Below, one piece after another: positions 1-64,000 of a stretch of 64,000 bases of DNA. The notes under the pieces are model-generated. The model had not been told where the DNA came from and ran no database searches. It saw only the letters and a program-made list of their open reading frames with translations. Positions within the stretch are counted from its first letter, which is position 1. Every line of letters starts with the position of its first letter. This DNA comes from Chloroflexia bacterium (GTDB lineage: Bacteria; Chloroflexota; Chloroflexia; QHBQ01), in the NCBI GenBank assembly GCA_038229595.1, contig JBBROH010000001.1, positions 50,633-114,632 on the forward strand, read 5' to 3'. Both the position numbers and the translations under genes were made by a program.

Positions 1-303
1 AGCTTCCAGTTTGCCGACCTGACGAAGGAGGAGACCGCCTTGCTGGAACTGATCGCCCGCTACCCCGACGAGTTGCAGCGCGCCGCCGAGCAGTACCGCC
101 CGATCAACATGACCAGCTATCTGTTCGAGTTGGCTGATGCCTTCTCTACCTTCTATGACAAATGTCCAATCCTCAAGTCGGCAGCGCAGGTACAGGCCGC
201 CCGCCTCGCCCTGACCCAGGCCACGCGCCAGACCATCGCCAACGCCCTCACCGACGTAGGTGTGGCGGCACCGCAGCAGATGTTAGCTGCCCCTACTGGG
301 TAG
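1..303 (+). CDS. argS: arginine--tRNA ligase, C-terminal fragment (5' end outside the window)
   Basis: Frame 1 is open from base 1. Anticodon-binding (DALR) C-terminus: ...YRPINMTSYLFELADAFSTFYDKCPIL...LTQATRQTIANAL. Ends close to the usual terminal M of ArgRS. Confidence 0.85.
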   Translation, partial: SFQFADLTKEETALLELIARYPDELQRAAEQYRPINMTSYLFELADAFSTFYDKCPILKSAAQVQAARLALTQATRQTIANALTDVGVAAPQQMLAAPTG

Positions 304-361
304 CAAAAAGGGACGTGACCCTCGCGGATCACGTCCCTCGTTGTTCTGGTCGCCAAATGGG

Positions 362-766
362 TTACTTAGGCAGGATTACGCTGTCGATCACGTGGATTAC
401 GCCATTGTCGCATACGATATCGGTCTGCACGACGTTGGCATTGTCTACCTTCACGCCGCCAGAACTCGCGTCAATGCTCACTTCGCTGCCCTCAACCGTC
501 TTGGCCGAGTGGAGCTTGACCACATCAGCGGCCATTACCTTGCCCGCAACGACGTGGTAGGTGAGAATCTTGGTCAACTGGGGGATGTTGCCGAGCAGGC
601 TCTCAACCGTGCCAGCTGGGAGCTTAGCGAAAGCCTCGTCGGTCGGGGCGAAGACGGTGAAGGGGCCAGCACTCTTGAGCGTGTCCACCAGGCCAGCAGC
701 CTGTACAGCGGCCACCAGGGTCTTGAACGAACCAGCCGCTACAGCGGTATCTACAATATCAGCCAC
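362..766 (-). CDS. fasciclin (FAS1) domain protein
   Basis: 134 aa. FAS1 motifs [40 protein letters not shown] start 9 nt downstream of AGGAG. Confidence 0.85.
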
Positions 767-834
767 GGTCGTGATCTCCTTATATGTGAGAACTGCTTGT
801 GCTACTCTGCGTTCGCACCCGCGAACCTATGGCA

Positions 835-864
835 ATGATACCAACCAACTCCATAACCTGTCAA
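835..864 (-). promoter_or_regulatory. candidate sigma70-type promoter for the fasciclin gene
   Basis: On the minus strand: TTGACA (859-864), 18 nt spacer, TATCAT (835-840). Confidence 0.4.
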
Positions 865-966
865 TGGTATGCACATGGTTTGCATATACTCTAACACATT
901 GTTAACACTGTTATGTCCGCGAAGTGCGAGTTCGCAAAACGGGATGAGGATTGGCACCAAAACCCC

Positions 967-995
967 TTGCGCTTTCGCATAAACTATGTTATAAT
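967..995 (+). promoter_or_regulatory. candidate sigma70-type promoter
   Basis: TTGCGC (967-972), 17 nt spacer, TATAAT (990-995). Confidence 0.5.
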
Positions 996-1001
996 CTTGA
1001 C

Positions 1002-1156
1002 TGTACGCAAGGCACAACGAACCCGGTCTCGTACACGACGGCATTCCACCACTTCCAGGTCGGCGTGTACCTGACCACCCTGCATCATACACATCTCTCC
1101 TCTCCGCCTCTCGCGTTACGATGGCCCTCGGCAGCAATGCCGGGGGTCATCGTTTT
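1002..1156 (+). ncRNA. candidate small RNA or attenuated leader upstream of the MMPL gene
   Basis: Bounded by the promoter at 967-995 and the hairpin plus T-run at 1125-1156. Internal hairpin 1031-1070. C/U-rich stretch CATCTCTCCTCTCCGCCTCTC (1091-1111). No convincing ORF. Confidence 0.3.
1125..1156 (+). terminator. intrinsic-terminator-like hairpin
   Basis: CCCTCGGCA / TGCCGGGGG, a 9 bp stem (one G-U pair) with a GCAA loop. CGTTTT follows 4 nt downstream. Confidence 0.45.
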
Positions 1157-1332
1157 GGCTCGCGATCCCTTGCCAGCCACAGCTATACTCCTACCTGCTC
1201 CGCTGGGCCAAGCCGCTGGCCGACTGCCTGAACCTGAACTCTCACCTCCTCCGCCCATTTCCATCTTGCGGCCAACTTAGTGTATAATGTAACAAACTAT
1301 GATGGGCTACGGGCGTGGATCAGGAGAAAACG

Positions 1333-3690
1333 ATGGCAGCAACGAATGGTGGCAGCAAGCAGTTGACGACCCGCTTGGCGATGTGGAGCGCGCGGCACGG
1401 TTGGCCGGTGATTGTGGTCTGGCTGGTGGTGGTCACCGCTCTGGTGGCGGGCGGTCTGCTTGGCTTGGGGACGCGTACCCGCGACCTGACCGATGCAGGT
1501 GAGGCGCGTACCGAGGCAGCACGCGGCAATATAGTCTTGCGGGCTGGTGGCATAGTGCAGCCCGAAACGCTGCTAGTCGTCGTCAGCCACCCAACCCTCA
1601 AGGTGACGGATGCCGAGTACAAGGCAACAGTGCTGGATGTAGCCGCCCGCCTGAGCCAGACCAGCTACAGTGCAGTGGGCAGCAAGCCACAACCGGCCTT
1701 CCCTGCAGTCTACAACTACTACGCCGTGCCTGACCCCCAGTTCGTCTCTGCCGACCAGAGTAGTACCCAGGTGGTTGCCCCGCTGAGTGGCGAGCAGGTG
1801 GCGGCGAAGGCACAGGCTTTGGCGGGGCGGGCAGCAGTAGCCGCGGCCCGCCAGGCGCACCCTGCCTACCAGATTTACAGCTACAGCGGGGTGTTGGCAG
1901 ACACAGAGTTCTCCGAGCTGCTGAACAGTGACCTGGAGAGTTCGCTCAAGTTCACCCTGCCCCTCACCATGATCATCCTGCTGATCGCCTTCGGGGCGGT
2001 GGTTGCCGCCCTGGTGCCTATCCTGATGGCGATGCTGACCCTGGCGACGACCTTCAGCGTAATGGCGATCTACAGCCACCTGGTCGCTAAGATCGACCTG
2101 ACAGTGGGCCACGTGGTGGTGATGATCGGGCTGGCGGTCGGCATTGACTACTCACTGTTCATCATCACGCGCTACCGCAGCGAGCGGCGTAGGCTGGGCG
2201 ACAAGTTCGCGGCCCTCGAAGTTGCCAGCGGTACAGCAGGCCGAGCGGTGTTCTTCAGCGGCCTGACAGTGATGATCTCTCTGGCGGGATTGCTGGCAGT
2301 GCCAAACCCCAGCTTCAGCACAATTGCGATTGGTGCGATCACCGTCGTTGCTGTCTCGATTCTCGCCAGCCTCACCTTTCTGCCTGCGCTACTCAGCGTG
2401 CTAGGGCGTAGCATTGATGGTGGGCGCATCCCCTACTTTGGCCGCGAACGCGAAGAAGGTAGTGGGCTGTGGGGCCAGATCGTGCGTAGCGTGGTAGCTC
2501 GCCCTATCTTCTTCGCCGTCAGCGTGACGGTGCTGCTGCTCGCTCTCAGCACTCCTCTGCTCCACATCCGCCTCGGTTCTGCCGACCAGAACGTGGAGGC
2601 TCTGCCGCCCAGCCTCGAAGTTCGCAAGGCCGCCGACATCTTGCAGGCCAAGTGGCCGCAGGGGACGACCCTCACCCTCGATCTTATAGTGCAGGCCAGT
2701 GACCCCCAGCGGGCGGATGTGCAGGCGGCCACCCGCAAGCTGGATGACGCAGTGGGGGCATTGCTGCGCGAAAAGGGGGTAGAGACTGCCGCCCCTGACG
2801 GCAAGGTGCGCTCGGTCAGCTACACCCTGCCTGGCGACTCGAACAGCCAGAGCAACTGGAATCTGGTGCGTCAGGTGCGCCGCGAGCTTGTGCCAGCCGC
2901 CTTCGTGGGCGTGCCGGGGGTAAACGTCTACGTGGCAGGCGAGGCGGCGGGTTCGCTCGACGCAACAGAGCAGTACACCAGCGTGCTGCCGCTGGTTTTT
3001 AGCTTCGTCCTCGGCCTCAGCTTCATCTTGTTGCTGGTGGCCTTCCGTTCGCTGGTGATCCCGATCAAGGCGATCCTACTCAATCTACTCTCCGCCGGGG
3101 CGACCTATGGGCTGATCATCCTTATCTTCCAGGACGGTTTGTTCAAGGAACAACTGGGGGTCACATCCACCGGGGTGATCGCTGGCTGGCTGCCGATCTT
3201 CCTGTTCGCTATCGTCTTCGGCCTCTCAATGGATTATCACCTCTTTGTGCTAACCCGCATCAAAGAGGAGCGGGATCGCGGCTACTCCTCTAACGAAGCG
3301 GTGGAGCGGGGCATCAGCGCAACCAGCGGTACGGTGACGAATGCGGCGGCGATCATGGTCGTTGTGTTCGCTGTGTTCGCCACCCTGCAACTGCTGGCGG
3401 TCAAGCAACTAGGTCTGGGGCTGGCGGTTGCCGTCTTCATCGACGCGACGATCATCCGCTCTGTGCTGCTGCCCGCCACCATGCGGCTGCTAGGCGACTG
3501 GAACTGGTGGCTACCGACATGGCTTGGCTGGCTGCCGCGCATCGCCATCGAAGGTGGCGGCGAAGCCAAACCGCTGCCGCCAGTAGGGGAGCCAGCGAAG
3601 AAGCTGGTGGAGGCGGAGGCTCACTTATGGGGCTGGAGGTGGCGGAAGCCGAGGCTTTGCAGGTCAACCTTGCCGTTGATCTGCCAGTAG
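1333..3690 (+). CDS. MMPL/RND-superfamily membrane transporter
   Basis: Two 6-TM bundles, each followed by a soluble loop. MMPL-type motifs GIDYSLFIITRYRSER and GLSMDYHLFVLTRIKEE. ATG 1333 lies 6 nt after AGGAG; the ORF-track GTG 1315 is less likely. Confidence 0.85.
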   Translation: MAATNGGSKQLTTRLAMWSARHGWPVIVVWLVVVTALVAGGLLGLGTRTRDLTDAGEARTEAARGNIVLRAGGIVQPETLLVVVSHPTLKVTDAEYKATVLDVAARLSQTSYSAVGSKPQPAFPAVYNYYAVPDPQFVSADQSSTQVVAPLSGEQVAAKAQALAGRAAVAAARQAHPAYQIYSYSGVLADTEFSELLNSDLESSLKFTLPLTMIILLIAFGAVVAALVPILMAMLTLATTFSVMAIYSHLVAKIDLTVGHVVVMIGLAVGIDYSLFIITRYRSERRRLGDKFAALEVASGTAGRAVFFSGLTVMISLAGLLAVPNPSFSTIAIGAITVVAVSILASLTFLPALLSVLGRSIDGGRIPYFGREREEGSGLWGQIVRSVVARPIFFAVSVTVLLLALSTPLLHIRLGSADQNVEALPPSLEVRKAADILQAKWPQGTTLTLDLIVQASDPQRADVQAATRKLDDAVGALLREKGVETAAPDGKVRSVSYTLPGDSNSQSNWNLVRQVRRELVPAAFVGVPGVNVYVAGEAAGSLDATEQYTSVLPLVFSFVLGLSFILLLVAFRSLVIPIKAILLNLLSAGATYGLIILIFQDGLFKEQLGVTSTGVIAGWLPIFLFAIVFGLSMDYHLFVLTRIKEERDRGYSSNEAVERGISATSGTVTNAAAIMVVVFAVFATLQLLAVKQLGLGLAVAVFIDATIIRSVLLPATMRLLGDWNWWLPTWLGWLPRIAIEGGGEAKPLPPVGEPAKKLVEAEAHLWGWRWRKPRLCRSTLPLICQ

Positions 3691-4136
3691 CCAACCTCAC
3701 GGAAGCCGTAGTCCAGCAGGGCGGGCAACTGCGCGGTTTGCTGCCAGGTGAGGCGGGCAATATTCGCCTTGCGGACGCGCGGCTGGCCCAGCCCGCCATT
3801 GAGTTCGGGGTGGTAGGCTGCCTCGATCTGCACCGTCAGCAAGCAATCCCGCACTGGTAGCCAGACCCACACCCCAACCGCCCGCACCAGGATGATCTGC
3901 TGGGTGTCGGGGCTGCTGTCCACCCAGCGCAACAGGCGCAGGAGGTTGTGGCCCGGCACGCTCTGCTCCATGGTGTAGCGGGCCAGGTCTAGCTGCCGTC
4001 CTGCGATCAGCCAGTCCAGTACCGGTTGCACCTGCTGCTCAAGCAACCGTTGCGCGGCCTCCTCTGCTTCCTCATCGCCAGGCACCAGGTGAAGCCGCTT
4101 GCTGCCACCCAGTCGGTTTGCATTACGCCAATTCAT
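3621..4136 (-). CDS. hypothetical protein
   Basis: Start placed at the internal ATG (MNWRNANRLGG...) preceded by GGGAG. No recognisable motif. Its 3' end overlaps the MMPL 3' end by 70 nt. Confidence 0.45.
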   Translation of the reverse strand: MNWRNANRLGGSKRLHLVPGDEEAEEAAQRLLEQQVQPVLDWLIAGRQLDLARYTMEQSVPGHNLLRLLRWVDSSPDTQQIILVRAVGVWVWLPVRDCLLTVQIEAAYHPELNGGLGQPRVRKANIARLTWQQTAQLPALLDYGFREVGYWQINGKVDLQSLGFRHLQPHK

Positions 4137-4313
4137 CTCCCGCTCCCCTCGCCAACAACGCGTTTTGCCGCCCCCTGTCGCTTGCTCTCCTACATGGATT
4201 ATAGCAGAAAAGCACAGGCTTATGGGCAAACAGTTCTACAATTAGAAAGTAGATACCCTGCTGCAATAGCCGCGCTGGTGGTCATAGAAGGTATGGTAAG
4301 GTGCTGGTAAGGA

Positions 4314-5474
4314 TCATTCGGGCGTGTGGCCTACTTTGGCTAGCAGCAGGCGGGCTGCCGCGTGGACGGCTGCCGGTTCGAGCGTAGTCAGGCACTCGCG
4401 GTCGGGGCAACCGTCGCGCAGGCCAACCACCCACTCGCGGTAAAGGCAAGGGCTGCAAGCCAGGCTCTGGCGGATCACTGCGTTGCCGCCGCTATACATA
4501 GCCCGCCAGTCTTCTGCCGTGCCAGTCAGTGCGTCGAACTCCACCGCCGCGCCGCTCCCATACGGCCCCCAAGCCCGTTCGTTGCTCGGCCCATAGATGC
4601 CCAGCACTGCTACCCCCGCCGTCACCGCCACGTGCAGCGGCCCACTGTCGCTGCCCACGTAGAGGTCGCAGTGGCGCAGCACCGCCGCCAACTCGCTGAC
4701 GGTTGTCTGCTCTACCAGGTTGAGCAGCCGACCGGCTCCGCTCGCAGCCATGGCAGCGACCAACTGCCCGGCAAACTCGCGCACGTCGGCCCCGCCAACG
4801 AGGATGATCGCCGCGCCCTCTGCTTGCAACCGCTGCGCCAGTTCGATGAAGGAGGCTAGCGGCCAGCGGCGGGCGGGCGCGTATGTCCCCGTGCCGAGGT
4901 GGATTGCCACCCTGGAGCGGTGGTCGGCCAGGGGCGCGAGCAGCAATGCCGCCTGTGCCTCGTCGGCTGCCGCAACCAACAGGCCGCTGGGGCGCGGACG
5001 CGGGTCGGCTCCAACCAGGGCAGCAACCGCCAGCCAGTAGTCAGCCTCGTGCTGCGCGCCGTAGCCGCGATTGCGAACCCGGCGATTGAGGAACCAGCCG
5101 CGCCCGTTGTCCAACCCTGCACGCACCTTCGCCCCTGCTGCGAGGATCAGCAGGGCGAACTTGGCCGCGCCGAACGTTGTGGTCATGTGCTGCATGATCA
5201 GCACCGCATCATAGTGGTTGCGGCGAAGTTGGCGGCTAAACCGCCACTGGGCCAGCCACTTGCCCGGCTGGAGCAGCTCGCGCGGGCGGTCGAAGGCAGC
5301 AATGGCGATCACCTCGTCCACCTGGGGGATGTGGCGGGCAACCTCCACCGAGCGCGGCGGCACCAGCAAATCCAGGCGGGCGGTAGGGTGCGCCTCGCGC
5401 AAGGCAGCCAGAGCGGGGCTGACCAGCAGCAAGTCACCCAGGTCGCCCAGCTTGACGATCAGGATGCGCTGCAA
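4314..5474 (-). CDS. glycosyltransferase family 9 (heptosyltransferase-like)
   Basis: N-terminus RILIVKLGDLGDLLLVSPALAALR and C-terminal VGSDSGPLHVA are GT9 signatures. TTG start abuts the tyrA stop codon. Confidence 0.85.
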   Translation of the reverse strand: MQRILIVKLGDLGDLLLVSPALAALREAHPTARLDLLVPPRSVEVARHIPQVDEVIAIAAFDRPRELLQPGKWLAQWRFSRQLRRNHYDAVLIMQHMTTTFGAAKFALLILAAGAKVRAGLDNGRGWFLNRRVRNRGYGAQHEADYWLAVAALVGADPRPRPSGLLVAAADEAQAALLLAPLADHRSRVAIHLGTGTYAPARRWPLASFIELAQRLQAEGAAIILVGGADVREFAGQLVAAMAASGAGRLLNLVEQTTVSELAAVLRHCDLYVGSDSGPLHVAVTAGVAVLGIYGPSNERAWGPYGSGAAVEFDALTGTAEDWRAMYSGGNAVIRQSLACSPCLYREWVVGLRDGCPDRECLTTLEPAAVHAAARLLLAKVGHTPE

Positions 5475-6485
5475 CTACTGCCCTCGCTTGCGCCCCAGGC
5501 CGCCGAGCAGCGACTGGCTGATCGTCCTGCCCAGCGTAATATTGCCCAGGTCGCTCTCCAATGCAGCCTGTGCGTCGCTGCGCCCGCTCTTGCGCCACTG
5601 GTCGAAGCGATCCCGCGTCTCGTTGAGGCTGGCGAGCAGTTCGCTGCTGGCCGGGTTATTGGGCTGGTCGGGGTCAGTCTTGGCGATAATTTCGCGCAAT
5701 TCGTAGAGGTCGTTGACGGCGCGATCCAGCCAGGTGAGGATCGCCTGCCGGTTGCTCACGCAAATGTCGCGGTACATGGTAGGGTCGCCCCCGGCCAGGC
5801 GGCTCATGTCGCGGTAGCCGCCCGCCGCCAATCGGCCCATCTCCCCCCAGCCGTCGCTGGCAGTAGTCACGCTGACCAGGCTGCTGGACATCAGGAAGGG
5901 CAGGTGGCTGACGGCGGCCACCGCTATGTCGTGTTCGGCTGGGTCAATGAACAGCGGCTTAGCCCCCAACATCCGAGCGAGGGTGGCAACCTGCTCAATC
6001 GCCTCCTCACTGGCCGAAAGCGTGGGGCAGAGGGGATAACTGGCTGCGTCGAATAGGTCAGCGCGGGCGGCCTCCAGGCTGCCGGTCGCCCCAGCCATCG
6101 GGTGGCCGCCAACGAAGTGGACGGTATTGGGCAACAGTTGATCGGCCCAGCGCAAGACCTGCTGCTTGGTGCTGCCAGTGTCGGTGACTACTGCGCCGCT
6201 GCCGAGGACTGGGCCGAGGGCAGCGAACACCTCGCGCATCGCCAGCACCGGGGTGGCGACGATCACCATGTCGGCGTTCCGCACCGCCGAGCCAAAGTCG
6301 CGGCTGATGCTGCCAACTGCGCCCAACTTGACTGCCAGTTGCGCCCGCTCCAGGTCAGTGTCGTAGCCGATGATCTCGAAGCTGGCCTTGCTCCTACGCC
6401 CTTCCTCCGAAGCCTGCCAGCGGCGCAAACCCAGCCCTATAGAACCGCCGATCAGCCCCAGCCCAATGATCGTAATCTTCGCCAT
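5475..6485 (-). CDS. tyrA: prephenate/arogenate dehydrogenase
   Basis: Rossmann motif KITIIGLGLIGGSIGLGL. Conserved FVGGHPMAG and ...HDIAVAAVSHLPF. Confidence 0.85.
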   Translation of the reverse strand: MAKITIIGLGLIGGSIGLGLRRWQASEEGRRSKASFEIIGYDTDLERAQLAVKLGAVGSISRDFGSAVRNADMVIVATPVLAMREVFAALGPVLGSGAVVTDTGSTKQQVLRWADQLLPNTVHFVGGHPMAGATGSLEAARADLFDAASYPLCPTLSASEEAIEQVATLARMLGAKPLFIDPAEHDIAVAAVSHLPFLMSSSLVSVTTASDGWGEMGRLAAGGYRDMSRLAGGDPTMYRDICVSNRQAILTWLDRAVNDLYELREIIAKTDPDQPNNPASSELLASLNETRDRFDQWRKSGRSDAQAALESDLGNITLGRTISQSLLGGLGRKRGQ

Positions 6486-6628
6486 CTTTTACCCTCGCAC
6501 TGTCGTGATAGAGATTGTAGCTTGCAGCCGCATAGTGGTTCGTACCACCGCTCTCCCATTATACCATGCCAGCCCCTGGCAGGTTCGTAGCAGCCACCCT
6601 TCCGCAGCGGCAAAGAAGATAAGGAGAT

Positions 6629-6657
6629 TTGACGTGGCCGTTCGCTTCCTTTATACT
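6629..6657 (+). promoter_or_regulatory. candidate sigma70-type promoter for the DUF218 gene
   Basis: TTGACG (6629-6634), 17 nt spacer, TATACT (6652-6657). The ORF-track start at 6629 is the -35 box itself. Confidence 0.5.
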
Positions 6658-6706
6658 GAGCCTGGCTGAAGTTTGTACTGGCGTGCGGAGGGGAGCGCAG
6701 GTGGGA

Positions 6707-7357
6707 ATGCGTGGAGCGATAGTACGAGAGCAGAGGGCGAATCTGCGGCGGGCGCAGCGTAGGCGTGGCCTTTCGTTTGTGCGCCTGCTGCTGCTGCTGC
6801 TACTGCTGGTCGCTGTGGGCTACGCGCTGATCGTCTGGCAGGTCTACCGGGTGGCCGCTGAGGAGAACGCGCAGGCGGCAGATGTGATCGTCGTTCTCGG
6901 TGCAGCCCAGTGGAACGGCCAGCCTTCACCCGTCTTGCAGGCGCGCCTCGACCACGCTCTTACCCTCTACAATGCAGGGCTGGCCCAGGCGATCATTACC
7001 ACTGGCGGTCTGGGCGACGGCGACCGCTACACCGAGGCCGATATTGCCGCCCGCTATCTAACCCACCGGGGCGTGCCGGTGGAGGAGATCGCCCGCGAGG
7101 AGGAGGGCCGCAATACCTGGCAGAGCCTCTCTGCTGTCAGCGGCATCATGCGCGAGCATGGCTGGCACAGCGCGATCCTGGTCAGTGACCCCTTCCATAT
7201 GATGCGCTCGGCCAAGATGGCAGGCGACCTGGGCATTACCGCCTACACCTCACCCACGCGCACCAGCCCGATCTCTGCCGACCAGGGCTGGGAGGCCCGT
7301 TACGCTCTGCGCGAAGCCGCTTCCTACATCGCATACCTTTTCTCAATTAAGAACTAG
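6707..7357 (+). CDS. YdcF/ElyC (DUF218) family protein
   Basis: N-terminal TM segment, then VIVVLGAAQ...ITTGG...RNTWQSL...ILVSDPFHMMR, typical of DUF218. The exact start is uncertain. Confidence 0.8.
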   Translation: MRGAIVREQRANLRRAQRRRGLSFVRLLLLLLLLVAVGYALIVWQVYRVAAEENAQAADVIVVLGAAQWNGQPSPVLQARLDHALTLYNAGLAQAIITTGGLGDGDRYTEADIAARYLTHRGVPVEEIAREEEGRNTWQSLSAVSGIMREHGWHSAILVSDPFHMMRSAKMAGDLGITAYTSPTRTSPISADQGWEARYALREAASYIAYLFSIKN

Positions 7358-7370
7358 CAGGAGTTTGCTT

Positions 7371-7898
7371 TTGAACGAGCAGTCCACCGAGCAGCGCGTT
7401 CCCTTCGAGCCGGAGCGTCGCCCCCTCAGCCGCCAACGCATGATCCCCGGCCTCTCGGCGATCACCTTCATTGGCCTGGCGACCATCGCAGTCTTCTTCT
7501 TTCTAGTGACGCAGGTTACGCCCCGCTGGGTAGACAACATCAGCCTGTCGATCAGCAACTTGAGCGCAACCGCTACCACGGTGCCGGTAGCACTGCTGGC
7601 GACTGCCACGCCCCTGCCGTTGGCAACTGACACCCCCGCTCCGCCAACTGCTACGCCAGCGGGTAGCAGCGAGTACGTCAAGGTTGCCAACACAGATGGT
7701 CAGGGGGTGCGGCTACGGGCGCGACCGCAGCAGTCGGCTCCCCGCGTTACCAGCCTGCCAGAGGGGACGATCCTCAAGGTGATCGGCCTTGACCAAACCA
7801 ACACGGACGCTACCTGGCGCAACGTGCGGACGACTGACGGCTCGAACGACGAGGGCTGGATTAACACCACCTACCTCGTGGCCTCGCCTGCACCCTGA
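7371..7898 (+). CDS. membrane-anchored bacterial SH3 domain protein
   Basis: TM segment, T/P-rich linker, and a C-terminal SH3b-like region (YVKVANTDGQGVRLRARP...GTILKVIG...WRNVRT.DG..GWI). TTG 7371 lies 7 nt after AGGAG. Confidence 0.7.
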   Translation: MNEQSTEQRVPFEPERRPLSRQRMIPGLSAITFIGLATIAVFFFLVTQVTPRWVDNISLSISNLSATATTVPVALLATATPLPLATDTPAPPTATPAGSSEYVKVANTDGQGVRLRARPQQSAPRVTSLPEGTILKVIGLDQTNTDATWRNVRTTDGSNDEGWINTTYLVASPAP

Positions 7899-7917
7899 GC
7901 AACGTTGGCGGCTGAGG

Positions 7918-7957
7918 GCAAAAAAGAGCGCATCCGCAATGGACGCGCCCTTTTTGT
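7918..7957. terminator. bidirectional intrinsic terminator between convergent genes
   Basis: GCGCATCC / GGACGCGC stem (one mismatch). Flanked by an A-run upstream and TTTTT downstream. Confidence 0.6.
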
Positions 7958-7976
7958 TGCTTGCGGCTTTAGTGGT

Positions 7977-8801
7977 CTAATACCGCTTGCTCATCCTGTT
8001 GTTCTGCTGCGCGATGCTCTTGGCCCAGAGGCCGCTGGCGATTGGAACGAGGGCAAGCACTGGTAGAGCCACGCAGACCCCGATGCCGAGGGTTAGCACA
8101 GTAAAGAGGAAGCCAGCCGAACCAACCACGAACCAGCCGAAGATCAGCATCAGGATACCGCCGACCACGTTACCAGCGTAGATATGCCCGATACCGAGGA
8201 AGCCGAGGTAGCCAATCAGTTCGAGCAGGAAGGCGATGTTGGGGTCTTTGGCTGGTAGTGGGCCGTAAGGTTGTGGCTGGAAGGGCATCTGCTGGTACTG
8301 TGGGTCTGGTACTGGGTAGCCAACATGGCCGCCTTGCTGATACTGCTGCATCCCCTGCTGGCTCTTGCTGAGGTCTACCAGTTGCGACTTGTTTTCCTGC
8401 CCCACATAACCCTGCGTCGGTGCATATGGCTGCTGTGGCTGCTGATACTGAGGCTGCTGGTATTGGGGCTGAGGCTGCTGGTACTGGGGCTGCTGGTATT
8501 GGGGCTGAGGCTGCTGATACTGGGGCTGCTGGTAGGGCTGGTTGTAGCTGGGGGGTGGTTGGGTGTAGCCCGCCGGTTGGTTGTAGCTGGGGGTGGTGGG
8601 GGTGAGGGGTTGCGGCGTTGGGCTGTAGGGCTGGGGTGGCGTGTAAGGCTGAGCCAGGTCTGCGAGGTTTGGTTGGGCGTGGGGCGGTAGGGGAGCCTGC
8701 TCTGGCAAGGCCTGGGTGGGTGGCTCCCGTCGCTCTGGCTGGGGCTGGCTTGGCGGCAAGTTGCTGCGGAACTGATCGTCACTGTTCTGGTTGTGGCTCA
8801 T
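7977..8801 (-). CDS. P/Q/Y-rich protein with C-terminal TM2-like membrane domain
   Basis: Start MSHNQNSDDQ, preceded by AAGGAG. Long low-complexity PQYQQPQ region. The C-terminus GFLGIGHIYAGNVVGGILMLIFGW resembles the TM2 domain. Confidence 0.65.
   Translation of the reverse strand: MSHNQNSDDQFRSNLPPSQPQPERREPPTQALPEQAPLPPHAQPNLADLAQPYTPPQPYSPTPQPLTPTTPSYNQPAGYTQPPPSYNQPYQQPQYQQPQPQYQQPQYQQPQPQYQQPQYQQPQQPYAPTQGYVGQENKSQLVDLSKSQQGMQQYQQGGHVGYPVPDPQYQQMPFQPQPYGPLPAKDPNIAFLLELIGYLGFLGIGHIYAGNVVGGILMLIFGWFVVGSAGFLFTVLTLGIGVCVALPVLALVPIASGLWAKSIAQQNNRMSKRY
8438..8533. repeat. 36-nt tandem coding repeat (about 2.5 copies)
   Basis: Units at 8454-8489 and 8490-8525 are near identical and encode the YQQPQPQYQQPQ repeats. 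Confidence 0.85.
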
Positions 8802-8870
8802 TAGCGAACTCCTTGTCCTGATCTCCATCTGCCAATTGAACAACCCTGGGCCAACAAATGTTTCAACCCT

Positions 8871-8904
8871 GCAAAACGAAGAACCGACCACGTAGCGTGA
8901 TCGG
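8871..8904 (-). terminator. intrinsic terminator after tRNA-Arg
   Basis: Minus strand: CCGATCAC / GTGGTCGG stem followed by TTCTTCGTTTTG. Confidence 0.55.
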
Positions 8905-8912
8905 CTGCTGAA

Positions 8913-8987
8913 TGGTACCCCCGAGGCGACTCGAACGCCTGCTTCAGGCTTCGGAGGCCTGCGCTCTATCCACTGAGCTACGGGGGC
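8913..8987 (-). tRNA. tRNA-Arg (anticodon CCG)
   Basis: The reverse complement GCCCCCGTAGCTCAGTGGATAGAGCGCAGGCCTCCGAAGCCTGAAGCAGGCGTTCGAGTCGCCTCGGGGGTACCA folds as a cloverleaf. Anticodon loop is CTCCGAA. CCA is encoded. Confidence 0.95.
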
Positions 8988-9002
8988 ATAGTGCTGAGTG
9001 CA

Positions 9003-9031
9003 ATTATACCCGAAAGCAGTAGTTTTAGCAA
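9003..9031 (-). promoter_or_regulatory. promoter of tRNA-Arg
   Basis: Minus strand: TTGCTA, 17 nt spacer, TATAAT, ending about 15 nt upstream of the tRNA 5' end. Confidence 0.6.
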
Positions 9032-9131
9032 CACTGTCGCGGTGGCGGGCTATGGCAGAGGCAGTCGTGCGTGGATGTAAGTACAGCCCCCGACCTGTTG
9101 ATCGGAGGCTGCTTTTACGGCTGGCAGCGAG

Positions 9132-10481
9132 CTATGACTTGAGGAAAGCGAGGTTTGGGTAGCCGTCGCCAACAACGAGGCTGGGGTCGGCTCCCAGCCA
9201 GTTACGTAGCACGGAGCCGTAGACCGCGCGGAAGTCTATGTTGAACTTGAGGTCGCCATTGTCGAGGTCGGTCAGGCTGGGGTGATTGCCGTATACCCCA
9301 CCACGAATGCCGCCGCTGATCAGGAACATAGGCAGGGCAGTGCCGTGGTCGGTACCCCCGCTGCCATTCTCCTTGACCCGCCGCCCGAACTCGCTGAAGG
9401 TCATCAGCAGCACGTCATCGGTGCGCCCGGCTGCTTCGAGGTCGATGAAGAAGGCGTTAACCGCATCGTCGAAGTTCTTCATCAGCAGGTCATGCACCGT
9501 CTTCTCGTTGGCATGGGTGTCGAAGCCGCCGCTGGTGATGTAGTAAATCTGCGTCTCTAGCCCGCTGCCGATCATCTGGGCCACCATCTTGAGGCCGTCG
9601 CTGAAGGGGTTCTTGGCCGCCGCCGTGCCATAATCGCCCTTGACCTGATAGTTGCTGACAATCTTCTTCAGCGTCGCGCTGCTGCCGAGGGCATCCAGGG
9701 CCGCCCGGCGGATGTAGTCCTCGTACTCACCATGTTGGCTGGCGGCATCGCAAATCTGCTCAATCACATCTAGCTGCGCGCTCTGATCCTTCGGGTAGCG
9801 GGTATCCGTCTGGAAGGCGTAGCTGTTGAGGCTGGCGATGGAGGGGACGAGCGTGGTGCTGTCCCAGAAGGTGCGTGGTAGCTGGCTGCCGATGTTGGCA
9901 GCGCGGAAGGCGGCATCACGGGCGGCCTGGTCGTCGGCGGCGGACGCATCAAGGTAGCGACCGAGCCAGCCACTGGCGGTGCCGCCTGCCTTCTCTGGCG
10001 CAGCGGTCTGCCAGATTTCCATGCTGCGAAAGTGCGAACGGTTGGGGTTGGGGTAGCCTACCCCCTGAATTACGGCCACGTTGCCGCCCTGGTAGAGCCG
10101 CTTGAGGTTACGCAGGCTGGGGCTGAGGCCCACCTTGCCATCGAGGTCGAGTACCTGCGTCTGTGGCACCGCCAGGGTCTGGCGAACCTGGTAGAAGGCG
10201 GGGTCGCTGTAGGGGATTACAGTATTGAGGCCGTCGTTGCCGCCAGTGAACTGCACGACAACGAGGATGCGCTTGCCGATGGCATGGTCGCTGACCGCTT
10301 GCTGGCCCGCGGCCTGGGCTGCTGCCGCGCCACTGTTGACGGCGGTGGCGGCGTGCGCGCTGGCGATTGCGTCACGCCCTTGCAGGGCAGCCGCACCCTT
10401 GACCAGGAAGGTCGGCGCGCCAATGCCGATAGCCGACATGATCGCGCCCCGTTTGAGGAAGTCACGTCTGGAGACTGTCAT
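9132..10481 (-). CDS. DUF1501 family protein with Tat signal
   Basis: Twin-arginine signal MTVSRRDFLKRGA. Sulfatase-like motifs FTGGNDGLNT and FSEFGRR..ENGSGGTDHG. Confidence 0.85.
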   Translation of the reverse strand: MTVSRRDFLKRGAIMSAIGIGAPTFLVKGAAALQGRDAIASAHAATAVNSGAAAAQAAGQQAVSDHAIGKRILVVVQFTGGNDGLNTVIPYSDPAFYQVRQTLAVPQTQVLDLDGKVGLSPSLRNLKRLYQGGNVAVIQGVGYPNPNRSHFRSMEIWQTAAPEKAGGTASGWLGRYLDASAADDQAARDAAFRAANIGSQLPRTFWDSTTLVPSIASLNSYAFQTDTRYPKDQSAQLDVIEQICDAASQHGEYEDYIRRAALDALGSSATLKKIVSNYQVKGDYGTAAAKNPFSDGLKMVAQMIGSGLETQIYYITSGGFDTHANEKTVHDLLMKNFDDAVNAFFIDLEAAGRTDDVLLMTFSEFGRRVKENGSGGTDHGTALPMFLISGGIRGGVYGNHPSLTDLDNGDLKFNIDFRAVYGSVLRNWLGADPSLVVGDGYPNLAFLKS

Positions 10482-10525
10482 CTTCTTACCCTCTCAAGGC
10501 GCAGGGTTTGCGCCCACATACTACT

Positions 10526-11845
10526 TCAGTTCAACTGGTAGGCTGGCGAGGCAACAACGAGGTGGGTCAGGCCACGCGCCTTACCATCCGCGTCGGCGTT
10601 GGTGTGGCTGAGGTCAACATTGCTGGCGTAATCGCGCAACTTCTGGCGCACGCCGTCGCTAACGTTGTTGTCGGTCAGCAGGCCAAGCAGGTAGTTGGTC
10701 GCATCGCCACCGTTGCTGGCATTGTTGTTGTGCAGCAGGCCGAGAATGTCGGTGTAGAGTGGCTTGCCCTTGTCGCGCTGGCTGAGAATACTATTGGCGA
10801 CGTTGGCGCGAGCGAAGTAGGTGTTGGTCGAGACCCAGTCTGTTCCCCAATCCCAGCCCTTCACGCTCGGTGGGTTATAGAGTTCCATACCCATTTGGCG
10901 CATTGCAATCGCCAGCATCTTGTTCGGGTTGCTAACCCCCAGCGACTTGACCATACCCACCAGGTAGTCGGCAGGTGACTTGACCTGCGCCCGATAGTTA
11001 GCTTCACTTTGGAACTCGTCGCTGCTGAGGATCGCCTGCACCATTGCGCGCACGCTGTACTGGCTGTCAAAATAAACCTTGCTGATGCTGCTGACGAAAC
11101 CCTCGCTGGGCTGGTCGGTGACAAAGAAGGTGATCAGCTTGTGAGCAAGGAAGCGACCAGCAGCGGGCTGGCGTAGGGCAATGTCGATCACGTCGTCGCC
11201 ATTGAGCGTCCCGCTCTGGCCCAGCACCGTCTTGTTGCCACCATCGTGTTGGGTCTTGTTAAAGTAGAAGGCACCCATGCGCTCGAACCAGCCAGTGAAG
11301 GCACGGGCCGACTCCTTAACATCTTGTTCGCTGTAGTTGCCAATGCCGAGGGTGAACAACTCGAACAATTCCCGCGCCCAGTTCTCGTTTGGTGAACCCT
11401 TGCGATTGGTGTTGCTGTCTAGCCAGCGCAGCATGGCCGGGTCGCGGGCAACAGCCTTGACCATTACATCGAAGTTGTCTAGCGCGTGTTGGCGAAAGAG
11501 GTTATTCTGTCGCTGCATCGCCACTGCGTCCTTCACCTTGTCGTAGCCGGTGGCGAAATGGTTGTGCCAAAAGAGGGTCATCTTCTCCTCTAGCGGGCGG
11601 TTGGTGTAGATCATCCGCAGCAACCAGTAATACTGTACGTCCTGTATCTTAGCCGGGTCGAGAGCCGTCCCCTCGCGGGCCAAGATCGCGTCCAACGCGC
11701 TGTTATCTGCGTCCTGGTAGTTCAGCAAGCGGTCAACCGCTGCGTTGTGGTCAAGAGCGGCGAAGTCTGCAAGCTCGCCTGGGTTGCCGCCGAAGCCAAC
11801 CCGCCGCAGCAGGTGCGCTGCTATCTGTTGCCTGGTCAATGCCAT
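10526..11845 (-). CDS. DUF1800 family protein
   Basis: HLLRRVGFGG N-terminal motif and WHNHFAT. Canonical partner located upstream of DUF1501. Confidence 0.85.
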   Translation of the reverse strand: MALTRQQIAAHLLRRVGFGGNPGELADFAALDHNAAVDRLLNYQDADNSALDAILAREGTALDPAKIQDVQYYWLLRMIYTNRPLEEKMTLFWHNHFATGYDKVKDAVAMQRQNNLFRQHALDNFDVMVKAVARDPAMLRWLDSNTNRKGSPNENWARELFELFTLGIGNYSEQDVKESARAFTGWFERMGAFYFNKTQHDGGNKTVLGQSGTLNGDDVIDIALRQPAAGRFLAHKLITFFVTDQPSEGFVSSISKVYFDSQYSVRAMVQAILSSDEFQSEANYRAQVKSPADYLVGMVKSLGVSNPNKMLAIAMRQMGMELYNPPSVKGWDWGTDWVSTNTYFARANVANSILSQRDKGKPLYTDILGLLHNNNASNGGDATNYLLGLLTDNNVSDGVRQKLRDYASNVDLSHTNADADGKARGLTHLVVASPAYQLN

Positions 11846-12073
11846 CTCAGTTCTACCTTTCCTGCGTGTCCAGCCTAACCTGCCTGGTTGCTACGTTACT
11901 CCCATATCATACTTGAGGGAGGTAAACGTGTGATTAGCGCAGCGTAAAATGCTTGTAAAACAGCAGGGTAGAGTGGAACAGGCACAGAGAAAGGAGTATT
12001 AGTTAGCAGGCAAGCAGCAATGCTGCGCCCCCTTTGTGCGGTTGGCTAGCCCGTCAGTTGCCGCCCCTACTGG

Positions 12074-13528
12074 CTAGTGGGCGGTCACCAGGCTAGTGCT
12101 GGGGCGGACAGCTTCGGTGGTCAATTCGTCCATCAAGCTGTTTAGCTGGCTGGCCGTACCTGCCAGTTGCTCGCTGAGGGTGGCGGTCTGGCTAGAAAGG
12201 TCGGCTACTCCCTCCATCGCGGCGACGATCAGGCGCGTAGCCTTGCCCTGCTGCTCGGTGGAACTAACAATCAGGTAACTCTCCCGCGTCACCTCGTCTA
12301 CTTGGCGGGCCAGTTCGCTGATCCTCTGCTCGGTAGTGCTGCTAGATTGCTGGCTCTGGTGTACCGAGGTGACGGCCTGGGTTGCGTCACGCAGCATAAC
12401 CTGCACAGTACCTTGCATTGCGGCTACCAGTTCGCTGATCTGGCCGACAGCCGTGTTCACTTTGCTTGCCAGCTTGCCCACTTCGCTTGCGACGACGGCA
12501 AAGCGTTTGCCCGCTGCCCCCGCCCCTGCCGCTTCGATGGTGGCGTTGAGGCTAAGGAGGTGGGTTTCGTCAGCGATCTCGGTGATCAAGGCCAGTACGT
12601 GGCTGACCTGGGCGACACGGCTCTCAACCTGGCGGGCAGCGGACTGCATTTGTTCGCCAGCGAGGGCGGCGCGGTTGAGTTGCTCACGGTCGCCAGCGAG
12701 GCTGCGGCTGGAGTCCTCGGCCTGGCGGGTGGTCTGCTCGCTGCTGTCGCGCACCCGCCGAGCCGAGTTAGCGATTTGCTCGGCGGTGGCAGAGAGTTCC
12801 GCCACCTGCGCTCTCACCTCCTGGAGCGAACTGGCCGCCCCCCGTGCTGCCCCCCGTTGCTGCTGGCTGCTGCTCATCAGGCCATCGGCCATGCCGCCAG
12901 CTCGCAGCTTCGCCAGTTGCTCTCGCTCAACCCCCGCTTCAATGGTCAACAGGGCTTGCTGGGCGCGGGCAGCATTCCGCTGGGCAGTACGCGCTGTTTG
13001 CTGCTGGGCATTAGCAAACAGGGTGAGTAGCACAGCAATGATCAGGTTGGCGATGAGAATGGTAACCACATCAACAACGTTCTGCCCCGCAGCCGAACCA
13101 AAAGAGACAGCTATCAGGTAGGCTACGGCGGCGAATGCGGCCACTGGTGGGATCGCCCGTCCCCCGATCAGCACCCCTGCCAGGGCAATGCTCACGGTGT
13201 AGCCAAAGACGCTGGTGCTGGAGGGGGATTGGGAGATTGCGATACTCGCCAGCAGGATCGGGGCAACTGCACTGAGATACTTTGCAACATCAAGCCGGAA
13301 GCGGGCGGCAACGATGATCGCCAGCCCGATGCCGAGTGCCATTATCTCAGCAATGATAGAAAGCTGGCTGCCATCAGAGAGGTCTCGCGACAGGCTGTAG
13401 ATGCCGACCCCAACAGTAGCCACGCCCATCAGATATAGTACCCAGCGAGTATTCCGTTCGCTACTGTCAACTTCTTGCATTGCGCTAACTTCCCCTCTTG
13501 CTGCCTCGGTTGCTACTGCCCACTCCAT
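12074..13528 (-). CDS. methyl-accepting chemotaxis protein (multi-TM N-terminus)
   Basis: MCP signalling-domain core ETHLLSLNATIEAAGAGAAGKRFAVVASEVGKLA. Polytopic N-terminal region. An alternative start at 13480 is possible. Confidence 0.85.
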   Translation of the reverse strand: MEWAVATEAARGEVSAMQEVDSSERNTRWVLYLMGVATVGVGIYSLSRDLSDGSQLSIIAEIMALGIGLAIIVAARFRLDVAKYLSAVAPILLASIAISQSPSSTSVFGYTVSIALAGVLIGGRAIPPVAAFAAVAYLIAVSFGSAAGQNVVDVVTILIANLIIAVLLTLFANAQQQTARTAQRNAARAQQALLTIEAGVEREQLAKLRAGGMADGLMSSSQQQRGAARGAASSLQEVRAQVAELSATAEQIANSARRVRDSSEQTTRQAEDSSRSLAGDREQLNRAALAGEQMQSAARQVESRVAQVSHVLALITEIADETHLLSLNATIEAAGAGAAGKRFAVVASEVGKLASKVNTAVGQISELVAAMQGTVQVMLRDATQAVTSVHQSQQSSSTTEQRISELARQVDEVTRESYLIVSSTEQQGKATRLIVAAMEGVADLSSQTATLSEQLAGTASQLNSLMDELTTEAVRPSTSLVTAH

Positions 13529-13665
13529 CCGCCGGTTAGGCCTTCATCGGCCAGCAGTGGGTAGCGGGGGTCATTATCCCGGTTCTACTGCTGTCTGTGT
13601 CACTTATTATAGCACCAATAGGAGGTTTGGTCAACATCAGCATAGCAGCCACTGGTAGCCGCTGA

Positions 13666-13689
13666 CCTTACCAAACGCCTTACCAAACG
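13666..13689. repeat. 12-nt direct repeat x2 in a divergent intergenic region
   Basis: CCTTACCAAACG occurs twice in tandem. Confidence 0.8.
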
Positions 13690-13807
13690 CCATACTTGCA
13701 GACTGGCATGTGCGTCCCTGCAACAACGCTGCTGGCACGCTGCGTGCTTGTTGATGCTGGCCTGCTCTGCCGTAAGAGAGTGAGCAACAAAGACAGGGGG
13801 TAGAGGA

Positions 13808-14947
13808 TTGGCTTCGGCTGAAAGATCGTCGTTCAACAGCTTCTTTATGGCTGGGTTCGAGTGTTCCACTCATGTTCTGCGCGATGGGCGGCGGCTGGAC
13901 CTGGTGGCCGCGACCGACCACCAGCGTTTCGCCGCCGCCGACTACGCGCGCATCCGCGAACAAGGGCTGCTGACCGCCCGTGAGGGCATCCGCTGGCACC
14001 TGATCGAGCTATCGCCCTACCGCTATGATTGGAGCAGCGTGCTGCCAATCTTGCGGGCGGCCCGCGCCAATGGGGTGCAGGTAATCTGGGACATCATCCA
14101 CTTTGGGTGGCCGCCCGACCTGGACATCTTCAGCCCTGAGTTCGTGCGTCGCTATGTCGCGCTTGCCCGCGCCTTTGCCCAACTGCTGGTTGCTGAAGGG
14201 GAGATGGTGCCGTTCATCGCCCCAGTCAACGAAATCTCCTTCTTCGCCTGGGCCGGGGCGAGCGTCGCTTACATCAACCCCTTCGTTGGTGGTCGTGGTG
14301 ACGAGTTGAAGGAGCAACTGGTGCGCTGCGTGATCGCGGGCATCGAAGCGATCCGTGAGGTTGCCCCCGCAGCCCGCTTTGTCCACCCCGACCCGACAAT
14401 CAATGTCGTCGCCAATCCCCGCCGCAAGGGGCAGCAGGGGGCGGCGCGTAGCGCAACCCAGGCGATGTTCGAGGGGTGGGACATGATCGCAGGGCGCAAG
14501 GCTCTGCACCTGGGTGGGCGGCCCGACTACCTGGACATCATCGGCATCAACTTCTACCCGCACAACCAGCGGCTACTTGACCCACCGACCACGATCCGCC
14601 GCGGCCACCCGCTGTTTCGCAACTTTCGCCACATCCTGACCGAAGTCCACAACCGCTACCACCGCCCGATCATCGTCTCCGAGACGGGGGCCGACGGTGA
14701 CGAGCGGGCGGACTGGCTGCGCTACATGGGCCGCGAGGTGCGCCTGGCCCAGTTGGCGGGGGCGGCAGTGGAGGGAGTCTGCCTCTATCCGATCCTCAAC
14801 TTCCCCTGGTGGGACGACGACCAGCATCTCTACAATGCGCTGTGGGATTATGCCGACGAGCAGGGAGAGCGCGAGATTTACGCGCCGCTGGCGGCAGAGT
14901 TGGCCGAGCAGCAGAGCTTGTTTGCCCAGCCAGCGGTGGCGGTGTAG
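13808..14947 (+). CDS. clan GH-A (TIM-barrel) glycoside-hydrolase-like protein
   Basis: Candidate acid/base motif VNEISFF and nucleophile motif IIVSETGA. N-terminus FFMAGFECSTH. TTG start; ATG 13847 is an alternative. Confidence 0.6.
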   Translation: MASAERSSFNSFFMAGFECSTHVLRDGRRLDLVAATDHQRFAAADYARIREQGLLTAREGIRWHLIELSPYRYDWSSVLPILRAARANGVQVIWDIIHFGWPPDLDIFSPEFVRRYVALARAFAQLLVAEGEMVPFIAPVNEISFFAWAGASVAYINPFVGGRGDELKEQLVRCVIAGIEAIREVAPAARFVHPDPTINVVANPRRKGQQGAARSATQAMFEGWDMIAGRKALHLGGRPDYLDIIGINFYPHNQRLLDPPTTIRRGHPLFRNFRHILTEVHNRYHRPIIVSETGADGDERADWLRYMGREVRLAQLAGAAVEGVCLYPILNFPWWDDDQHLYNALWDYADEQGEREIYAPLAAELAEQQSLFAQPAVAV

Positions 14948-14950
14948 CTG

Positions 14951-16132
14951 ATGAATGAGCGACTGAGCCAGCTAGCGATCCTGGTGACGCGGCCACCTCT
15001 CCCCAACCTCTGCCTGTTTACTGACAGCGAGGAGCCGAGCGGGGTAGGTGAACATATGCTGACCCTGGCTGCCGAGTTGCGCACCAGTTTCGCGATCACC
15101 TTCGTCTGTCCACCAAGCCCCGCAGGCCTGGTCTTCCTCAAACGCGCCGCCCGCCTCGGCCTGGGCATACTGCCCCTGGCTGCACCCTACCACGAGCGAG
15201 CAGCGGTGGCCGAACTGGAACGCTGGTTGGCTGCCAACCCCTGCGATATCTTCCATGTCCACGCGGGGATCGGTTGGGAGGGGTTTGGCGGGGTCGAGGC
15301 GGCGCGGGCAGCAGGTGTGCGGGCGATAGTGCGGACAGAACACCTACCCTACCTGCTCACCCACCCGGCCCAGCAGCTTGACCACCGCCGCATCGTGGGC
15401 AATGTGGATCGCCTGATCTGCGTCTCCGAGGCCGCCCGCCAGAGCTTTGCCGCCAGCGGACTACCAGCCAGCCGCCTGCGCGTCGTCCACAATGGCATTC
15501 CCACGCTGCCGCTTTATGGCGACCGTCAGGCGGTGCGTACTGAGCTTGCTCTGCCAGACGACGCGCCGTTGGTGCTAACTGTCGGGCGGCTGGTCGAGCA
15601 AAAGGGCCACCGCTACCTGCTAGCCGCGATCCCCTCTATTCTGGCGCAGGTGCCTGCTGCCCAGTTCCTCTGGGTGGGCGAAGGGCCGCTGCGGGGGATA
15701 TTGCAGGCAGAGTCTGCTGCCCGTGGTCTCAACGTCCAACTGCTGGGCCGCCGCGACGATGTGCCACGCCTGCTGGCTGCCGCCGACCTGTTCGTGCTAC
15801 CGTCCTTGTTCGAGGGCTTGCCGCTAGTGGTGCTAGAGGCGATGGCTGCTGGCCTGCCCGTGGTTGGTACTAACGTTTCTGGTACCAGTGAAGTAGTGCG
15901 CGATGGGGTGAGTGGGCGACTGGTGCCAGCCGCCGATGCGCCCGCCCTGGCTGCCGCGATCAGCAGCCTCCTGACCAACCCGGCCCTGGCCCGCCAGATG
16001 GGGGCCGCCGGGCGCGATTGGGGCCGCGCCCACTTTAGTGCGGCGCGCATGGCCGCAGAGACAGCCGCGATCTACCGCGAGTTGCTGACCTACAATACAC
16101 CCTACTATGTGACGAACGCAGCAGAGGTTTAA
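14951..16132 (+). CDS. glycosyltransferase family 4
   Basis: GT-B C-terminal motif LPSLFEGLPLVVLEAMAAGLPVVGT. Confidence 0.85.
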   Translation: MNERLSQLAILVTRPPLPNLCLFTDSEEPSGVGEHMLTLAAELRTSFAITFVCPPSPAGLVFLKRAARLGLGILPLAAPYHERAAVAELERWLAANPCDIFHVHAGIGWEGFGGVEAARAAGVRAIVRTEHLPYLLTHPAQQLDHRRIVGNVDRLICVSEAARQSFAASGLPASRLRVVHNGIPTLPLYGDRQAVRTELALPDDAPLVLTVGRLVEQKGHRYLLAAIPSILAQVPAAQFLWVGEGPLRGILQAESAARGLNVQLLGRRDDVPRLLAAADLFVLPSLFEGLPLVVLEAMAAGLPVVGTNVSGTSEVVRDGVSGRLVPAADAPALAAAISSLLTNPALARQMGAAGRDWGRAHFSAARMAAETAAIYRELLTYNTPYYVTNAAEV

Positions 16133-16159
16133 GCAAACAAAGGAGAGAAGGTAGCAAAG

Positions 16160-17122
16160 ATGATAAAGACACGAATCGGTTTTATCGGTGCGGGCGGCAT
16201 CGCCAGCCGCCACCTGGGTGACTTGCTTGGTTTTGAGGATGTGCAGGTGGTTGCTCTGGCTGACCCCGCGACCGAGCGGGCGCAGGAGCAGGCTGCCCGC
16301 TGCGGTGGCAAGGTCTACAGCGACTACCGCCAGATGTTGGACAGCGAGCAGCTAGACGCGCTCTATATCTGCGTGCCGCCCTTCGCGCACGGTGGGCCAG
16401 AGTTGGCAGCGGTCGAGCGTGGCCTACCCTTCTTCGTCGAGAAGCCGCTGGCCGTCACTGGCGAGGCCGCCCAGCAGATCGCCGACGCGCTAGCCGCAAA
16501 GGGGCTGGTGACGGCGGTTGGCTACCACTGGCGTTACTTGGATACGGTGGCCGAGGCCCAGGAGTTGCTGGCCCAGAATCCCGCACGCCTGGCCCTCGGC
16601 TACTGGCTGGACAGCACGCCCCCACCTGCCTGGTGGCGGCACCAGGCCGAGTCGGGCGGCCAAATGGTGGAGCAGACTACCCATATCTTCGATCTCGCCC
16701 GCCTGCTGATTGGTGACGTAGAGCAAGTCTACGCCAGCGGCGCGACCAAACAGCGCGCCCTGTTCCCCGACCTTGACCTGTTCGATGTAACGGCGGCCAC
16801 CCTCAACTTTGCGGGCGGGGCAATCGGCACGCTCGCCTCCACCTGCCTGCTCAATTGGCCGCACCGGGTGGGGCTGCACCTGTTCAGCGAAGGCATGGCG
16901 ATTGAGTTGACCGAGTTCGAGATCATGGTGGATGTGGGGCGGGGGCGGCCAACCCGCCGGGCTGAGGGCGACCCCTTCGTGCGCGAAGACCGCGACTTTG
17001 TAGACGCGGTGCAGGGCAAGCCCAATCGCATCCGTTCGCCCTACAGCGAAGCCCTCAAAACGCACTTGCTGACCACCGCCGCCGAACGCTCTGCCCGCGA
17101 GGGGCTGGCGATCAAGCTCTAA
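16160..17122 (+). CDS. Gfo/Idh/MocA family oxidoreductase
   Basis: N-terminal Rossmann motif RIGFIGAGGIASRH, followed by EKPLA. Confidence 0.85.
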   Translation: MIKTRIGFIGAGGIASRHLGDLLGFEDVQVVALADPATERAQEQAARCGGKVYSDYRQMLDSEQLDALYICVPPFAHGGPELAAVERGLPFFVEKPLAVTGEAAQQIADALAAKGLVTAVGYHWRYLDTVAEAQELLAQNPARLALGYWLDSTPPPAWWRHQAESGGQMVEQTTHIFDLARLLIGDVEQVYASGATKQRALFPDLDLFDVTAATLNFAGGAIGTLASTCLLNWPHRVGLHLFSEGMAIELTEFEIMVDVGRGRPTRRAEGDPFVREDRDFVDAVQGKPNRIRSPYSEALKTHLLTTAAERSAREGLAIKL

Positions 17123-17164
17123 CCCGCCTACCTTGCCGCTGGCAGGGGCGAAAGGAATAGCACC

Positions 17165-18094
17165 TTGACCAAACCACTGACTTTCGGCTGGATCATGCAG
17201 CCCGCCCTGTTCAACGACCCACCCGGCCTGTCCGCTAGCGACCCCAGCATCGCCCGCGCCAACATCGCGGCCAACGAGCAGCACGTGGAGATTGCCCGTG
17301 CTGCTGGGGTAGACACGATCTGGGTCGAAGACCACATGGGCTGGGGTGACAAGGCCCACCTTGAGTGCTTTACCAACATGGCCTGGCTGGCAGGACGGCA
17401 CCCCGGCCTGCGCTGGGGGACGATGGTCTGCGGACAAGCCTTCCGCAACCCCGCTTACCTGGCGAAGCTGGCCGCCAACATGCACCTGCTCACCGAGGGC
17501 CGCTTCATCCTCGGCATTGGCGCGGGCAACAACCCCGGCGAACACCACGAGTACGGCTACCAGTTCCTCCCCCCTGGCGAGCGTGTCGCCCAAACCGAGG
17601 AGGCGATCAAGGTGATCAAGGCTCTCTGGCAGGACAGCCCCGCCAGCTTCCAGGGCAAGTATTACCAGATCGACGGGGCCTTCAGTTCGCCGCGACCCGA
17701 CGGCCCCCTCCCCCTGATGATCGGCGGCATGGGCGAGAAGAAGCTGCTGCGCCTGGTAGCCGAGCAAGGCGACTGGTGGTGCAGCGACATCGCCCCGCTG
17801 GAGGTCTTCCGCCACAAAGTCGGCGTGCTACGCGACCACTGCGCGGCGGTGGGCCGTGACCCGCAGGCGATCACCAACGCCCAGGTGACCTGGATCAGCG
17901 TGGAGGACCACTCGGCGCAGGCTACCCGCTGGGATAATCTGCACATCGTGGCGGGCAACCCCGACGAGGTGGCGGCTGAGTTGCGCGCCTTTCATGAGGC
18001 AGGGGCTGACCACTTCCAGATGCGCTTTATGGACTACCCCAACCCGGCGGGCTTCGAGCGGTTCACTAGCAAGGTACTGCCCCAACTACGATGA
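17165..18094 (+). CDS. LLM-class (luciferase-like) flavin/F420-dependent oxidoreductase
   Basis: Luciferase-like pattern: ...VEDH...GRFILGIGAG...PPLMIGG.GEKK.LRLVA. Confidence 0.8.
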   Translation: MTKPLTFGWIMQPALFNDPPGLSASDPSIARANIAANEQHVEIARAAGVDTIWVEDHMGWGDKAHLECFTNMAWLAGRHPGLRWGTMVCGQAFRNPAYLAKLAANMHLLTEGRFILGIGAGNNPGEHHEYGYQFLPPGERVAQTEEAIKVIKALWQDSPASFQGKYYQIDGAFSSPRPDGPLPLMIGGMGEKKLLRLVAEQGDWWCSDIAPLEVFRHKVGVLRDHCAAVGRDPQAITNAQVTWISVEDHSAQATRWDNLHIVAGNPDEVAAELRAFHEAGADHFQMRFMDYPNPAGFERFTSKVLPQLR

Positions 18095-19263
18095 ACAACG
18101 AAAGCCAGCCCCTCTCGCTCCCTGCCAACGGGGGGCCGCCAGCCGCTAGACCGCGACGAGTGCTGTTCGTCTTTGCCTGGCTGGTGGTTGGGGGTGAGGA
18201 GACGGAGGTGCGGCTGCTGGCGAAGCACCTTGACCCCGCCCGCTACCAGCTTGAGGTGGTCGCTTGCTTCCGCCAGCCGAACATGGCCGAGCAGACCCAC
18301 CAGCAACTGGAAGCGATGGGCGTGCTGGTTGACCGCACACCCTACGACCTCTGCTACGAGGATACTGTCGCCTACTTGGCAGCCAAGTTCCCAGCCTACG
18401 ACCTGATCGTGGCCTGTCAGGCGGTGCCAGATGTCTACCCTGCCCTGGAGATGTTGAGCGCGAGGCCGCCACTGATCGAGCATGGCGGGTTGGTGGTAGA
18501 GGCTCTGCGTGGCCCGAAGCACCTCACTGCTCGCTACGTCGGCGTGTGCGCCACGATCCGCGACGCGGCGGCGGCCAGAATGCCAGGCCGCGAACAGCAC
18601 GCGCTAGAAATCCCCTCAATGGTTGACCTTGACGAGTTCGACCCGGCAGCACGGGCTGCAGTGCGGGCTGAGTGGGGGATCGCTGCTGACACACTGGTGG
18701 TCGGCTGGGTGGGGCGGCTGGATCGCAAGAAGCGGGTGGAGGACTTCATCCAGGCTGCTGCCCGCCTGCGCCGCCAGCACCCCCCCGCCCGCTTCGTGGT
18801 GATCGGCGGGCCGGATGCTTTCATGCCAGAGTACGGGGCCGAACTGCATCAGTTGGCGGCCCGGCTGGGGCTGGGTGGAGCGATCATCTTCACTGGCGAC
18901 CGCCCCGATGTGCCACGCTTGCTGGCGGGGCTGGACGTATTCTGCTGGCTAGCGCGGGGCGAGGGGATGCCGCACGTGATCGCCGAGGCCGGGGCCGCCC
19001 GCCTGCCCGTGGTCGCCACCCGCGATAATGGCACCGCCGAGCAGATCGAGGATGGGGTAAGCGGCCTGTTCGTGCCGCACGAGCGACCTGTCGCCCTGGC
19101 TGCCACCCTCAACGTGCTGCTGGACGACCTGGAGGTGCGCCAACTGCTGGGCGACAACCTGAGGGCGAAGGTGGAACAGGCGTACAGCGCGCGGGTAGTC
19201 ACCCGCCAGTGGGAGCGGCTGTTCGACGAGGTGATCGCTGAGGCGGCGGCTGGTGGGAGATAG
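18091..19263 (+). CDS. glycosyltransferase family 4
   Basis: ARGEGMPHVIAEAGAARLPVVAT motif. Start overlaps the upstream stop codon (ATGA). Confidence 0.85.
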   Translation: MNNESQPLSLPANGGPPAARPRRVLFVFAWLVVGGEETEVRLLAKHLDPARYQLEVVACFRQPNMAEQTHQQLEAMGVLVDRTPYDLCYEDTVAYLAAKFPAYDLIVACQAVPDVYPALEMLSARPPLIEHGGLVVEALRGPKHLTARYVGVCATIRDAAAARMPGREQHALEIPSMVDLDEFDPAARAAVRAEWGIAADTLVVGWVGRLDRKKRVEDFIQAAARLRRQHPPARFVVIGGPDAFMPEYGAELHQLAARLGLGGAIIFTGDRPDVPRLLAGLDVFCWLARGEGMPHVIAEAGAARLPVVATRDNGTAEQIEDGVSGLFVPHERPVALAATLNVLLDDLEVRQLLGDNLRAKVEQAYSARVVTRQWERLFDEVIAEAAAGGR

Positions 19264-19269
19264 CCGCCC

Positions 19270-19662
19270 TCAACCAGGCTGGCCGCCCAGTTCGCGCTCG
19301 CGGATCGACTTCATGCGGAGAGCGAGGCCGCGCCGATCAATCGGCATTGGCTCGTCGCCCGGCTCTGGCGCACCCAGGTTCTGGCGCGTCTCCGCCGTCT
19401 CGCCATACTGCTCGGCGATCTCGTAGGCCAGTAGAAAGAGGCGGTCGTATTCTTCGGGGCTGGTGTTCAGGCGGGCGATGTGCAACTCCTTGTACGCGCC
19501 CAGGTTGCCCGGCGGTCGGCTGAAGCTGAGACCGGTGATCTCGCTGATGTTCTGCATCATCTCCTCGGCCATGCCCCCTGCCATCGGCTCAAATGCCACC
19601 TCCAGCGTCATCAGCCTGCCCATTTGCACCTTCGTCACTCGGATCGGTGCGTTCATCGCCAT
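19270..19662 (-). CDS. hypothetical protein
   Basis: 130-aa ORF with coding-like composition. No recognisable motif. Confidence 0.5.
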   Translation of the reverse strand: MAMNAPIRVTKVQMGRLMTLEVAFEPMAGGMAEEMMQNISEITGLSFSRPPGNLGAYKELHIARLNTSPEEYDRLFLLAYEIAEQYGETAETRQNLGAPEPGDEPMPIDRRGLALRMKSIRERELGGQPG

Positions 19663-19753
19663 CGTTCGCTCCCCCTTTCGCCCTGTGTCGGCCTATTATA
19701 ACAACTTGGGGCTGCCTTCGGCAAAAAGGCGTAGGCGAAACTAGCGCAAGGGC

Positions 19754-19782
19754 TTGCAAAAGTGGGCATAGTTTGTTATAAT
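19754..19782 (+). promoter_or_regulatory. promoter of tRNA-Ala
   Basis: TTGCAA (19754-19759), 17 nt spacer, TATAAT (19777-19782). The tRNA starts 12 nt downstream. Confidence 0.7.
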
Positions 19783-19793
19783 GGCTCGGCAAC

Positions 19794-19869
19794 GGGGACT
19801 TAGCTCAGTTGGGAGAGCGCAACACTGGCAGTGTTGAGGTCAGGGGTTCGAGCCCCCTAGTCTCCACCA
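19794..19869 (+). tRNA. tRNA-Ala (anticodon GGC)
   Basis: GGGGACTTAGCTCAGTTGGGAGAGCGCAACACTGGCAGTGTTGAGGTCAGGGGTTCGAGCCCCCTAGTCTCCACCA. Has the G3:U70 identity pair. Anticodon loop is CTGGCAG. CCA is encoded. Confidence 0.95.
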
Positions 19870-19875
19870 TCTTTT

Positions 19876-19901
19876 ACGCATCCGCAGGGGTGCGTTTTCT
19901 T
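19876..19901 (+). terminator. intrinsic terminator after tRNA-Ala
   Basis: ACGCA..TGCGT stem followed by TTTTCTT. Confidence 0.6.
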
Positions 19902-19918
19902 CGATAGCAGGCATCGAA

Positions 19919-20195
19919 CAGGAGTAGTAGGCCGTTCCCCACCCAGAGAGTCGGCGGCTGGTGCAAGCTGACAGGGGGGCCGTGAGGTAGGCCGAACTCG
20001 CCTGGGAGCCGCAGCGGTGAGAGCAATCGTAGCCGCAGCCGAAGTTGCGCCCGTTAACGCGCCCTCAAGCGGACGTTTCGCCCGGCAACCGGCCAGGGCT
20101 GATGCGTCAACCAGGGTGGTACCGACGGAGAGCGCATAGCCCTTCGCCCCTGACTCCAGATGTGGAGTTGTGGGTGGAGGGCTGTTTGTTTTGGG
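19919..20195 (+). promoter_or_regulatory. T-box riboswitch leader, leucine specific (CUC specifier), with terminator/antiterminator
   Basis: Stem I: CAGG 19919-22 pairs with CCTG 20001-04, and GGCC 19930-33 with GGCC 19990-93. S-turn AGTAGTA sits opposite GAA-CTC-G (specifier CTC at 19997-19999). AG box AGAGA 19945-49. Distal hairpin with loop GGCTGGTGCAA. F-box CCGTTA 20051-56. T-box GGGTGGTACCG 20114-24 (TGGT can pair with ACCA). A 12-bp terminator stem, 20138-49 with 20172-83, is followed by GTTTGTTTTG. Confidence 0.75.
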
Positions 20196-20271
20196 CTGGC
20201 AAGGGTAGTGTAACCAGTGATTGTCTGTTTGCGTAGATGCAGTAGACCGCTTTGCAGGAGGATTGAGCGTG

Positions 20272-20412
20272 ATGAGCGACGAGGCAAAGGACGAGGCGAC
20301 GGCCATGCGTCCCCAGACGATGGCCCTGGTCTGCCCAGCTTGCCGCTACACGGAGTTGCGGACTTTGAACCCGGAGCGGCTGTATCTCTTAAGTAGCGAG
20401 GAAGCAAGATGA
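20272..20412 (+). CDS. zinc-ribbon array member 0: truncated, single-knuckle paralog
   Basis: AGGAGG lies 7-10 nt upstream. The 46-aa product ends ...LVCPACRYTELRTLNPERL. This aligns with the C-terminal knuckle of the paralogs (VCxxCGYxxLYAxxPxxL) with G replaced by R. No first CxxC. Stop overlaps the next start (ATGA). Confidence 0.45.
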   Translation: MSDEAKDEATAMRPQTMALVCPACRYTELRTLNPERLYLLSSEEAR

Positions 20413-20996
20413 GCAACCAGGATGAACAGGACGAGTACCGCCCTATCGAGGCACCGATGCCGCCGCTGCCACCCGAAGGTAGCAGGCAACAACCAACAGG
20501 CTACGCTGGCCCAGCCTTGCCGCCGTTGCCAGCCCAACCCGCTCGTCCACTCTCGGCTGAGGAAGCAGCGATTGTGGGTCGCTACCAGGCACAAGGAAAG
20601 AAGCTGCTGACGATAGAGGAACTTAGCCGCCAGGCCGCCATTGCTTCCGAGGAAGCCCGCCGGGAGTTGCGGGCAGCCGAGTCGTTCGTGCTGTCAGCCA
20701 CGCCGCCAGCAAGTACACTGCCCCCACCGCTCGCCCCAGTCGTCCCGCTACCCACTCCTGGACCAGCCCGCCGCAGCCAGCGCGACTGTTCGCAGTGTAG
20801 CGGCCCAACCAACCGCGCCAACCTCAACTATGGCAGCCGTACCGTTGGCTACGAAATGGAGTTGACCCCAGTAGACCAAAGCCTCTTTGACTCGCGGCTG
20901 GCGCGGGTGCAGGTTTACGTCTGCGAAGATTGCGGCTACGTTGACCTCTACGCTACCAGCCCAAAGAGCCTGCGGCCCAAGCCGAAGCGGAGGTAA
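20409..20996 (+). CDS. zinc-ribbon array member 1 (long P/A-rich N-terminal extension)
   Basis: N-terminal PMPPLPPE motif, about 135 aa of low-complexity sequence, then CSQC...YVCEDCGYVDLYATSPKSL. Confidence 0.7.
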   Translation: MSNQDEQDEYRPIEAPMPPLPPEGSRQQPTGYAGPALPPLPAQPARPLSAEEAAIVGRYQAQGKKLLTIEELSRQAAIASEEARRELRAAESFVLSATPPASTLPPPLAPVVPLPTPGPARRSQRDCSQCSGPTNRANLNYGSRTVGYEMELTPVDQSLFDSRLARVQVYVCEDCGYVDLYATSPKSLRPKPKRR

Positions 20997-21000
20997 AGTG

Positions 21001-21333
21001 ATGAGCGACAACCCGAAGTACGATCCCGACAACCCGCCGATGCCCGACCTGCCGCCAGAGGACGAGCTTGGTCAGCAGCAGGGTGGCAACTTCTACGAGC
21101 AGATGAACCGAAGGCTGGCAGAACACCGCCCCCGCACTCAACCGGGCGTGCGGCAAGGTGGCTGCTTCGAGTGTGGTGGCCGCATGGTAGAGGGCAAGAT
21201 GAGCAGCTACACTACAGTGCGGGTAGCGGATGGCAACCCCTTCTTCAGTCGTACTTCGGCGGTCAAGGCGTTGGTCTGCACCCGCTGCGGCTTCATCAAG
21301 CTGTACGCGACTGATCCCAGCGTGGTAGAGTGA
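21001..21333 (+). CDS. zinc-ribbon array member 2
   Basis: GGAGG lies 7 nt upstream. MSDNPKYDPDNPPMPDLPPE..., then CFECGG...LVCTRCGFIKLYATDP. Confidence 0.75.
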   Translation: MSDNPKYDPDNPPMPDLPPEDELGQQQGGNFYEQMNRRLAEHRPRTQPGVRQGGCFECGGRMVEGKMSSYTTVRVADGNPFFSRTSAVKALVCTRCGFIKLYATDPSVVE

Positions 21334-21355
21334 GTATCACAAGGAGGCAACCAGG

Positions 21356-21760
21356 ATGAGCAACCGCAACTTCGACCCGAACAACCCCTACTCTGCGCCA
21401 ATGCCGCCGCTGCCAGGCGAAGCGGGCTACAACCAGGCGGGGCCGGACTACAACAACGATGACCTGATCCGTCAGCTAACCCGCAGCAGCACTTCCCCCT
21501 ATGACGTGCAGTCGCAGCCAGCGCAACCCGCCTATGCCGCGCCGCAGCCAGTCCACACGGCAAGTGGCTGTCCAGAGTGCGGTGGCAATATGCTTATCGC
21601 TAACACCCACAGCAACAGTGAGTATCAATTCTACTTCACGCCGCCCGACAAAGGCTTCTTCGACTTCCGCCGCTCCGAGGTGCGGGTGCTGGTCTGCGAG
21701 AACTGTGGCTTTACCAAGTTCTATGCCCTCAGCCCCAGCGAGTTGCGCCCTAAGGAGTAG
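21356..21760 (+). CDS. zinc-ribbon array member 3
   Basis: AAGGAGG upstream. MSNRNFDPNNPYSAPMPPLPGE..., then CPECGG...LVCENCGFTKFYALSP. Confidence 0.75.
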   Translation: MSNRNFDPNNPYSAPMPPLPGEAGYNQAGPDYNNDDLIRQLTRSSTSPYDVQSQPAQPAYAAPQPVHTASGCPECGGNMLIANTHSNSEYQFYFTPPDKGFFDFRRSEVRVLVCENCGFTKFYALSPSELRPKE

Positions 21761-21763
21761 CGG

Positions 21764-22066
21764 ATGAATGATAACCCGAAGTTCGACCCCGACGACGCGG
21801 CCATGCCGCCGCTGCCACTGGAGCAGCCGAGCTTGCTGTCACGTTCGCGCCGCTGCCCTGATTGTAGTGGGGAGATGGTACCTACTCGGCTAGAGGCGGG
21901 AATCGCGGCTGACGGGGTTTACATCGTTCCTAGTGCAGTCGAGCCTTAGGCCAGGCTGGATCGCTACCAGAGTTCCAGCCACTCAACTACCTGCGTAAAC
22001 TGCGGCTACACCAAAGTTTACGCCCGCCGACCTGACCTGATCAAACAGTTCTTTGAAGAAAGGTAA
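21764..22066 (+). pseudogene. zinc-ribbon array member 4, interrupted by an in-frame TAG at 21947-21949
   Basis: MNDNPKFDPDDAAMPPLPLE...CPDCSG...SAVEP[TAG]ARLDRYQSSSHSTTCVNCGYTKVYARRPDLIKQFFEER. Both halves are in the same frame, and the second knuckle lies after the stop. Confidence 0.6.
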
Positions 22067-22071
22067 GTGTG

Positions 22072-22299
22072 ATGAACGAGCAACTGAAGCAAGAACCGAA
22101 GGCGATGGCCTGCCCCAAGTGCGCGGGCAATATGATCGAGCGCGGCTTTATTGACCCTAACAAGGCGGTCTTCAGTCCTGCGCCCGACAAGCTGCAATGG
22201 ACACAGGCACGCACTTCGCCCGCGAAAGCGATGGTTTGCGACCAGTGTGGCTACGCTGAAGTCTACGCCACCCAGCCGGAGAAGCTGCGCGAAAGCTGA
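22072..22299 (+). CDS. zinc-ribbon array member 5 (short form)
   Basis: MNEQLKQEPKAMACPKCAGNMIERGF...MVCDQCGYAEVYATQPEKL. Resembles the minimal DUF2082/Zn-ribbon_13-type proteins as I recall them. Confidence 0.75.
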   Translation: MNEQLKQEPKAMACPKCAGNMIERGFIDPNKAVFSPAPDKLQWTQARTSPAKAMVCDQCGYAEVYATQPEKLRES

Positions 22300-22344
22300 G
22301 CAGGATTGCCGCTGCCAGACCGGGCAGCAGGAAGGATCACCTTG

Positions 22345-23145
22345 ATGAATGCTGACCAGCCGAAACAAGAGGCAAAAGCCACCGCCTGCCCTAAGTGCGG
22401 GGGCGGTATGCTTGAGTGCGGGATCGAGACCAGCAATGCAGTGCAACTGGCTGGCAGCCTGGGGGTGACGCTGGTGCCGCTGGGCAGAGGCATCTTCAAC
22501 AGGCAGCGGTCTGGCATACTTGCGCTGATGTGCGAGCGATGTGGCTACGTTGAGTTGTATGGCGACCCCAGGCAGATCAAGCCGGGTTTAGCGATAGTGA
22601 GGAGCAGAGATGAGAGACAAATACATACCGCAAGATATCGAACCACAGTGGCAGGCGCGTTGGGCCGAACAGCGTATCTACAACGTACCCCAGCCAGCGG
22701 CGGGCGGCCAAGAGGAGCGGAAGTTCTATGTGGCCTCGATGCTGCCCTACCCCAGCGGCGACTTGCACATGGGCCATATGCGGAACTACACTATCGGCGA
22801 TGTAGTGGTCCGCTACCACAGGATGAAGGGGGAGCGGGTGCTGTCGCCGATGGGCTGGGACGCGTTCGGGCTGCCCGCCGAGAACGCTGCGATCAAGGAT
22901 GGCATCCACCCTGCCACCCGCACGCCGAACAACGTGGCCGCGATGAAGCAGCAGTTCGCCAAGATGGGCGCGATGTTCGACTGGGAGCGCGAGGTCAACA
23001 CCTCCAGCCCCGAATACTACCGTTGGACGCAGTGGCTCTTTCTCAAGCTGTATGCGATGGGGCTGGCCTATCGCGGCAAAGGGCTAGTCAACTGGTGTCC
23101 GAAAGACGCGACTGTGCTGGCAAACGAGCAGGTAGTGGAGGGTAA
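22345..23145 (+). CDS. zinc-ribbon array member 6 (short form) with no nearby stop; ORF runs out of frame into leuS
   Basis: [22 protein letters not shown]...[21 protein letters not shown]. Paralog homology ends near 22590. The frame then stays open to 23145 across the leuS start (22610). The functional end is uncertain. Confidence 0.5.
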
Positions 23146-25081
23146 GTGCGAACGCTGCGGCACCGTAGTGGTGCGCCGCAACCTGGAGCAGTGGTTCTTC
23201 AAAACGACAGCCTACGCCCAACGGATGCTCGACGACCTTGACGGTCTAGACGGCTGGCCGGAGCGTGTCCGCACCATGCAGCGCAACTGGATTGGTCGCA
23301 GCGAGGGTGCCGAGGTAGACTTTGCCATCGCTGGCAGTGAGGGCAAGTTCACCGTCTTCACCACCCGGCCCGACACGTTGTGGGGGGCAACCTTCATGGT
23401 GCTGGCCCCCGAACACGCCCTGGTAGAGACGATCACCGCCCCAGAGCGGCAGGCCGAGGTTGCCGCCTACAAGGAGCAGGCCAGCAAGCAGAGCGAGATT
23501 GAGCGGCTGGCGACTGACAAGGAGAAGACGGGGGTCTTTACTGGTGCCTACGCGATCAACCCGGTCAATGGCGCACAGGTGCCAATCTGGATCGCCGACT
23601 ACGTGCTGACCACCTACGGCACGGGCGCGATCATGGCCGTGCCTGCCCACGATGAGCGTGACTTCGAGTTTGCCCGCAAGTTCGGCCTGCCGATCAAGCT
23701 GGTCTACAACACCGAGCCGCCGCAAGATGCTACTACCATGCCCTCTGCTATCCTGCACACTGGCGTGGCGGTGGCGGCTGGCCCCTTCACCGGGCTGCCC
23801 GACGCAGCAGAGACAGTCAGCAAGGTGATCGCCTGGCTGGAAGCGCAGGGGTTCGGCAGGGGTAAGGTTAACTTCCGCCTGCGCGACTGGCTGATCAGCC
23901 GCCAACGCTACTGGGGTGCGCCAATCCCCATCGTCTACTGCGACCACTGTGGGATGCAGCCGCTGCCGCTCAACCAACTGCCGGTCGTGCTACCCCTGGA
24001 TGTGGCGTTCAAGCCGGGCGGCGAGTCGCCCCTCGCCCGCGTCGAGTCGTTCGTCAACACCACCTGCCCGGCCTGCGACGGCCCCGCCCGCCGCGAGACC
24101 GATACGATGGACACCTTCGTGGATAGCTCCTGGTACTTCATGCGCTACTGCGACCCGCAGAACATTGAACTGCCCTTTGACAAGGCGATGGTAGATTACT
24201 GGATGCCGCTGGATCAGTACATTGGTGGGGTCGAACACGCGATCCTGCACCTGATGTATGCCCGCTTCTTCACCAAAGCCCTCTACGACGCAGGTATGAT
24301 CAGCATTAGCGAGCCGTTCACTAAGCTCTTTACCCAGGGCATGGTCTACCTCAACGGGGCGAAGATGAGCAAGAGCAAGGGTAATGTGGTGCCGGTAGAT
24401 GACTTTGTGGCGCGCTTGGGGGCAGACGCGGGGCGCATCTACGTGCTGTTCATGGCCCCACCGACCGACGATAGTGAGTGGAGCGACGCGGGCGCAATCG
24501 GGGCTTCACGCTTCCTGGGTCGTGTCTGGCACCTGCTCGACGAGGGGATCGACCTGCACGCCGCCCGCCCAGCCGCTGCCGACCTGGACAAGGCCGCCCG
24601 CGAGATCGTCGGCCATGCCAACCGCCTGGTAGAACGAGTAGGCAGCGATATCGAACGCTTCCACCACAACACCATCATCAGCGCGTACATGGATTTTGTC
24701 AACAAACTGAGCGATTACCGCGAGCAGCAGGGGCAGACCGCCGCCTTCAACGAGGCCGCTCGCCTGTTCCTGCTGGTTCTCGCCCCCGCCGCCCCACATA
24801 TCGCTGAGGAAATCTGGCAGCGGTTGGGTGGCAAGGGCAGCATCCACCTGCAAGCCTGGCCCAGCGTCGACTCCGCCTTCCTGCAAGCCGAGGAGATGAC
24901 CATTGTGGTGCAGGTCAATGGCAAGCTACGCGACCGCCTGACCCTGCCTGCGGGCATGGACGAGGCAGCAGTAAAGGAAGCAGCCCTGGCCGCCGACAAA
25001 GTGGCCGCCACCCTCAACGGCAGGCAGCCCACCAGCGTCCTCTACGTCCCTGGTAGGCTGGTCAATGTGGTGGTCAAGTAG
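22610..25081 (+). CDS. leuS: leucine--tRNA ligase
   Basis: [15 protein letters not shown]-terminus. HMGH (HIGH-type) motif. CP1 zinc knuckles. KMSKS motif ([10 protein letters not shown]). 823 aa. GAGGAG RBS. Confidence 0.95.
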
Positions 25082-25095
25082 AGGAGGTGGGGAGG

Positions 25096-25890
25096 ATGGA
25101 GCTAGAGGGGCTGATCGTGCAGGTGCAGGAGAGTGGCAAGTACCGGGCGGTCAGCCCTGAGCTTGTGCGCCAGCTTGCCGCGCAGGAGGCGGCGAAAGGG
25201 CGCAGCGTGAAGGAGACGGTGAAGGCGATCCGCAACCGCCTGCATCAGGTGGGCGGTGCCTACCTCGAAGCGGGTACTGACTACGACCGCTGGCTGGCGA
25301 GCTTGCAGGCAGCAGAGGGGCGGGCCAGCTTGCTGGCAGCCTGCCGGGAGGTGCTGCGCCACCACGCCTCGACCCGCGAACGCCTGCCGATCCTCGACCA
25401 GTTCTACGCCACCGTGCTGGCTGGCCTACCGCCGCTACGCTCGGTGCTAGACGTGGCTTGCGGCCTCAACCCGCTGACGATCCCCTGGTTGCCGCTGGCT
25501 GCCGACGCACTCTACTACGCCTGCGACATCTACGCCGACATGGTGGCCTTCCTCAACGCTAGCTTCCCGCTGCTCGGCGTGCAGGGAGCCGCCAGCCAGT
25601 GCGACCTGACCCAGACGATCCCCACTACCGAAGCGGACATTGCCTTCATCCTCAAGACGATCCCCTGCCTTGAGCAGGTGGACAAGGCGGCGGGCCGCAG
25701 GCTGCTGGATGGCCTGCGCGCCCGCTGGCTGCTCGTCTCCTTCCCCACCCGCAGCCTGGGCGGGAGGAGCAAGGGCATGGGCGCGAGCTACGAGGCACAC
25801 TTCAACGCCCTGGTTGCTGGGCGCGGCTGGCAGGTCGCTCGCTTTGAGGTCCCCGGCGAACTCGCCTTCCTGGTAGACAAGCAGCCCTGA
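25096..25890 (+). CDS. 16S rRNA (guanine1405-N7) methyltransferase family protein (Rmt/ArmA/FmrO-like)
   Basis: Aligns by eye with the RmtB sequence as I recall it: GKYRAVSPELVR, HASTRERLP, LDVACGLNPL, ILKTIPCLE, VSFPTRSLGGRSKGM. Confidence 0.85.
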   Translation: MELEGLIVQVQESGKYRAVSPELVRQLAAQEAAKGRSVKETVKAIRNRLHQVGGAYLEAGTDYDRWLASLQAAEGRASLLAACREVLRHHASTRERLPILDQFYATVLAGLPPLRSVLDVACGLNPLTIPWLPLAADALYYACDIYADMVAFLNASFPLLGVQGAASQCDLTQTIPTTEADIAFILKTIPCLEQVDKAAGRRLLDGLRARWLLVSFPTRSLGGRSKGMGASYEAHFNALVAGRGWQVARFEVPGELAFLVDKQP

Positions 25891-25891
25891 G

Positions 25892-26596
25892 CTAGCTGCC
25901 GCAAGGTCGGTGGATAGTCAGGCCGGGGTACTCCTGTAGCAACTGCTCCTCGCTCTGGAACCAGCGCAGGTTGTCGGCCTTGATGCTGTGCCAGCCGGGG
26001 TCGTCGGCACAGTAGTAGTATTTGCGTGACTTGCTGCTAACCACGTAGCGACCAGGGGCCGCGGTCGGCACGGTGGTTTCGGTCGCCAGCGGTTTAGGCG
26101 TGCGGGTGGCGGTTGCGCTGCTGGTCGGCCTGGGTGTGCGGGTGGCGGTCGCGGTGCTGGTTGGCCTGGGTGTACGAGTGGCAGTCTCGGTGCTGGTCGG
26201 CCTGGGCGTGCGCGTAGGCTTGGCGGTGGCAGAGGGCTTTGGCGTAGAAGTGAGTTTAGCAGCGGGCGGCGGCCTGGTGGTACGGGTGGCCTTGGCCTGG
26301 GCTGGCTCGTTGCGGGCGGTCTGCTGCTCGCCGCTCTCCGTCGCTTCGTTGGTGGCGGCAGGCTGCTCTGCGCTGGTTGCCGTAGCAACGGCTGCTTCGT
26401 CCGTTGCTGGCCCAGGGTTGGGCGCAGTGGGGTTGTCTGGGGCAAAGGTGGGCAGCAGGAGGATCGGCTTGAGGTCGGGGCTGAGGGTGGGCGCAGCCGT
26501 CGCAGCGACCCCTGTTGGGCTGGGCATAACAGGCGCGGCCTGGTCGCAGGCAGTGAGCAACAAGAGGAGCATCAGGCAACCGAGGGTGCAGCGCAT
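25892..26596 (-). CDS. lipoprotein with T/P/R-rich repeats and a C-terminal Cys-containing domain
   Basis: Lipobox LLLLTAC. ATRTPRPTS repeats. C-terminus KYYYCADDPGW...NLRWFQSEEQ...PC. Confidence 0.7.
   Translation of the reverse strand: MRCTLGCLMLLLLLTACDQAAPVMPSPTGVAATAAPTLSPDLKPILLLPTFAPDNPTAPNPGPATDEAAVATATSAEQPAATNEATESGEQQTARNEPAQAKATRTTRPPPAAKLTSTPKPSATAKPTRTPRPTSTETATRTPRPTSTATATRTPRPTSSATATRTPKPLATETTVPTAAPGRYVVSSKSRKYYYCADDPGWHSIKADNLRWFQSEEQLLQEYPGLTIHRPCGS
26097..26204. repeat. 36-nt tandem coding repeat x3 (plus degenerate copies)
   Basis: Units at 26097-26132, 26133-26168 and 26169-26204 encode the TATRTPRPTS(T/S)A repeats. Confidence 0.85.
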
Positions 26597-26629
26597 TGTG
26601 GGCTAGTGACCTCCCGCTAGGATGGCCTG

Positions 26630-26659
26630 ATTGTACTACAAGTAGCGGTAAGGTGCAAG
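26630..26659 (-). promoter_or_regulatory. candidate promoter of the lipoprotein gene
   Basis: Minus strand: TTGCAC, 18 nt spacer, TACAAT. Confidence 0.45.
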
Positions 26660-26777
26660 CGGCTGGCATAGCAGGTTCAAGGCTGCGGCGGACGAAAGCA
26701 GTAAACGCCAGCGCGATCACCTGCTCGCAGTCGTGGTGCTGAAGCATGAAGCGCGCAAGTGGGTTTCGCAGCAAGAG

Positions 26778-26802
26778 GCCAGCATCCATGACGGATGCTG
26801 GC
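26778..26802 (-). terminator. perfect 10-bp hairpin downstream of the SLH gene
   Basis: GCCAGCATCC / GGATGCTGGC with a 5-nt loop. The U-tract is weak. Confidence 0.4.
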
Positions 26803-26821
26803 TCGCTCGCTGCTGCTAACT

Positions 26822-29599
26822 TCAGGGCTGGCTTTCGATGGCGCGGCGCACAACCTTGCTCAGTTCACCGCGCTTGATGTTGTCGTTCGGGCGGAAGCAG
26901 AGGCCGCTAGCCCCCACACAGCTTGCCCCGTTGATGATGCTGTGGCTAGCCAGCGTCTCGATGGCGGCGTAGCCGAAGCTGCTGGCTGGCACGTCGCTGA
27001 AGGTCGCTACGGTCGGGGTGAACAGGGCGTAAGCGCGCACCCTTTGGCTAATCACCGCCACCTGCGCCCGCGTCACGTTCTGGTTGGGGCGGAAGCTGCC
27101 GTCGTTGAAGCCAGTGATCGCCCCCGCGTGTGCTGCTGCTTCCACGTACTGGTAGAACACGCTGCTGCTGGCTACGTCGTTGAAGGTGGGCGTGGTCGGG
27201 GTAAAGGCGGTGATGCCGAAGCCGAGGGCGGCTATCTTGGCGAATTGACCGCGGGTGCTGTTGCTGTTGGGGGCGAACAGGCCGCCATTGCCGCTGACTA
27301 CCCCGCGACAGGCGAGGAACTGGATGTCGCCGTAGAAGATGCTGGTGGTCGGCACGTCGCTGAAGCTGATCGTGCAGGCAGCAGCGGTGGCGGTTGGCGT
27401 GCTAGCAGCGGCGGTATTGGTCGCAGTGCTGGCGGCTGGCGCAGTAGCAGTTGGCGTAGTGGTGCTAGCAGCGGCGGTGTTGGTTGCGGTGGCAGCGGGC
27501 GCAGTGGTGTTGGTTGGGGCAACTGGCACGCTGGTGGCAGTGCTGGCCGCTGGACTGGCGGTGCTGGTTGGCACAGGGGTGGGTAGGCTGTCGTCGTAGA
27601 AGTGCCGCAAGCCAGTGTCGCCCGCCGCCCAACCTTCGTTGGCGTTGAGGAAGCTGAGGCTAGTGAGAGGGCCAAGGGCTGAATAGACCACTTGCCAGCT
27701 AATGCCATCGTAGTGCGCGATTGTGGCTGGCTCGAAGCTAAAGCTCTCGGTCGTTGCCCAGCCGTTGTTAGCTGAGAGCATCTTGAGGCTATCAACCCCA
27801 TCGAACGGCACGCTGACACTCGTCCAGGTGCTACCATCCCAGTGTAGCATCCGCCGGTGTAGGCCGCCGATCCATACGTCGTTGTCGCTAGCCGCACTAA
27901 TGGCAAAAGGAACAAAGCCGTTCTGGTTGAGGTTGACGCGCTGCCAGCTTGTGCCGTCGAAGTGGTAAAGCAACGGCACACGGGCTGACGAGTTGTACAA
28001 TCCCACCGCCCAGCCGCTAGTCGGGCTGGTGAAGCTGAGCGAACCCAATCTTCCCTCCAGCCCTGGCTCTATTAGTTGGATTGTCCAGCTACCGGCCTGG
28101 TAGCGAGCGTAAATGGGCTGCGGGTGGAATACATCGGTGTAGTATTCGCCGACCGCCCAGCCACTGTCCGCCCCGGTCATCTGCATGGCTTGGAGATGGT
28201 ATTGGCTGTCGAAGCCCTGGAGGGTGTCCGTCCAGGTAATACCGTCGTAGTGGCTGAAGCGGCCCACTGGCAGCTCGTAAGAGGTGTACTTCCAGCCGTC
28301 ATTGTTGGCGAAGAAGTCCAGCGTATCCGCACCTACGCCTGCGTCTAGCCAGCCAACCCCGTTGTAGTGGTACATCCGTGAGTAGCCGTTGAGCCAACCG
28401 TCGTTCGGGGCTAGCATCTTGACCTCTGAGCCTTTCGCACCCCAGGTAACCAGGTTGATACTGCTGCCAGTCCAGTGGTAGAGTAGCCCATCCGTCCCCG
28501 CCGCCCAGATGTCGTTGGCCGCCTCCCCGGAGATACTCTTGAGGCTGGCAACCACGTTAAAGGAGTTGCTGTTGTGGCGGAAACCAAAGCTGGTGCCGCT
28601 AGTTGTGGCCGCGTAATAGTCGTTGCTGGCAAGGGCAAAGATGCTGGTAACATCGCTGTCACCGCTGCCTGCCACTGGCTGCCAGCTTGTGCCGTCATAG
28701 TGTAGCACACTGTCGCCGCCGCTGTCGCTGCTGTTAGCGAGGCCGATCCAGCCCTCGTTCGCGTTCAGCATGGAGATGCTCCGCACCTGCACGTTGCTGT
28801 TGCCAAGCCGCACCGCTGTCCAGTTGTAGTCTTGGAAGTGGAAGGCATAGGGGAAGGAATCAAAGATGGTACTGGTATTGTTACTGGTATTGGTATTGGT
28901 ATTGGTGTTGGTAATTACCTCGGCGACCACCCAGAAGTCGAGCTGGCTGGTCGCGCTCATCTGCCTGACTTCCACAAAACCAGTCATGATGGCGGGGGTG
29001 GGTAGCACCTGCCAGTTTGGGCCGAACTTGGTAAGGAACATGGGGCGGGATGCGTCCCGCTCATCAATAGTACTGCCGAGTATCCAGCCCTCCCCCAGCC
29101 TGGTCATGTCCACGTCGAGCAGCTCGGTGGGTTGCGGTTGATTGGGAGCGGCGACCTGCTGCCAGGGACCACCATCAGAATGGATGATAGTGCTTTGACC
29201 AATGTGATCGCCGACGGCCCAAATGTCGTTGGTAGCATGGCTATCCACCGCCCTGAGGTTGTCATTAACTGGACTGGCGACCTCTTGCCAGCCGCCACCG
29301 CTGTAGTGACGGATGATGCCTCCGTCACCGACGGCCCAGCCATCGGTTGCCGAGCGCATCTTGACTGCCGTATAGTTGGGGTAGGGCTGGTGCCAGGTAG
29401 GGCCAGTCAAGGGTTGACTGCTACCGTTGGCAAGGGCGGCAACTGGCTGGTGGCTGGCAGTGGGGAGTGGGCTGGCAGCCTCGGCGGCGGCCAAAGTAGC
29501 ACTGAGGATGAGGACAAGAGCGAGGGTAGTCGCCAACAGGCGGCGCAGGGTGAAGGGCATTGATAGCATAAGGGTACGTCCTTTCAGGGTCGCTCTCAT
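26822..29599 (-). CDS. SLH-domain surface protein with a multi-blade beta-propeller-like repeat region
   Basis: Signal peptide. More than 10 repeats of the [YLF]H[YW]DG.sW..V type. T/A/P linker. Three C-terminal SLH domains (FSDVP..., FNDVA...TRAQVAV, FSDVP...). The start (29599 or 29569) is uncertain. Confidence 0.8.
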   Translation of the reverse strand: MRATLKGRTLMLSMPFTLRRLLATTLALVLILSATLAAAEAASPLPTASHQPVAALANGSSQPLTGPTWHQPYPNYTAVKMRSATDGWAVGDGGIIRHYSGGGWQEVASPVNDNLRAVDSHATNDIWAVGDHIGQSTIIHSDGGPWQQVAAPNQPQPTELLDVDMTRLGEGWILGSTIDERDASRPMFLTKFGPNWQVLPTPAIMTGFVEVRQMSATSQLDFWVVAEVITNTNTNTNTSNNTSTIFDSFPYAFHFQDYNWTAVRLGNSNVQVRSISMLNANEGWIGLANSSDSGGDSVLHYDGTSWQPVAGSGDSDVTSIFALASNDYYAATTSGTSFGFRHNSNSFNVVASLKSISGEAANDIWAAGTDGLLYHWTGSSINLVTWGAKGSEVKMLAPNDGWLNGYSRMYHYNGVGWLDAGVGADTLDFFANNDGWKYTSYELPVGRFSHYDGITWTDTLQGFDSQYHLQAMQMTGADSGWAVGEYYTDVFHPQPIYARYQAGSWTIQLIEPGLEGRLGSLSFTSPTSGWAVGLYNSSARVPLLYHFDGTSWQRVNLNQNGFVPFAISAASDNDVWIGGLHRRMLHWDGSTWTSVSVPFDGVDSLKMLSANNGWATTESFSFEPATIAHYDGISWQVVYSALGPLTSLSFLNANEGWAAGDTGLRHFYDDSLPTPVPTSTASPAASTATSVPVAPTNTTAPAATATNTAAASTTTPTATAPAASTATNTAAASTPTATAAACTISFSDVPTTSIFYGDIQFLACRGVVSGNGGLFAPNSNSTRGQFAKIAALGFGITAFTPTTPTFNDVASSSVFYQYVEAAAHAGAITGFNDGSFRPNQNVTRAQVAVISQRVRAYALFTPTVATFSDVPASSFGYAAIETLASHSIINGASCVGASGLCFRPNDNIKRGELSKVVRRAIESQP

Positions 29600-29670
29600 G
29601 GTTAGTGGGTGGGTAGCGATCCAACCATAGTTGTGGCTACGCCCTAATCTTAGCACCTAGGGGGGTCAGT

Positions 29671-29690
29671 TTTTGTTGGATTTTGTTGGA
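29671..29690. repeat. 10-nt direct repeat x2 upstream of the SLH gene
   Basis: TTTTGTTGGA occurs twice in tandem. It lies just downstream (minus sense) of a TATAAA box at 29692-29697. Confidence 0.8.
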
Positions 29691-29836
29691 TTTATACCGC
29701 GATTGCGATCCTGGTTGGCATAATTCGGGCGGCTGTTAACCAGGTGTTAACCCCATCGCCTTCTGATCTGCCAACAGATTAGGTATAATGGGGGTGAGTC
29801 AGCGATGGGGCTGGCTGCCACTTAGCGACTACGGCA

Positions 29837-30979
29837 ATGCAGCTATCTACCACTACCATGCACAAGGATGTGCCACTGATTGGAGGATTTACAGTGACAA
29901 CATCTGGCCTGATCGAAGAACAGGTGCGGGTTGATTATGAGCGCGCCCGCCGCAAGTCCTTCCTCACCGATCTCGGCAAGCTGCTGGGCAAGCAAGGCAG
30001 CGAACTGCTCTCCTTCGAGCAAGTCGTCCAGAGTCTTGGTACTACCAACCAGACCTATCGGGGCGCACAAACAGTGGATGTCGATCAGATCGTGGGCAGC
30101 GTAGACCGCTATGCCGACTTTGACCGCCGCTTCCTGCCCAACAACGCCGCCACCCGCGACCGCTGGAAAAGTATAGACCGCGCCTACTACGAGGATGCGA
30201 TCTTGCCCTCAGTGATCCTCTACAAGGTGGGCGAGGTTTACTTCGTCAAAGACGGCAACCACCGCATTTCAGTGGCGAAGGCGCGGGGCATCCAGTTTGT
30301 GGACGCGGAAGTAACCGAGGTGCGGAGCCGCATCCCCCTGACCGCCGACACCGACCCCCGCGAGATGCTCGCCCTGGCCGAGTACGGTCGCTTCCTGGAA
30401 CAGACCGACCTCGACCACCTGCGCCCAGAGCAGAACGTGCGCTTCAGCAAACTGGGCCGCTACGACATCCTGCTCGACCACATCCGCGTCCACCGCTACT
30501 TCTACCAGATCGACACTGGTACTTCGCTGGGCTGGCCCGAAGCGGTCACATCCTGGTACGACAACCTCTACTGCCCGGTAGCCGAAGCGAGCCGCCGTGA
30601 CCACATCCTGGAGGACTTCCCTGGCGCGACCGAGGCCGACCTCTACCTTTGGGTGATGGACTACTCCTACTACCTGGCGCGCGACGAGGGTAAGAAGCTC
30701 TCGCCTGCGGAGGCTGCGGCAGACTACAGCGCAGCGTTTGGCAAGCACGACGGCATCCACGCCCTGCTCAACCTGCCAGCCCGGATCAGCAGGGGGGCGC
30801 AGCAGGTCTTTGCGATCACAGGGCGGCTGTTGGAGCGGGCAATCTCCTCGGCCCCTGCAACCTATGAGGAGGGTATGACCATGCAGCCGCTGCCTGTCTT
30901 CATGCCAGAGGACGAACTGGAAGCCAATGTTGAGCGCGCCCGCGAAGTCACCGAGCGACATTTGGCAGTGGAGGCTTGA
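29837..30979 (+). CDS. ParB/Srx-fold (ParB N-terminal-like) domain protein
   Basis: The motif YFVKDGNHRISVAKARG matches the ParB/sulfiredoxin DGxHR..A pattern. GTG 29894 (7 nt after GGAGG) is a plausible true start. Confidence 0.6.
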   Translation: MQLSTTTMHKDVPLIGGFTVTTSGLIEEQVRVDYERARRKSFLTDLGKLLGKQGSELLSFEQVVQSLGTTNQTYRGAQTVDVDQIVGSVDRYADFDRRFLPNNAATRDRWKSIDRAYYEDAILPSVILYKVGEVYFVKDGNHRISVAKARGIQFVDAEVTEVRSRIPLTADTDPREMLALAEYGRFLEQTDLDHLRPEQNVRFSKLGRYDILLDHIRVHRYFYQIDTGTSLGWPEAVTSWYDNLYCPVAEASRRDHILEDFPGATEADLYLWVMDYSYYLARDEGKKLSPAEAAADYSAAFGKHDGIHALLNLPARISRGAQQVFAITGRLLERAISSAPATYEEGMTMQPLPVFMPEDELEANVERAREVTERHLAVEA

Positions 30980-31058
30980 GCGCGAGCTAGCAGCCCATCT
31001 TATCTACCCCAACCAGCATCCCTGCCAACTACTGGCGGGGATACTGTATAATAGGGTT

Positions 31059-31436
31059 ATGCACGATGACCGCTCTACCAATCTCTCGCCACCACCCGCC
31101 CGCCCTCTGTTTGCTGGGGTAGAGGAGGATGTGCCGTTGCCCGCGAATGGCGAACTGCTTACCCGCTGGTCGCTGATCGGGCTGACCTGCACCCTGCTGG
31201 CTGGCCCGGCTAGCGTGCTGATGCTGCTGATCCCGCCGCTACTTTTTGCCGCTCCGCTGATCGTCATCTGGCTGCTGGCGGGCTGCGCCATCGCGGTGAT
31301 CACCCTCAACCGCAGCAACGAAGCTAGCCGCCCGCAGCAGGTGCGCCTGGTCAGCGGGGTGGCGGCAGTGATCAGCGGCCTGATCCTGGTGCTAATGCTA
31401 GGCCTACTGGTCTGGTCACTGCTCAGTGTGCAGTAG
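31059..31436 (+). CDS. small membrane protein (probably leaderless)
   Basis: Three predicted TM segments. The ATG lies exactly 7 nt downstream of TATAAT (31047-31052). No RBS. Confidence 0.5.
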   Translation: MHDDRSTNLSPPPARPLFAGVEEDVPLPANGELLTRWSLIGLTCTLLAGPASVLMLLIPPLLFAAPLIVIWLLAGCAIAVITLNRSNEASRPQQVRLVSGVAAVISGLILVLMLGLLVWSLLSVQ

Positions 31437-31554
31437 AAGCAGTCTGCCAGCGGATTGGCACAGTGGCTAGTGCGAATTGAGGAACATCCCGCCGGGTTAG
31501 CTAACCAACCAGATGATGAGCAACAACTAATCAGCAGAGAGGAAGGTTCTTGCC

Positions 31555-31620
31555 ATGAACGATGACCGCCGCCCACTTGCCCCCCTTCCGCCCCATGACT
31601 TAAAACTAGAAGAAAGCTAA
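31555..31620 (+). CDS. candidate 21-aa upstream ORF coupled to the helicase gene
   Basis: GAGGAAGG RBS about 9 nt upstream. Product MNDDRRPLAPLPPHDLKLEES. The TAA is followed 1 nt later by the helicase ATG. Confidence 0.25.
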   Translation: MNDDRRPLAPLPPHDLKLEES

Positions 31621-31621
31621 T

Positions 31622-34063
31622 ATGAACCTCCCCCAACTCCTGACCATGCTGCGCGAGTCGCCGCAGATGCGCCCCTACATCACCGCCTGGCACGAAGTCC
31701 CCGCCCAGCCCGCTCGCACTGCTCCCTTCCCTACCACCCTCCACCCGCGCCTGGCCGAGGTGCTGCGGGCGAAGGGGATTGTCAACCTCTATACCCACCA
31801 GGCCCAGGCGTTGCAGGCGGCGCAGGCGGGCCAGCACCTGGCAGTCGTCACCCCCACTGCCAGCGGCAAGACGCTCTGCTACAACCTACCCGTGCTTGAC
31901 CGCATCCTGCGCGACGACAGCACCCGCGCCCTCTACCTGTTCCCAACGAAGGCTCTGGCCCAGGATCAGCTAGCAGGGCTGTACGACCTGATCACCGCGC
32001 TTGACCGCGATATCAAGACCTACACCTACGACGGTGACACCCCGCCCGACGCACGCCGCCTGATCCGCTCCGCCGGTCACATCGTGATCACCAACCCCGA
32101 TATGCTGCACACTGGCGTTCTTCCCCACCACACCAAGTGGGTGCGCCTGTTCGAGAACCTCAAGTACGTGGTGGTGGACGAACTGCACACCTACCGCGGC
32201 GTGTTCGGCAGCCACGTCGCCAACGTGCTACGACGGCTAGAACGCATCTGCGCCTTCTACGGCGCGACCCCACAGTACATCTGTTGCAGCGCGACGATAG
32301 CCAACCCCCGTCAACTGGCCGCCAATCTGATCGGCGTGCCAGAGGAGCGCATCCAACTGGTGGACGACAATGGCGCACCACGGGCGGCAAAGAGCTTCAT
32401 CATGTACAACCCGCCGCTGATCAACAAGCAACTGGGCCTGCGCCGCAGTAGCACGCTGGCCGCCAGCGAGATCGCCACCCAGTTTCTCGCCAATGATGTG
32501 CAGACGATAGTCTTCGCCCGCGCCCGGACGACGGTCGAAATCCTGCTCACCTACCTGCGGAATGCCGCGCAGGGACGACGGCCCGCCAATGCCATTCGCG
32601 GCTATCGCGGTGGCTACCTGCCGTTGGAGCGGCGCGAGATCGAGAGGGGCTTGCGTGATGGTGAGGTGCGCCTGGTGGTCAGCACCAACGCCCTTGAGTT
32701 GGGTATAGATATTGGCACCCTGGAAGCCTGTGTGATGGCGGGCTATCCTGGCACTGTCGCCAGCACGTGGCAGCAGGCGGGCCGGGCTGGGCGGCAGGTG
32801 GGCAGCAGCGTGGCGGTGCTGGTTGCGGGCAGCAGCACTCTGGATCAGTACATCGTCAACCATCCCGCCTACTTCTTCGGCCAGACGGCAGAGAACGGGT
32901 TGGTCAACCCCGACAACCTGCTGATCCAGATGGGCCACCTCAAGTGCGCCGCCTTCGAGCTACCCTTCGCTGAGGGCGAGCGGTTCGGGCCGAGCGATGT
33001 CAGCGAACACCTTGCCTACCTGGAGCAAGAGGGTATCCTGCACTACTCTGGGGGAACATACCACTGGATGGCCGAGAACTTCCCCGCCCAGGCAGTCAGC
33101 CTGCGTACGGCCTCTAACGACAACTTCCTGATCGTAGACGTGAGCGACCCAAGCCGCCCACGCACCATCGGTGAGGTTGACCGCTTCGCCGCGCCCACCA
33201 CGATCCACGAGGAGGCGATCTACCTGCACAACGCCCAGCCTTACCACGTGGACAAACTAGACTGGGACGAGCAGAAAGCCTACGTGCGGGCGGTCGAGGT
33301 AGACTACTACACCGACGCAAACCTGGCCGTTAGCCTCAAGGTGCTGGATGTTCTCAGCGCGCCCGATCAAGTGCTGGGCCGCAAGGCCGCCGCCGCCCCC
33401 CAGTCGGTGGCCGAGGCTGGCTGGCCGCTGCTAGTAGCGCGGCAGGCAAGAGAAGGCTACCGACCAGAGTTGGGCGCACTGCAAGAGGAGACCGCCACCT
33501 TGCCTGCTGCTGCGATGGGCGCGGGGAAGGATGTTGACCCCACCCTGCACGCAGCCCGTAATCATGGGGAGGTGATGGTCACGGCAATGGCGACGATCTA
33601 CAAGAAGATAAAGCTGCTGACCCATGAGAACCTGGGCTGGGGGCGAATCACGCTGCCAGAGCAGGAGATGCACACTACCGCCTACTGGCTGACGGTGCCA
33701 CCAGAAGTAGCGGCGGGGCTGGCGAAGGACGAGTTGCAGGCGGGGCTGATCGGCCTCGGCAACGTGCTGGCCGGGCTTGCGCCGCTCTACTTGATGTGCG
33801 ACCCACGCGACATCGGCTCGACGGTGCAGGTGCGCTCCCCCTTCACCCGCCGCCCAACCATCTTCATCTACGATAGCTACCCAGGGGGGATCGGCTTCAG
33901 CCAGAAGCTCTACGACTCGCACGCCGCTTTGCTGCAAGCAGCTAGCGAACTGGTGCGTGCCTGTGGTTGCGAGAGCGGCTGCCCCAGTTGCGTCGGCCCA
34001 GCGGCAGAAACAGGCGCGGATGCAAAGGCGGCCACCCTGCGTCTGCTGGCCGCCCTGCATTAG
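31622..34063 (+). CDS. DEAD/DEAH-box helicase with C-terminal DUF1998 (MrfA/YprA-like)
   Basis: Walker A TASGKT, DELH box, SATI, helicase C motifs. C-terminal 4-Cys cluster CGCESGCPSC. Confidence 0.9.
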   Translation: MNLPQLLTMLRESPQMRPYITAWHEVPAQPARTAPFPTTLHPRLAEVLRAKGIVNLYTHQAQALQAAQAGQHLAVVTPTASGKTLCYNLPVLDRILRDDSTRALYLFPTKALAQDQLAGLYDLITALDRDIKTYTYDGDTPPDARRLIRSAGHIVITNPDMLHTGVLPHHTKWVRLFENLKYVVVDELHTYRGVFGSHVANVLRRLERICAFYGATPQYICCSATIANPRQLAANLIGVPEERIQLVDDNGAPRAAKSFIMYNPPLINKQLGLRRSSTLAASEIATQFLANDVQTIVFARARTTVEILLTYLRNAAQGRRPANAIRGYRGGYLPLERREIERGLRDGEVRLVVSTNALELGIDIGTLEACVMAGYPGTVASTWQQAGRAGRQVGSSVAVLVAGSSTLDQYIVNHPAYFFGQTAENGLVNPDNLLIQMGHLKCAAFELPFAEGERFGPSDVSEHLAYLEQEGILHYSGGTYHWMAENFPAQAVSLRTASNDNFLIVDVSDPSRPRTIGEVDRFAAPTTIHEEAIYLHNAQPYHVDKLDWDEQKAYVRAVEVDYYTDANLAVSLKVLDVLSAPDQVLGRKAAAAPQSVAEAGWPLLVARQAREGYRPELGALQEETATLPAAAMGAGKDVDPTLHAARNHGEVMVTAMATIYKKIKLLTHENLGWGRITLPEQEMHTTAYWLTVPPEVAAGLAKDELQAGLIGLGNVLAGLAPLYLMCDPRDIGSTVQVRSPFTRRPTIFIYDSYPGGIGFSQKLYDSHAALLQAASELVRACGCESGCPSCVGPAAETGADAKAATLRLLAALH

Positions 34064-34168
34064 GTGGTTTACAAAGCAGCCAGCTTGTGCTATACTCCGT
34101 TGCAGTCCACTGGTAAAACTTAGTGGTAGTCCCCCCACTTCCTTCAAGAAAAGGTTGAGTAAAGCAGT

Positions 34169-35668
34169 ATGAGACCGCTAACCCCCTCAACTCGTCCTCG
34201 TCTTTTTGCCGCCGAGCAGTACGAACCAGACCTGCTGGCCCGCCGTAAGCGGTTTGGCACCATCGTGCTGGGTTTCTCCATCTTTGTCAGTCTGATCTCC
34301 CTGTTTACTTCGCTCACCTTGTCCAAACCCAACCTGGTCCTCAGTGCTATGGCGGCTCTGGCCGTCGCTGTTGGTGTCATCCTCTTGGTTGCTTTGGGTC
34401 GTGGCTACGTCAATGTGGTGAACTCGATCACTACGGTCTTTGCCACCCTGACGTTGATCAGTAGCGCGCACTTTGCCGATGGCATCTACGGCTCTACGGC
34501 CTCCCTACTGCTGGTTACGCTGGCTTACACCCCCTTCCTTGTTCCTCGCCCAGTCTTTGTAGCCAACCTGATCTCTACCCTGGTTGGCACTACCATCGTC
34601 CTAACTTACGAGTTGAACGGCAACCCACCCGTGCTTGCCCTCGACCCGAAGTCGCTCTCTTTCTCCTACGCCCTATCAACCGTGATATTGGCAGCGATCA
34701 TGTACTACTTCAGTGCGGGTTTGAACAGTGCAGTACGGCGGCTAACGGCGCAGAGTGCCGACCTCAGCCGGGCGAACCAGGAGCTAACCCACCAGCAGCA
34801 GGTCCGCCAGCTTGCCGCCGAGCAGGTCTCTACCGCTGCAAACCATATGGCTGCCTTTACTGGTGAGCAGACAGTGCGGGTGCGCGATGCCGTTAGTGCC
34901 TTCAACCAGACGCAGGCCAGCGCAGAGGAGTTGAGTCGCATCTCCCAGCAGATCGCTGCGGTCGCCGCCCAGGTGCGTGGGGCTGCGGCTAGCACTTTGC
35001 AGCAGTCGCGCAGCACCCAGGAGCAGGTAGCCGACGGCATCGGCGAGATCGCCCTGGTACTCGGCCAGGTCAACGTGATTGCCAGCACCGTCAGCACCCT
35101 GGAGGAGAGTTCGCGGGGTATAGGGCTGGTGGTCACCTCGATCCAGGAGATCGCCGACGAAGTGCGCTTGCTAGCCCTCAACGCTGCCATCGAAGCAGCG
35201 GGGGCGGGCAGCTATGGCCGCCGCTTTGGGGTGATCGCCAATGAGGTCAGCAGCCTGTCCGACTCGGCAGAGCAGCAGACGCGGATAGTCAGCCAGCAGT
35301 TGCAGCAGTTGCAAGCAGCGATCCAGGCGGTGGCTGGGGCTAGCAAGCAGGGTATCGCGCTCGCGGGGCGCAGCGAACACTACCTGCGGAGCATAGGCCA
35401 GGCCGCCGCCCAGATCAACGACCTGAGCGACCAGACCGACCGCCTCGCCGACTCGATCTCGCAGACGACCGGCCAGCAGCGGCTAGCCAGCCAGGAGGTG
35501 GTTGAGCAGATGCGTACTCTCGTGCGGCTAGCCCAGTCGGAGGCAGATAGCGCGACGGTGGGCGCAGAAGCCGCCAGCAACCTGCGCCTGGTTGCCAGCG
35601 GCCTTGCAGACAGCCGGGACTACGCGGCTCCCTCGCTGGTTGGGCCGAAGGTGAGCAAGCCGTCGTAG
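34169..35668 (+). CDS. methyl-accepting chemotaxis protein (multi-TM N-terminus)
   Basis: Core motif EVRLLALNAAIEAAGAGSYGRRFGVIANEVSSLS. Same architecture as the gene at 12074-13528. Confidence 0.85.
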   Translation: MRPLTPSTRPRLFAAEQYEPDLLARRKRFGTIVLGFSIFVSLISLFTSLTLSKPNLVLSAMAALAVAVGVILLVALGRGYVNVVNSITTVFATLTLISSAHFADGIYGSTASLLLVTLAYTPFLVPRPVFVANLISTLVGTTIVLTYELNGNPPVLALDPKSLSFSYALSTVILAAIMYYFSAGLNSAVRRLTAQSADLSRANQELTHQQQVRQLAAEQVSTAANHMAAFTGEQTVRVRDAVSAFNQTQASAEELSRISQQIAAVAAQVRGAAASTLQQSRSTQEQVADGIGEIALVLGQVNVIASTVSTLEESSRGIGLVVTSIQEIADEVRLLALNAAIEAAGAGSYGRRFGVIANEVSSLSDSAEQQTRIVSQQLQQLQAAIQAVAGASKQGIALAGRSEHYLRSIGQAAAQINDLSDQTDRLADSISQTTGQQRLASQEVVEQMRTLVRLAQSEADSATVGAEAASNLRLVASGLADSRDYAAPSLVGPKVSKPS

Positions 35669-36771
35669 GGTGAAGGGTCTACCATCTTTAGCAAGAGCAG
35701 GCTCACTTCGCGGCCCTTCGCCAGCATAAAGAGGATGTTGCGCTCGTCTGCGCTCAAGCCCGTAGCGTTGACCAGCCTTGCATACTGCTTCATGTACTCG
35801 CGCTGGTCGCGCTCTCCCACCTCTGCGCCAGCCAGGGCGGCCAGGATCGCGGCATGGGCGGCGCGTAGCTTAGCATCACGCGCAGCCACCGCCGCTTCGA
35901 TAGCAGCCGCGACTACCTCGGTCTTGAGCCGAAACTCCTCTGGCAGCTTCTTGACCATCTCCATCAAGCTGCCGTCGGCCATCGCCTCGTGGATGCGCCT
36001 GCTGGTCAGGCCGCTAACCAGGCGGTGCAGTTCAAGGTACTCGCTGGTCTTGAGCTTGACCCGCAGGCCGTTGCTATAGCGTAGCACCCAGCCCTCCACC
36101 CCCCGTGAGGCGGCGGCCAATGCAACCAGCGACGGCACAGCCATGCTCTCCGCCTGCGCCACCAGCTTGAAGCCGTACTGCGCGGCGATCAGTTGCAAGC
36201 TAGCGTAATTGTGGTCGTAGCCATCGGCAATCTCTATCGCGCCGATCAGATAGAGGTTCTCCTCGCCCGCGTAATCTACCACGATGCGGTTTTGGGGGTA
36301 GATGATCTCGAATAGCAAGGTGGTGTGCAGCGGGAATTGCGCGCTGGCGAAGTTGCGGCGCACGAACGCGGTTGCCCACTGGGCCTGCGCTGAGTTGAAT
36401 GCACCCCGCGTGGCGATGCGGTAAACCCCCGCGTACCAGAAGCCAATGCCCAGTGAGCCGTCCAGCTTGATCGTCACCTCTGGCGGCTCTGGCGGCAGGT
36501 TGTTCAGCGTGGTCTGCGGCATCTCGCCCAGGTTGAAGAACTTACTGAAAGGACGAGCGGCTAGCTTCGCCGTCGGCCAGTGGAAGATCAGGCCACGGCA
36601 CATCTGCTCGATCTCCGTCCAGCCGTGATCGTAGACTGCCTGCTCGGTGTAGTTGAGGATCAGATACTCACCCTCGACCTGGGCGCGGATGTTGCCCAGG
36701 GCGCGGTAAGCCTCGCGGTTCGCTCCATGCTGGCGCACTGCTTCGGTGATCGTCTCCAATGCGTCAATCAT
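35620..36771 (-). CDS. T4 RnlA (Rnl1)-family RNA ligase
   Basis: Aligns by eye with T4 Rnl1: MCRGLIF, ARPFSKFFNLGE, adenylylation motif IKLDGSL, LFEIIYPQNRIVV, EGWVLRY.NGLRVKLKT.EY. Start at ATG 36771 (GAAGGG RBS), not the 538-aa ORF-track start. Confidence 0.8.
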   Translation of the reverse strand: MIDALETITEAVRQHGANREAYRALGNIRAQVEGEYLILNYTEQAVYDHGWTEIEQMCRGLIFHWPTAKLAARPFSKFFNLGEMPQTTLNNLPPEPPEVTIKLDGSLGIGFWYAGVYRIATRGAFNSAQAQWATAFVRRNFASAQFPLHTTLLFEIIYPQNRIVVDYAGEENLYLIGAIEIADGYDHNYASLQLIAAQYGFKLVAQAESMAVPSLVALAAASRGVEGWVLRYSNGLRVKLKTSEYLELHRLVSGLTSRRIHEAMADGSLMEMVKKLPEEFRLKTEVVAAAIEAAVAARDAKLRAAHAAILAALAGAEVGERDQREYMKQYARLVNATGLSADERNILFMLAKGREVSLLLLKMVDPSPYDGLLTFGPTSEGAA

Positions 36772-36797
36772 CGCTGACCCTTCATGTTTGCCAGAGC

Positions 36798-38546
36798 TTA
36801 GCGGTTCTCGCGCTGCACCGCCCAGCCGAGGCGGGCCGAGCGCAGGCGCAAGCCCAAGCGCGGAGCCACCTGCAACAAGCCGCCTTCGATCCGCCGTAGC
36901 CGCCGCCCACCGAGTAGGCGCGCGGCCTTGCGGTAGAGGCGCAGGCTGGCGGCAGCCCTGATCGCCGCCAGGTAGTCCAGCCCCCACAGCCCCATCCGCC
37001 TTGCCCCCAGCACGCCGAAGGCCAGCAGCAGGATGCGCGGGTAGACGCGCAGGGTGTGCAGCGTCACGCGGGTATAGTCGCCCAGCGAAGTCGTGTCCTG
37101 GAAGAAGCGGCGGCTGAGGTCGGGGCCGAGGTCGGCTAGCACGCGGCAAAAGATGTTCATGATCTGGTTCACCTCGTTCTGCTTGCCCTGGGCTAGCCCC
37201 ACCTGGGTCGGCGACATGAAACGGCTGAAGACCCACATCATGCCCAGGTTCTGCTGGTGCGCCCCGATCCGCCGCAGCGAACCAGCATCTAGCAGGTTGC
37301 GGCTGAGGGCGAGATCGAGCAAACTGGTGATGCGGCCAAGATTGCGAACGTGGCTGCCGAAGCCGCAGAAGGTGAGCGGCGATTGCTGGGCTGCCGCGTC
37401 GCCAATGCTGATGATCCGCTCTGTGGCCCCACTACCCGCCCGCACGCGCAGGCCGTCGCGGTGGCGAGCGGGGATGAAGCCGTAGACGGGCTTGCAGTGC
37501 TGGAAATCTTTGCCAATCCTCTTGTAAGTGGGTAGCAGGCGGAAGTAGTCCTCAAACAGGGCCAGCAGGTCGCACTCGCCACCCTCGTCCAGGTTGGCAT
37601 AGTAGAAGACGTAGGTAGTCATCTCATCTTCGCGGCCAGGGAAGCCCTCCCAGATCAACTGCCGCCCCCCCTGCGCGTCGGCCACACTCACCAGCACGTC
37701 ACCCACTCCCGGATCAACCTCATCTATCGCGTTGCCTTGCACAAAGCCTTGCGCCACCGTGCCAACCGTCGGGCAAACCGCACTGAAGGGCCGCCCGTCG
37801 TTGAGTGCCTGCGCCAGGGGAGAGGTGCTGCCCATGTCATCCACCAGCAGCGCAGCCCTGAAGCGACAAACCGTCGCGCTGTCATCCTCCACTTCCACCA
37901 CAACCCTGCCCACCTTGCCGCCCGCTTGCACGTAGGCGTGGCGGAAGCCATAGCCAGAGCGGATCAGGCTGCCAGTGCCAGACTGCTCGATCTTCTGCAC
38001 GCAGAGGGCCAGCAGTGCGCTGGCATCCAACGCGAGGTCTAGTACGCCAGTCAGCTTGAGGTCTGCCGCTGGCACCCTGATCGTATTGGGGGCGAAGCGG
38101 ATCACGCCCGTATGGTAGCGACGCTGGATGATCGGCTCAAGCTCGGCCCAGGTGAACAGGCCGAGGCCAACCAGCCTGCCCAGTTCAGCCGCGCTGATGT
38201 TCCACTCGCGGTGGGTGCTGCCGATCTCCTTGCGGTCGAAGACCAGCACTTTGCGGCGGTAGCGGGTTGCTAGCAATGCCGCATCCAGCAGACCCAACCC
38301 AGCCCCAGCGTAGATCACCTCAAACTCACCGTCGCTGGCTGGCAGCACGTCCACATAGCTGATCACCGGTGCAGGGTCGTGCTGCACGAAGTAGCGTTGC
38401 CAGGCCCGATTGAGGCCGTAGGCGTGGCCCAGCGCGTCCAGGCCGCCCGGCATGGCGGTGAAGGCAGCTACGGTTAGGGGATACTGGGCGCGTAGTTGCT
38501 CGGCCAGGGCTTCAGCGGTGCTGTGCAGGTTAGCGGTTGCGGTCAT
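36798..38546 (-). CDS. FAD-dependent oxidoreductase, CruA/CruP (lycopene cyclase-like) family
   Basis: Dinucleotide-binding VIYAGAGLGLLDAALLA...VLVFD. IGDAAAQQSPLTFCGFG resembles the CruA/CruP signature as I recall it. Confidence 0.6.
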   Translation of the reverse strand: MTATANLHSTAEALAEQLRAQYPLTVAAFTAMPGGLDALGHAYGLNRAWQRYFVQHDPAPVISYVDVLPASDGEFEVIYAGAGLGLLDAALLATRYRRKVLVFDRKEIGSTHREWNISAAELGRLVGLGLFTWAELEPIIQRRYHTGVIRFAPNTIRVPAADLKLTGVLDLALDASALLALCVQKIEQSGTGSLIRSGYGFRHAYVQAGGKVGRVVVEVEDDSATVCRFRAALLVDDMGSTSPLAQALNDGRPFSAVCPTVGTVAQGFVQGNAIDEVDPGVGDVLVSVADAQGGRQLIWEGFPGREDEMTTYVFYYANLDEGGECDLLALFEDYFRLLPTYKRIGKDFQHCKPVYGFIPARHRDGLRVRAGSGATERIISIGDAAAQQSPLTFCGFGSHVRNLGRITSLLDLALSRNLLDAGSLRRIGAHQQNLGMMWVFSRFMSPTQVGLAQGKQNEVNQIMNIFCRVLADLGPDLSRRFFQDTTSLGDYTRVTLHTLRVYPRILLLAFGVLGARRMGLWGLDYLAAIRAAASLRLYRKAARLLGGRRLRRIEGGLLQVAPRLGLRLRSARLGWAVQRENR

Positions 38547-38648
38547 TGGCTCGTCCTCTATGTGATGATCTGCTGATCTATTGTAACGGATCGGCTACCT
38601 GATAACCAGCCTCGCCGCTGCTTAGCCGCTCACGGCGCGGTCGATCTG

Positions 38649-39515
38649 CTACCGCCTGTGCAAGGTCAGCACTGCGATCTCTGGGCGGGAGCGCAGGCGG
38701 TGGGGGATGCCGCTCATGCCGATGCCGCGACTGACATAGAGCGGCAAGCCGTGATGATCGCAGTAGCCGCGCAACAACTCCTCGTGCTTGTGCGGCAGGT
38801 GTGGCGCGCCGAAGAAGGGCAGGATCACCTGGCCGCCATGCGTGTGGCCGCAGAGCATCAGGTCTACGCGCTGCCCAGCGGTGCGCTCCACGAAGTCGGG
38901 GTTGTGGGCCAGCAGCACGCGGCACTGATTGGCGGGCAGGCCGCGTAGGGCGGCAGCTAGGTCGTAGTTGTGCGAACGCAAATCCTCAACCCCAGCGAAG
39001 TGCAGCCGCTCTCCCCCACGCTCCAGGCTGGCATGCTGGTTGCGTAGCACCTGTGCGCCGCCGCTTTGCAGCCCGCGCACGTTGGCCTGCTCGTGGCCGA
39101 AGTAGTCGTGATTGCCGAGGACGGCGAAGATGCCCTCCCTTGCCACCAGACCAGCAAGCAGGGTCGGGAAGCGGTAGCCAGCCCTGCGCGTTACGTAGTC
39201 ACCGAGCAGGCAGATCACATCTGGCTGCTGGGCGTTGGTCATCTCTACCACGCGGTGCAACTGCCGTTCGCCGACCCGCCAGCCGTAATGTATGTCGCTG
39301 ATCACCGCCAGCCGCAGACCGTCGAAGCTGGGGGGCAGGCCAGGTAGGCGGATGGTAGTGTGGGTTACTTCCAGCCAGAAGGGTTCGATGAAGTAGCTGT
39401 AGCCCAACGTGCCGATACCCAACACTGCCGACCCCAGCACCTTCGCCAGCAGCCGCACCTTGCGCCGCCTGAACCGTTGCCGCCCCCAGCCCTCCCGCTC
39501 GTCCGCCACCGTCAC
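38649..39515 (-). CDS. membrane-anchored calcineurin-like metallophosphoesterase (YkuE-like)
   Basis: N-terminal TM segment. Motifs ISDIHYG, LGDYV, GNHD, GHTHGG. Its GTG start overlaps the upstream TGA (GTGA). Confidence 0.85.
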   Translation of the reverse strand: MTVADEREGWGRQRFRRRKVRLLAKVLGSAVLGIGTLGYSYFIEPFWLEVTHTTIRLPGLPPSFDGLRLAVISDIHYGWRVGERQLHRVVEMTNAQQPDVICLLGDYVTRRAGYRFPTLLAGLVAREGIFAVLGNHDYFGHEQANVRGLQSGGAQVLRNQHASLERGGERLHFAGVEDLRSHNYDLAAALRGLPANQCRVLLAHNPDFVERTAGQRVDLMLCGHTHGGQVILPFFGAPHLPHKHEELLRGYCDHHGLPLYVSRGIGMSGIPHRLRSRPEIAVLTLHRR

Positions 39516-41413
39516 CGGCTGCTGACCCCCGCCGCCTTCAATGTCGCCTGCTGAATGGCGAACAACTCTGCCAACCCCTTGTCGGCGAGGTTGAGTAGCT
39601 GATCGAGGGCGGCGCGGTCGAAGGGCTTGCCCTCCGCCGTCCCCTGCACTTCGATGTACTTGCCACTGCCGGTCTGCACCACGTTGAAGTCTACCTCGGC
39701 CCGCGAGTCCTCCTCGTAGGCGAGATCGAGGCGCGCTTCGCCCGCGACGATGCCGACGCTGATGGCGGCCAGCGGCTCAAGCAGGATGCGTTTGCTGCCG
39801 ACGCGGTGCGCCTGCCGCAGCTTGTCTACCGCCAGGGCAAGGGCAACATAGGAGCCAGTAATCGCGGCGGTGCGGGTGCCACCGTCGGCGTTGATCACGT
39901 CGCAGTCCACCGTCAACTGGATGTCGCCGAGGGCGGCCAGGTCGGTGATCCCGCGCAGGCTGCGCCCGATCAGCCGTTGAATCTCTTGGGTGCGCCCGCT
40001 GACCTTGCCTGTACTGGCTTCGCGGCGGTTGCGACCGGGGGTAGCCGAGGGCAACATACTGTACTCCGCCGTCACCCAGCCGCCCTTGCCGACGCGGTGC
40101 GGTGGCAGATCGGTCTCGGCAGTGACGGCGCAGATCACCTGGGTGCGACCAAACTCAACCAGCACCGAAGCGGTAGGGAAGACCTGATAGTTGGTGGTGA
40201 TCTTGATGGGGCGCAGGTCGGTGGCGGCGCGACCATCTGGGCGAGCATTGTTCGGCACGGTTAACTCCAGGGGCGACTGGATTTGCTGGAAGGCACGGCT
40301 CACCCTTGCGGCTGCGTGCAAGGTAAAGGCTACCATGCTGCTGCTGATCGGCGGCTGGTTGGGGTACTCCTCTGGGTAAAAGAGGCTCTCCAACAGCGTC
40401 TCGGCCAGCACAAAAGGCCAGGCAACGGTAAGGGCGGCGGCCAGCAGGTCGCGCTCTATTATACTCAATTTGCACTCGCTCTGATACTCGCTGAGAAAGA
40501 GGTCGAACAGCCTTGCGTTGGCCTGCCGTTCGGGGCGCAACTCTGGCTGACCGCCGCCGCTGAAGACCAGCACGCTGAAGTAGAGTAGAGCCTGGGCCAG
40601 TTCGAGCAGGCGGGGAGCGTAGCGCGAGCTATCCCAGCCCCGCACGGTGGTTACTTCGCCCCGTCGGTTGAAGGTGAGATTGTAGCCGTGATAGTTGCCG
40701 TGGATGTGTAGCAGGCGCAGGTGGGGGGCGGCAGCAGCGATGCGGCGGTCGGCCAGGCTGTGGGCATCCGCGATCTGGTCGAGGGCAGTATCCGCCCGCT
40801 GACGGTCGGCGGGGTCGCGCAGGGCAGCTACGTAGTGACTGAGGCGATTCAGCCGCGCTCGCCCCTGCCCCAGCATTGACCACTGCTCCGGCCAGTAGTT
40901 GGTCTCGCCTGCGTACTGTTCGCTGATGCGGTGTAGCTTGCCGAGGGTACGGGCTGCACTGGCTACCTGCGTTGGGCTGTCGTAGACGAAGTTCACCCCT
41001 TCCACCCACGCTTGCAGTTCGTAGCTCTGGCCCGCCACCGCCAGGGTGGTCGCGCCGTCGGGCATGGCAATCAGGTTGGGGACGGGCAGCCCGTAGCGAC
41101 AGACGTGCAGCATGATCGCTTGCTGGTGGCGATAATCCTGGGGGCTGGCGGCTGGGTCGTGGTGGTGCAACAGGTAGACGCGCCCCCACGCATCGCTGAG
41201 GCGCAGGGCTAGCCGCCCACCATGCAGATTCAGGTGGCGGTCGAGGCGCAGCCCAGGGAGGCCATAGCTGGCGGCGGTTGCCGCAACCAAGGGGGCAAAC
41301 CGCTGGCGCACCTCCCTGGCTTCGAGCGCGTGATTGCGCGGTGGCACGACGAGGGGTGGAGTGAGCGAGCGGTCTGCGTCCGGCGCAGCCACCTCATGCG
41401 GTTGTGAAAGCAT
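39512..41413 (-). CDS. rph: fusion protein: N-terminal APH/ChoK-like kinase-fold domain plus C-terminal ribonuclease PH
   Basis: C-terminal ~240 aa: RPDGRAATDLRPI...GWVTAEYSMLP..T..R...E...GKVSGRTQEIQRLIGRSLR...DCDVINADGGTRTAAITG, which is RNase PH. The N-terminal ~390 aa have a kinase-fold catalytic loop reading HGNYHGYN instead of HGDxxxxN. Confidence 0.85.
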   Translation of the reverse strand: MLSQPHEVAAPDADRSLTPPLVVPPRNHALEAREVRQRFAPLVAATAASYGLPGLRLDRHLNLHGGRLALRLSDAWGRVYLLHHHDPAASPQDYRHQQAIMLHVCRYGLPVPNLIAMPDGATTLAVAGQSYELQAWVEGVNFVYDSPTQVASAARTLGKLHRISEQYAGETNYWPEQWSMLGQGRARLNRLSHYVAALRDPADRQRADTALDQIADAHSLADRRIAAAAPHLRLLHIHGNYHGYNLTFNRRGEVTTVRGWDSSRYAPRLLELAQALLYFSVLVFSGGGQPELRPERQANARLFDLFLSEYQSECKLSIIERDLLAAALTVAWPFVLAETLLESLFYPEEYPNQPPISSSMVAFTLHAAARVSRAFQQIQSPLELTVPNNARPDGRAATDLRPIKITTNYQVFPTASVLVEFGRTQVICAVTAETDLPPHRVGKGGWVTAEYSMLPSATPGRNRREASTGKVSGRTQEIQRLIGRSLRGITDLAALGDIQLTVDCDVINADGGTRTAAITGSYVALALAVDKLRQAHRVGSKRILLEPLAAISVGIVAGEARLDLAYEEDSRAEVDFNVVQTGSGKYIEVQGTAEGKPFDRAALDQLLNLADKGLAELFAIQQATLKAAGVSSR

Positions 41414-41474
41414 CGCAGCGTCCTACTGCGAACCCCTGCCTGACGGCGCGACCCCTCACCAGAGGGCCGGGGGT

Positions 41475-42854
41475 TCAGGATGGCGCGTCTCCGCGCTCAC
41501 GCAGCTCTTCCAATCGCTGCTTTATCGCGGCTTCGCGCCCGCGATCTGTGGGGATGTAGTAGCGGCGGCCCTGCAAGGCAGCAGGCAATCCCTCTTGTTG
41601 TACGTAGCCACCTTCATAATCATGGGCATACTTGTAGCCCGCGCCATAGCCGAGCGACTTCATCAACCCGGTGGGAGCGTTCCGCAGGTGCAGCGGCACT
41701 GGATCGGCCCGCGTGTTCCGCACGTCGTCCTTGACCGCCTTGTAGCCCGCATAGAGCGCGTTGCTCTTGGGCGCGACGCTGCAATAAACTACAGCCTGGG
41801 CCAGGGCCAGTTCCGCTTCGGGCAGGCCAATAAACTGGATCGCCTGCTGCGCCGCCATGCAAACAACCAGGGCTTGCGGGTCGGCCATGCCGATATCCTC
41901 GCTGGCGAAGCGCACAATGCGGCGGATGATATACTGCGCGTCCTCCCCCGCCTCCAGCATCCGCCCCAACCAGTAGAGGGCTGCGTCGGGGTCGCTGCCG
42001 CGCATGGTCTTGTGCAAGGCAGAGATGATGTCGTAGTGCTGCTCCCCATCCTTGTCGTAGAGCAGGGCTTTATGCTGCATCGCGTCCTCGATGGTGGCGA
42101 CGGTGATCGTGCTGCGGCCAGTCTCGTCTGGCGGAGCAGCCAGGGCGGCCAGTTCCAGGGCGTTCAGGGCAGTACGAGCATCACCGTTAGCCAACGTCAC
42201 CAGCAGGCTGACAGCCCCCTCCTCCAGCACTACGTTCGTGGCTCCCAACCCCCGCTCGTTGTCGCTGAGGGCGCGCTGCACCAGGGCGCGGATGTAGTCG
42301 TCGTCCAGAGCCTGGAGGACGAAGACGCGGGCGCGCGAGAGCAGGGCAGAGTTGACCTCGAAACTGGGGTTCTCGGTGGTGGCCCCGATCAAGGTGATCG
42401 TGCCATCCTCGACATAGGGCAGGATCACATCCTGTTGAGCCTTGTTGAAGCGGTGGATTTCGTCGATAAAAAGAACAGTGCGCTGACTACTCTGCAAGCG
42501 GCGATCTTTGGCCTCTTGGATCAGGCGGCGCAGGTCAGCCACGCCCGCCGCCACTGCGCTGATCGGCACAAAGTGGCCGCTGACCGCCTCGGCGAGGAGG
42601 TGCGCGAGGGTAGTCTTGCCGCTACCGGGCGGCCCCCAAAGGACCAGCGAGTTGAGGTTGCCGCTCTCCACCGCCTTCCGCAGCACCCGCCCAGGGCCAA
42701 TTACCTGCTCCTGGCCCACGTACTCGCCGAGGCTGCGCGGGCGCATCCGGGCGGCGAGGGGGCTGTAGCCCTCCGCTTGCTCGGCTCGCTGCCCGTGCAG
42801 GTCGATCATCCCCAACTGGTGGTCGCCAGCCTGCCTGTCTTTCGCCTTCGCCAC
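41475..42854 (-). CDS. rarA: replication-associated recombination protein A (AAA+ ATPase)
   Basis: Walker A GPPGSGKTT, Walker B FIDEIHRFNK, and the MgsA C-terminal domain (SALHKTMRGSDPDAALYWL). Confidence 0.9.
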   Translation of the reverse strand: MAKAKDRQAGDHQLGMIDLHGQRAEQAEGYSPLAARMRPRSLGEYVGQEQVIGPGRVLRKAVESGNLNSLVLWGPPGSGKTTLAHLLAEAVSGHFVPISAVAAGVADLRRLIQEAKDRRLQSSQRTVLFIDEIHRFNKAQQDVILPYVEDGTITLIGATTENPSFEVNSALLSRARVFVLQALDDDYIRALVQRALSDNERGLGATNVVLEEGAVSLLVTLANGDARTALNALELAALAAPPDETGRSTITVATIEDAMQHKALLYDKDGEQHYDIISALHKTMRGSDPDAALYWLGRMLEAGEDAQYIIRRIVRFASEDIGMADPQALVVCMAAQQAIQFIGLPEAELALAQAVVYCSVAPKSNALYAGYKAVKDDVRNTRADPVPLHLRNAPTGLMKSLGYGAGYKYAHDYEGGYVQQEGLPAALQGRRYYIPTDRGREAAIKQRLEELRERGDAPS

Positions 42855-42917
42855 GCTCTATTCCTATCCGCAAGTACGCGCAAGATGGTAAGGCGAATTG
42901 TACACCGAACCGTGCTT

Positions 42918-43280
42918 TTACGCAAGCTGAGCTGGTGGTTGGCCTAAGCTGATCGTCTCACCAATCAGCTTCTCGGCCCACTCGCGGGTGAAGGGAAACC
43001 AGCCCAACTGGTGGAAGCAGTCGGGTTGGCGAACGAAGTTGACCAGCCCAAAGCGGCTCTGTGCTGCGCTCGGCTGATGTTCGATCCAGATGCAGTGGCG
43101 GGGCTGACCCGCGTGCTGCCAGACCGCCGCCGCTAGCTGGCAGACTGCCCCACCGCTAGCGGGTTGCGCGACCGGCTCGTAGAGGACGATGGTCAACTGA
43201 CCCTCTACCTGGTAGACCCGCACGTGATAGGCCGCCTGGCTCTCCTGCGCTCTATAGATGTAGTCGTTTACCTTTGCCAC
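42918..43280 (-). CDS. hypothetical protein
   Basis: 120-aa ORF with coding-like composition. No recognisable motif. Confidence 0.45.
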   Translation of the reverse strand: MAKVNDYIYRAQESQAAYHVRVYQVEGQLTIVLYEPVAQPASGGAVCQLAAAVWQHAGQPRHCIWIEHQPSAAQSRFGLVNFVRQPDCFHQLGWFPFTREWAEKLIGETISLGQPPAQLA

Positions 43281-43517
43281 TATTTCTCAACCTCAATGTT
43301 GTTAGCCTGCTACAGGCTTGCTGGTTCGCTCTCCCCTACGCCAGCCTGCTTCATTCTACCTGACAGGGCAAGGGCTGCCAATAACCCAGTAGTACCAAAG
43401 AGCAGAGTACGATAGTACTGCTACCCCAATCTACTTTGCTGGGGACTGTTTTGGATTGCGGGCGGGATAGATGAGCGGTTAACCCTTGTGTATCTTCTTT
43501 GCTGCTGATAGCAGGCG

Positions 43518-43546
43518 TTGACTTCCTGCCTGCTTCTCCGTATAAT
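43518..43546 (+). promoter_or_regulatory. promoter of the kinase operon
   Basis: TTGACT (43518-43523), 17 nt spacer, TATAAT (43541-43546). Confidence 0.65.
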
Positions 43547-43579
43547 GGGCGTGCTAGACAGCGACCGGGAGGGTGACGG

Positions 43580-45769
43580 ATGGCACACACGCTGACAACT
43601 GCCTCAACTTTGCAGAACGCACGCTACACCATCGCCGAAGTACTGGGCGAGGGCGGCTTTGGTGTTACCTACAAAGGGAACGACAATCGCCTGGGTCGCA
43701 CCGTGGCGATCAAGGAGTTGTTCCCTTTTGGCAGCAACCGCGAGGACGAGGGAGCAGTGACCGCCCCACTGACCTATACGCAGGGGCGGTGGGGCAAGGC
43801 GGTTGACGACTTCCTGCGCGAGGCTCGCACCATAGCTGGTCTCGACTACGCGGGTATCGTAGCCGTCTACGACTACTTTGAAGAAAACAATACTGCTTAC
43901 ATGGTGATGAAGTTTATTGATGGCACCCCGCTCGACCGCTATGTGTGGCAACAGGGTGGCAAGCTGGGTGACGAAGAAGCGGTGCGCTATACAGTGCAGG
44001 TTGGCAACGCCTTGAGTGTGCTGCACAGCCTCAACCTGCTGCACCGCGACGTGAAGCCAAACAATATTATGCTTACCCGTAGCGGGCCGGTGCTGATTGA
44101 CTTTGGGGCCGCCCGCGAGTTCCTGGTTGACCGCTCGGTACAGCAGACCGCCATTGGCACGCTGGGTTTCTCCGCCCCAGAGCAGTTCCACGTCTTTGGC
44201 CGCAAGGGGGCGTATACGGACGTGTACTCGCTGGCGGCTACTACTTACTATATGATCACTGGCAGTGCGCCAACTCCCCCCCTGGACGAGGCCGCCGCCG
44301 CCAGCCCGCTCTTGCCTGCCCTGGCCCACGCCCTGGCCTTTGAGCCGAAGGAGCGGCCTGCGACGATTGCTGCCTTCCTGGCCGAACTAACCGTTGGCAT
44401 GAGCAACGCCCCGACGATCCAGCCGCAGACGGTGGGTGGTTCACAGCCCTTCAACGAGCGGCCTTCCTCCAACCCGCTCCTGCCTCCCGCCGCGACTAGC
44501 CAGCCGCCCACACCGAGCGTGCCGTCGCTGACTTCTATCGTGCCGCCGCCCTTGACCGCTATTGTGCCACCCAGCCAGCCGCCTACACCGAGCGTGCCGT
44601 CGCTGACTTCTATCGTGCCGCCGCCCTTGACCGCTATTGCGCCACCCAGCCAGCCGCCTAGCCAGCCGATCAGCCAGCCTGTCGCTCCTTCGCTAGAGCA
44701 GGAGATGACTCGGCGGGGCTTGAGCATCTTGCCGGTAGTCTCTGGTCTGCTATTGCTGGCAGTGGCGGTGATCCTGCTGCTGGTCTTTAGCAACAGGCTG
44801 TCACCATCGCTGCCGTCCAACCCTGAGAATGCGGGTAAACCCTCCCCGGCGGTGCTGCTTGCTGATAGCACACTCACCCCCGCCGATGATGTGGCTGCTC
44901 TGCCCACTGAGCCATCATCAGTTGGGGCTAACCTACCCTCCACGCCAGAGGCTGACGGCACCCAACTGCCAGAGGCTGACAGCACCTCGCCACCAACCGA
45001 CACCGCGCCTGCTACTGATACGCCGCCTGCTACTGATACACCCGCTCCTCCTGATACGCCATTGGTGGTTGTCCCAGCAGCCAGCAACACGCCGTACATA
45101 ATTACTGCTACCCCACCACCCACCCCGCCTGCCACCGCTACGCCGCTGCCTAGCCTCACGCCAAAGTTGACGTTCACGCCGAAGCCGCCAACTACTACCC
45201 CCTTGCCACCGACTGCTACGCCGCTGCCGCCCACGCAGCTTGCGCCAAACCCGACCACAACCGCGGCAACCGCCCTCGGTGCAAACTGGGAGCGGCTCGG
45301 CTCTGCTGACTTTAATAGCTACTGCGCCACTGCTTTCGGTGGGGCGCAGGCCCGGCTCGACAAACTGCAAGATGCAGGTGTACTCGACTGGGCCTGCTAC
45401 GGCAACCCCGTGCGCGTCAGTGGCATGGTAATGAAGGATGCCTGTGTTGAGCAATACGGCGATGGGACCAGTGCCAACTTCACCAACGCCGATGATGCTT
45501 CTAGCTGGAACTGCTACCAGGGCTACAATTCGGTCGGTGCTGTGCCGATCAACGAATACTGCACCCGCCGCACGGTCTACGGCGAAGCTCGTCTAGACCC
45601 CAACCTGACCCCCGATGTGAAGCCTGCCTTCCGCTGGGCCTGCTTTGCGCCACCCGAAGTGGGGCGGGTGGATGGGGATGTGGCCTGCACGCGTCTCTAC
45701 CGTCGTTCCTTCGCCTATTGGCTGACCGCAGACGACCCCCATAGCTGGGCCTGCTACCGCCGCAAGTAG
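43580..45769 (+). CDS. Ser/Thr protein kinase with TM segment and Cys/Trp-rich extracellular C-terminal domain
   Basis: GEGGFGVTYKG, VAIKE, HRDVKPNN, DFG and APE motifs. P-rich linker, TM segment, duplicated Cys-rich module. Confidence 0.85.
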   Translation: MAHTLTTASTLQNARYTIAEVLGEGGFGVTYKGNDNRLGRTVAIKELFPFGSNREDEGAVTAPLTYTQGRWGKAVDDFLREARTIAGLDYAGIVAVYDYFEENNTAYMVMKFIDGTPLDRYVWQQGGKLGDEEAVRYTVQVGNALSVLHSLNLLHRDVKPNNIMLTRSGPVLIDFGAAREFLVDRSVQQTAIGTLGFSAPEQFHVFGRKGAYTDVYSLAATTYYMITGSAPTPPLDEAAAASPLLPALAHALAFEPKERPATIAAFLAELTVGMSNAPTIQPQTVGGSQPFNERPSSNPLLPPAATSQPPTPSVPSLTSIVPPPLTAIVPPSQPPTPSVPSLTSIVPPPLTAIAPPSQPPSQPISQPVAPSLEQEMTRRGLSILPVVSGLLLLAVAVILLLVFSNRLSPSLPSNPENAGKPSPAVLLADSTLTPADDVAALPTEPSSVGANLPSTPEADGTQLPEADSTSPPTDTAPATDTPPATDTPAPPDTPLVVVPAASNTPYIITATPPPTPPATATPLPSLTPKLTFTPKPPTTTPLPPTATPLPPTQLAPNPTTTAATALGANWERLGSADFNSYCATAFGGAQARLDKLQDAGVLDWACYGNPVRVSGMVMKDACVEQYGDGTSANFTNADDASSWNCYQGYNSVGAVPINEYCTRRTVYGEARLDPNLTPDVKPAFRWACFAPPEVGRVDGDVACTRLYRRSFAYWLTADDPHSWACYRRK
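44501..44650. repeat. 75-nt tandem duplication (2 copies, about 2 mismatches)
   Basis: 44501-44575 and 44576-44650 are near identical. They encode SQPPTPSVPSLTSIVPPPLTAI(V/A)PP twice. Confidence 0.9.
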
Positions 45770-45779
45770 AAAGCGAGCT

Positions 45780-47984
45780 ATGCGCGACCAACCACTACCC
45801 CCTGCTACCCTGCTCCAGAATGGCAAGTACCAGATCGTGCGCGTCCTCTCACAAGGCAGCCTCAGCTTCCTCTACGAGGGGGTTAGCACCCGCATCCGCC
45901 AGAGCGTGGTGATCAAGGAGTTGTTCCCCCGCCGCAGCGAGCGGCTGGCTAGCGGTGCGGTGCAGCCAACCAGCCAGTACGAGGAGCATGAGTGGGAGCA
46001 GGCGCGCCAGGCTTACGTGGATGAGGCCAGCCTGGTCGCGCAGTTCAGCACAGAGCCGCGCATCATGAACGTCCTCGATCAGTTCGACGAGAACAATACC
46101 GCCTACATGGTAACGCAACCGGCTGGTAGGCAGAACCTCTACGAGTACCTCGGCTCGCGGGGCGGCAAGCTGCCAGAGGTTGAGGCCAAGCGGATGACTG
46201 AGGAGATCGCCCGCGCCCTCAATGTGATGCACGCGCATGAGCCAGCCGTCTACCACCGCGACTTGCGCCCCAGCAACACGGTGATCAACGACGCGGGCGG
46301 GCCAGTGCTGATTGACTTCGGCGCAACCCGCTGGTACATGACCGAGATAGCGGGCGGCCTGAGCATGGTGGAGTATCGGCGCGGTTTCGCTGCCCCCGAA
46401 CTGCTAGACAACCCGGCCATCCCGCCCAGCCCCCAGCAAGATATTTACTCGCTGGGTGCGACCCTCTACGTGATGCTGATGGGCCGTGACCGCGTGCCTG
46501 TCCCCAGCGCAAAGCTGCCCGCCAACTTCGGTCGTGCTGTCCGCAAGGCAGTAGACAAGGCTCTGCAAGCCGACCCCGCCCGACGGCAGCGCGATGTGGG
46601 CGAGTTCATCCGCGACCTGCGCGGCGACGAGAACTTCTTTACCAGCCTGCCCAACTGGGTCAAGGCGGTAGGCAGCCTGGTCTTCAGCGGCATCGTCCTC
46701 GGCCTGCTAACTAACTATCTCTATAGCTGGCTCAATGCCCCCACGCCCACGCCCACGCCTACACCCGCCACACCGGTCGCAGTTGTCAGCCCACAGCGCA
46801 GCAGCACTGCCGTTGCGCCGACCACCAGCCCTGCTGGCCTTGCGCCCGCCCGCCCTGCCAACCCCACGCCGCTGCCATTGGTTGATCGTTGCACCGTGCC
46901 TGCCCTTAATGCCAGCCCAGTGACCGACCCTGGTGCGGTCTTTCAGGAGCGGGCAGGCGGTCGCACCTTGCTGAATGGGCGCGGGGCTACCTTCCCTGCT
47001 ATCTACTACCAGCTTGTCTTTCCAGAGTTTGACACCAGCTACAACGCCAGGGCTGGGTTGTACTACCGCTGTGACGGCTCTGGGGCTGGGATCAGTGCGA
47101 TCCTCAACAACCAGGTGGATTTTGCCGCTGCTGACTACCAGGACGATAGCATCAGCAAGGCGCAGGATGGGGCCTACCTGCAAATCCCTATCGTTCTTGG
47201 CGGGGTGGCGGTGCTGACCAGGCTACCAGGCAGTAGCGCGGGCAACCATCTCTACCTCAGCCCCACCACGATCAGCAAGATTTACAGGGGCGAGATTACT
47301 CGCTGGAACGACCCGGCTATTGCCGCTGACAACGCCAATAACCCCAGCAAACCAACCTTGCCCGACCAACAGATCGTCCCAGTCTACCGCAAGGAGTCGA
47401 GTGGCACCAGCCGGGCCTTCGCCAACTATCTCTATCGTGGCACTGGCGACCCAGCCTGGCAGAACAAGGATGTCTTCCCCAGGGCGGCGGGCGGTAGGGC
47501 AGTTGAGGGGAACAATGGTATGATCGGCGAACTGACCAGCAGCGAGTACACGATTGGCTACGTGGAGATTGCTTACCTGGATGCGGCTCTGCGCGGCAGC
47601 TTCCCGCAGGGTCTATCCTACGCTTACCCACAGAATAGCAGCGGCAAGTATGTGGAGCCGACCTGGGAGAGCGTCCGCGAGGCGGCCAGTGATGCTACCC
47701 TCTCGCCCAGCCTCAACCTCGGCTTCAGCGACGCGCAGGGTGGCTATCCAATCACCACTGCTAGCTACCTGATCGTGCGCCGCGACTACCAGGATACCCC
47801 CGACGAGCGGCGGCGGGCTATTGCCCTCAGCAATCTCCTGCGCTGGCTACTCAGCGAGGGCCAACGCTACGTCGAAAACCGCGAGGTACGCTCCTACGCC
47901 GCCTTGCCCAATCCCGTGCGCGACGTTGCTCTGCGCCAAGTCTGCACCATCACCGTCGGTGGGCTGGCCGACACTTGTAAGTGA
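45780..47984 (+). CDS. Ser/Thr protein kinase fused to a PstS-like phosphate-binding domain
   Basis: Kinase motifs VVIKE, HRDLRPSN, DFG, APE. TM segment. Extracellular GATFPAIYY...GSGAGI...VDFAAAD...SSGTSRAFANYL, resembling PstS. Confidence 0.85.
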   Translation: MRDQPLPPATLLQNGKYQIVRVLSQGSLSFLYEGVSTRIRQSVVIKELFPRRSERLASGAVQPTSQYEEHEWEQARQAYVDEASLVAQFSTEPRIMNVLDQFDENNTAYMVTQPAGRQNLYEYLGSRGGKLPEVEAKRMTEEIARALNVMHAHEPAVYHRDLRPSNTVINDAGGPVLIDFGATRWYMTEIAGGLSMVEYRRGFAAPELLDNPAIPPSPQQDIYSLGATLYVMLMGRDRVPVPSAKLPANFGRAVRKAVDKALQADPARRQRDVGEFIRDLRGDENFFTSLPNWVKAVGSLVFSGIVLGLLTNYLYSWLNAPTPTPTPTPATPVAVVSPQRSSTAVAPTTSPAGLAPARPANPTPLPLVDRCTVPALNASPVTDPGAVFQERAGGRTLLNGRGATFPAIYYQLVFPEFDTSYNARAGLYYRCDGSGAGISAILNNQVDFAAADYQDDSISKAQDGAYLQIPIVLGGVAVLTRLPGSSAGNHLYLSPTTISKIYRGEITRWNDPAIAADNANNPSKPTLPDQQIVPVYRKESSGTSRAFANYLYRGTGDPAWQNKDVFPRAAGGRAVEGNNGMIGELTSSEYTIGYVEIAYLDAALRGSFPQGLSYAYPQNSSGKYVEPTWESVREAASDATLSPSLNLGFSDAQGGYPITTASYLIVRRDYQDTPDERRRAIALSNLLRWLLSEGQRYVENREVRSYAALPNPVRDVALRQVCTITVGGLADTCK

Positions 47985-48005
47985 GCTAAGGCGATCATGG
48001 GCGGC

Positions 48006-48037
48006 AAGAAGAAGGGGGCGCACCGCAGTGCGCCCCC
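48006..48037 (-). terminator. intrinsic terminator between convergent genes
   Basis: Perfect 10-bp stem GGGGGCGCAC / GTGCGCCCCC. On the minus strand it is followed by TTCTTCTTG. Confidence 0.6.
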
Positions 48038-48053
48038 GCTCGTTGCCCCCAAG

Positions 48054-49190
48054 CTACTTGTTGATCGCATCGCGGATGAACCGCCAGGTGGTCGAGTCGA
48101 TCCAGGGGTTGCTGTTAACGGCGGCCATGAAGCTGTAGTAGGGTTCGCCGTCTGCGTCCTTGAACTTGGACTGGATCAGGGCTGGGCGGCCCTTGAGGTC
48201 GGGCAGCTTGCTGTCGTTGTTCGGCATATTGACCCAGTAGCCATTGTCGTCAAGTGGGTTGCCTACCTTGTTCTTGCTCGCGTCGTAGTCGTCTAGCAAG
48301 CCGTAGGTATGGCCCATCTCGTGGCCCGCCACCGCGATGTAGTTAAGGATCGCGCTCGTCACTGTCCCCTTGATCGAGGTGATCTCCAGGCCAGCGGTGG
48401 TCGGCGATTTCATGTGGTCGGCGAACCACTTGGGCGGCAGCACCCCGACCACTATGGTCGCGTCGGGCATCGTCTTGCCACTGTGGCCCACTGTATTGCG
48501 GCCCACCACCCCGACGCTGGCGTACATGGCGGTGATCGCTGTCCAGTTGATCTCCCCATTGTCGTCGGCTACCGTACTCTCGAAGGGGCGCAGGTTGTAG
48601 GGTGCATCCGCATAGTCGTACTCGAAGGCACTGCTGGGTAGCGGGTAGGTCGCCTTGATGAACTCGAAGTTCTCCTGCGCCATCTTCGGTATCTCGCGGT
48701 CGAAGTTGTAACGGCTGCGGTTAGAGTCGGTCCAGTCTACGGGCAGGAAGAAGATTTTGATCTTCGTCGCCTTCATCTGGATCGCCTTCTTCTCTGGCGT
48801 AGTTACTTGGGTATTGCTGCCCGTGTTGCTAGCCCCCTGCGTCTCGATCTTGACATTGGCAGTGTAGCTAGCCGCCCGACTGGGGCCGCCGGGGACGGTC
48901 ACGGCGATGTAGTTGTCGCTGCTGCTGACGTTCTTGGTTGCCTCATAGCTGCGGTTCTCAAAGATAGCGGTGGCCTTGAGCGACACTGGGGCGGTGTTGT
49001 TCAGGTTGAGGATGACGATCACCACCATGTCCTTACCGACGATCAAATCCTCGCTAGCCAACGTCTGGCTGAGGATTGCTTGCTTGATGCTGATTGCTGC
49101 CTGGGCGTGGGTTGGAGCGGTTTGACCCAGCAGTAGCAGAGCCAGCAGTAGCAGCGACCCAGCGGCCTTACTCATGGTTTGCTTCTTCAT
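48054..49190 (-). CDS. secreted zinc metalloprotease (HExxHxxGxxD motif)
   Basis: Signal peptide MKKQTMSKAAGSLLLLALLLL, with GGAGGA RBS. Active-site motif HEMGHTYGLLDDY. Confidence 0.7.
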   Translation of the reverse strand: MKKQTMSKAAGSLLLLALLLLGQTAPTHAQAAISIKQAILSQTLASEDLIVGKDMVVIVILNLNNTAPVSLKATAIFENRSYEATKNVSSSDNYIAVTVPGGPSRAASYTANVKIETQGASNTGSNTQVTTPEKKAIQMKATKIKIFFLPVDWTDSNRSRYNFDREIPKMAQENFEFIKATYPLPSSAFEYDYADAPYNLRPFESTVADDNGEINWTAITAMYASVGVVGRNTVGHSGKTMPDATIVVGVLPPKWFADHMKSPTTAGLEITSIKGTVTSAILNYIAVAGHEMGHTYGLLDDYDASKNKVGNPLDDNGYWVNMPNNDSKLPDLKGRPALIQSKFKDADGEPYYSFMAAVNSNPWIDSTTWRFIRDAINK

Positions 49191-49246
49191 AGTTACTTGT
49201 TCCTCCATTGGTGGGGGCGTGGCTTGTTGCCTGCCCCCGCTGCGCC

Positions 49247-50977
49247 TCACCTGCTGAGGTGTTCCTGATAGCTTAGCTTCACGGCCTGGCCCGCATTGCC
49301 GAGGGCAACCAGGATGTAGTTGCCGCTGGGCAGCTTGAGGCTAGCGAGTGTGCTGCTCTGGCTGCTATAGAGCGGCTTGGTCGGGTCGTTGACCGAGTAG
49401 ATACCCCAGAGGCCATCGCCAGAGAGCAGCTTGAAGTTGTCGGCGTAGCCACCGAGTGGCACCACGATGTTGTCGTCATAGACCTGGCGGCTGTTCCACC
49501 TCTCGTTGACGACGCGGCTCTCAATTGTGCGCTGCTGGGTGAAGCCCGCGCCACTATTACTGCTATTAAAGTTCTTGTCTACAAAATCCTTGTCGCCACT
49601 GACCGGTTCACCCGTCTTGCCGTCGATCACGGAGAGCAGGCTGACCGCCTTCCAGAGGTCGGCTTCACTCTTTTTGCCATCCAGCCACGCTTGCCAGTCG
49701 GAACGGCTGAGGCTGTAGACAATCACATAGAGCTTACCCTTCTGCGGGTAGAGGAGGGCGCAGAGGCCGCTCTTGAGGTTGGGGTAGGCAGTCATCAGCG
49801 TACCCCAACCGCTCAACATCTCGGCCCGTAGGTTCTGGTCGAAGCTCTTGCTCACCATGTCCATGTAGACTGCACCCTGGGCTACGTTGTCGCCGTGGAT
49901 GTCCTTCTGCTCGATGTAGTCCACCTGCTGCACGTTATAGCCTTGCAAGGCGAGGCCGTCGGCGATCTGCTGCTTGGTCGCTTCGGTGCTGCGGGCGGGC
50001 TTGTCCACCAACACTACTGCGCTGGCGGGGCTGTCGATCTGTACGTCGTTGCCCGCGTTGGCCTTCGCCTTGACCCTTAGCTCCTTGACCGCCTGGCCGA
50101 GCGTCAACTGGCCGCGGGCTGCGCCGTCGCCGCTGGTCGGCTCGTCGCCGAGAGCCTGCTCGTCATTGCCAGTAGTCTGGGCGGTAAAGACGATCTTCTG
50201 CTTGGGTGCGGGCCGGTAGTCCTTGTCGCTGACGGTAGCAACGAGCGTAAGCCTGGTACTATCGTCGGCTGGCACAAAGGCGGAGGAGGGTTGCAAGCGC
50301 AGGTAGCCATTGCCAGCACTGTGCTGGTCGCTCTGGGGGGGAGTATTGTCGGTCGGCAGGGTGGGGGTAGTGCCGCCACTCTTGTCGCCAAAATCCTTAC
50401 TGCCCGCACTGATCTTGGCAAACTCCTTCTCGCTCACCTCGGTACCACTGGTCTTGTCGAGGATAAAGAAGTTGCTGCTCACGCCCTTCCAGAGGTCGTC
50501 CCCGCTCAACTTGCCCTCAATGGCTCGCTGGAAGTCGCTGGCCTGGGCAGGGAAGACTAGCCAGTAGTTACCTATCTCTAGCGCACTAAAGAGGTTGGCC
50601 GACTTGGGGTAGTAGGTGTGCAAGGCGTAGAAGCCTTCAACCGCCTGCTGGATGTTGTTCTCATCCTCATAGGCGTGTTGGCTGGTTGGGTCGAAGGTGG
50701 GGGAGTAGAGGTCCATAATCACGCCAACGGTGCTGCGGTCTACGTTGCCCTTACTGTCGGTCACATAACCGACATCAACTATGCTGTAGCCCTTGCTGCT
50801 CAGGTAGCTAGAGACGCTGTTCCCGGCTGCGTCGCTGCTACCGCCTCCGACCGCGCTGCTACTCTGGGCGCGGGCAGTCTGGGGCGTAAGCAGGCTGATC
50901 GTCAACAGCAGCACAGCCAACCCTGCCAGCATTGCCATGCCCTGGCGCAGCAGTTTTATAGTAACACGATTCTCCAT
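49247..50977 (-). CDS. secreted protein with an internally duplicated domain
   Basis: Signal peptide. Two copies of a ~130-aa module (...GY.i..V.Y.......V..g.v.MD..S..FD...; ...DLWK.VS...). No known motif. Confidence 0.6.
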   Translation of the reverse strand: MENRVTIKLLRQGMAMLAGLAVLLLTISLLTPQTARAQSSSAVGGGSSDAAGNSVSSYLSSKGYSIVDVGYVTDSKGNVDRSTVGVIMDLYSPTFDPTSQHAYEDENNIQQAVEGFYALHTYYPKSANLFSALEIGNYWLVFPAQASDFQRAIEGKLSGDDLWKGVSSNFFILDKTSGTEVSEKEFAKISAGSKDFGDKSGGTTPTLPTDNTPPQSDQHSAGNGYLRLQPSSAFVPADDSTRLTLVATVSDKDYRPAPKQKIVFTAQTTGNDEQALGDEPTSGDGAARGQLTLGQAVKELRVKAKANAGNDVQIDSPASAVVLVDKPARSTEATKQQIADGLALQGYNVQQVDYIEQKDIHGDNVAQGAVYMDMVSKSFDQNLRAEMLSGWGTLMTAYPNLKSGLCALLYPQKGKLYVIVYSLSRSDWQAWLDGKKSEADLWKAVSLLSVIDGKTGEPVSGDKDFVDKNFNSSNSGAGFTQQRTIESRVVNERWNSRQVYDDNIVVPLGGYADNFKLLSGDGLWGIYSVNDPTKPLYSSQSSTLASLKLPSGNYILVALGNAGQAVKLSYQEHLSR

Positions 50978-51299
50978 CTTGAACACTCCTCTGGCTGGGT
51001 AGCCGGGGCTGTGGCCCACTTGCGAGCCACCTCACAATGCGGAAGTTGCCAGCCCATTATAGCATGAAACGAGCAAACGATCATCTAACTGCATAAAATG
51101 GACGCTGCTTTAGATTATACGCAGCCTCCACCTGTTTTGTTGCGGTCTGGGGCCAAAACTAACATCCTCCTCACCGATTGCTGTCCCGCAACCTGCCAGT
51201 GGGCGGCAGCTACCAGCCCCACCTGAGCAGGTGCGCTGGCTGCTATTTGCCGCCACCCGCTGCAACATGGTATAGTAGCAGCGCGGCGGCCTCCACCCT

Positions 51300-51779
51300 G
51301 TGAGGTTGCCCAACCCGGACATCATCTGCCAGCAGGTATGCGTGGCGGTAGCACTGGCTGACGGAGGTAACAACCTGGCCCCGAACGAACAACAGAGCCA
51401 CAACCAGCTAGCAGCGAGGCCACCGCTGCCAGTCGCCAGCCTCGGCCCGGAGCCACGCCAGCCTGAGCCGATCAGCTTCGTCGAGCAGTTGGTGGGGCCG
51501 ATCCGCTCGCTGCCCTATGTTGCCTACGCCTGTACTATGGCCGTCGCGCTGCTGGGCTTGCTCGGTTTGAGCGGCTGGGGAGTTCTGCTGGCTATTGTCA
51601 GCATCGCGCTTAGCAGCTATCTGCTACGCAAGAACTGGGAGATCAAAGACTCGCGGCTACCTCTCTCCCTGCTGCTGGGCAACGCACTGCTTGCCTGGCT
51701 GCTGTTCATGATCGAGATCATGCAGGTCTACCCCTGGCTGCGCGACCTGCCAACTATCCTCACTGGCAAGCCAGCCTAG
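51300..51779 (+). CDS. hypothetical membrane protein
   Basis: The C-terminal half has 2-3 TM segments. The GTG start is uncertain. Confidence 0.4.
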   Translation: MRLPNPDIICQQVCVAVALADGGNNLAPNEQQSHNQLAARPPLPVASLGPEPRQPEPISFVEQLVGPIRSLPYVAYACTMAVALLGLLGLSGWGVLLAIVSIALSSYLLRKNWEIKDSRLPLSLLLGNALLAWLLFMIEIMQVYPWLRDLPTILTGKPA

Positions 51780-51826
51780 TAGCGAATCAGCAAGCCACGC
51801 CGCTGAACCGCATGATGTGGGTCTCT

Positions 51827-54109
51827 CTACTTGCCTTCGGTAGCCACTGCGCCGAGGATCAGCTGGTTGACCACCTGCTCTAGCGGGGCGCGGTCGTCGG
51901 TGAAGGGGGCAGGGAAGCCGATGCGAGCGGGGGCAGTGCTGTCGGGTGGGCGGATGTTGCCCTGTTGCAGGGCGCGGGCAAACATGGTCTTGAGGTTGGG
52001 ATTGGTGCCAGCGGCGGCGGTTAGACGGGCGGCATTGGCCGCAAAATCGGCGGCCCTGGTCGGCTGGTTGGTGCCGATCACCATGCTGTTACCGCCGCCT
52101 GCCACGTCTACGATCCAGACGCTGGGATAAACCGCGCTCATCGTGTTCGCAATCGCCTCAACCAGGCGGAAGTCAGCCCCATAGCGACCAGCATTGACGA
52201 CCATCACCCCGCCTGGCGTGAGGCGGTCGCGCACCTCCTGGAAGAACTCGCGGGTGGTTAGCTGGAAGGGGATGTAGGGTTGGCGGTAAGCGTCCACGCC
52301 CACAATATCGTACGTTAGGCCACTGGTGCGGATGAAGTAGCGACCGTCGGCCACGTTGATCTTCACGTTCGGCTCGTTCATCGCAAAGTAGGTCTGGCCG
52401 ATTTTGACGATCTCCGGGTCGATCTCTACGTTGTCTACGCGGATTGGGCCGTAGATGCGCGTAATCTCCTTGCTGACCGTGCCAGCCGCCGAACCGACCA
52501 TGCAGAGGCTCTGCACAGCGGCGGGGTCATGGTTGGGGTTGAAGTAAGGGGCGATGCCAAAGTAGTCCCAGGGGCCACCAACTAGCACCTGGGCCGGGTC
52601 GGGGTTGTACTTGCTGTGGATAGCGTGGCCCTCGTTCAGGGCGAGCAGCATCTGCCCATCACGCTCCAAGACCTGGATGTAGCCATAGGAACTTTCGCGC
52701 TCGGCCACCAGCCTGCCGTAGGGCGCGGGCTTGACCAGGCTGGGTGGCACAAAGAGGATCAGGGCGATCAGCAGGAGCGGGGCAGCCACGGCGAACAAGC
52801 CCCTGCCAGGCTGGGTGATCAGCAACCCGGCGATGCTAAAGGCTAGCAGGATCAGCGATGCGGCCAGGATGGTGCGGAAGGTGCCAATGGTAGGGATCAG
52901 CAAGAACACTGGCCCAAAGGTGCCAATGATGCTACCCAACGTGCTGAGGGCATAGATGCGGCCAGCAGTGCGCCCGCCCCGCTCTACCTTGCCGAGAGCC
53001 AGGCGGATGGCGAACGGCGAGGTCATGCCGACCAGGGTTAGCGGCAGGGCGAACAGGATGATCACTGCGACGAAGGTGGCGGCGATGCTGTTAGGGATCG
53101 CCGCGATAGTGAAGTCCAGCACTGGAGTTGCTAGCAGGGTAGCGAGGGCGAACAGGCCAGCGCAGGCGAGGGTGAGGCTGAACAGGGTGCGCGGCTGGGG
53201 GGCGCGGTCGGCCACATTGCCGCCGAGATAGTAGCCGAGGCTGAGGAAGACCAGGGTCAGGCCGATCAGCACCCCCCAGGTGGTCAGCGAACTGCCGAAG
53301 TACGGCTCCACGAAGCGGCTGGCTGTCATCTGGATCGCCATGCCGCTGATGCCAGAGCAGAAGACGACCAGCAGCAGCGGCCCCCGCCTGCCCCCCCGTC
53401 CAGCCAGGAGCGCGAGCAGGCTGGCGGTGGCTAGCAAACCCGCCACCAGCAGCAAGCTGGCCCGCGCCCCGAAGCTGGGGATCAGCAAGAAGACTGGCAC
53501 GAACGTACCCACAATACTACCTACCGTGCTGAGCGCGTAGATGCTGCCAGCGATGCGCCCGCCCTTCTCTATCGTAGCTTGCTGGCCGCTGGCTGCTGGT
53601 TGGCTGCCTGCGCTGGGCTGCTCGTTGCCGAGGGCCAGGCGGATAGCGAAGGTCGTCACCGTGCCGAGGATCACCACTGGCACGGCAAAGAGGGCGACCA
53701 CCGCTAGCAGTGCGCCAACGAAGCCGCCCACGCTCTCCGACTTGAAGGCAGTTAGCGAGCCTTCGAGGATCGGCTGGGCAAGCCAGGGGACGAGGCCGAG
53801 GAACAACCCGGCCCCCACCGTCATCTGGTAGAGCAGGCTGGCGCGGGGTTGGCGGTCTGCCAGCCAGCCGCCAAGATAGTAGCCTGCGCTCAAGTAGATG
53901 AAGACCAGCCCGATCAGGATCGCCCAGATGTAGAGCGAACTGCCGAAGTAGGGCAGCAGCAGGCGGCTGGCACTCATCTCCGTCGCCATCGTGGTCATCC
54001 CTTCGACGAAGACGAGGCCGACTAGCACTGCCGTCTGTGGGCTGGGGCGGGCAGTAGCCCGGCTGTCAGGTAGGCTGCTGATTACGGTCGGTTCCTGGGT
54101 AGTCGCCAT
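51827..54109 (-). CDS. fused MFS-like membrane domain / spermidine synthase family protein
   Basis: Two repeats of a polytopic module (E/QM.ASR...PYFGSSL..W..LIGL...LS.GYYLGG..ADR). C-terminal aminopropyltransferase-like fold (...VEIDPEIV...DAY...). Confidence 0.8.
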   Translation of the reverse strand: MATTQEPTVISSLPDSRATARPSPQTAVLVGLVFVEGMTTMATEMSASRLLLPYFGSSLYIWAILIGLVFIYLSAGYYLGGWLADRQPRASLLYQMTVGAGLFLGLVPWLAQPILEGSLTAFKSESVGGFVGALLAVVALFAVPVVILGTVTTFAIRLALGNEQPSAGSQPAASGQQATIEKGGRIAGSIYALSTVGSIVGTFVPVFLLIPSFGARASLLLVAGLLATASLLALLAGRGGRRGPLLLVVFCSGISGMAIQMTASRFVEPYFGSSLTTWGVLIGLTLVFLSLGYYLGGNVADRAPQPRTLFSLTLACAGLFALATLLATPVLDFTIAAIPNSIAATFVAVIILFALPLTLVGMTSPFAIRLALGKVERGGRTAGRIYALSTLGSIIGTFGPVFLLIPTIGTFRTILAASLILLAFSIAGLLITQPGRGLFAVAAPLLLIALILFVPPSLVKPAPYGRLVAERESSYGYIQVLERDGQMLLALNEGHAIHSKYNPDPAQVLVGGPWDYFGIAPYFNPNHDPAAVQSLCMVGSAAGTVSKEITRIYGPIRVDNVEIDPEIVKIGQTYFAMNEPNVKINVADGRYFIRTSGLTYDIVGVDAYRQPYIPFQLTTREFFQEVRDRLTPGGVMVVNAGRYGADFRLVEAIANTMSAVYPSVWIVDVAGGGNSMVIGTNQPTRAADFAANAARLTAAAGTNPNLKTMFARALQQGNIRPPDSTAPARIGFPAPFTDDRAPLEQVVNQLILGAVATEGK

Positions 54110-54215
54110 CTATGCTCCAATTCGATCAGGTGATTGAGGTTTGCGCTCATTATACCATCTCTGGTACCATTTCGGCTTCTTTCTGCCCTCGTATGCTCCT
54201 GCCACCAGCCCGTTT

Positions 54216-54224
54216 TGGTATAAT
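54216..54224 (+). promoter_or_regulatory. extended -10 element (TGgTATAAT), probably giving a leaderless transcript
   Basis: TATAAT at 54219-54224 with TG at 54216-17. ATG 54231 lies exactly 7 nt downstream. No RBS. Confidence 0.45.
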
Positions 54225-54230
54225 CTCTGC

Positions 54231-55415
54231 ATGACAAAAGTAAATCTATTGGAAGCAAGCCTGGCGGAGGCGGATACGCTGTTGCTGGCTGAGATCGCGC
54301 TGGCTGCCGGGCAGCGGGTGCTGCTCTGGGGCGGTGGGGAGGGCGGGCTGGCGGTCGCGCTAGCCGAGATCGTCGGCGACCGCAACCTGCTGGTGGTGGA
54401 GAGTGACTATGTGGCCCAGCAAGCTGCCGCAGTGACATACCGCGCCAGCAAGCTGGAGATCGCCAGCGTGCCGCCCTCCTACTTCTACGACAGCCCTGCC
54501 CTGCCAGACGCGCCCGACGCAACCCACCGCCTGCGCGATGCTGCGGGTAGGCTACCCGACTTCGACCTGGCGATCCTGCATACTGCCAACCAGCCCAGCC
54601 ACAAAGCTCTTGCTGGCGAGATCGGCATTGCTGGCCGTTGGCTGGGCAACGGTGGCCGCCTCTACGTCGTGGGCGCACGCGACGAGGGGATCGAAGCGGC
54701 GGGCAGGCTGCTAGCCGAAATCTTCCAGAACAGCCGCCTGGTCGCCTACAAGCGCGGCCAACGCCTCTACTCTGCGCTCAAGGATGCTGGCCGCTACCAG
54801 TTTCAGCCCCCTATCTCGGACGCAGACCTGAGCGAGGGCAAGGCTGAGGTTGCGCGCCGAATGCACCCGCTGACGATCCGCGGGCAGGAGATCACGCTCT
54901 ACGAGGGTGAGGGTATCTTCAACCGTGGGCTGCTCGACCCGGCTAGCATCATGCTGGCGGAGACAATGCAGATAGCGGGGGGGGCCAGCGTGCTAGACCT
55001 CGGCTGCGGCGGTGGTGGGCTGGCAATCCTGGCGGCGAAGCTGGGGGCCGCCCGCCTCTACCTGGTAGACAGCAACGACTATGCGGTGAGCCGCGCCCGC
55101 TTCAACCTGAGCCAAAACGGGGTGGCCGAGGCGCAGTTGCACTGGGGCGACGGGGCGAACCAACCGTTGCCGAAGGGGGGCGGCTTCGACGTGGTGTTGA
55201 CCAACCCGCCCTTCCACCAGGGCCACGAGCAGACTACTGCCACGGGCCTCCGCTTCATCGCTACGGCAGCCCGGCTGCTCAAGCCAGCAGGTAGCCTCTA
55301 CCTGGTTGCTAGCCGCTTCATCAAGTACGAGCCGACCATGCGCCAGCACCTGGCTAGCGTTAGCGAGGTAGCGGGCGACGGTAAGTTCAAGGTACTATTG
55401 GGCCGCAAGGCATGA
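54231..55415 (+). CDS. RsmC/RlmG-like rRNA (guanine-N2) methyltransferase
   Basis: Two-domain layout. SAM motif VLDLGCGGGGL. Catalytic motif VLTNPPFHQG. Confidence 0.7.
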   Translation: MTKVNLLEASLAEADTLLLAEIALAAGQRVLLWGGGEGGLAVALAEIVGDRNLLVVESDYVAQQAAAVTYRASKLEIASVPPSYFYDSPALPDAPDATHRLRDAAGRLPDFDLAILHTANQPSHKALAGEIGIAGRWLGNGGRLYVVGARDEGIEAAGRLLAEIFQNSRLVAYKRGQRLYSALKDAGRYQFQPPISDADLSEGKAEVARRMHPLTIRGQEITLYEGEGIFNRGLLDPASIMLAETMQIAGGASVLDLGCGGGGLAILAAKLGAARLYLVDSNDYAVSRARFNLSQNGVAEAQLHWGDGANQPLPKGGGFDVVLTNPPFHQGHEQTTATGLRFIATAARLLKPAGSLYLVASRFIKYEPTMRQHLASVSEVAGDGKFKVLLGRKA

Positions 55416-55468
55416 GGCGGGTAGCCCTGCTGCACCGCCTACCTTATAGCCCTCAATGGAGGTGAAAT

Positions 55469-56227
55469 ATGGACCCGCTCTCGATGATCCGCACCACTGG
55501 CAAGCGCATCCTGGTAGCCGTCAGCCATCCGGGGGAGGAGGCGCGCGACTTTGGTGGGCTGATCGACCGCTACTCGAAGTACGCTGCCCTGGTCGGCCTG
55601 ATCGTGATGACGAAGGGTGAGGCTAGTGCGCTGCCGCCAACGACTCGTCAGGAGGAGAGCAGGCAGGCAATCAAGCTGATCGGGGTTAGCCAGAGCTACT
55701 TCTGGAGCTACAAGGCTGGCACACTGGCGGCTGGCGACCAGAACGAGATGACCCAGCGCGTAACCCAGATCATCCGCCTGCTGATCCCCCAGGTGGTCGT
55801 TACCTACGCGCCCGGCTCTGCGCCCGATGCCGACAACAATGCGCTGGCGAAGGTCGTTGCTGCCGCCGTGCCAGCCGCCGCCGATGATCGCCGCTATGTA
55901 GAGCAGCTAGAGAAGGGCTTGCCAATCCACCAGGCCGACAAGCTCTACTACCTGACTAGCCCCACCCCGCCCCCCGACCCTGAGCAGCAGGCAGACTGGT
56001 ACCCGCCGACAACAGTGCTGAATGTCGCCCGCAACCTTGAGGCGCAGCGGGCAGCCTGGCGCGCCCACCGCAGCCTGAGTGCAGGCACCGCAGCCTTCGA
56101 GCAACAGATCAGCACGCTAGAGGGCAAGGTCTACCTCCATCTAGCAGTCGGCAAGCCGGGCCGCCGCCCAGGGGAGCCGTTCGAGAGCGACCTCTTTGGC
56201 GGCCTCAACACCCTACCGCAGGGCTGA
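55469..56227 (+). CDS. LmbE/PIG-L-like protein with a degenerate metal motif
   Basis: ILVAVSHPGEEARDFGG occupies the position of the AHPDDE motif. Confidence 0.45.
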   Translation: MDPLSMIRTTGKRILVAVSHPGEEARDFGGLIDRYSKYAALVGLIVMTKGEASALPPTTRQEESRQAIKLIGVSQSYFWSYKAGTLAAGDQNEMTQRVTQIIRLLIPQVVVTYAPGSAPDADNNALAKVVAAAVPAAADDRRYVEQLEKGLPIHQADKLYYLTSPTPPPDPEQQADWYPPTTVLNVARNLEAQRAAWRAHRSLSAGTAAFEQQISTLEGKVYLHLAVGKPGRRPGEPFESDLFGGLNTLPQG

Positions 56228-56229
56228 TC

Positions 56230-59200
56230 CTAACTGGCTACGCGCAGGGCTGCATTCATGCGCTCAACTTCGCAGAGCAGACCGAGGCTGGTAAAGAGAG
56301 CGTAGGCTTGTTGCCACAACTCGCGCCCCCGCTGCGGATCGCCCGCCTGCAATTCGTACTCTGCCCAGCTACGCAAACTACGCGCTTCTTCCACCTGGAC
56401 ACCGCCCAGCCTGTAGATCAGGGCTACCTCGGCGTAGCAGTTGCTGGCGGTGTAGAGCCTGCCCTCTGCTTCCACGCCGTTGCAGGCAGCCGCAACCAGG
56501 GCGAGGGCTTCCCAGGCGGTGGCGATGTACTCCGGCCCTTCCGTCTCCTGCACGAAGCTGAGAGCCTGCTGTGCAGCCGAAGCTGCCTCCGCACACCGCT
56601 CCTGCCCCAGCAGAGCTTTGGTCAGCGACTTGTAGGTGGGAACAAGGAAGGGTAGGCGGTCATCGCCTGCTAGCAGCAGAGCCTGCCGCACAGCAGCCTC
56701 CGCCTCGGCATAGCGGCCCAGGCCGACCAACGCCTCACTGATCGTAACCAGGCTGGACAACTCGCCGCGTCGCTGCCCGATCTGCTGGGCAATGGCAACC
56801 GCTTCCGTGCTAAGGCGCAGCGCAGTCTCATAGTTGCCCATCGCCACCCATACCTCGGCCAGGTTGGCGAGAGCGATGGGCAAGATGCCCCGCACCCCCA
56901 TCTGCTGGCCCACTGTCACGTACTCCTCGAATTGCAGCACCCCCTGCTCATAGTCACCTTCGACCATTGCCACCGTGCCAAGTAGATTGAGGCAGTTGGC
57001 GACCAGGCGCAGGTCGCCGATCTCCCGGCTGAGGGATAGAGCCTCCTGCCCCAGCAGTTTCGCCTCGGTCAGCCTGCCTAGCAGATGCAGCACCCAGCCC
57101 CTGCCGTGCAGAGCGCGGGCGCGGGTCGCAGGCGAACCCCCTCGGCGGGCGACCTGTTCGGCCCTGGTCACGCTCTTGAGCGAGGCGTAGTGGTCGCCCA
57201 GTTCGTCTTGGAGGAAGGCAAGGCCGAGTAGAGCCTGTACCTGGCGGTCAGGGTCGGCAGCAGTGGCGGCGGTGCGGCGCATGGCAGCGTAGATCAGCAT
57301 CGCCTCCTCGAAGCGGGCCTGGTTCCGCAGCACCAGACCAAGAGCCTCGTAGATGCCCAACCGCTGACCAGCATAGAGCGACTCGTCGGGGATGAGAGCA
57401 AGGGCTTGCTGATAATGGCGGGCAGCTACGTCGGGTAGATAGCGCACCTCGGCCTGCCCCCCCGCCTGGGCATACCACTGCCCCGCGAGCAGGCGTTGGT
57501 TGCCCTGCTCGTAGTGTAGGCCGAGCAGGGCGGCGTATTCGCCAACCCGCGCGCCGCTCTGCTCTTGAATCCAGGCCGCCATAGCCGCGTGGTAGTTGCG
57601 CCGCACCTTCCGCAGCACCCCCTCGTAGGTCACATCGCGCAGGATCGCATGCTTGAAACTATACTCAATGCTGCCCTGGAAGTCGGAGTCGTTATGCTGG
57701 TAGATCAGCCCCTTGCCCATCAGCGATTGCAGCAAGGCGCGAGTTTCATTCTTGGGCTGATCGTTCGCCAGCCGCTGCACTGCGCTATCCCAGAAGATGC
57801 GCCCTACGACCGAGGCACGTTGGATCGTTGCCAGTTCCTCGCGGCTGAGGCTGTCCAGGCGAGCTTGCAGCACGCCAGTGAGGGTGGGCGGCACGCGCAG
57901 GCGGCCCGGCTGGGCATTAACCACCTGCCACTGCTCCTCGCCACGCAGGATCACTTCCTCCTCAATCAGCATCTTGATAATTTCTTCGATGTAGAAGGGG
58001 TTGCCCTCGGCTCCATCACTGATCAGGTCGAGCAGCGCACCTGGTACTTGGGGGACGGGCCGTAGGATGTCTCTAGCCAGGCTGCGGCTCTCCTCCTGCG
58101 AGAGGGGGGTGAGGTCAACCCGCTGGTAGCCCGCCAACCCAGCCCCCCACTGGGGCTGCTCCTCAAAGAGGATCGGCCTGCTTGCCGCGATGATCAGCAG
58201 TGATTCGCTTTGGCTCTGCTGGGCCAGGTAGGTGAGCAGGGCCAGCGAACCCGCGTCGGCCCAATGCAGGTCATCGAGCAGCAGCATCACCGGGAAGCGG
58301 GCAAGGGCGGCCTGCATCAGGCTGGCAAAGTAGCGCGAACCGTCATCGTGCAACTGGCGTTGGCTCTGCTTGCGCTCTTGCACGGCGGGGCTGTCGCTGA
58401 AGTCGAAGCCGAGCAGTTGGCCCAACACTTGGGCCTGCTCCGCGCTGTCCGGGCCGAGGAAGCTGGCTACCCCGCGCACAAACTTGTCGCAGACGATAGG
58501 GAGCGGATCGTTATCGAGGATATCGAAGCGCAGAGCCAGCATCTCACGCAGCAGCCCATAGGGAACGTTGCTCTGGTTCTGCTCGGCCTGGGCGCGGAAG
58601 TACCAAACGGTCGGGGTGGTGAGGTCAAACCAGATGTTGAACTCCTGGAGCAGGCGCGACTTGCCCATACCAGCCTCGGCTACTATCGTCAACAGTCGTA
58701 GGCTGTTCCCTTCCAGCACCTCCTGGTGGGCCTGTTTGAGCCGCGCCAACTGCCCGTCGCGGCCCACCATCGTGGTCACGACCCCCTCCACTCCGCGCTG
58801 GCTAACCCGCAGCGGGCGGGGCCGCTCGGCGCGAGCCAGGTACGCCTGCACTGCTTCGCTCTTGCCCTTCAAGGCCAGTGGCTCTAGCCGCCGCAGTTGG
58901 AAGCCACCGCGCACCTGACGGTAGACATCCTGCGAGATGACCACCCCGCCAGAGGGGGCAGTCTGTTGTAGGCGGGCCGCCAGGTTGACGCTATCGCCAA
59001 CCACCGTATACTCCCCCCGCGTGCCAATCGTGGTCAGTAGCACAGGGCCAGTATGCACCCCTACGCGCAGGCCCAGTTCGGGCAACAAGCGGCGGTTCAT
59101 CTCCGCAGGCAGGCTGAAGCTGGCAAAGGCGGTCTGCATCGCCAGGGCAGCCCGCACTGCCTGCTGGGGGTCATCCTCGTGGGAGACAGCCGCCCCAAAC

Positions 59201-59565
59201 AAGGCGAGCAGGCCGTCACCCAGGTGCTTGTCCACTACCCCGCCAAACTGATGCACGATAGCGTCCAGTTCGGCCCACAAAGCATCTAGCGCATCGGCCA
59301 CATCCTCTGCGTCAACTGCTTCAGACCAGGCGGTATAGTTGGCAATGTCGGCAAAAAGGATGGTCAGTTGCTTGCGCTGGGCCTGCTGGTTGCGCTCAAG
59401 CAGGGTTAGCTTCTCGCTTAGAGCGGCTACCGCTGCCTCAACCACAGCATCGCCAAGCTGGCTACGTTGGCCCGCCAGCTTGCTGATCGCTTCCTCAATT
59501 TGCTCGCGCTCGTTCACTGCTTCTCCCCCCACCAACTCGCTAGCTAACCTGGATAGTATTCTCAT
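56230..59565 (-). CDS. class III adenylate/guanylate cyclase domain, AAA/STAND ATPase and TPR-repeat protein
   Basis: N-terminal coiled coil. Cyclase core LTILFADIANYT...GDGLLALFG. P-loop AEAGMGKSRL. Long TPR-like C-terminal region. Confidence 0.85.
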   Translation of the reverse strand: MRILSRLASELVGGEAVNEREQIEEAISKLAGQRSQLGDAVVEAAVAALSEKLTLLERNQQAQRKQLTILFADIANYTAWSEAVDAEDVADALDALWAELDAIVHQFGGVVDKHLGDGLLALFGAAVSHEDDPQQAVRAALAMQTAFASFSLPAEMNRRLLPELGLRVGVHTGPVLLTTIGTRGEYTVVGDSVNLAARLQQTAPSGGVVISQDVYRQVRGGFQLRRLEPLALKGKSEAVQAYLARAERPRPLRVSQRGVEGVVTTMVGRDGQLARLKQAHQEVLEGNSLRLLTIVAEAGMGKSRLLQEFNIWFDLTTPTVWYFRAQAEQNQSNVPYGLLREMLALRFDILDNDPLPIVCDKFVRGVASFLGPDSAEQAQVLGQLLGFDFSDSPAVQERKQSQRQLHDDGSRYFASLMQAALARFPVMLLLDDLHWADAGSLALLTYLAQQSQSESLLIIAASRPILFEEQPQWGAGLAGYQRVDLTPLSQEESRSLARDILRPVPQVPGALLDLISDGAEGNPFYIEEIIKMLIEEEVILRGEEQWQVVNAQPGRLRVPPTLTGVLQARLDSLSREELATIQRASVVGRIFWDSAVQRLANDQPKNETRALLQSLMGKGLIYQHNDSDFQGSIEYSFKHAILRDVTYEGVLRKVRRNYHAAMAAWIQEQSGARVGEYAALLGLHYEQGNQRLLAGQWYAQAGGQAEVRYLPDVAARHYQQALALIPDESLYAGQRLGIYEALGLVLRNQARFEEAMLIYAAMRRTAATAADPDRQVQALLGLAFLQDELGDHYASLKSVTRAEQVARRGGSPATRARALHGRGWVLHLLGRLTEAKLLGQEALSLSREIGDLRLVANCLNLLGTVAMVEGDYEQGVLQFEEYVTVGQQMGVRGILPIALANLAEVWVAMGNYETALRLSTEAVAIAQQIGQRRGELSSLVTISEALVGLGRYAEAEAAVRQALLLAGDDRLPFLVPTYKSLTKALLGQERCAEAASAAQQALSFVQETEGPEYIATAWEALALVAAACNGVEAEGRLYTASNCYAEVALIYRLGGVQVEEARSLRSWAEYELQAGDPQRGRELWQQAYALFTSLGLLCEVERMNAALRVAS

Positions 59566-59853
59566 AATACTTACGCAGCAGGCAGCAGATCGGTTGTCTT
59601 CCTGGGGCGATTTTCAGCCCTTTGCTACGCACTGTGCTAGCCAACCCTTTAACTATAGCAAAAAGGTGGCCGCCACTGCTAGCCACAAATGCTAGCCGCC
59701 GCGCACGGTGCTTGCCACCCCCTATCGTAGCTTGCCCTGACCGTGCTATAATCAACAGGCATAGTAGTAAGGGTGCAACAAGCTGCGCCCTGGAGAGTGG
59801 GTGCCGACAGGTAGTTGGCCTCGCATAGTGGCCTTGCGGCCAGGAGGTTGATC

Positions 59854-60801
59854 ATGAGAAAGTCTATTGTGGTACGATTTTTGGCTCTTGCCCTGCTGCT
59901 AGCGGCGGTGCTGCTGCCTCTCAGTCAGGCAGCGGCAGCATATCCCGGTTATTACGCCTACGCCAATCCTGCCTTCTACAACTCGTGGTACAAGGTGGAC
60001 GGCGTGGTGTCGAACGGGGTGGTGCGGCGGTCACTCTATTGGGGGGCGGGGCCGGTCAGCGACAAGCTGGACAATAGCCCCAGCGATCCGGGTCGCATCG
60101 TCCAATACTTCGACAAGGGGCGGATGGAGATCACCGACGCGAACGCCGACAAGAGCGGCCCCTACTATGTCAGCAGCAGCCTGCTGGCGAAGGAACTGGT
60201 CAGCGGTCAGCGGGAGGTGCAGGAGCGGCTCAAGATCGCCCGCAGTTCTGCCCTGATCCCGATTGTCTCTGACATGGACGATGCGCGAGCCGTCACCTAT
60301 GCCAGCTTCAAGAGCCTGATCAACAGCCGGGCTGCCAACATCTCCGTGGGGGTGACTGGCAAGCAGAACCAGCCTATCGCCACCCTCGACTACCAGGGCA
60401 AGGTTGGTAGCGACGGCGGCAAGTTCAACGCTGGTAATACCGCCCTCAACTATGTATACTACGACAACATCATCGGCCACAATGTCCCGCTCGCCTTCTG
60501 GGACTTCCTCAACGCGAGCGGGCCAACCTACGATTGCAGTGCGGCTCGCTGCGTTGTCGGTGGCCCCACCGGGCGCAAGCTAGCCAGTCCCTGGTACCTC
60601 TACAGCGGCCTGCCGATTAGCGAACCGTACTGGATCAAGGCCAAAATAGGCAACCGCCCAAACATGGACGTGCTGGTACAGGTCTTCGAGCGGCGTGTCC
60701 TCTATTATATGCCCGACGGGGCAGCGGGGCAGAAGGTGCAGTTCGCCAATGTTGGGCGCGCCCACTACGTCTGGATTTATGGCATGGAGGGTCTCGGCTA
60801 A
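59854..60801 (+). CDS. secreted hypothetical protein
   Basis: AGGAGG RBS. Signal peptide MRKSIVVRFLALALLLAAVLLPLSQAAAA. No known motif. Confidence 0.6.
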   Translation: MRKSIVVRFLALALLLAAVLLPLSQAAAAYPGYYAYANPAFYNSWYKVDGVVSNGVVRRSLYWGAGPVSDKLDNSPSDPGRIVQYFDKGRMEITDANADKSGPYYVSSSLLAKELVSGQREVQERLKIARSSALIPIVSDMDDARAVTYASFKSLINSRAANISVGVTGKQNQPIATLDYQGKVGSDGGKFNAGNTALNYVYYDNIIGHNVPLAFWDFLNASGPTYDCSAARCVVGGPTGRKLASPWYLYSGLPISEPYWIKAKIGNRPNMDVLVQVFERRVLYYMPDGAAGQKVQFANVGRAHYVWIYGMEGLG

Positions 60802-60840
60802 AACCGCCGCTCTACACCTCCCCGCTTCCAGTAAACAGCA

Positions 60841-60873
60841 AGAGCGCACCGCAAAAGGGTGCGCTCTTTTGCT
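60841..60873 (+). terminator. intrinsic terminator
   Basis: AGAGCGCACC / GGTGCGCTCT 10-bp stem followed by TTTTG. Confidence 0.65.
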
Positions 60874-60891
60874 CTGCAATGGAGCAGGCGA

Positions 60892-61914
60892 TCAGCGTTC
60901 GATGTTACCAAAGGTGTCGCGGGTGGTACCGGCTGCGTCCTTGCTGCTAACCTGGTTGGGGTCGGCAGCGGCGCGGGCGGGCGCATTACTGTTGTCAATG
61001 TAGCCACCTGCCTGGTTCACCGCGTCGCCTACCGTGCTGGCTGCGTCGGGTTGGTCGGTGCGGAGGCTCTCGCTGGCGGTATAGCTGCTGGTTGCGGCGT
61101 ACTGCGAACCAGTGGTGGTCTTGGCGTAGTCTGCGCCACCTTCGGAGCCAGCCAGCCCAGCATTGCCCATCGCGGCATTGCTGGCGGCGGCATAGATCGC
61201 TTCCTGATCGCGCAGGGCGGGGTCGTGTGCATCGAAGTAGTTGGCGGCGGGGTTGTTGCCTGCCTCTATCTCGCTAGCCGGGTAGACCCCACCAGAGAGC
61301 GCATCGCTGGCGACCATCGTCGGGCTGACAGCAGTCATCCTGCCACTGGCGGTGCTACCAATCCCTGCATTGCCATCGGTCAATGCACGGCTGCTGCCCA
61401 CGCGGTTCTGCACATCCTCAGCCCCAGCATCAAGCAAGATGCGGCGGGTAGCAGCCTCGTCCTGACCCGCAGGGTCAACGGTGAGTAGGATACCACCCTC
61501 GCCTACTGCTGTCTGGTAGTATTGTGCCTCCTCGGATGGCACACCCGCATTGGTCAGGCTGCCCAGCAGCCCCCCTGCGACGGCCCCGGTTGCCGCGCCA
61601 ATGCCAGCCCCAGCAGCAGTCCAGGCCAGTGCGCTACCCGCAAGGGCGATTGGGCCGAGAATCGGCAGGGTGAGGATGGTGCCGGTGGCGATCAGAGCGG
61701 CCAGTGCGCCACCAACGACGGTGCCTTCGACGGCACCCGCCCCAGCGACAGCACCAGCGTCGGTCACATCGTTGTCAGCGGCCATTGCCTTGCTGGTGTT
61801 GCGGTTTTGGGCAACTACGCCAATCTTGCTCGCATCATAGCCAGCCGCCTTCAGCTCGCTGATTGCTTGCTCGGCGGCACTCTCAGTGCGGAACAAACCT
61901 ACTACAGTAGCCAT
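60892..61914 (-). CDS. YflT-like general stress protein with membrane-embedded G/A-rich core and disordered tail
   Basis: N-terminus MATVVGLFRTESAAEQAISELKAAGY. GVPSEEAQYYQTAVGEGGILLTV motif. GAGGAGG RBS at start 61914. Confidence 0.7.
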   Translation of the reverse strand: MATVVGLFRTESAAEQAISELKAAGYDASKIGVVAQNRNTSKAMAADNDVTDAGAVAGAGAVEGTVVGGALAALIATGTILTLPILGPIALAGSALAWTAAGAGIGAATGAVAGGLLGSLTNAGVPSEEAQYYQTAVGEGGILLTVDPAGQDEAATRRILLDAGAEDVQNRVGSSRALTDGNAGIGSTASGRMTAVSPTMVASDALSGGVYPASEIEAGNNPAANYFDAHDPALRDQEAIYAAASNAAMGNAGLAGSEGGADYAKTTTGSQYAATSSYTASESLRTDQPDAASTVGDAVNQAGGYIDNSNAPARAAADPNQVSSKDAAGTTRDTFGNIER

Positions 61915-61948
61915 TCTCGCTCCTCCTCTTGGCTGGCGAACTGGTCGC

Positions 61949-62014
61949 CAAACAAAGACGCTGCCCGCGTTGCCAACCACTGCGGTTCAGGGTTGTAGCT
62001 GCGGGCAGCGTCTG
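61949..62014 (-). terminator. long-stem terminator between the two stress-protein paralogs
   Basis: 13-bp perfect stem AGACGCTGCCCGC / GCGGGCAGCGTCT (61957-69 with 62002-14). On the minus strand it is followed by TTGTTTGG. Confidence 0.6.
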
Positions 62015-62039
62015 CTAGTGGTTAAGCTGGCGGTCAGCC

Positions 62040-62978
62040 TTAGCTGTGGTCGCCAAGCTCATTGCGAACGTCGCCCTCGGCGCGCTTCATCTTGCCCTCA
62101 ACCACATCGCTGGTGCCGCTGGCTTGCAGGTTGTCGTTGTTGAACACGTCACCAACGCCGCGCTTGACGTTGCCGAAGGTCTCCTGTGCTGCGCCGCCAA
62201 CCTGGTCGTGGTCGGGGAGGACCTTGCCAGTGTCGTGGGCTACGTTGCCAACCGCGTTGCCAGTGGCAGAAGCGGCGTTGCCGAGGGCGTTGCCGGTGTT
62301 GCTCGCCGCAGTGCCAATGGCATTGCCAGTGTTATCAAGTGCGCTGCCAGCAGCATAGCCAGCACTGCCCATTGCGCTGCCAGCGGTATAGCCAGCGTTG
62401 TCCATCGTGCTGCTAGTGCTGTCAGCATAGGTGCTGCTCATGCTACCAGTCCCCATGCTGCTGCCGCTGTCACCCTGGAAGCTGACGGCCCCAGCAGTGC
62501 TGAGGATTTGGCGGGTCTGGCTCTCGTTCTTGTTGCTGTTGACGGTGAGCAGGATACCACCCTGACCAACCTCGGTCTGGTAGAAGCGGGCCTCATCCTC
62601 TGGTACGCCAGAGTCGGTCAGGCTGCCGAGCAAACCACCAGCGATAGCCCCGGTTGCGGCACCGATACCGGCCCCAGCAGCAGTCCAGGCCAGTGCGCTA
62701 CCCGCAAGGGCGATGGGGCCGAGGATCGGCAGGGTGAGGATAGTACCAGTGGCGATCAAGGCAGCCAGTGCGCCACCAACGACCGTGCCTTCGACGGCAC
62801 CCGCCCCAGCGACAGTACCAGCGTCGGTCACATCGTTGTCAGCGGCCATTGCCTTGCTGGTGTCGCGGTTCTGGGCAACTACGCCGATCTCACTCGCCTC
62901 ATAACCAGCAGTCTTGAGGGCGTTGATTGCCTGCTCGGCATCGCTCTCATTGCGGAACAAACCTGCTACGGTAGCCAT
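62040..62978 (-). CDS. YflT-like general stress protein with a C-terminal CsbD-like domain
   Basis: Paralog of the gene at 60892-61914. Tail has GNAxGNAAS repeats and ends in a CsbD-like sequence: GNVKRGVGDVF..D.L...G....EGK.K.A.GDVR. Confidence 0.7.
   Translation of the reverse strand: MATVAGLFRNESDAEQAINALKTAGYEASEIGVVAQNRDTSKAMAADNDVTDAGTVAGAGAVEGTVVGGALAALIATGTILTLPILGPIALAGSALAWTAAGAGIGAATGAIAGGLLGSLTDSGVPEDEARFYQTEVGQGGILLTVNSNKNESQTRQILSTAGAVSFQGDSGSSMGTGSMSSTYADSTSSTMDNAGYTAGSAMGSAGYAAGSALDNTGNAIGTAASNTGNALGNAASATGNAVGNVAHDTGKVLPDHDQVGGAAQETFGNVKRGVGDVFNNDNLQASGTSDVVEGKMKRAEGDVRNELGDHS
62645..62862. repeat. near-identical segment shared by the two stress-protein genes (partner at about 61583-61800)
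   Basis: Offset of 1062 nt. Long runs are identical, for example GTCCAGGCCAGTGCGCTACCCGCAAGGGCGAT and CACATCGTTGTCAGCGGCCATTGCCTTGCTGGTGT. Confidence 0.85.
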
Positions 62979-63279
62979 GTTCTTCGTTCTCCTTTAGGGT
63001 TGTGTTGGCTAAGATCAGCCGCTTGGGATTCTTGTAAGTCGTGGGTGGCTGTTGTTGCGGCCACTATACTTCCTGCTCGCTCCTCTATAACGCGCCCAGC
63101 GCAACCCTGTTATGGGCGGCCCCATCGTCGTTCACCACTCTATGAGCAACCTGCGTGCCACTAGCTGCCCCAAAGTAGCAATTCGCCCTTAAAGTTGGTG
63201 ATCGACGGCTTGGCTGCTGCTGTGCGGCAGTGGTCAACTCCGATTCCGCAAATTGGCGGCTGGTTCTGGACAAAACCGC

Positions 63280-63309
63280 TTGACAACAGCCATCGTCCTG
63301 TGTTACAAT
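63280..63309 (+). promoter_or_regulatory. candidate sigma70-type promoter of a small transcript
   Basis: TTGACA (63280-85), 18 nt spacer, TACAAT (63304-09). Confidence 0.55.
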
Positions 63310-63387
63310 TCTTCCTACGAGGACAGCCTCTGCCGCCACTAGCAGTACGACGGCATCGGTAACGATAGGGAAAGGAGGCACACGCCA

Positions 63388-63444
63388 ATGTACCCTTTGA
63401 TCAATCCTCACCTCTTGCACATGAGGTTTCAGATTGACAGTTAG
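63388..63444 (+). CDS. candidate 18-aa small ORF
   Basis: AAGGAGG lies 8 nt upstream. Product MYPLINPHLLHMRFQIDS. Flanked by its own promoter and terminator. Confidence 0.3.
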   Translation: MYPLINPHLLHMRFQIDS

Positions 63445-63488
63445 GCCCTGAGTAGGGGCGTACCTGAGGACATCTGAAGAAAAGAGAC

Positions 63489-63527
63489 AACCCCATCGGC
63501 CAGATCGGTCAGTGGGGTTTCTTTTTG
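63489..63527 (+). terminator. intrinsic terminator
   Basis: AACCCCA / TGGGGTT stem followed by TCTTTTTGT. Confidence 0.6.
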
Positions 63528-63742
63528 TCCCCACCGCTAACCCCCGCTCCCCCTCCAGTGCGTGCAGCAGATCACAATCTTGCAGCACGAGTCTAGCATT
63601 TGGTATCATCCATTTAACCACTTAGAGCGATAGTGCCTGAGATGGTCATAGAGCGAAAAGATGCGGTTGTGCGTTCTGCGCCACCTGTCGTCCTGCTCCC
63701 TTGACCAGCCGCACACGCTAGTCTATGCGGGGAGGGCTGCGG

Positions 63743-64000
63743 ATGAGCGAGGATAGGGTAACAGGCTGGCTGGCTGACGACAGCCGCAATTGGCGGATTG
63801 GTTTCGTGGGGGCGGGGCGGGTTGGTAGCGCACTGGCGATCCTGCTGCGAAAGGCAGGCTATCGGGTCAGCGCGATCAGCAGCGAGTACCGTCGCAGTGC
63901 CGAGGCTCTAGCCCAGGTGTTGGGCGACAGCGGGCTGGTAGTCGTCGATGCGGTGGCGGTAGCCAAGCGCAGCGACCTGATTTTCATCACCACGCCAGAC
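63743..64000 (+). CDS. Rossmann-fold protein (ProC/DUF2520-like), N-terminal fragment; continues past the window
   Basis: WRIGFVGAGRVGSALAILLRKAGY dinucleotide-binding motif. GGGGAGGG RBS. Open to the window end. Confidence 0.6.
   Translation, partial: MSEDRVTGWLADDSRNWRIGFVGAGRVGSALAILLRKAGYRVSAISSEYRRSAEALAQVLGDSGLVVVDAVAVAKRSDLIFITTPD

What the first reader, a model, noticed from the sequence alone, without database searches (positions are those of the whole stretch)
35620..36771. Chromosomal homolog of phage T4 RNA ligase 1 (Rnl1)
The 383-aa protein aligns along its length with T4 RnlA motifs. CRGLIF matches CRGIMF. ARPFSKFFNLGE matches SRPMEKFFNLNE. The lysine adenylylation motif KLDGSL matches KEDGSL. 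YPQNRIVV matches APTNRIVL. EGWVL..NGLRVKLKT.EY matches EGYVA..DGSHFKIKSDWY. T4 Rnl1 reseals broken tRNA anticodon loops. Bacterial Rnl1-type ligases are much less commonly described than Rnl2, RtcB or LigT-type enzymes. The gene is the last of five co-directional genes and overlaps the convergent MCP gene by 49 nt.
Basis: partly seen in the sequence, partly recalled or inferred. Interest (0 to 1): 0.6.

Follow-up and report, generated by a model that had tools for sequence, protein, structure and literature searches.

The report
Stand-alone T4-type RNA ligase gene
This Chloroflexota bacterium carries an intact chromosomal relative of phage T4 RNA ligase 1 that stands alone, without the end-repair partner gene phages put beside it; it is a new member of a widespread, already annotated but biochemically untested bacterial branch of a known enzyme family.

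Summary
The gene lies on the minus strand (35620-36771) and encodes a 383-aa protein. It passes Pfam RNA_lig_T4_1 (71 bits, cut-off 28.3). It matches T4 Rnl1 in the PDB by sequence (single sequence 3.6e-11, family profile 5.9e-47) and by fold (Foldseek 1e-18). Every catalytic residue I checked in T4 Rnl1 is kept, including the adenylylated lysine (K102 in KLDGS); only K119 is changed, to Arg.

The helical C-domain defines Rnl1 against other ligase clades. It is a diverged Rnl1-type domain. Profile-profile score is 33.3, against at most 19.2 in 200 shuffles, and its best fold matches are phage Rnl1-like ligases. The T4 crystal structure itself was not retrieved.

At least 494 species-representative genomes carry relatives, as do 1629 phage records. 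In phages, Bacteroidota and Actinomycetota a T4-type Pnkp gene usually abuts the ligase. The window's gene belongs to a well-supported, mostly Chloroflexota clade that never shows this (0 of 23 well-flanked loci).

The five-gene "cluster" is conserved only within the genus, so it is not an RNA-repair operon. The gene is under purifying selection (dN/dS 0.29). Its bacterial family lacks RtcB (0/5) but always has this ligase (5/5).

Verdict: an ordinary new member of a known kind.

The parts
35620..36771 (-). Rnl1-family ATP-dependent RNA ligase gene, 383 aa plus stop
   Evidence: Translation. PF09511 at 71 bits. PDB T4 Rnl1 at 3.6e-11, and 5.9e-47 with the family profile. AF2 pLDDT 94, Foldseek top hit 2c5u at E 1e-18.
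36007..36771 (-). Adenylyltransferase domain (residues 1-255): Rnl1-type N-terminal sub-module plus nucleotidyltransferase core
   Evidence: Aligned to T4 Rnl1 residues 32-254. dN/dS 0.17 against the sister-species ortholog.
36583..36600 (-). CRGLIF; R59 corresponds to T4 R54 (ATP gamma-phosphate contact)
   Evidence: R59 and G60 are invariant in 50 homologues. Role of R54 from PMC6379707.
36523..36546 (-). SKFFNLGE; K77 and F78 correspond to T4 K75 and F76
   Evidence: Invariant K77 and F78.
36454..36468 (-). Motif I KLDGS; K102 is the predicted AMP-accepting lysine (T4 K99)
   Evidence: K102, D104, G105 and S106 are invariant. The KxDG form is typical of Rnl1, not the KxHG of Rnl2 (PMC1807946).
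36295..36318 (-). Motif III LLFEIIYP; E155 corresponds to T4 E159
36082..36096 (-). Motif IV EGWVL; E226 and G227 correspond to T4 E227 and G228
36037..36063 (-). Motif V RVKLKTSEY; K239, K241 and Y245 correspond to T4 K240, K242 and Y246
35644..36006 (-). All-helical C-terminal domain (residues 256-376), a diverged Rnl1-type C-domain
   Evidence: Seven helices, pLDDT 92.7 when folded alone. hhalign against T4-like RnlA C-domains: E 2.3e-5, score 33.3, shuffles at most 19.2. Top BFVD hits are phage Rnl1-like ligases, TM 0.46-0.66. No PDB hit when searched alone. dN/dS 0.58.
35620..35668 (.). 49-nt overlap of the 3' ends of the ligase gene (-) and the MCP gene (+). It encodes the ligase tail (about residues 368-383); residues 377-383 have pLDDT below 50.
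   Evidence: The same overlap is seen in sister-species locus L008.
36778..36783 (-). GAAGGG, a likely ribosome-binding site 6 nt before the ATG. It sits inside the 26-nt spacer after the upstream 582-aa gene.
   Evidence: Sequence read directly. No promoter- or terminator-like site in the spacer. Co-transcription is inferred, not shown.

Best explanation
The gene encodes an active ATP-dependent RNA ligase of the T4 Rnl1 family. It is kept as a stand-alone chromosomal gene.

Inferred mechanism, the classic three steps of this superfamily:
1. Lys102 (KLDGS) attacks ATP to give ligase-(lysyl)-AMP plus pyrophosphate. R59 and K77 hold the gamma-phosphate and F78 the adenine. E155, E226, K239 and K241 complete the active site.
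2. AMP passes to a 5'-phosphate RNA end.
3. A 3'-OH attacks the activated end and seals the break.

The helical C-domain is a diverged version of the T4 domain that steers Rnl1 to broken stem-loops such as tRNA anticodon loops. The likeliest substrates are therefore 3'-OH/5'-PO4 breaks in structured RNA, with tRNA first.

No end-healing gene is linked. Ends must come ready-made from metal-dependent RNases, or be healed in trans. Candidates encoded elsewhere in this genome are a ligase-less Pnkp-type kinase-phosphatase (contig C44) and the Hen1-Pnkp operon (contig C25).

Shown here: family membership, an intact active site, purifying selection, and the absence of a linked partner. Inferred: enzyme activity, substrate, and healing partner.
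For: Family membership and fold:
- PF09511 at 71 bits against a cut-off of 28.3.
- T4 Rnl1 is the best PDB match by sequence and by fold. AF2 pLDDT is 94.1; Foldseek gives 2c5u at E 1e-18, ahead of Trl1-LIG and Rnl3.

Active site:
- T4 R54, K75, F76/77, K99, D101, G102, E159, E227, G228, K240, K242 and Y246 are all conserved. K119 is replaced by Arg.
- The same residues are invariant in 50 homologues.

C-domain homology to T4-like RnlA:
- hhalign E 2.3e-5. Score 33.3 against 10.4 +/- 2.2 in 200 column shuffles.
- The best BFVD fold hits are phage Rnl1-like ligases.

Selection and origin:
- dN/dS is 0.29 against the sister species, and 0.17 in the catalytic domain.
- GC content equals the window mean.
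- The gene is present in 5/5 genomes of the bacterial family, with a tree consistent with vertical descent.

Stand-alone status:
- 0 of 23 well-flanked loci of its clade have a Pnkp neighbour, against 15 of 28 in the other clades.
- The genome has no T4-type Pnkp.

Possible healing in trans:
- Pnkp-type kinase-metallophosphatase genes lie on C44 and C25.
- Ends healed by Clostridium thermocellum Pnkp are readily sealed by T4 Rnl1 in vitro (PMC1920235).
Against: - No biochemical or expression data exist.
- It scores only 52 bits on the T4 RnlA equivalog model, cut-off 242.
- The C-domain alone finds neither T4 Rnl1 nor anything else in the PDB, by profile or by Foldseek.
- The C-domain evolves faster (dN/dS 0.58), so tRNA specificity may not be conserved.
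- The ligase-less Pnkp paralog is common in this order whether or not the ligase is present, and rare in other genomes with a solo ligase: about 3 of 32. A specific partnership is therefore unsupported.
- Only two PIN-domain RNase genes are found in the genome.
Confidence: 0.8

Rival explanations
1. The ligase is the sealing component of a five-gene RNA end-healing and sealing operon: kinase-fold/RNase PH fusion, metallophosphoesterase, flavoprotein-like 582-aa protein, ligase.
For: The genes are co-directional and tightly spaced. The phosphoesterase start overlaps the stop of the fusion gene, and the ligase starts 26 nt after the 582-aa gene. A kinase fold, a phosphoesterase, a 3' exonuclease and a ligase are the activities an RNA repair set would need. 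One distant ligase locus (L018) also has a Metallophos gene directly upstream.
Against: - Synteny exists only in the same genus (L008). In three genomes of the sister genus, and in two further genomes of the order, the ligase has entirely different neighbours such as FtsH and MtrA-like genes.
- The APH+RNase PH fusion is genus-specific. All other relatives have a plain RNase PH of about 250 aa.
- The phosphoesterase is YaeI/LpxG-like (161 bits) and appears to carry an N-terminal hydrophobic, probably membrane, segment, read by eye from the sequence.
- It is only 21% identical to the L018 Metallophos.
- Clustering of neighbours across 86 loci finds no recurrent partner in this clade.
Confidence: 0.06
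2. In this bacterial family the Rnl1-type ligase has taken over the cellular role that RtcB plays in related Chloroflexia. It would be a general RNA/tRNA repair or stress ligase, working on ends healed by the ligase-less Pnkp paralog.
For: - Family f1: 5/5 genomes have the ligase and 0/5 have RtcB.
- Rest of the order: 2/36 have the ligase and 26/36 have RtcB.
- All 7 ligase-bearing genomes of the order carry the kinase-phosphatase paralog of about 450 aa, against about 10 of 34 others.
- Pnkp-healed ends are substrates for T4 Rnl1 (PMC1920235).
Against: - The pattern amounts to one or two evolutionary events, not independent replicates.
- The genomes are MAGs, 83-88% complete.
- This genome also has a complete Hen1-Pnkp system with its own ligase domain, so the Rnl1 ligase is not the only RNA ligase.
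- Outside this order the kinase-phosphatase paralog rarely accompanies solo ligases.
Confidence: 0.2
3. It is a decaying or functionless remnant of a phage tRNA-repair cassette, with the ligase left behind after loss of Pnkp.
For: - The closest relatives with a Pnkp neighbour are phage or prophage genes: contig L014 (43% identity, with RlaP, Pnkp and portal) and Bacillus phage Skywalker, both inside the same larger clade.
- 1629 phage records carry relatives.
- dN/dS is higher than for housekeeping neighbours: 0.29 against 0.05-0.11.
Against: - No phage genes lie nearby; the neighbours are housekeeping genes.
- GC content matches the window.
- The frame is intact and all catalytic residues are kept.
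- The gene is retained in all five genomes of the family, and in dozens of Chloroflexota lineages that form a coherent clade.
Confidence: 0.05
4. It is an active ligase, but its diverged C-domain directs it to a substrate other than broken tRNA, such as other structured RNAs, RNA circularisation or nicked duplexes.
For: - The C-domain alone matches nothing in the PDB.
- It shares only about 16% identity with T4-like C-domains in the profile alignment.
- It evolves faster than the catalytic domain.
- In T4 the C-domain is what confers tRNA specificity (stated in PMC6379707).
Against: - The C-domains are still detectably homologous and collinear.
- Phage members of the same clade sit beside Pnkp and RlaP, the classical tRNA-repair context.
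Confidence: 0.2

Closest known systems
Bacteriophage T4 RNA ligase 1 (Rnl1, gp63, rnlA; PDB 2c5u, 5tt6, 9do4)
   Same: - Same two-domain plan: an N-terminal adenylyltransferase with the Rnl1-specific N-terminal sub-module, followed by an all-helical C-domain.
- Same KxDG motif I and the same catalytic residues.
- Best sequence and fold match in the PDB.
- The C-domains are homologous at profile level.
   Different: - Only about 19-28% identity.
- Below the T4 RnlA equivalog cut-off.
- K119 is Arg throughout the bacterial family.
- The C-domain is strongly diverged.
- Encoded in a bacterial chromosome with no phage genes around it and no Pnkp anywhere in the genome.
- A tail-fibre attachment role has no meaning here.
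Phage and prophage Rnl1 + Pnkp cassettes of Gram-positive hosts (Arthrobacter phage Seahorse gp81/gp82, Bacillus phage Skywalker gp122/gp121, a Prescottella prophage), and Bacteroidota chromosomal Rnl1-Pnkp(-RlaP-WYL-TROVE) loci
   Same: - Same ligase sub-family at 34-43% identity.
- Skywalker and the phage-like contig L014 fall inside the same well-supported clade.
   Different: Those ligases are followed directly by a T4-type kinase/HAD-phosphatase gene: 25 of 86 loci overall, and 15 of 28 well-flanked loci outside the window's clade. The window's clade has none.
Fungal/plant tRNA ligase Trl1 ligase domain (Rnl6; PDB 6n67, 6n0v)
   Same: Shares the Rnl1-like adenylyltransferase domain, including the N-terminal sub-module. 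It is the second-best fold match, E 7e-11.
   Different: - The family profile aligns only to the NTase part of Trl1, profile positions 51-238.
- Motif I is KLDG, not KxNG.
- There are no fused kinase or CPD domains.
- No Tpt1 is found in the genome to remove a 2'-phosphate.
Bacterial Pnkp-Hen1 RNA repair system (Clostridium thermocellum Pnkp, Rnl4 ligase domain)
   Same: It is also a bacterial ATP-dependent RNA-sealing activity. This genome carries a canonical Hen1-Pnkp operon elsewhere. Pnkp-healed tRNA ends can be sealed by T4 Rnl1 (PMC1920235).
   Different: The window protein has no PF16542 (PNKP_ligase) match, no fused kinase or phosphatase, and no Hen1 neighbour.

Membership tests
Rnl1 family of ATP-dependent RNA ligases (T4 Rnl1 type) | Match to the curated family profile (Pfam PF09511 RNA_lig_T4_1) above its gathering score | tested here: met
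   71.1 bits against a cut-off of 28.3, E 1.6e-19, profile positions 2-227 of 227.
Rnl1 family of ATP-dependent RNA ligases (T4 Rnl1 type) | Covalent nucleotidyltransferase motifs with the lysine nucleophile in KxDG, plus the Rnl1-specific N-terminal sub-module residues (T4 R54, K75, F76/77) | tested here: met
   The mapping to T4 is R59, K77, F78/79, K102, D104, G105, E155, E226, G227, K239, K241 and Y245. K119 becomes R122. These residues are invariant in 50 homologues.
Rnl1 family of ATP-dependent RNA ligases (T4 Rnl1 type) | Rnl1-type all-helical C-terminal domain, the feature that separates the Rnl1 to Rnl6 clades (PMC6379707, PMC1807946): homology at sequence-profile level | tested here: met
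   - The full-length family profile aligns to T4 Rnl1 residues 32-339, with collinear DE[FY], RKx[FY]A and LF motifs.
- hhalign restricted to the C-domain, against six T4-like RnlA C-domains: probability 75.8%, E 2.3e-5, 83 columns, score 33.3. In 200 column shuffles the mean was 10.4 and the maximum 19.2; the reversed control scored 9.6.
- Caveat: a C-domain-only profile searched against the whole PDB did not retrieve T4 Rnl1 at E <= 10.
Rnl1 family of ATP-dependent RNA ligases (T4 Rnl1 type) | Rnl1-type C-terminal domain: similarity at the level of 3D structure | tested here: inconclusive
   - The isolated C-domain model (pLDDT 92.7) has no PDB match; the best E is 2.1 and T4 Rnl1 is not listed.
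- In BFVD, 5 of the top 18 hits are phage Rnl1-like ligases: CN77 (TM 0.66, rmsd 2.4 A), phage G (0.57), PspYZU05 RnlA (0.53), CcrBL9 (0.46) and phiN3 (0.46). All have E >= 0.026.
Rnl1 family of ATP-dependent RNA ligases (T4 Rnl1 type) | Equivalog of T4 RnlA (NCBIfam TIGR02308 trusted cut-off) | tested here: not met
   52 bits against a cut-off of 242. It is a family member, not an ortholog-level equivalent of the T4 enzyme.
Rnl1 family of ATP-dependent RNA ligases (T4 Rnl1 type) | ATP-dependent self-adenylylation and sealing of 3'-OH/5'-PO4 RNA ends, with a preference for single-stranded ends or stem-loops (tRNA) | not testable with these tools
   This needs purified protein. No characterised bacterial chromosomal member turned up in the literature searches. 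That is absence in the held library only.
T4-type two-gene tRNA repair pathway (Pnkp + Rnl1) | A polynucleotide kinase/HAD-phosphatase (T4 Pnkp type) encoded beside the ligase, or at least in the same genome | tested here: not met
   - No Pnkp-like neighbour in the window or in any close relative.
- PF25109 finds nothing in the genome, but this control was uninformative.
- tblastn with 25 Pnkp proteins finds only P-loop-level hits. These turned out to be bacterial Pnkp-type proteins with a metallophosphatase, not the HAD type.
Rnl6 (Trl1-type tRNA ligase) | Trl1-type C-domain, KxNG motif I, and a pathway partner Tpt1 for 2'-phosphate removal | tested here: not met
   The profile aligns only to the NTase part of Trl1. 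Motif I is KLDG. No PF01885 match in the genome.
Rnl4 (bacterial Pnkp ligase domain) and Rnl2 (T4 Rnl2 type) | Match to PF16542 PNKP_ligase, or to PF09414 RNA_ligase with KxHG motif I | tested here: not met
   Only PF09511 is reported for the protein at E <= 0.01. The genome's single PF09414 hit is an ATP-dependent DNA ligase on contig C4.

The most novel reading that the evidence does not exclude
A large, mostly Chloroflexota clade of Rnl1-type ligases has been domesticated as stand-alone cellular enzymes. In this bacterial family (5/5 genomes with the ligase, 0/5 with RtcB) it would replace RtcB as the general RNA-break sealing enzyme. It would act either directly on 3'-OH/5'-PO4 cuts, or on ends healed in trans by the orphan ligase-less Pnkp paralog (P-loop kinase plus metallophosphatase). 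That would make a split, non-orthologous counterpart of the phage T4 Pnkp + Rnl1 pathway operating in uninfected cells.
Probability: 0.2. Interest if true: 0.5.

Novelty: new member of a known kind. Interest (0 to 1): 0.3.

Why it matters
Rnl1-type ligases are textbook phage enzymes and laboratory reagents, but no cellular bacterial member appears to have been characterised. This locus is a clean example of a coherent, Pnkp-less chromosomal clade with an intact active site and a diverged specificity domain. Expressing it would answer two questions. Can bacterial cells use Rnl1 chemistry without a dedicated healing partner? What RNA does the diverged C-domain recognise? It could also give a new RNA-ligation reagent. 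None of this overturns current understanding: the family, its mechanism and its genomic variability are already known.

Tried and rejected
1. **Five-gene RNA repair operon: rejected.** Synteny is limited to the genus, the RNase PH fusion is genus-specific, and the phosphoesterase is YaeI-like.

2. **Recurrent Metallophos partner: rejected.** The L018 neighbour is unrelated, at 21% identity.

3. **"Only RNA ligase in the genome": rejected.** I first inferred this from the absence of RtcB and Rnl2. A canonical Hen1-Pnkp operon with a ligase domain then turned up on contig C25.

4. **Specific partnership with the ligase-less Pnkp paralog: not supported.**
   - All 7 ligase-bearing genomes of the order have it. 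So do about 10 of 34 genomes without the ligase.
   - Only about 3 of 32 solo-ligase genomes elsewhere have it.

5. **VapC/PIN toxin reversal: little support.** Only two PIN genes are in the genome.

6. **Recent horizontal transfer or prophage: rejected.** GC content matches the window, the neighbours are housekeeping genes, and the pattern within the family looks vertical.

7. **C-domain searched alone against the PDB by profile and by Foldseek: nothing**.

8. **Steps that failed for technical reasons:**
   - The search for related loci with the 50-sequence alignment failed for lack of a conserved stretch, and was redone with 16 sequences.
   - Burroughs & Aravind 2016 and Wang et al. 2007 are not in the held library.
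Full report
**1. Observation**

The + strand of 35620-36771 is closed by many stops. The reverse strand gives one 383-aa protein. The stop-to-stop frame extends to a GTG at 37236, but three things support the ATG at 36771:
- homologues are 350-390 aa long;
- there is a 94%-identical 383-aa protein;
- a GAAGGG hexamer lies 6 nt upstream.

The T4 counterparts are present in T4 RnlA taken from a phage record. The 49-nt 3' overlap with the convergent methyl-accepting chemotaxis gene (34169-35668, PF00015) is correct, and so is the five-gene co-directional run. The overlap codes for the ligase tail, whose last seven residues are predicted disordered. The same overlap is present in the sister species.

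**2. What the protein is**

- **Pfam.** It assigns only PF09511 (RNA_lig_T4_1): 71 bits against a cut-off of 28.3.
- **Sequence against PDB.** T4 Rnl1 is the only significant match to the single sequence (3.6e-11). With a profile of 50 homologues the match rises to 5.9e-47 and spans T4 residues 32-339. Fungal Trl1, archaeal Rnl3 and Naegleria Rnl5 match only the nucleotidyltransferase core, at 1e-8 or worse.
- **Fold.** An AlphaFold model built on the family alignment is confident (pLDDT 94.1, pTM 0.85). Its best PDB fold matches are the three T4 Rnl1 entries (E 1e-18 to 5e-17). Trl1-LIG and Rnl3 follow.
- **Residues.** All T4 catalytic residues I checked map on: R54, K75, F76/77, K99, D101, G102, E159, E227, G228, K240, K242 and Y246. 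K119 is Arg here and throughout the bacterial family. PMC6379707 describes R54 and K75 as gamma-phosphate contacts that are essential in vitro, and F76 as an adenine contact.
- **Motif I.** It is the KxDG form that PMC1807946 gives for T4 Rnl1, not the KxHG of Rnl2.

**3. The C-terminal domain**

RNA ligase clades are defined by the domain appended to the nucleotidyltransferase core (PMC6379707, PMC1807946). I therefore tested the C-domain (residues 252-383) on its own.

- *Negative results.* A C-domain-only profile does not retrieve T4 Rnl1 from the PDB. A confident stand-alone model (pLDDT 92.7, seven helices) has no PDB fold match.
- *Positive results.* A profile-profile comparison with the C-domains of six T4-like RnlA proteins gives 83 collinear columns, E 2.3e-5 and a score of 33.3. 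In 200 column-shuffled controls the mean was 10.4 +/- 2.2 and the maximum 19.2. The reversed alignment scored 9.6. Among predicted viral structures, 5 of the top 18 matches are phage Rnl1-like ligases, with TM 0.46-0.66. One is annotated "RNA ligase A", the T4 RnlA name. None has E below 0.026.

I conclude that the C-domain is a strongly diverged homologue of the Rnl1 C-domain. The protein is a true Rnl1-family member, but not an equivalog of T4 RnlA (TIGR02308: 52 bits against 242).

**4. Distribution**

- The protein search found 112 relatives. Several are already named "RNA ligase" or "T4 RnlA family RNA ligase".
They span Chloroflexota, Acidobacteriota, Bacteroidota, Actinomycetota, Cyanobacteriota, Planctomycetota, Nitrospirota, Myxococcota, Bacillota, Deinococcota and several archaea.
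- 1629 phage records carry a relative. The closest is Arthrobacter phage Seahorse at 40% identity.

**5. Gene neighbourhoods**

I clustered ORFs from 86 loci. The only common neighbour is a T4-type Pnkp (P-loop kinase plus HAD phosphatase), present in 25 loci and usually directly downstream. RlaP-like nucleotidyltransferases (7 loci) follow, as do two clusters that by eye resemble WYL-domain regulators (8 loci) and TROVE/Ro proteins (4 loci). This is the RNA-repair context described by Burroughs and Aravind, which I know only through PMC7824862 and the RlaP preprint. Phage examples confirm it: Seahorse gp81/gp82, and Skywalker gp122/gp121.

In a maximum-likelihood tree:
- The window's protein sits in a 15-member clade (SH-aLRT 100) of Chloroflexia, Ktedonobacteria, Herpetosiphonaceae and one Acidobacteriota genome. 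The clade also holds one phage-like contig that does carry Pnkp and RlaP.
- That clade lies inside a 45-member clade (SH-aLRT 97) in which only the two phage members have Pnkp.
- Counting only loci with at least 2.5 kb on both sides, 0 of 23 in this clade have a Pnkp neighbour, against 15 of 28 elsewhere.

**6. The window's own context**

All neighbours are conserved, at 87-98% identity, only in the second species of the genus. In three genomes of the sister genus, and in two further genomes of the order, the ligase sits among unrelated genes such as FtsH and an MtrA-like gene.
- The kinase-fold/RNase PH fusion exists only in this genus. All other relatives have a plain RNase PH of about 250 aa.
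- The metallophosphoesterase is YaeI/LpxG-like and appears, by eye, to have an N-terminal hydrophobic (probably membrane) segment.
- The 582-aa gene has no Pfam or PDB match.

The five genes are therefore a lineage-specific juxtaposition, not a repair operon. The 26-nt spacer has no promoter- or terminator-like site, so co-transcription with the 582-aa gene is plausible but unproven.

**7. Is it maintained?**

Against the sister-species ortholog, dN/dS is 0.29. It is 0.17 for the catalytic domain and 0.58 for the C-domain. Housekeeping neighbours give 0.05-0.11, and the MCP gene 0.23. GC content (62.2%) equals the window mean. The gene is present in all five genomes of the bacterial family, with a tree consistent with vertical descent. 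It occurs in only 2 of 36 other genomes sampled from the order and class.

**8. RNA-repair inventory of the genome**

The assembly is 87% complete.
- *Absent:* RtcB, Tpt1 and T4-type Pnkp. The single PF09414 hit is an ATP-dependent DNA ligase.
- *Present:* a ThpR/LigT 2H phosphoesterase.
- *Present:* a canonical Hen1-Pnkp operon on contig C25. Hen1 scores 718 bits on TIGR04074. Pnkp scores 1426 bits on TIGR04075 and has a PF16542 ligase domain.
- *Present:* a ligase-less Pnkp paralog on contig C44, with a P-loop kinase plus metallophosphatase, 464 aa.

RtcB is absent from all five genomes of the family but present in 26 of the 36 other relatives. All seven ligase-bearing genomes of the order have the kinase-phosphatase paralog, but so do about 10 of 34 without the ligase. 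Among 32 other solo-ligase genomes only about 3 have it; about ten more have full-length Pnkp. Healing in trans by a Pnkp-type enzyme is biochemically plausible, since tRNA ends healed by Clostridium Pnkp are readily sealed by T4 Rnl1 (PMC1920235). A dedicated partnership is not supported.

**9. Conclusion**

The finding is correct and its interpretation is supported. The gene is a stand-alone, selectively maintained Rnl1-family RNA ligase with an intact active site and a diverged specificity domain. It belongs to a large Pnkp-less chromosomal clade centred on Chloroflexota. That makes it a new member of a known, already annotated kind.

The modestly interesting open points are what RNA it seals, how the ends are prepared, and whether it substitutes for RtcB in this lineage. 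Earlier notes of this scan on orphan Rnl1 genes in other phyla reach the same kind of conclusion. I treat them as parallel observations, not as evidence.

Noticed in passing
window 39512-41413 (-): A 633-aa fusion of an APH/choline-kinase-fold domain (residues 78-281) to a complete RNase PH (TIGR01966, 316 bits). The fusion exists only in the two genomes of this genus. All other relatives have a plain RNase PH of about 250 aa.
   Followed up: partly
own genome, contig C25:1399-5399 (locus L118:1399-5399): A canonical bacterial Hen1-Pnkp RNA repair operon. Hen1 is 486 aa (TIGR04074, 718 bits). Pnkp is 847 aa with kinase, metallophosphatase and PF16542 ligase domains (TIGR04075, 1426 bits).
   Followed up: partly
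own genome, contig C44:14907-16301 (locus L119:1908-3302): A ligase-less Pnkp paralog: P-loop kinase plus calcineurin-type phosphatase, 464 aa, matching positions 3-420 of the 851-position bacterial Pnkp model. It stands alone in its neighbourhood. It occurs as a 440-470-aa ORF in 5/5 genomes of the family and about 11 other genomes of the order. It is an orphan end-healing enzyme whose sealing partner is unknown.
   Followed up: partly
relatives G005, G007, G009, G013, G017, G019, G020, G021, G027, G029, G034, G037: In many related Chloroflexia the RtcB match is split. Profile positions 1-50 and about 49-426 lie 0.5-2 kb apart within one open frame of 600-900 aa. This looks like an intein inserted near the N-terminus of RtcB.
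   Followed up: no
window 36798-38546 (-): A 582-aa protein directly upstream of the ligase has no Pfam, NCBIfam or PDB sequence match, yet it is 96% conserved in the sister species (dN/dS 0.11). Its N-terminus has a GxGxxG-like dinucleotide-binding motif.
   Followed up: partly
L014:1-10185 (Logan contig, SRR33230221): A phage-like contig whose Rnl1 ligase is 43% identical to the window's protein. It carries the ligase, RlaP and Pnkp in a row. It also encodes an 899-aa protein combining a 2H phosphoesterase domain with a weak portal-protein match.
   Followed up: no
L032-L035 (Micrarchaeota MAGs), L053 (Altiarchaeales), L098 (Methanoperedens): Rnl1-family ligases at 38-47% identity to the window's protein occur in DPANN and other archaea. 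The four Micrarchaeota sequences form a tight clade inside the mostly bacterial Pnkp-less clade.
   Followed up: no
window 38649-39515 (-): A YaeI/LpxG-like metallophosphoesterase that appears to have an N-terminal hydrophobic (membrane) segment. Its GTG start overlaps the stop of the RNase PH fusion gene by 4 nt.
   Followed up: partly

Follow-up and report, generated by a model that had tools for sequence, protein, structure and literature searches.

Solved bacterial RNase PH enzymes include those of B. subtilis (1OYP), P. aeruginosa (1R6L) and A. aeolicus (1UDN), as well as 3B4T and 3DD6. Phosphorolytic activity and assembly into a homohexameric ring, a trimer of dimers, characterise the family. 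Fusions of rph are on record and are lineage-specific: Rph-RdgB/Ham1, the "multifunctional fusion protein" of Enterococcus and Vagococcus, MBL-fold-Rph and Germane-Rph. Outside this family, RNase L (pseudokinase-KEN) and Ire1 (kinase-KEN) carry a kinase fold directly N-terminal to a ribonuclease, and the kinase-fold domain of RNase L is catalytically inactive. Some "pseudokinases", SelO for example, turned out to be active with altered chemistry, and some of them are known to catalyse by non-canonical means, with residues that have migrated. The bilobal APH/ELK fold is that of small-molecule kinases such as homoserine kinase type II (2PPQ), NahK (4WH1-3, 4OCJ), the YtaA/CotS-like 2Q83, YihE/SrkA (1ZYL) and amicoumacin kinase (6SUM).

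Here we describe a gene, confined to one genus of uncultured Chloroflexota, in which an APH/ELK-fold pseudokinase and a complete RNase PH share one open frame (Table 1; the window is the whole 64,000-nt stretch of DNA that was analysed). As in RNase L and Ire1, the kinase fold lies directly N-terminal to the ribonuclease; however, the latter would be one subunit of a phosphorolytic RNase PH ring and not a KEN endonuclease, and the kinase fold is APH-type, not Hanks-type. The likeness is one of analogy and not of architectural homology, and nothing found here points to regulatory coupling. The structure paper on RNase L is among the works cited in PMC12599244.

Table 1. Features of the pseudokinase-Rph locus (positions in the window)
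Feature	Positions	Strand	Remarks
YaeI/LpxG-like membrane-anchored metallophosphoesterase (MPE)	38649..39515	-	GTG start overlaps fusion stop codon (GTGA)
Fusion ORF pseudokinase-Rph	39512..41413	-	633 aa + stop, ATG start, one open frame
Complete RNase PH, residues 386-633	39515..40258	-	TIGR01966; alignment to solved RNase PH
GTG (V386), former start codon of rph	40256..40258	-	opposite Met1 of the standalone G002 Rph in the alignment
Linker S380-P-L-E-L-T385	40259..40276	-	former intergenic spacer translated in frame
GGAG, Shine-Dalgarno (SD) core 6 nt before GTG386	40265..40268	-	fossil rph SD, may still be active
APH/ELK-fold pseudokinase domain, residues 28-380	40274..41332	-	Pfam, AF2, Foldseek, profile vs PDB
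G259-W-D261 replacing D-F-D	40631..40639	-	Mg-binding first Asp to Gly ("VRGWD")
Degenerate catalytic loop H238-G-N240-Y-H-G-Y-N245	40679..40702	-	family HGDxxxxN; catalytic Asp to Asn
H83 at the beta3 position	41165..41167	-	column 83 is Lys in 35, Arg in 23 (58/61)
N-terminal tail, residues 1-27, predicted disordered	41333..41413	-	AF2 pLDDT <50
rarA/mgsA (AAA+ ATPase), upstream neighbour	41475..42854	-	61 nt from fusion start; syntenic in G002 and L001

The C-terminal ~240 aa, taken for a complete RNase PH in an earlier sequence-only reading of this DNA, are just that. The RNase PH equivalog model of NCBIfam, TIGR01966, covers residues 391-625 at model positions 1-235 of 236 (316.2 bits, cut-off 141.5), Pfam places RNase_PH (PF01138) at residues 400-528 and RNase_PH_C (PF03725) at 547-612, and the alignment with solved RNase PH (3dd6, 1r6l, 3b4t, 1oyp and 1udn) runs end to end, with E values of 1e-74 to 5e-61. 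Residue by residue against 3dd6 and 1r6l, the GRTxEIQRLIGRxLR, DCDVIxADGGTRTAxITG and EDSxAExDxNVV blocks are intact, and the phosphate-binding/catalytic blocks are invariant across all seven sequence variants of the fusion. A genome-wide search with TIGR01966 returned the fusion as the sole rph (319.5 bits). It shares the full-length equivalog match with the bacterial enzymes, and the single genomic copy lies at the syntenic rarA-rph-MPE position; what sets it apart is the ~385-aa N-terminal kinase-fold domain, present in no other RNase PH found. This half is the only RNase PH of the cell and most likely serves in the ordinary way, in phosphorolytic 3′-end trimming of the precursors of tRNA and other stable RNAs.

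For the N-terminal ~390 aa, the suspected kinase-like nature was confirmed as an APH/ELK kinase fold. Pfam APH (PF01636) matches residues 78-281 (E 3.8e-15; 56.7 bits, cut-off 23.2), the AF2 model of the domain reaches pLDDT 88.8 and pTM 0.88, and the top Foldseek matches of this model are all APH-fold kinases, the best being homoserine kinase II, NahK and YtaA (2ppq, 4pdy, 4wh2 and 2q83 at E 1e-13 to 1e-11; over the APH/ELK kinases matched, E 1e-13 to 1e-10 and TM by target 0.67-0.76). Sequence identity to solved APH/ELK kinases is 12-18% only. Searching PDB sequences with the domain alone (phmmer) gave nothing at E ≤ 1, and a 61-sequence family profile was needed; with it, solved kinases span 6.6e-33 to 4e-19, 2ppq having the former value. 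Single-sequence AF2 prediction of the full-length fusion was unusable (pLDDT 35). The start Met is common to the fusion and its standalone homolog P0002 (MLSQPHE and MAPRPHE in the alignment).

Three residues of the APH/ELK kinases are missing from this domain: the Lys or Arg at beta3 that anchors the ATP phosphates, the catalytic Asp of HGDxxxxN and, as first residue of DFD, the DFG-equivalent Asp that binds Mg. Residues were counted in the family alignment, whose 61 sequences include the fusion protein and its close homolog P0002. At column 83 the fusion has His and P0002 has Gln; column 240 is Asp in 56/61, with Asn solely in the fusion and this one close homolog; and column 259, anchored on the first Asp common to the solved enzymes (2ppq "IDFY", NahK "IDLD"), is Asp in 57/61 and Gly in the fusion. 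Two of these losses had been proposed from the letters and both stand: H238 to N245 of the HGD-to-HGN loop map exactly to 40702-40679, and the N-lobe Lys is missing, with LALRL at residues 68-72, VYLLHHH at 79-85 and H83 where the family has Lys or Arg. The third, at G259, where the DFD motif has its Mg-binding Asp, had been overlooked. Because all three residues are lost, canonical phosphoryl transfer should be beyond this domain, which would then be devoid of kinase activity. Three lost canonical motifs and a dN/dS of 0.07 make it a pseudokinase by the sequence-level definition. Its catalytic loop is invariant in 7/7 variants and that of P0002 reads HGNYHGGN; since this standalone protein has the losses too, they predate the fusion.

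The fusion is restricted to one genus: of 185,579 GTDB species genomes scanned, only G001 has it, and standalone rph is carried by 18/18 of the other relatives in the order with a match. In a set of 5.8 billion protein clusters, it fills a single cluster at 90% identity. The N-domain subfamily is tiny: in 1.84 billion representatives, a single homolog falls below 1e-30. No other kinase-Rph architecture turned up in the 543 Rph-containing matches and the long Rph proteins checked. The N-terminal additions seen on Rph elsewhere are MBL-fold, Germane or unassigned, which suggests that such additions are tolerated; in MBL-fold-Rph, as here, the partner is N-terminal. A kinase-like/RNase PH fusion was not found described in our literature searches, and the bacterial pseudokinases treated in a 2025 review are all of Hanks-type families. 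The architecture, already remarked upon as unfamiliar, is in fact essentially unknown elsewhere, judging from the protein-cluster search and the other Rph fusions. Pseudokinase-Rph is a new, narrow architectural variant, rare and young: in contrast to Rph-RdgB, which occurs in many species, it is found in one genus, and its partner is an APH-fold pseudokinase.

The neighbourhood of the gene in related organisms points to its origin. In the sister genus G002, rarA is followed by a 245-nt gap, a standalone rph of 247 aa and then the MPE gene, and the rph-MPE pairing is thus found there too. In the related lineage L001, rarA is followed by the standalone degenerate homolog P0002, 51% identical to the N-domain; rph does not lie beside it, and 4 nt past its stop codon a convergent gene ends. 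L001 is closer to the genus of the window than G002 is, because their RarA identities to it are 84% and 78%, respectively. Such a degenerate homolog standing away from rph argues for a pseudokinase that is older than the fusion and already had its own function before it. The C-terminal end of P0002 coincides with the point where the linker of the fusion begins, and the start of Rph aligns as VPNNARPDGR in the fusion and MPKNPRPDGR in G002, with GGAG-N6-GTG386 against the AAGGAG-N5-ATG of the G002 rph. By chance, such a GGAG is expected before 1.4% of internal in-frame ATG/GTG codons; GGAG precedes the first-start codon in just 3/36 crude ORFs, and SD dependence in this genome is thus not established. 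Since GGAG-N6-GTG falls exactly at the rph start of the sister genus, the fusion arose by stop-codon loss. By this alignment, the linker is a relic of the intergenic spacer in which both SD and start codon survive.

The fusion is real and selectively maintained. There are seven sequence variants, spread over 12 contigs (NCBI, ENA, JGI and Logan), every one of 633 aa, and the assemblies that carry them are independent (megahit ENA, JGI, NCBI MAGs, Logan). Between the window and the second species, L002, 90 of 1902 nt differ and there are zero indels. A frameshift or two separate genes, set beforehand as the outcome that would overturn the fusion, is ruled out by a frame that is open and free of indels in all independent assemblies. 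The source genome is a MAG, 87% complete and in 318 contigs, which is what could be said for an assembly, binning or sequencing artefact joining two genes; set against the variants and the indel-free substitutions, we give this a negligible chance. In the same comparison, the N-domain, with 44 synonymous and 11 non-synonymous changes, has a dN/dS of 0.074 and Rph one of 0.031; of the 16 amino acids in which the species differ, two belong to the linker. As the fusion is known from two species-level lineages only, there is almost no power to test selection on the fusion itself; that the frame is open over a dS of ~0.17 in both may reflect a functional advantage of the fused state. Strong purifying selection and a former active-site cleft that is the best conserved part (identity is 76% in the hinge, 69% in the catalytic loop plus DFG and 51% overall) mark the N-domain as a protein that is still functional and that probably binds a ligand or partner. 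Its charge lends no support to nucleic-acid binding, the pI of 7.0-8.0 being inside the family range. No clue to its function came from the surroundings of P0121 and P0122, its nearest relatives with intact catalytic residues (MFS transporter, prephenate dehydratase, short contigs).

What this function could mean for RNase PH admits several readings. The sequence-only reading saw in the N-domain a substrate- or ligand-sensing module for tRNA 3′-end processing, for which we found no support. In its more developed form, each subunit of the RNase PH ring would carry an allosteric sensor or substrate recruiter that gates tRNA 3′-end processing by a nucleotide or metabolite. Purifying selection on the N-domain, the conservation maximum in its cleft and a frame open in 7/7 variants from two species all agree with this, as does a linker of ~6-10 residues, owing to which the N-domain must sit near the Rph core. 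However, the standalone homolog of the related lineage is not beside rph, the linker is an intergenic spacer left unmodified, its SD and start codon still in place, the fusion occurs in a single genus only and the survey of Rph proteins yielded no second case; we consider such regulation unlikely. Rather more doubtful is a specific version in which six kinase-fold modules would cap the RNase PH hexamer and a bound nucleotide or metabolite would gate RNA access or ring assembly, an independent bacterial counterpart of RNase L/Ire1 caught just after stop-codon loss. The conserved cleft, with H238, H242, N245 and D261 retained, and the precedent of SelO-type "pseudokinases" could also speak for an N-domain active without the Lys/Asp/Asp triad (nucleotidyl transfer, hydrolytic or metal-independent), possibly on RNA ends or nucleotides from Rph. 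Yet the three canonical residues are gone together, Mg ligand included, the alignment shows no evident compensating acidic residue and the subfamily has that single close homolog in 1.84 billion representatives, which makes this activity improbable. The genes at 35620-41413 are co-directional and include, besides the fusion and the MPE, a flavoprotein-like protein of 582 aa and an RNA ligase of the Rnl1 type (PF09511 / TIGR02308), with no minus-strand terminator-like site between fusion and ligase, as an RNA end-healing/sealing operon would have it. The promoter and terminator scan of the locus gave chance-level signals only; the single minus-strand terminator-like match (41809-41792) lies inside rarA, and the total is no higher than in shuffled sequence. 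T4 Pnk/Rnl1 and the bacterial Pnkp/Hen1 operons combine an active 5′-kinase and a 2′,3′-phosphatase with conserved ligase linkage, whereas here the kinase-like domain lacks catalytic residues and belongs to the small-molecule kinase clade, not to the P-loop polynucleotide kinases, and the MPE, which is YaeI/LpxG-like, carries a membrane anchor at its N terminus. In G002 an unrelated gene follows rph-MPE and the Rnl1 homolog is on another contig. For want of conserved linkage and for this mismatch of enzyme types we rejected the repair operon, which would be very improbable.

We think it rather likely, instead, that this is a single real gene born by stop-codon loss, with a dead kinase as its N-domain and two halves that work independently, the fusion being neutral or mildly advantageous. 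In the ancestor of the genus, an APH-fold pseudokinase gene would have sat between rarA and rph. Losing its stop codon, it would have been read through into rph, and the 18-nt spacer, translated in frame as SPLELT, would have joined the ~380-aa pseudokinase to the complete RNase PH while retaining GGAG with the old rph GTG start 6 nt downstream. Some free Rph may still be made from this internal SD-GTG. Any benefit of the fusion itself would most likely be slight, through co-expression or co-localisation, for example. Most likely, the fusion is a side effect of stop-codon loss and not a new regulatory device.

If the domain did regulate its essential-type RNA-processing partner, RNase PH would be controlled in a new way; the evidence makes this less likely, and with so narrow a distribution its general importance is limited. 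To our knowledge, bacterial pseudokinases of the APH-fold small-molecule kinase clade are hardly studied. The N-domain identifies a very small subfamily of such pseudoenzymes, belonging to that clade and not to the Hanks-type kinases, under strong purifying selection despite three lost catalytic residues. The locus is, moreover, an unusually clean and datable case of the birth of a multidomain protein, with its stages visible: a two-gene locus without insert in the outgroup, a standalone upstream gene in the closer lineage and, in the fused genus, the rph ribosome-binding site and start codon, kept inside the linker.

A single open reading frame of 633 aa, starting with ATG, spans 39512-41413 on the minus strand. 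When 5.8 billion protein clusters were searched by word index, one other cluster (P0001, 97% identical, 633 aa) showed its full architecture. P0001 comprises seven different sequences on 12 contigs (NCBI, ENA, JGI/IMG, Logan, GEM), each of 633 aa and one identical to the window's own protein; together with the window protein they align over 633 columns without a gap. Direct reading of the gene covered four sequences: that of the window and those of L002 (ENA, megahit), L025 (JGI metagenome) and L024, a contig of the same-genus NCBI MAG "Chloroflexota bacterium GL122_UP_metabat_70" (G001). With 5 nt of difference between them, L002 and L024 are separate assemblies. Between the window and L002, 90 of the 1902 nt differ, with zero indels. 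Residues 1-380 show 44 synonymous and 11 non-synonymous changes (dN/dS 0.074) and the Rph part 30 and 3 (dN/dS 0.031), so strong purifying selection acts on both halves. Since 633-aa sequences from multiple sources lack indels and both halves are under selection, the fusion is real and an artefact is excluded; two genes parted by a frameshift are not what is found, the frame being open and free of indels in all sequences compared.

Features of the fusion gene, its protein and its surroundings (nt, window nucleotides; aa, residues of the fusion protein; columns, 61-sequence family alignment A2)
Feature	Position	Strand	Detail
APH (PF01636)	aa 78-281		Pfam, E 3.8e-15
RNase_PH	aa 400-528		Pfam
RNase_PH_C	aa 547-612		Pfam
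TIGR01966 (RNase PH equivalog, NCBIfam)	aa 391-625		model positions 1-235 of 236; 316 bits, cut-off 141.5
LALRL	aa 68-72		N-lobe segment
VYLLHHH	aa 79-85		N-lobe segment
H-G-N-Y-H-G-Y-N	aa 238-245; nt 40702-40679	-	catalytic-loop motif
beta3	column 83		family Lys 35, Arg 23 of 61; window His; P0002 Gln
Catalytic Asp of HGDxxxxN	column 240		family Asp 56 of 61; window Asn; P0002 Asn
First Asp of "DFD"	column 259		family Asp 57 of 61; window Gly; P0002 Gly
GGAG	nt 40268-40265	-	6-nt spacer to GTG; exactly at the position of AAGGAG-N5-ATG in sister genus G002
GTG (V386)	nt 40258-40256	-	same position as the G002 rph start
Metallophosphoesterase, YaeI/LpxG-like	nt 38649-39515	-	N-terminal membrane anchor; start overlaps rph stop (GTGA)
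Metallophosphoesterase of G002	L022 6816-7652		start also overlaps rph stop
582-aa protein	nt 36798-38546	-	between phosphoesterase and RNA ligase
T4 Rnl1-family RNA ligase homolog	nt 35620-36771	-	383 aa; PF09511, E 1.6e-19
120-aa ORF	nt 42918-43280	-	upstream of rarA
Sigma-70-like promoter match	nt 43381-43353	-	just upstream of the 120-aa ORF

An exhaustive phmmer search of 1.84 billion representative proteins with residues 1-390 gave 360 matches, only one of them below 1e-30: P0002, a standalone homolog of 374 aa and 51% identity, followed by generic APH-family proteins at ~25-35%. The A2 profile, built from 61 sequences among these matches, finds solved homoserine kinase II (2ppq, 6.6e-33) and further solved small-molecule kinases (NahK, Alicyclobacillus APH, YtaA, YihE, the ACAD11 kinase domain and amicoumacin kinase). 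The AF2 model derived from A2 is confident (pLDDT 88.8, pTM 0.88), and Foldseek recovers the same kinases with it (E 1e-13 to 1e-10). Because profile, model and structural search agree, and in line with the Pfam match, the predicted APH kinase fold can be considered secure.

The sequence-only reading had proposed such a fold, catalytically dead and fused to RNase PH; its description of the motif and N-lobe segments is accurate, and the loss of the catalytic Asp and the N-lobe Lys that it reported holds and extends to column 259, the Mg-ligand Asp common to solved kinases (2ppq "IDFY", NahK "IDLD"). These three near-invariant columns are altered solely in the window protein and P0002, N245 and D261 being kept; relatives from P0121 onward retain the canonical K/R-D-N-D pattern. 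With all three changed, the domain is a pseudokinase by sequence definition. The window protein and P0002 are most alike around the former active site (76% identity in beta4-beta5 and hinge, 69% in the catalytic loop and DFG region versus 51% overall), which suggests some remaining role for the cleft. The sensing role proposed by the same reading finds no support in any evidence gathered.

The C-terminal part is a complete RNase PH, as had also been claimed: besides the TIGR01966 match, the solved enzymes 3dd6, 1r6l, 3b4t, 1oyp and 1udn align with it from end to end (E 1e-74 to 5e-61), and it contains the conserved blocks GRTxEIQRLIGRxLR, DCDVIxADGGTRTAxITG and EDSxAExDxNVV. It is the sole rph in the window's genome, an 87%-complete MAG. 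A weak second match lies inside a 798-aa open frame (G000:C5:35371-35781, L004) that we take to be the PNPase gene; this frame is somewhat longer than typical PNPases.

Among 40 relatives, the N-domain occurs only in G001, fused there, and a GTDB scan of 185,579 species genomes also returned G001 only. In each of the 18 other relatives of the order with a match, rph stands alone, mostly in open frames of ~250-290 aa (one of 455 aa). In G002, rarA is followed by a 245-nt gap, rph (247 aa) and a metallophosphoesterase overlapping its stop; in the window, rarA is followed by a 61-nt gap, the fusion and the same overlapping phosphoesterase. P0002 lies directly downstream of rarA on a 2.3-kb Logan contig (L001), where a stop codon closes its frame and the end of a convergent gene lies 4 nt beyond. 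RarA of the window is 84% identical to that of L001 and 78% to that of G002 over the same region, so the L001 lineage is nearer than G002 to the window's genus. The standalone P0002 beside rarA in this closer lineage argues that an already degenerate pseudokinase adjoined rarA before the fusion.

The junction reads ...F-Q-Q-I-Q-S-P-L-E-L-T-V386-P-N-N-A-R-P-D-G-R, and P0002 ends at ...QQI(Q). The G002 Rph begins M-P-K-N-P-R-P-D-G-R, preceded by AAGGAG-N5-ATG. A GGAG-N6-GTG element matches this start and is kept in the other species of the genus; in the window's long ORFs, only 1.4% of in-frame ATG or GTG codons inside the frame have a comparable GGAG by chance. Given this match, the low chance rate and the end of P0002 where the linker begins, the linker is a former intergenic spacer preserved as a fossil; loss of the upstream gene's stop codon gave rise to the fusion. 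We infer that V386 might still serve as a start for free Rph. Most probably the fusion is young and restricted to the genus: stop-codon loss joined an APH-fold pseudoenzyme gene that already existed to the rph next to it, each part carrying on its own function.

In many bacteria rdgB follows rph; here the metallophosphoesterase occupies that place, and rph and the phosphoesterase look like a conserved, translationally coupled pair. The 582-aa protein has no Pfam or NCBIfam match, shows an N-terminal GxGxxG Rossmann-like motif (VIYAGAGLGLLDAAL...VFDR) and is conserved in G001, L002 and L025. The RNA ligase homolog scores 52 bits against TIGR02308, well short of the equivalog cut-off; it has homologs in 5/5 genomes of the family and 2/16 others of the order, and in none of 14 control genomes. 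An RNA-repair operon of fusion, phosphoesterase, 582-aa protein and ligase is not supported, because the ligase adjoins the rph pair in the window's genus only and lies on a separate contig in G002; moreover, the 5'-kinase step would not come from a kinase domain of the small-molecule type that is predicted to be dead. Scans for promoters and terminators gave chance-level signals; the promoter match of the table is the sole sigma-70-like one on the minus strand. The 120-aa ORF has no family match.

Rph is a frequent fusion partner, with Rph-RdgB/Ham1 foremost among the matches of the protein-cluster search. Other Rph proteins among them carry N-terminal MBL-fold, Germane or unassigned extensions, none of which is kinase-like. 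The MBL-fold fusion recurs in several independent clusters (P0013, P0015, P0018, P0021, P0064), the domain being N-terminal in P0013, the sole cluster checked for order; it may be more widespread and more interesting than the pseudokinase fusion. Literature searches found no paper describing a kinase-like/RNase PH architecture, and the families treated in a 2025 review of bacterial pseudokinases are all Hanks-type. The resemblance of the fusion to eukaryotic RNase L and Ire1 (kinase or pseudokinase plus KEN RNase) is one of layout only. The fusion gives a well-known enzyme a new architecture and is of modest importance; it is valuable mainly because it illustrates fusion by stop-codon loss so cleanly and points to a tiny, constrained subfamily of APH-fold pseudoenzymes.
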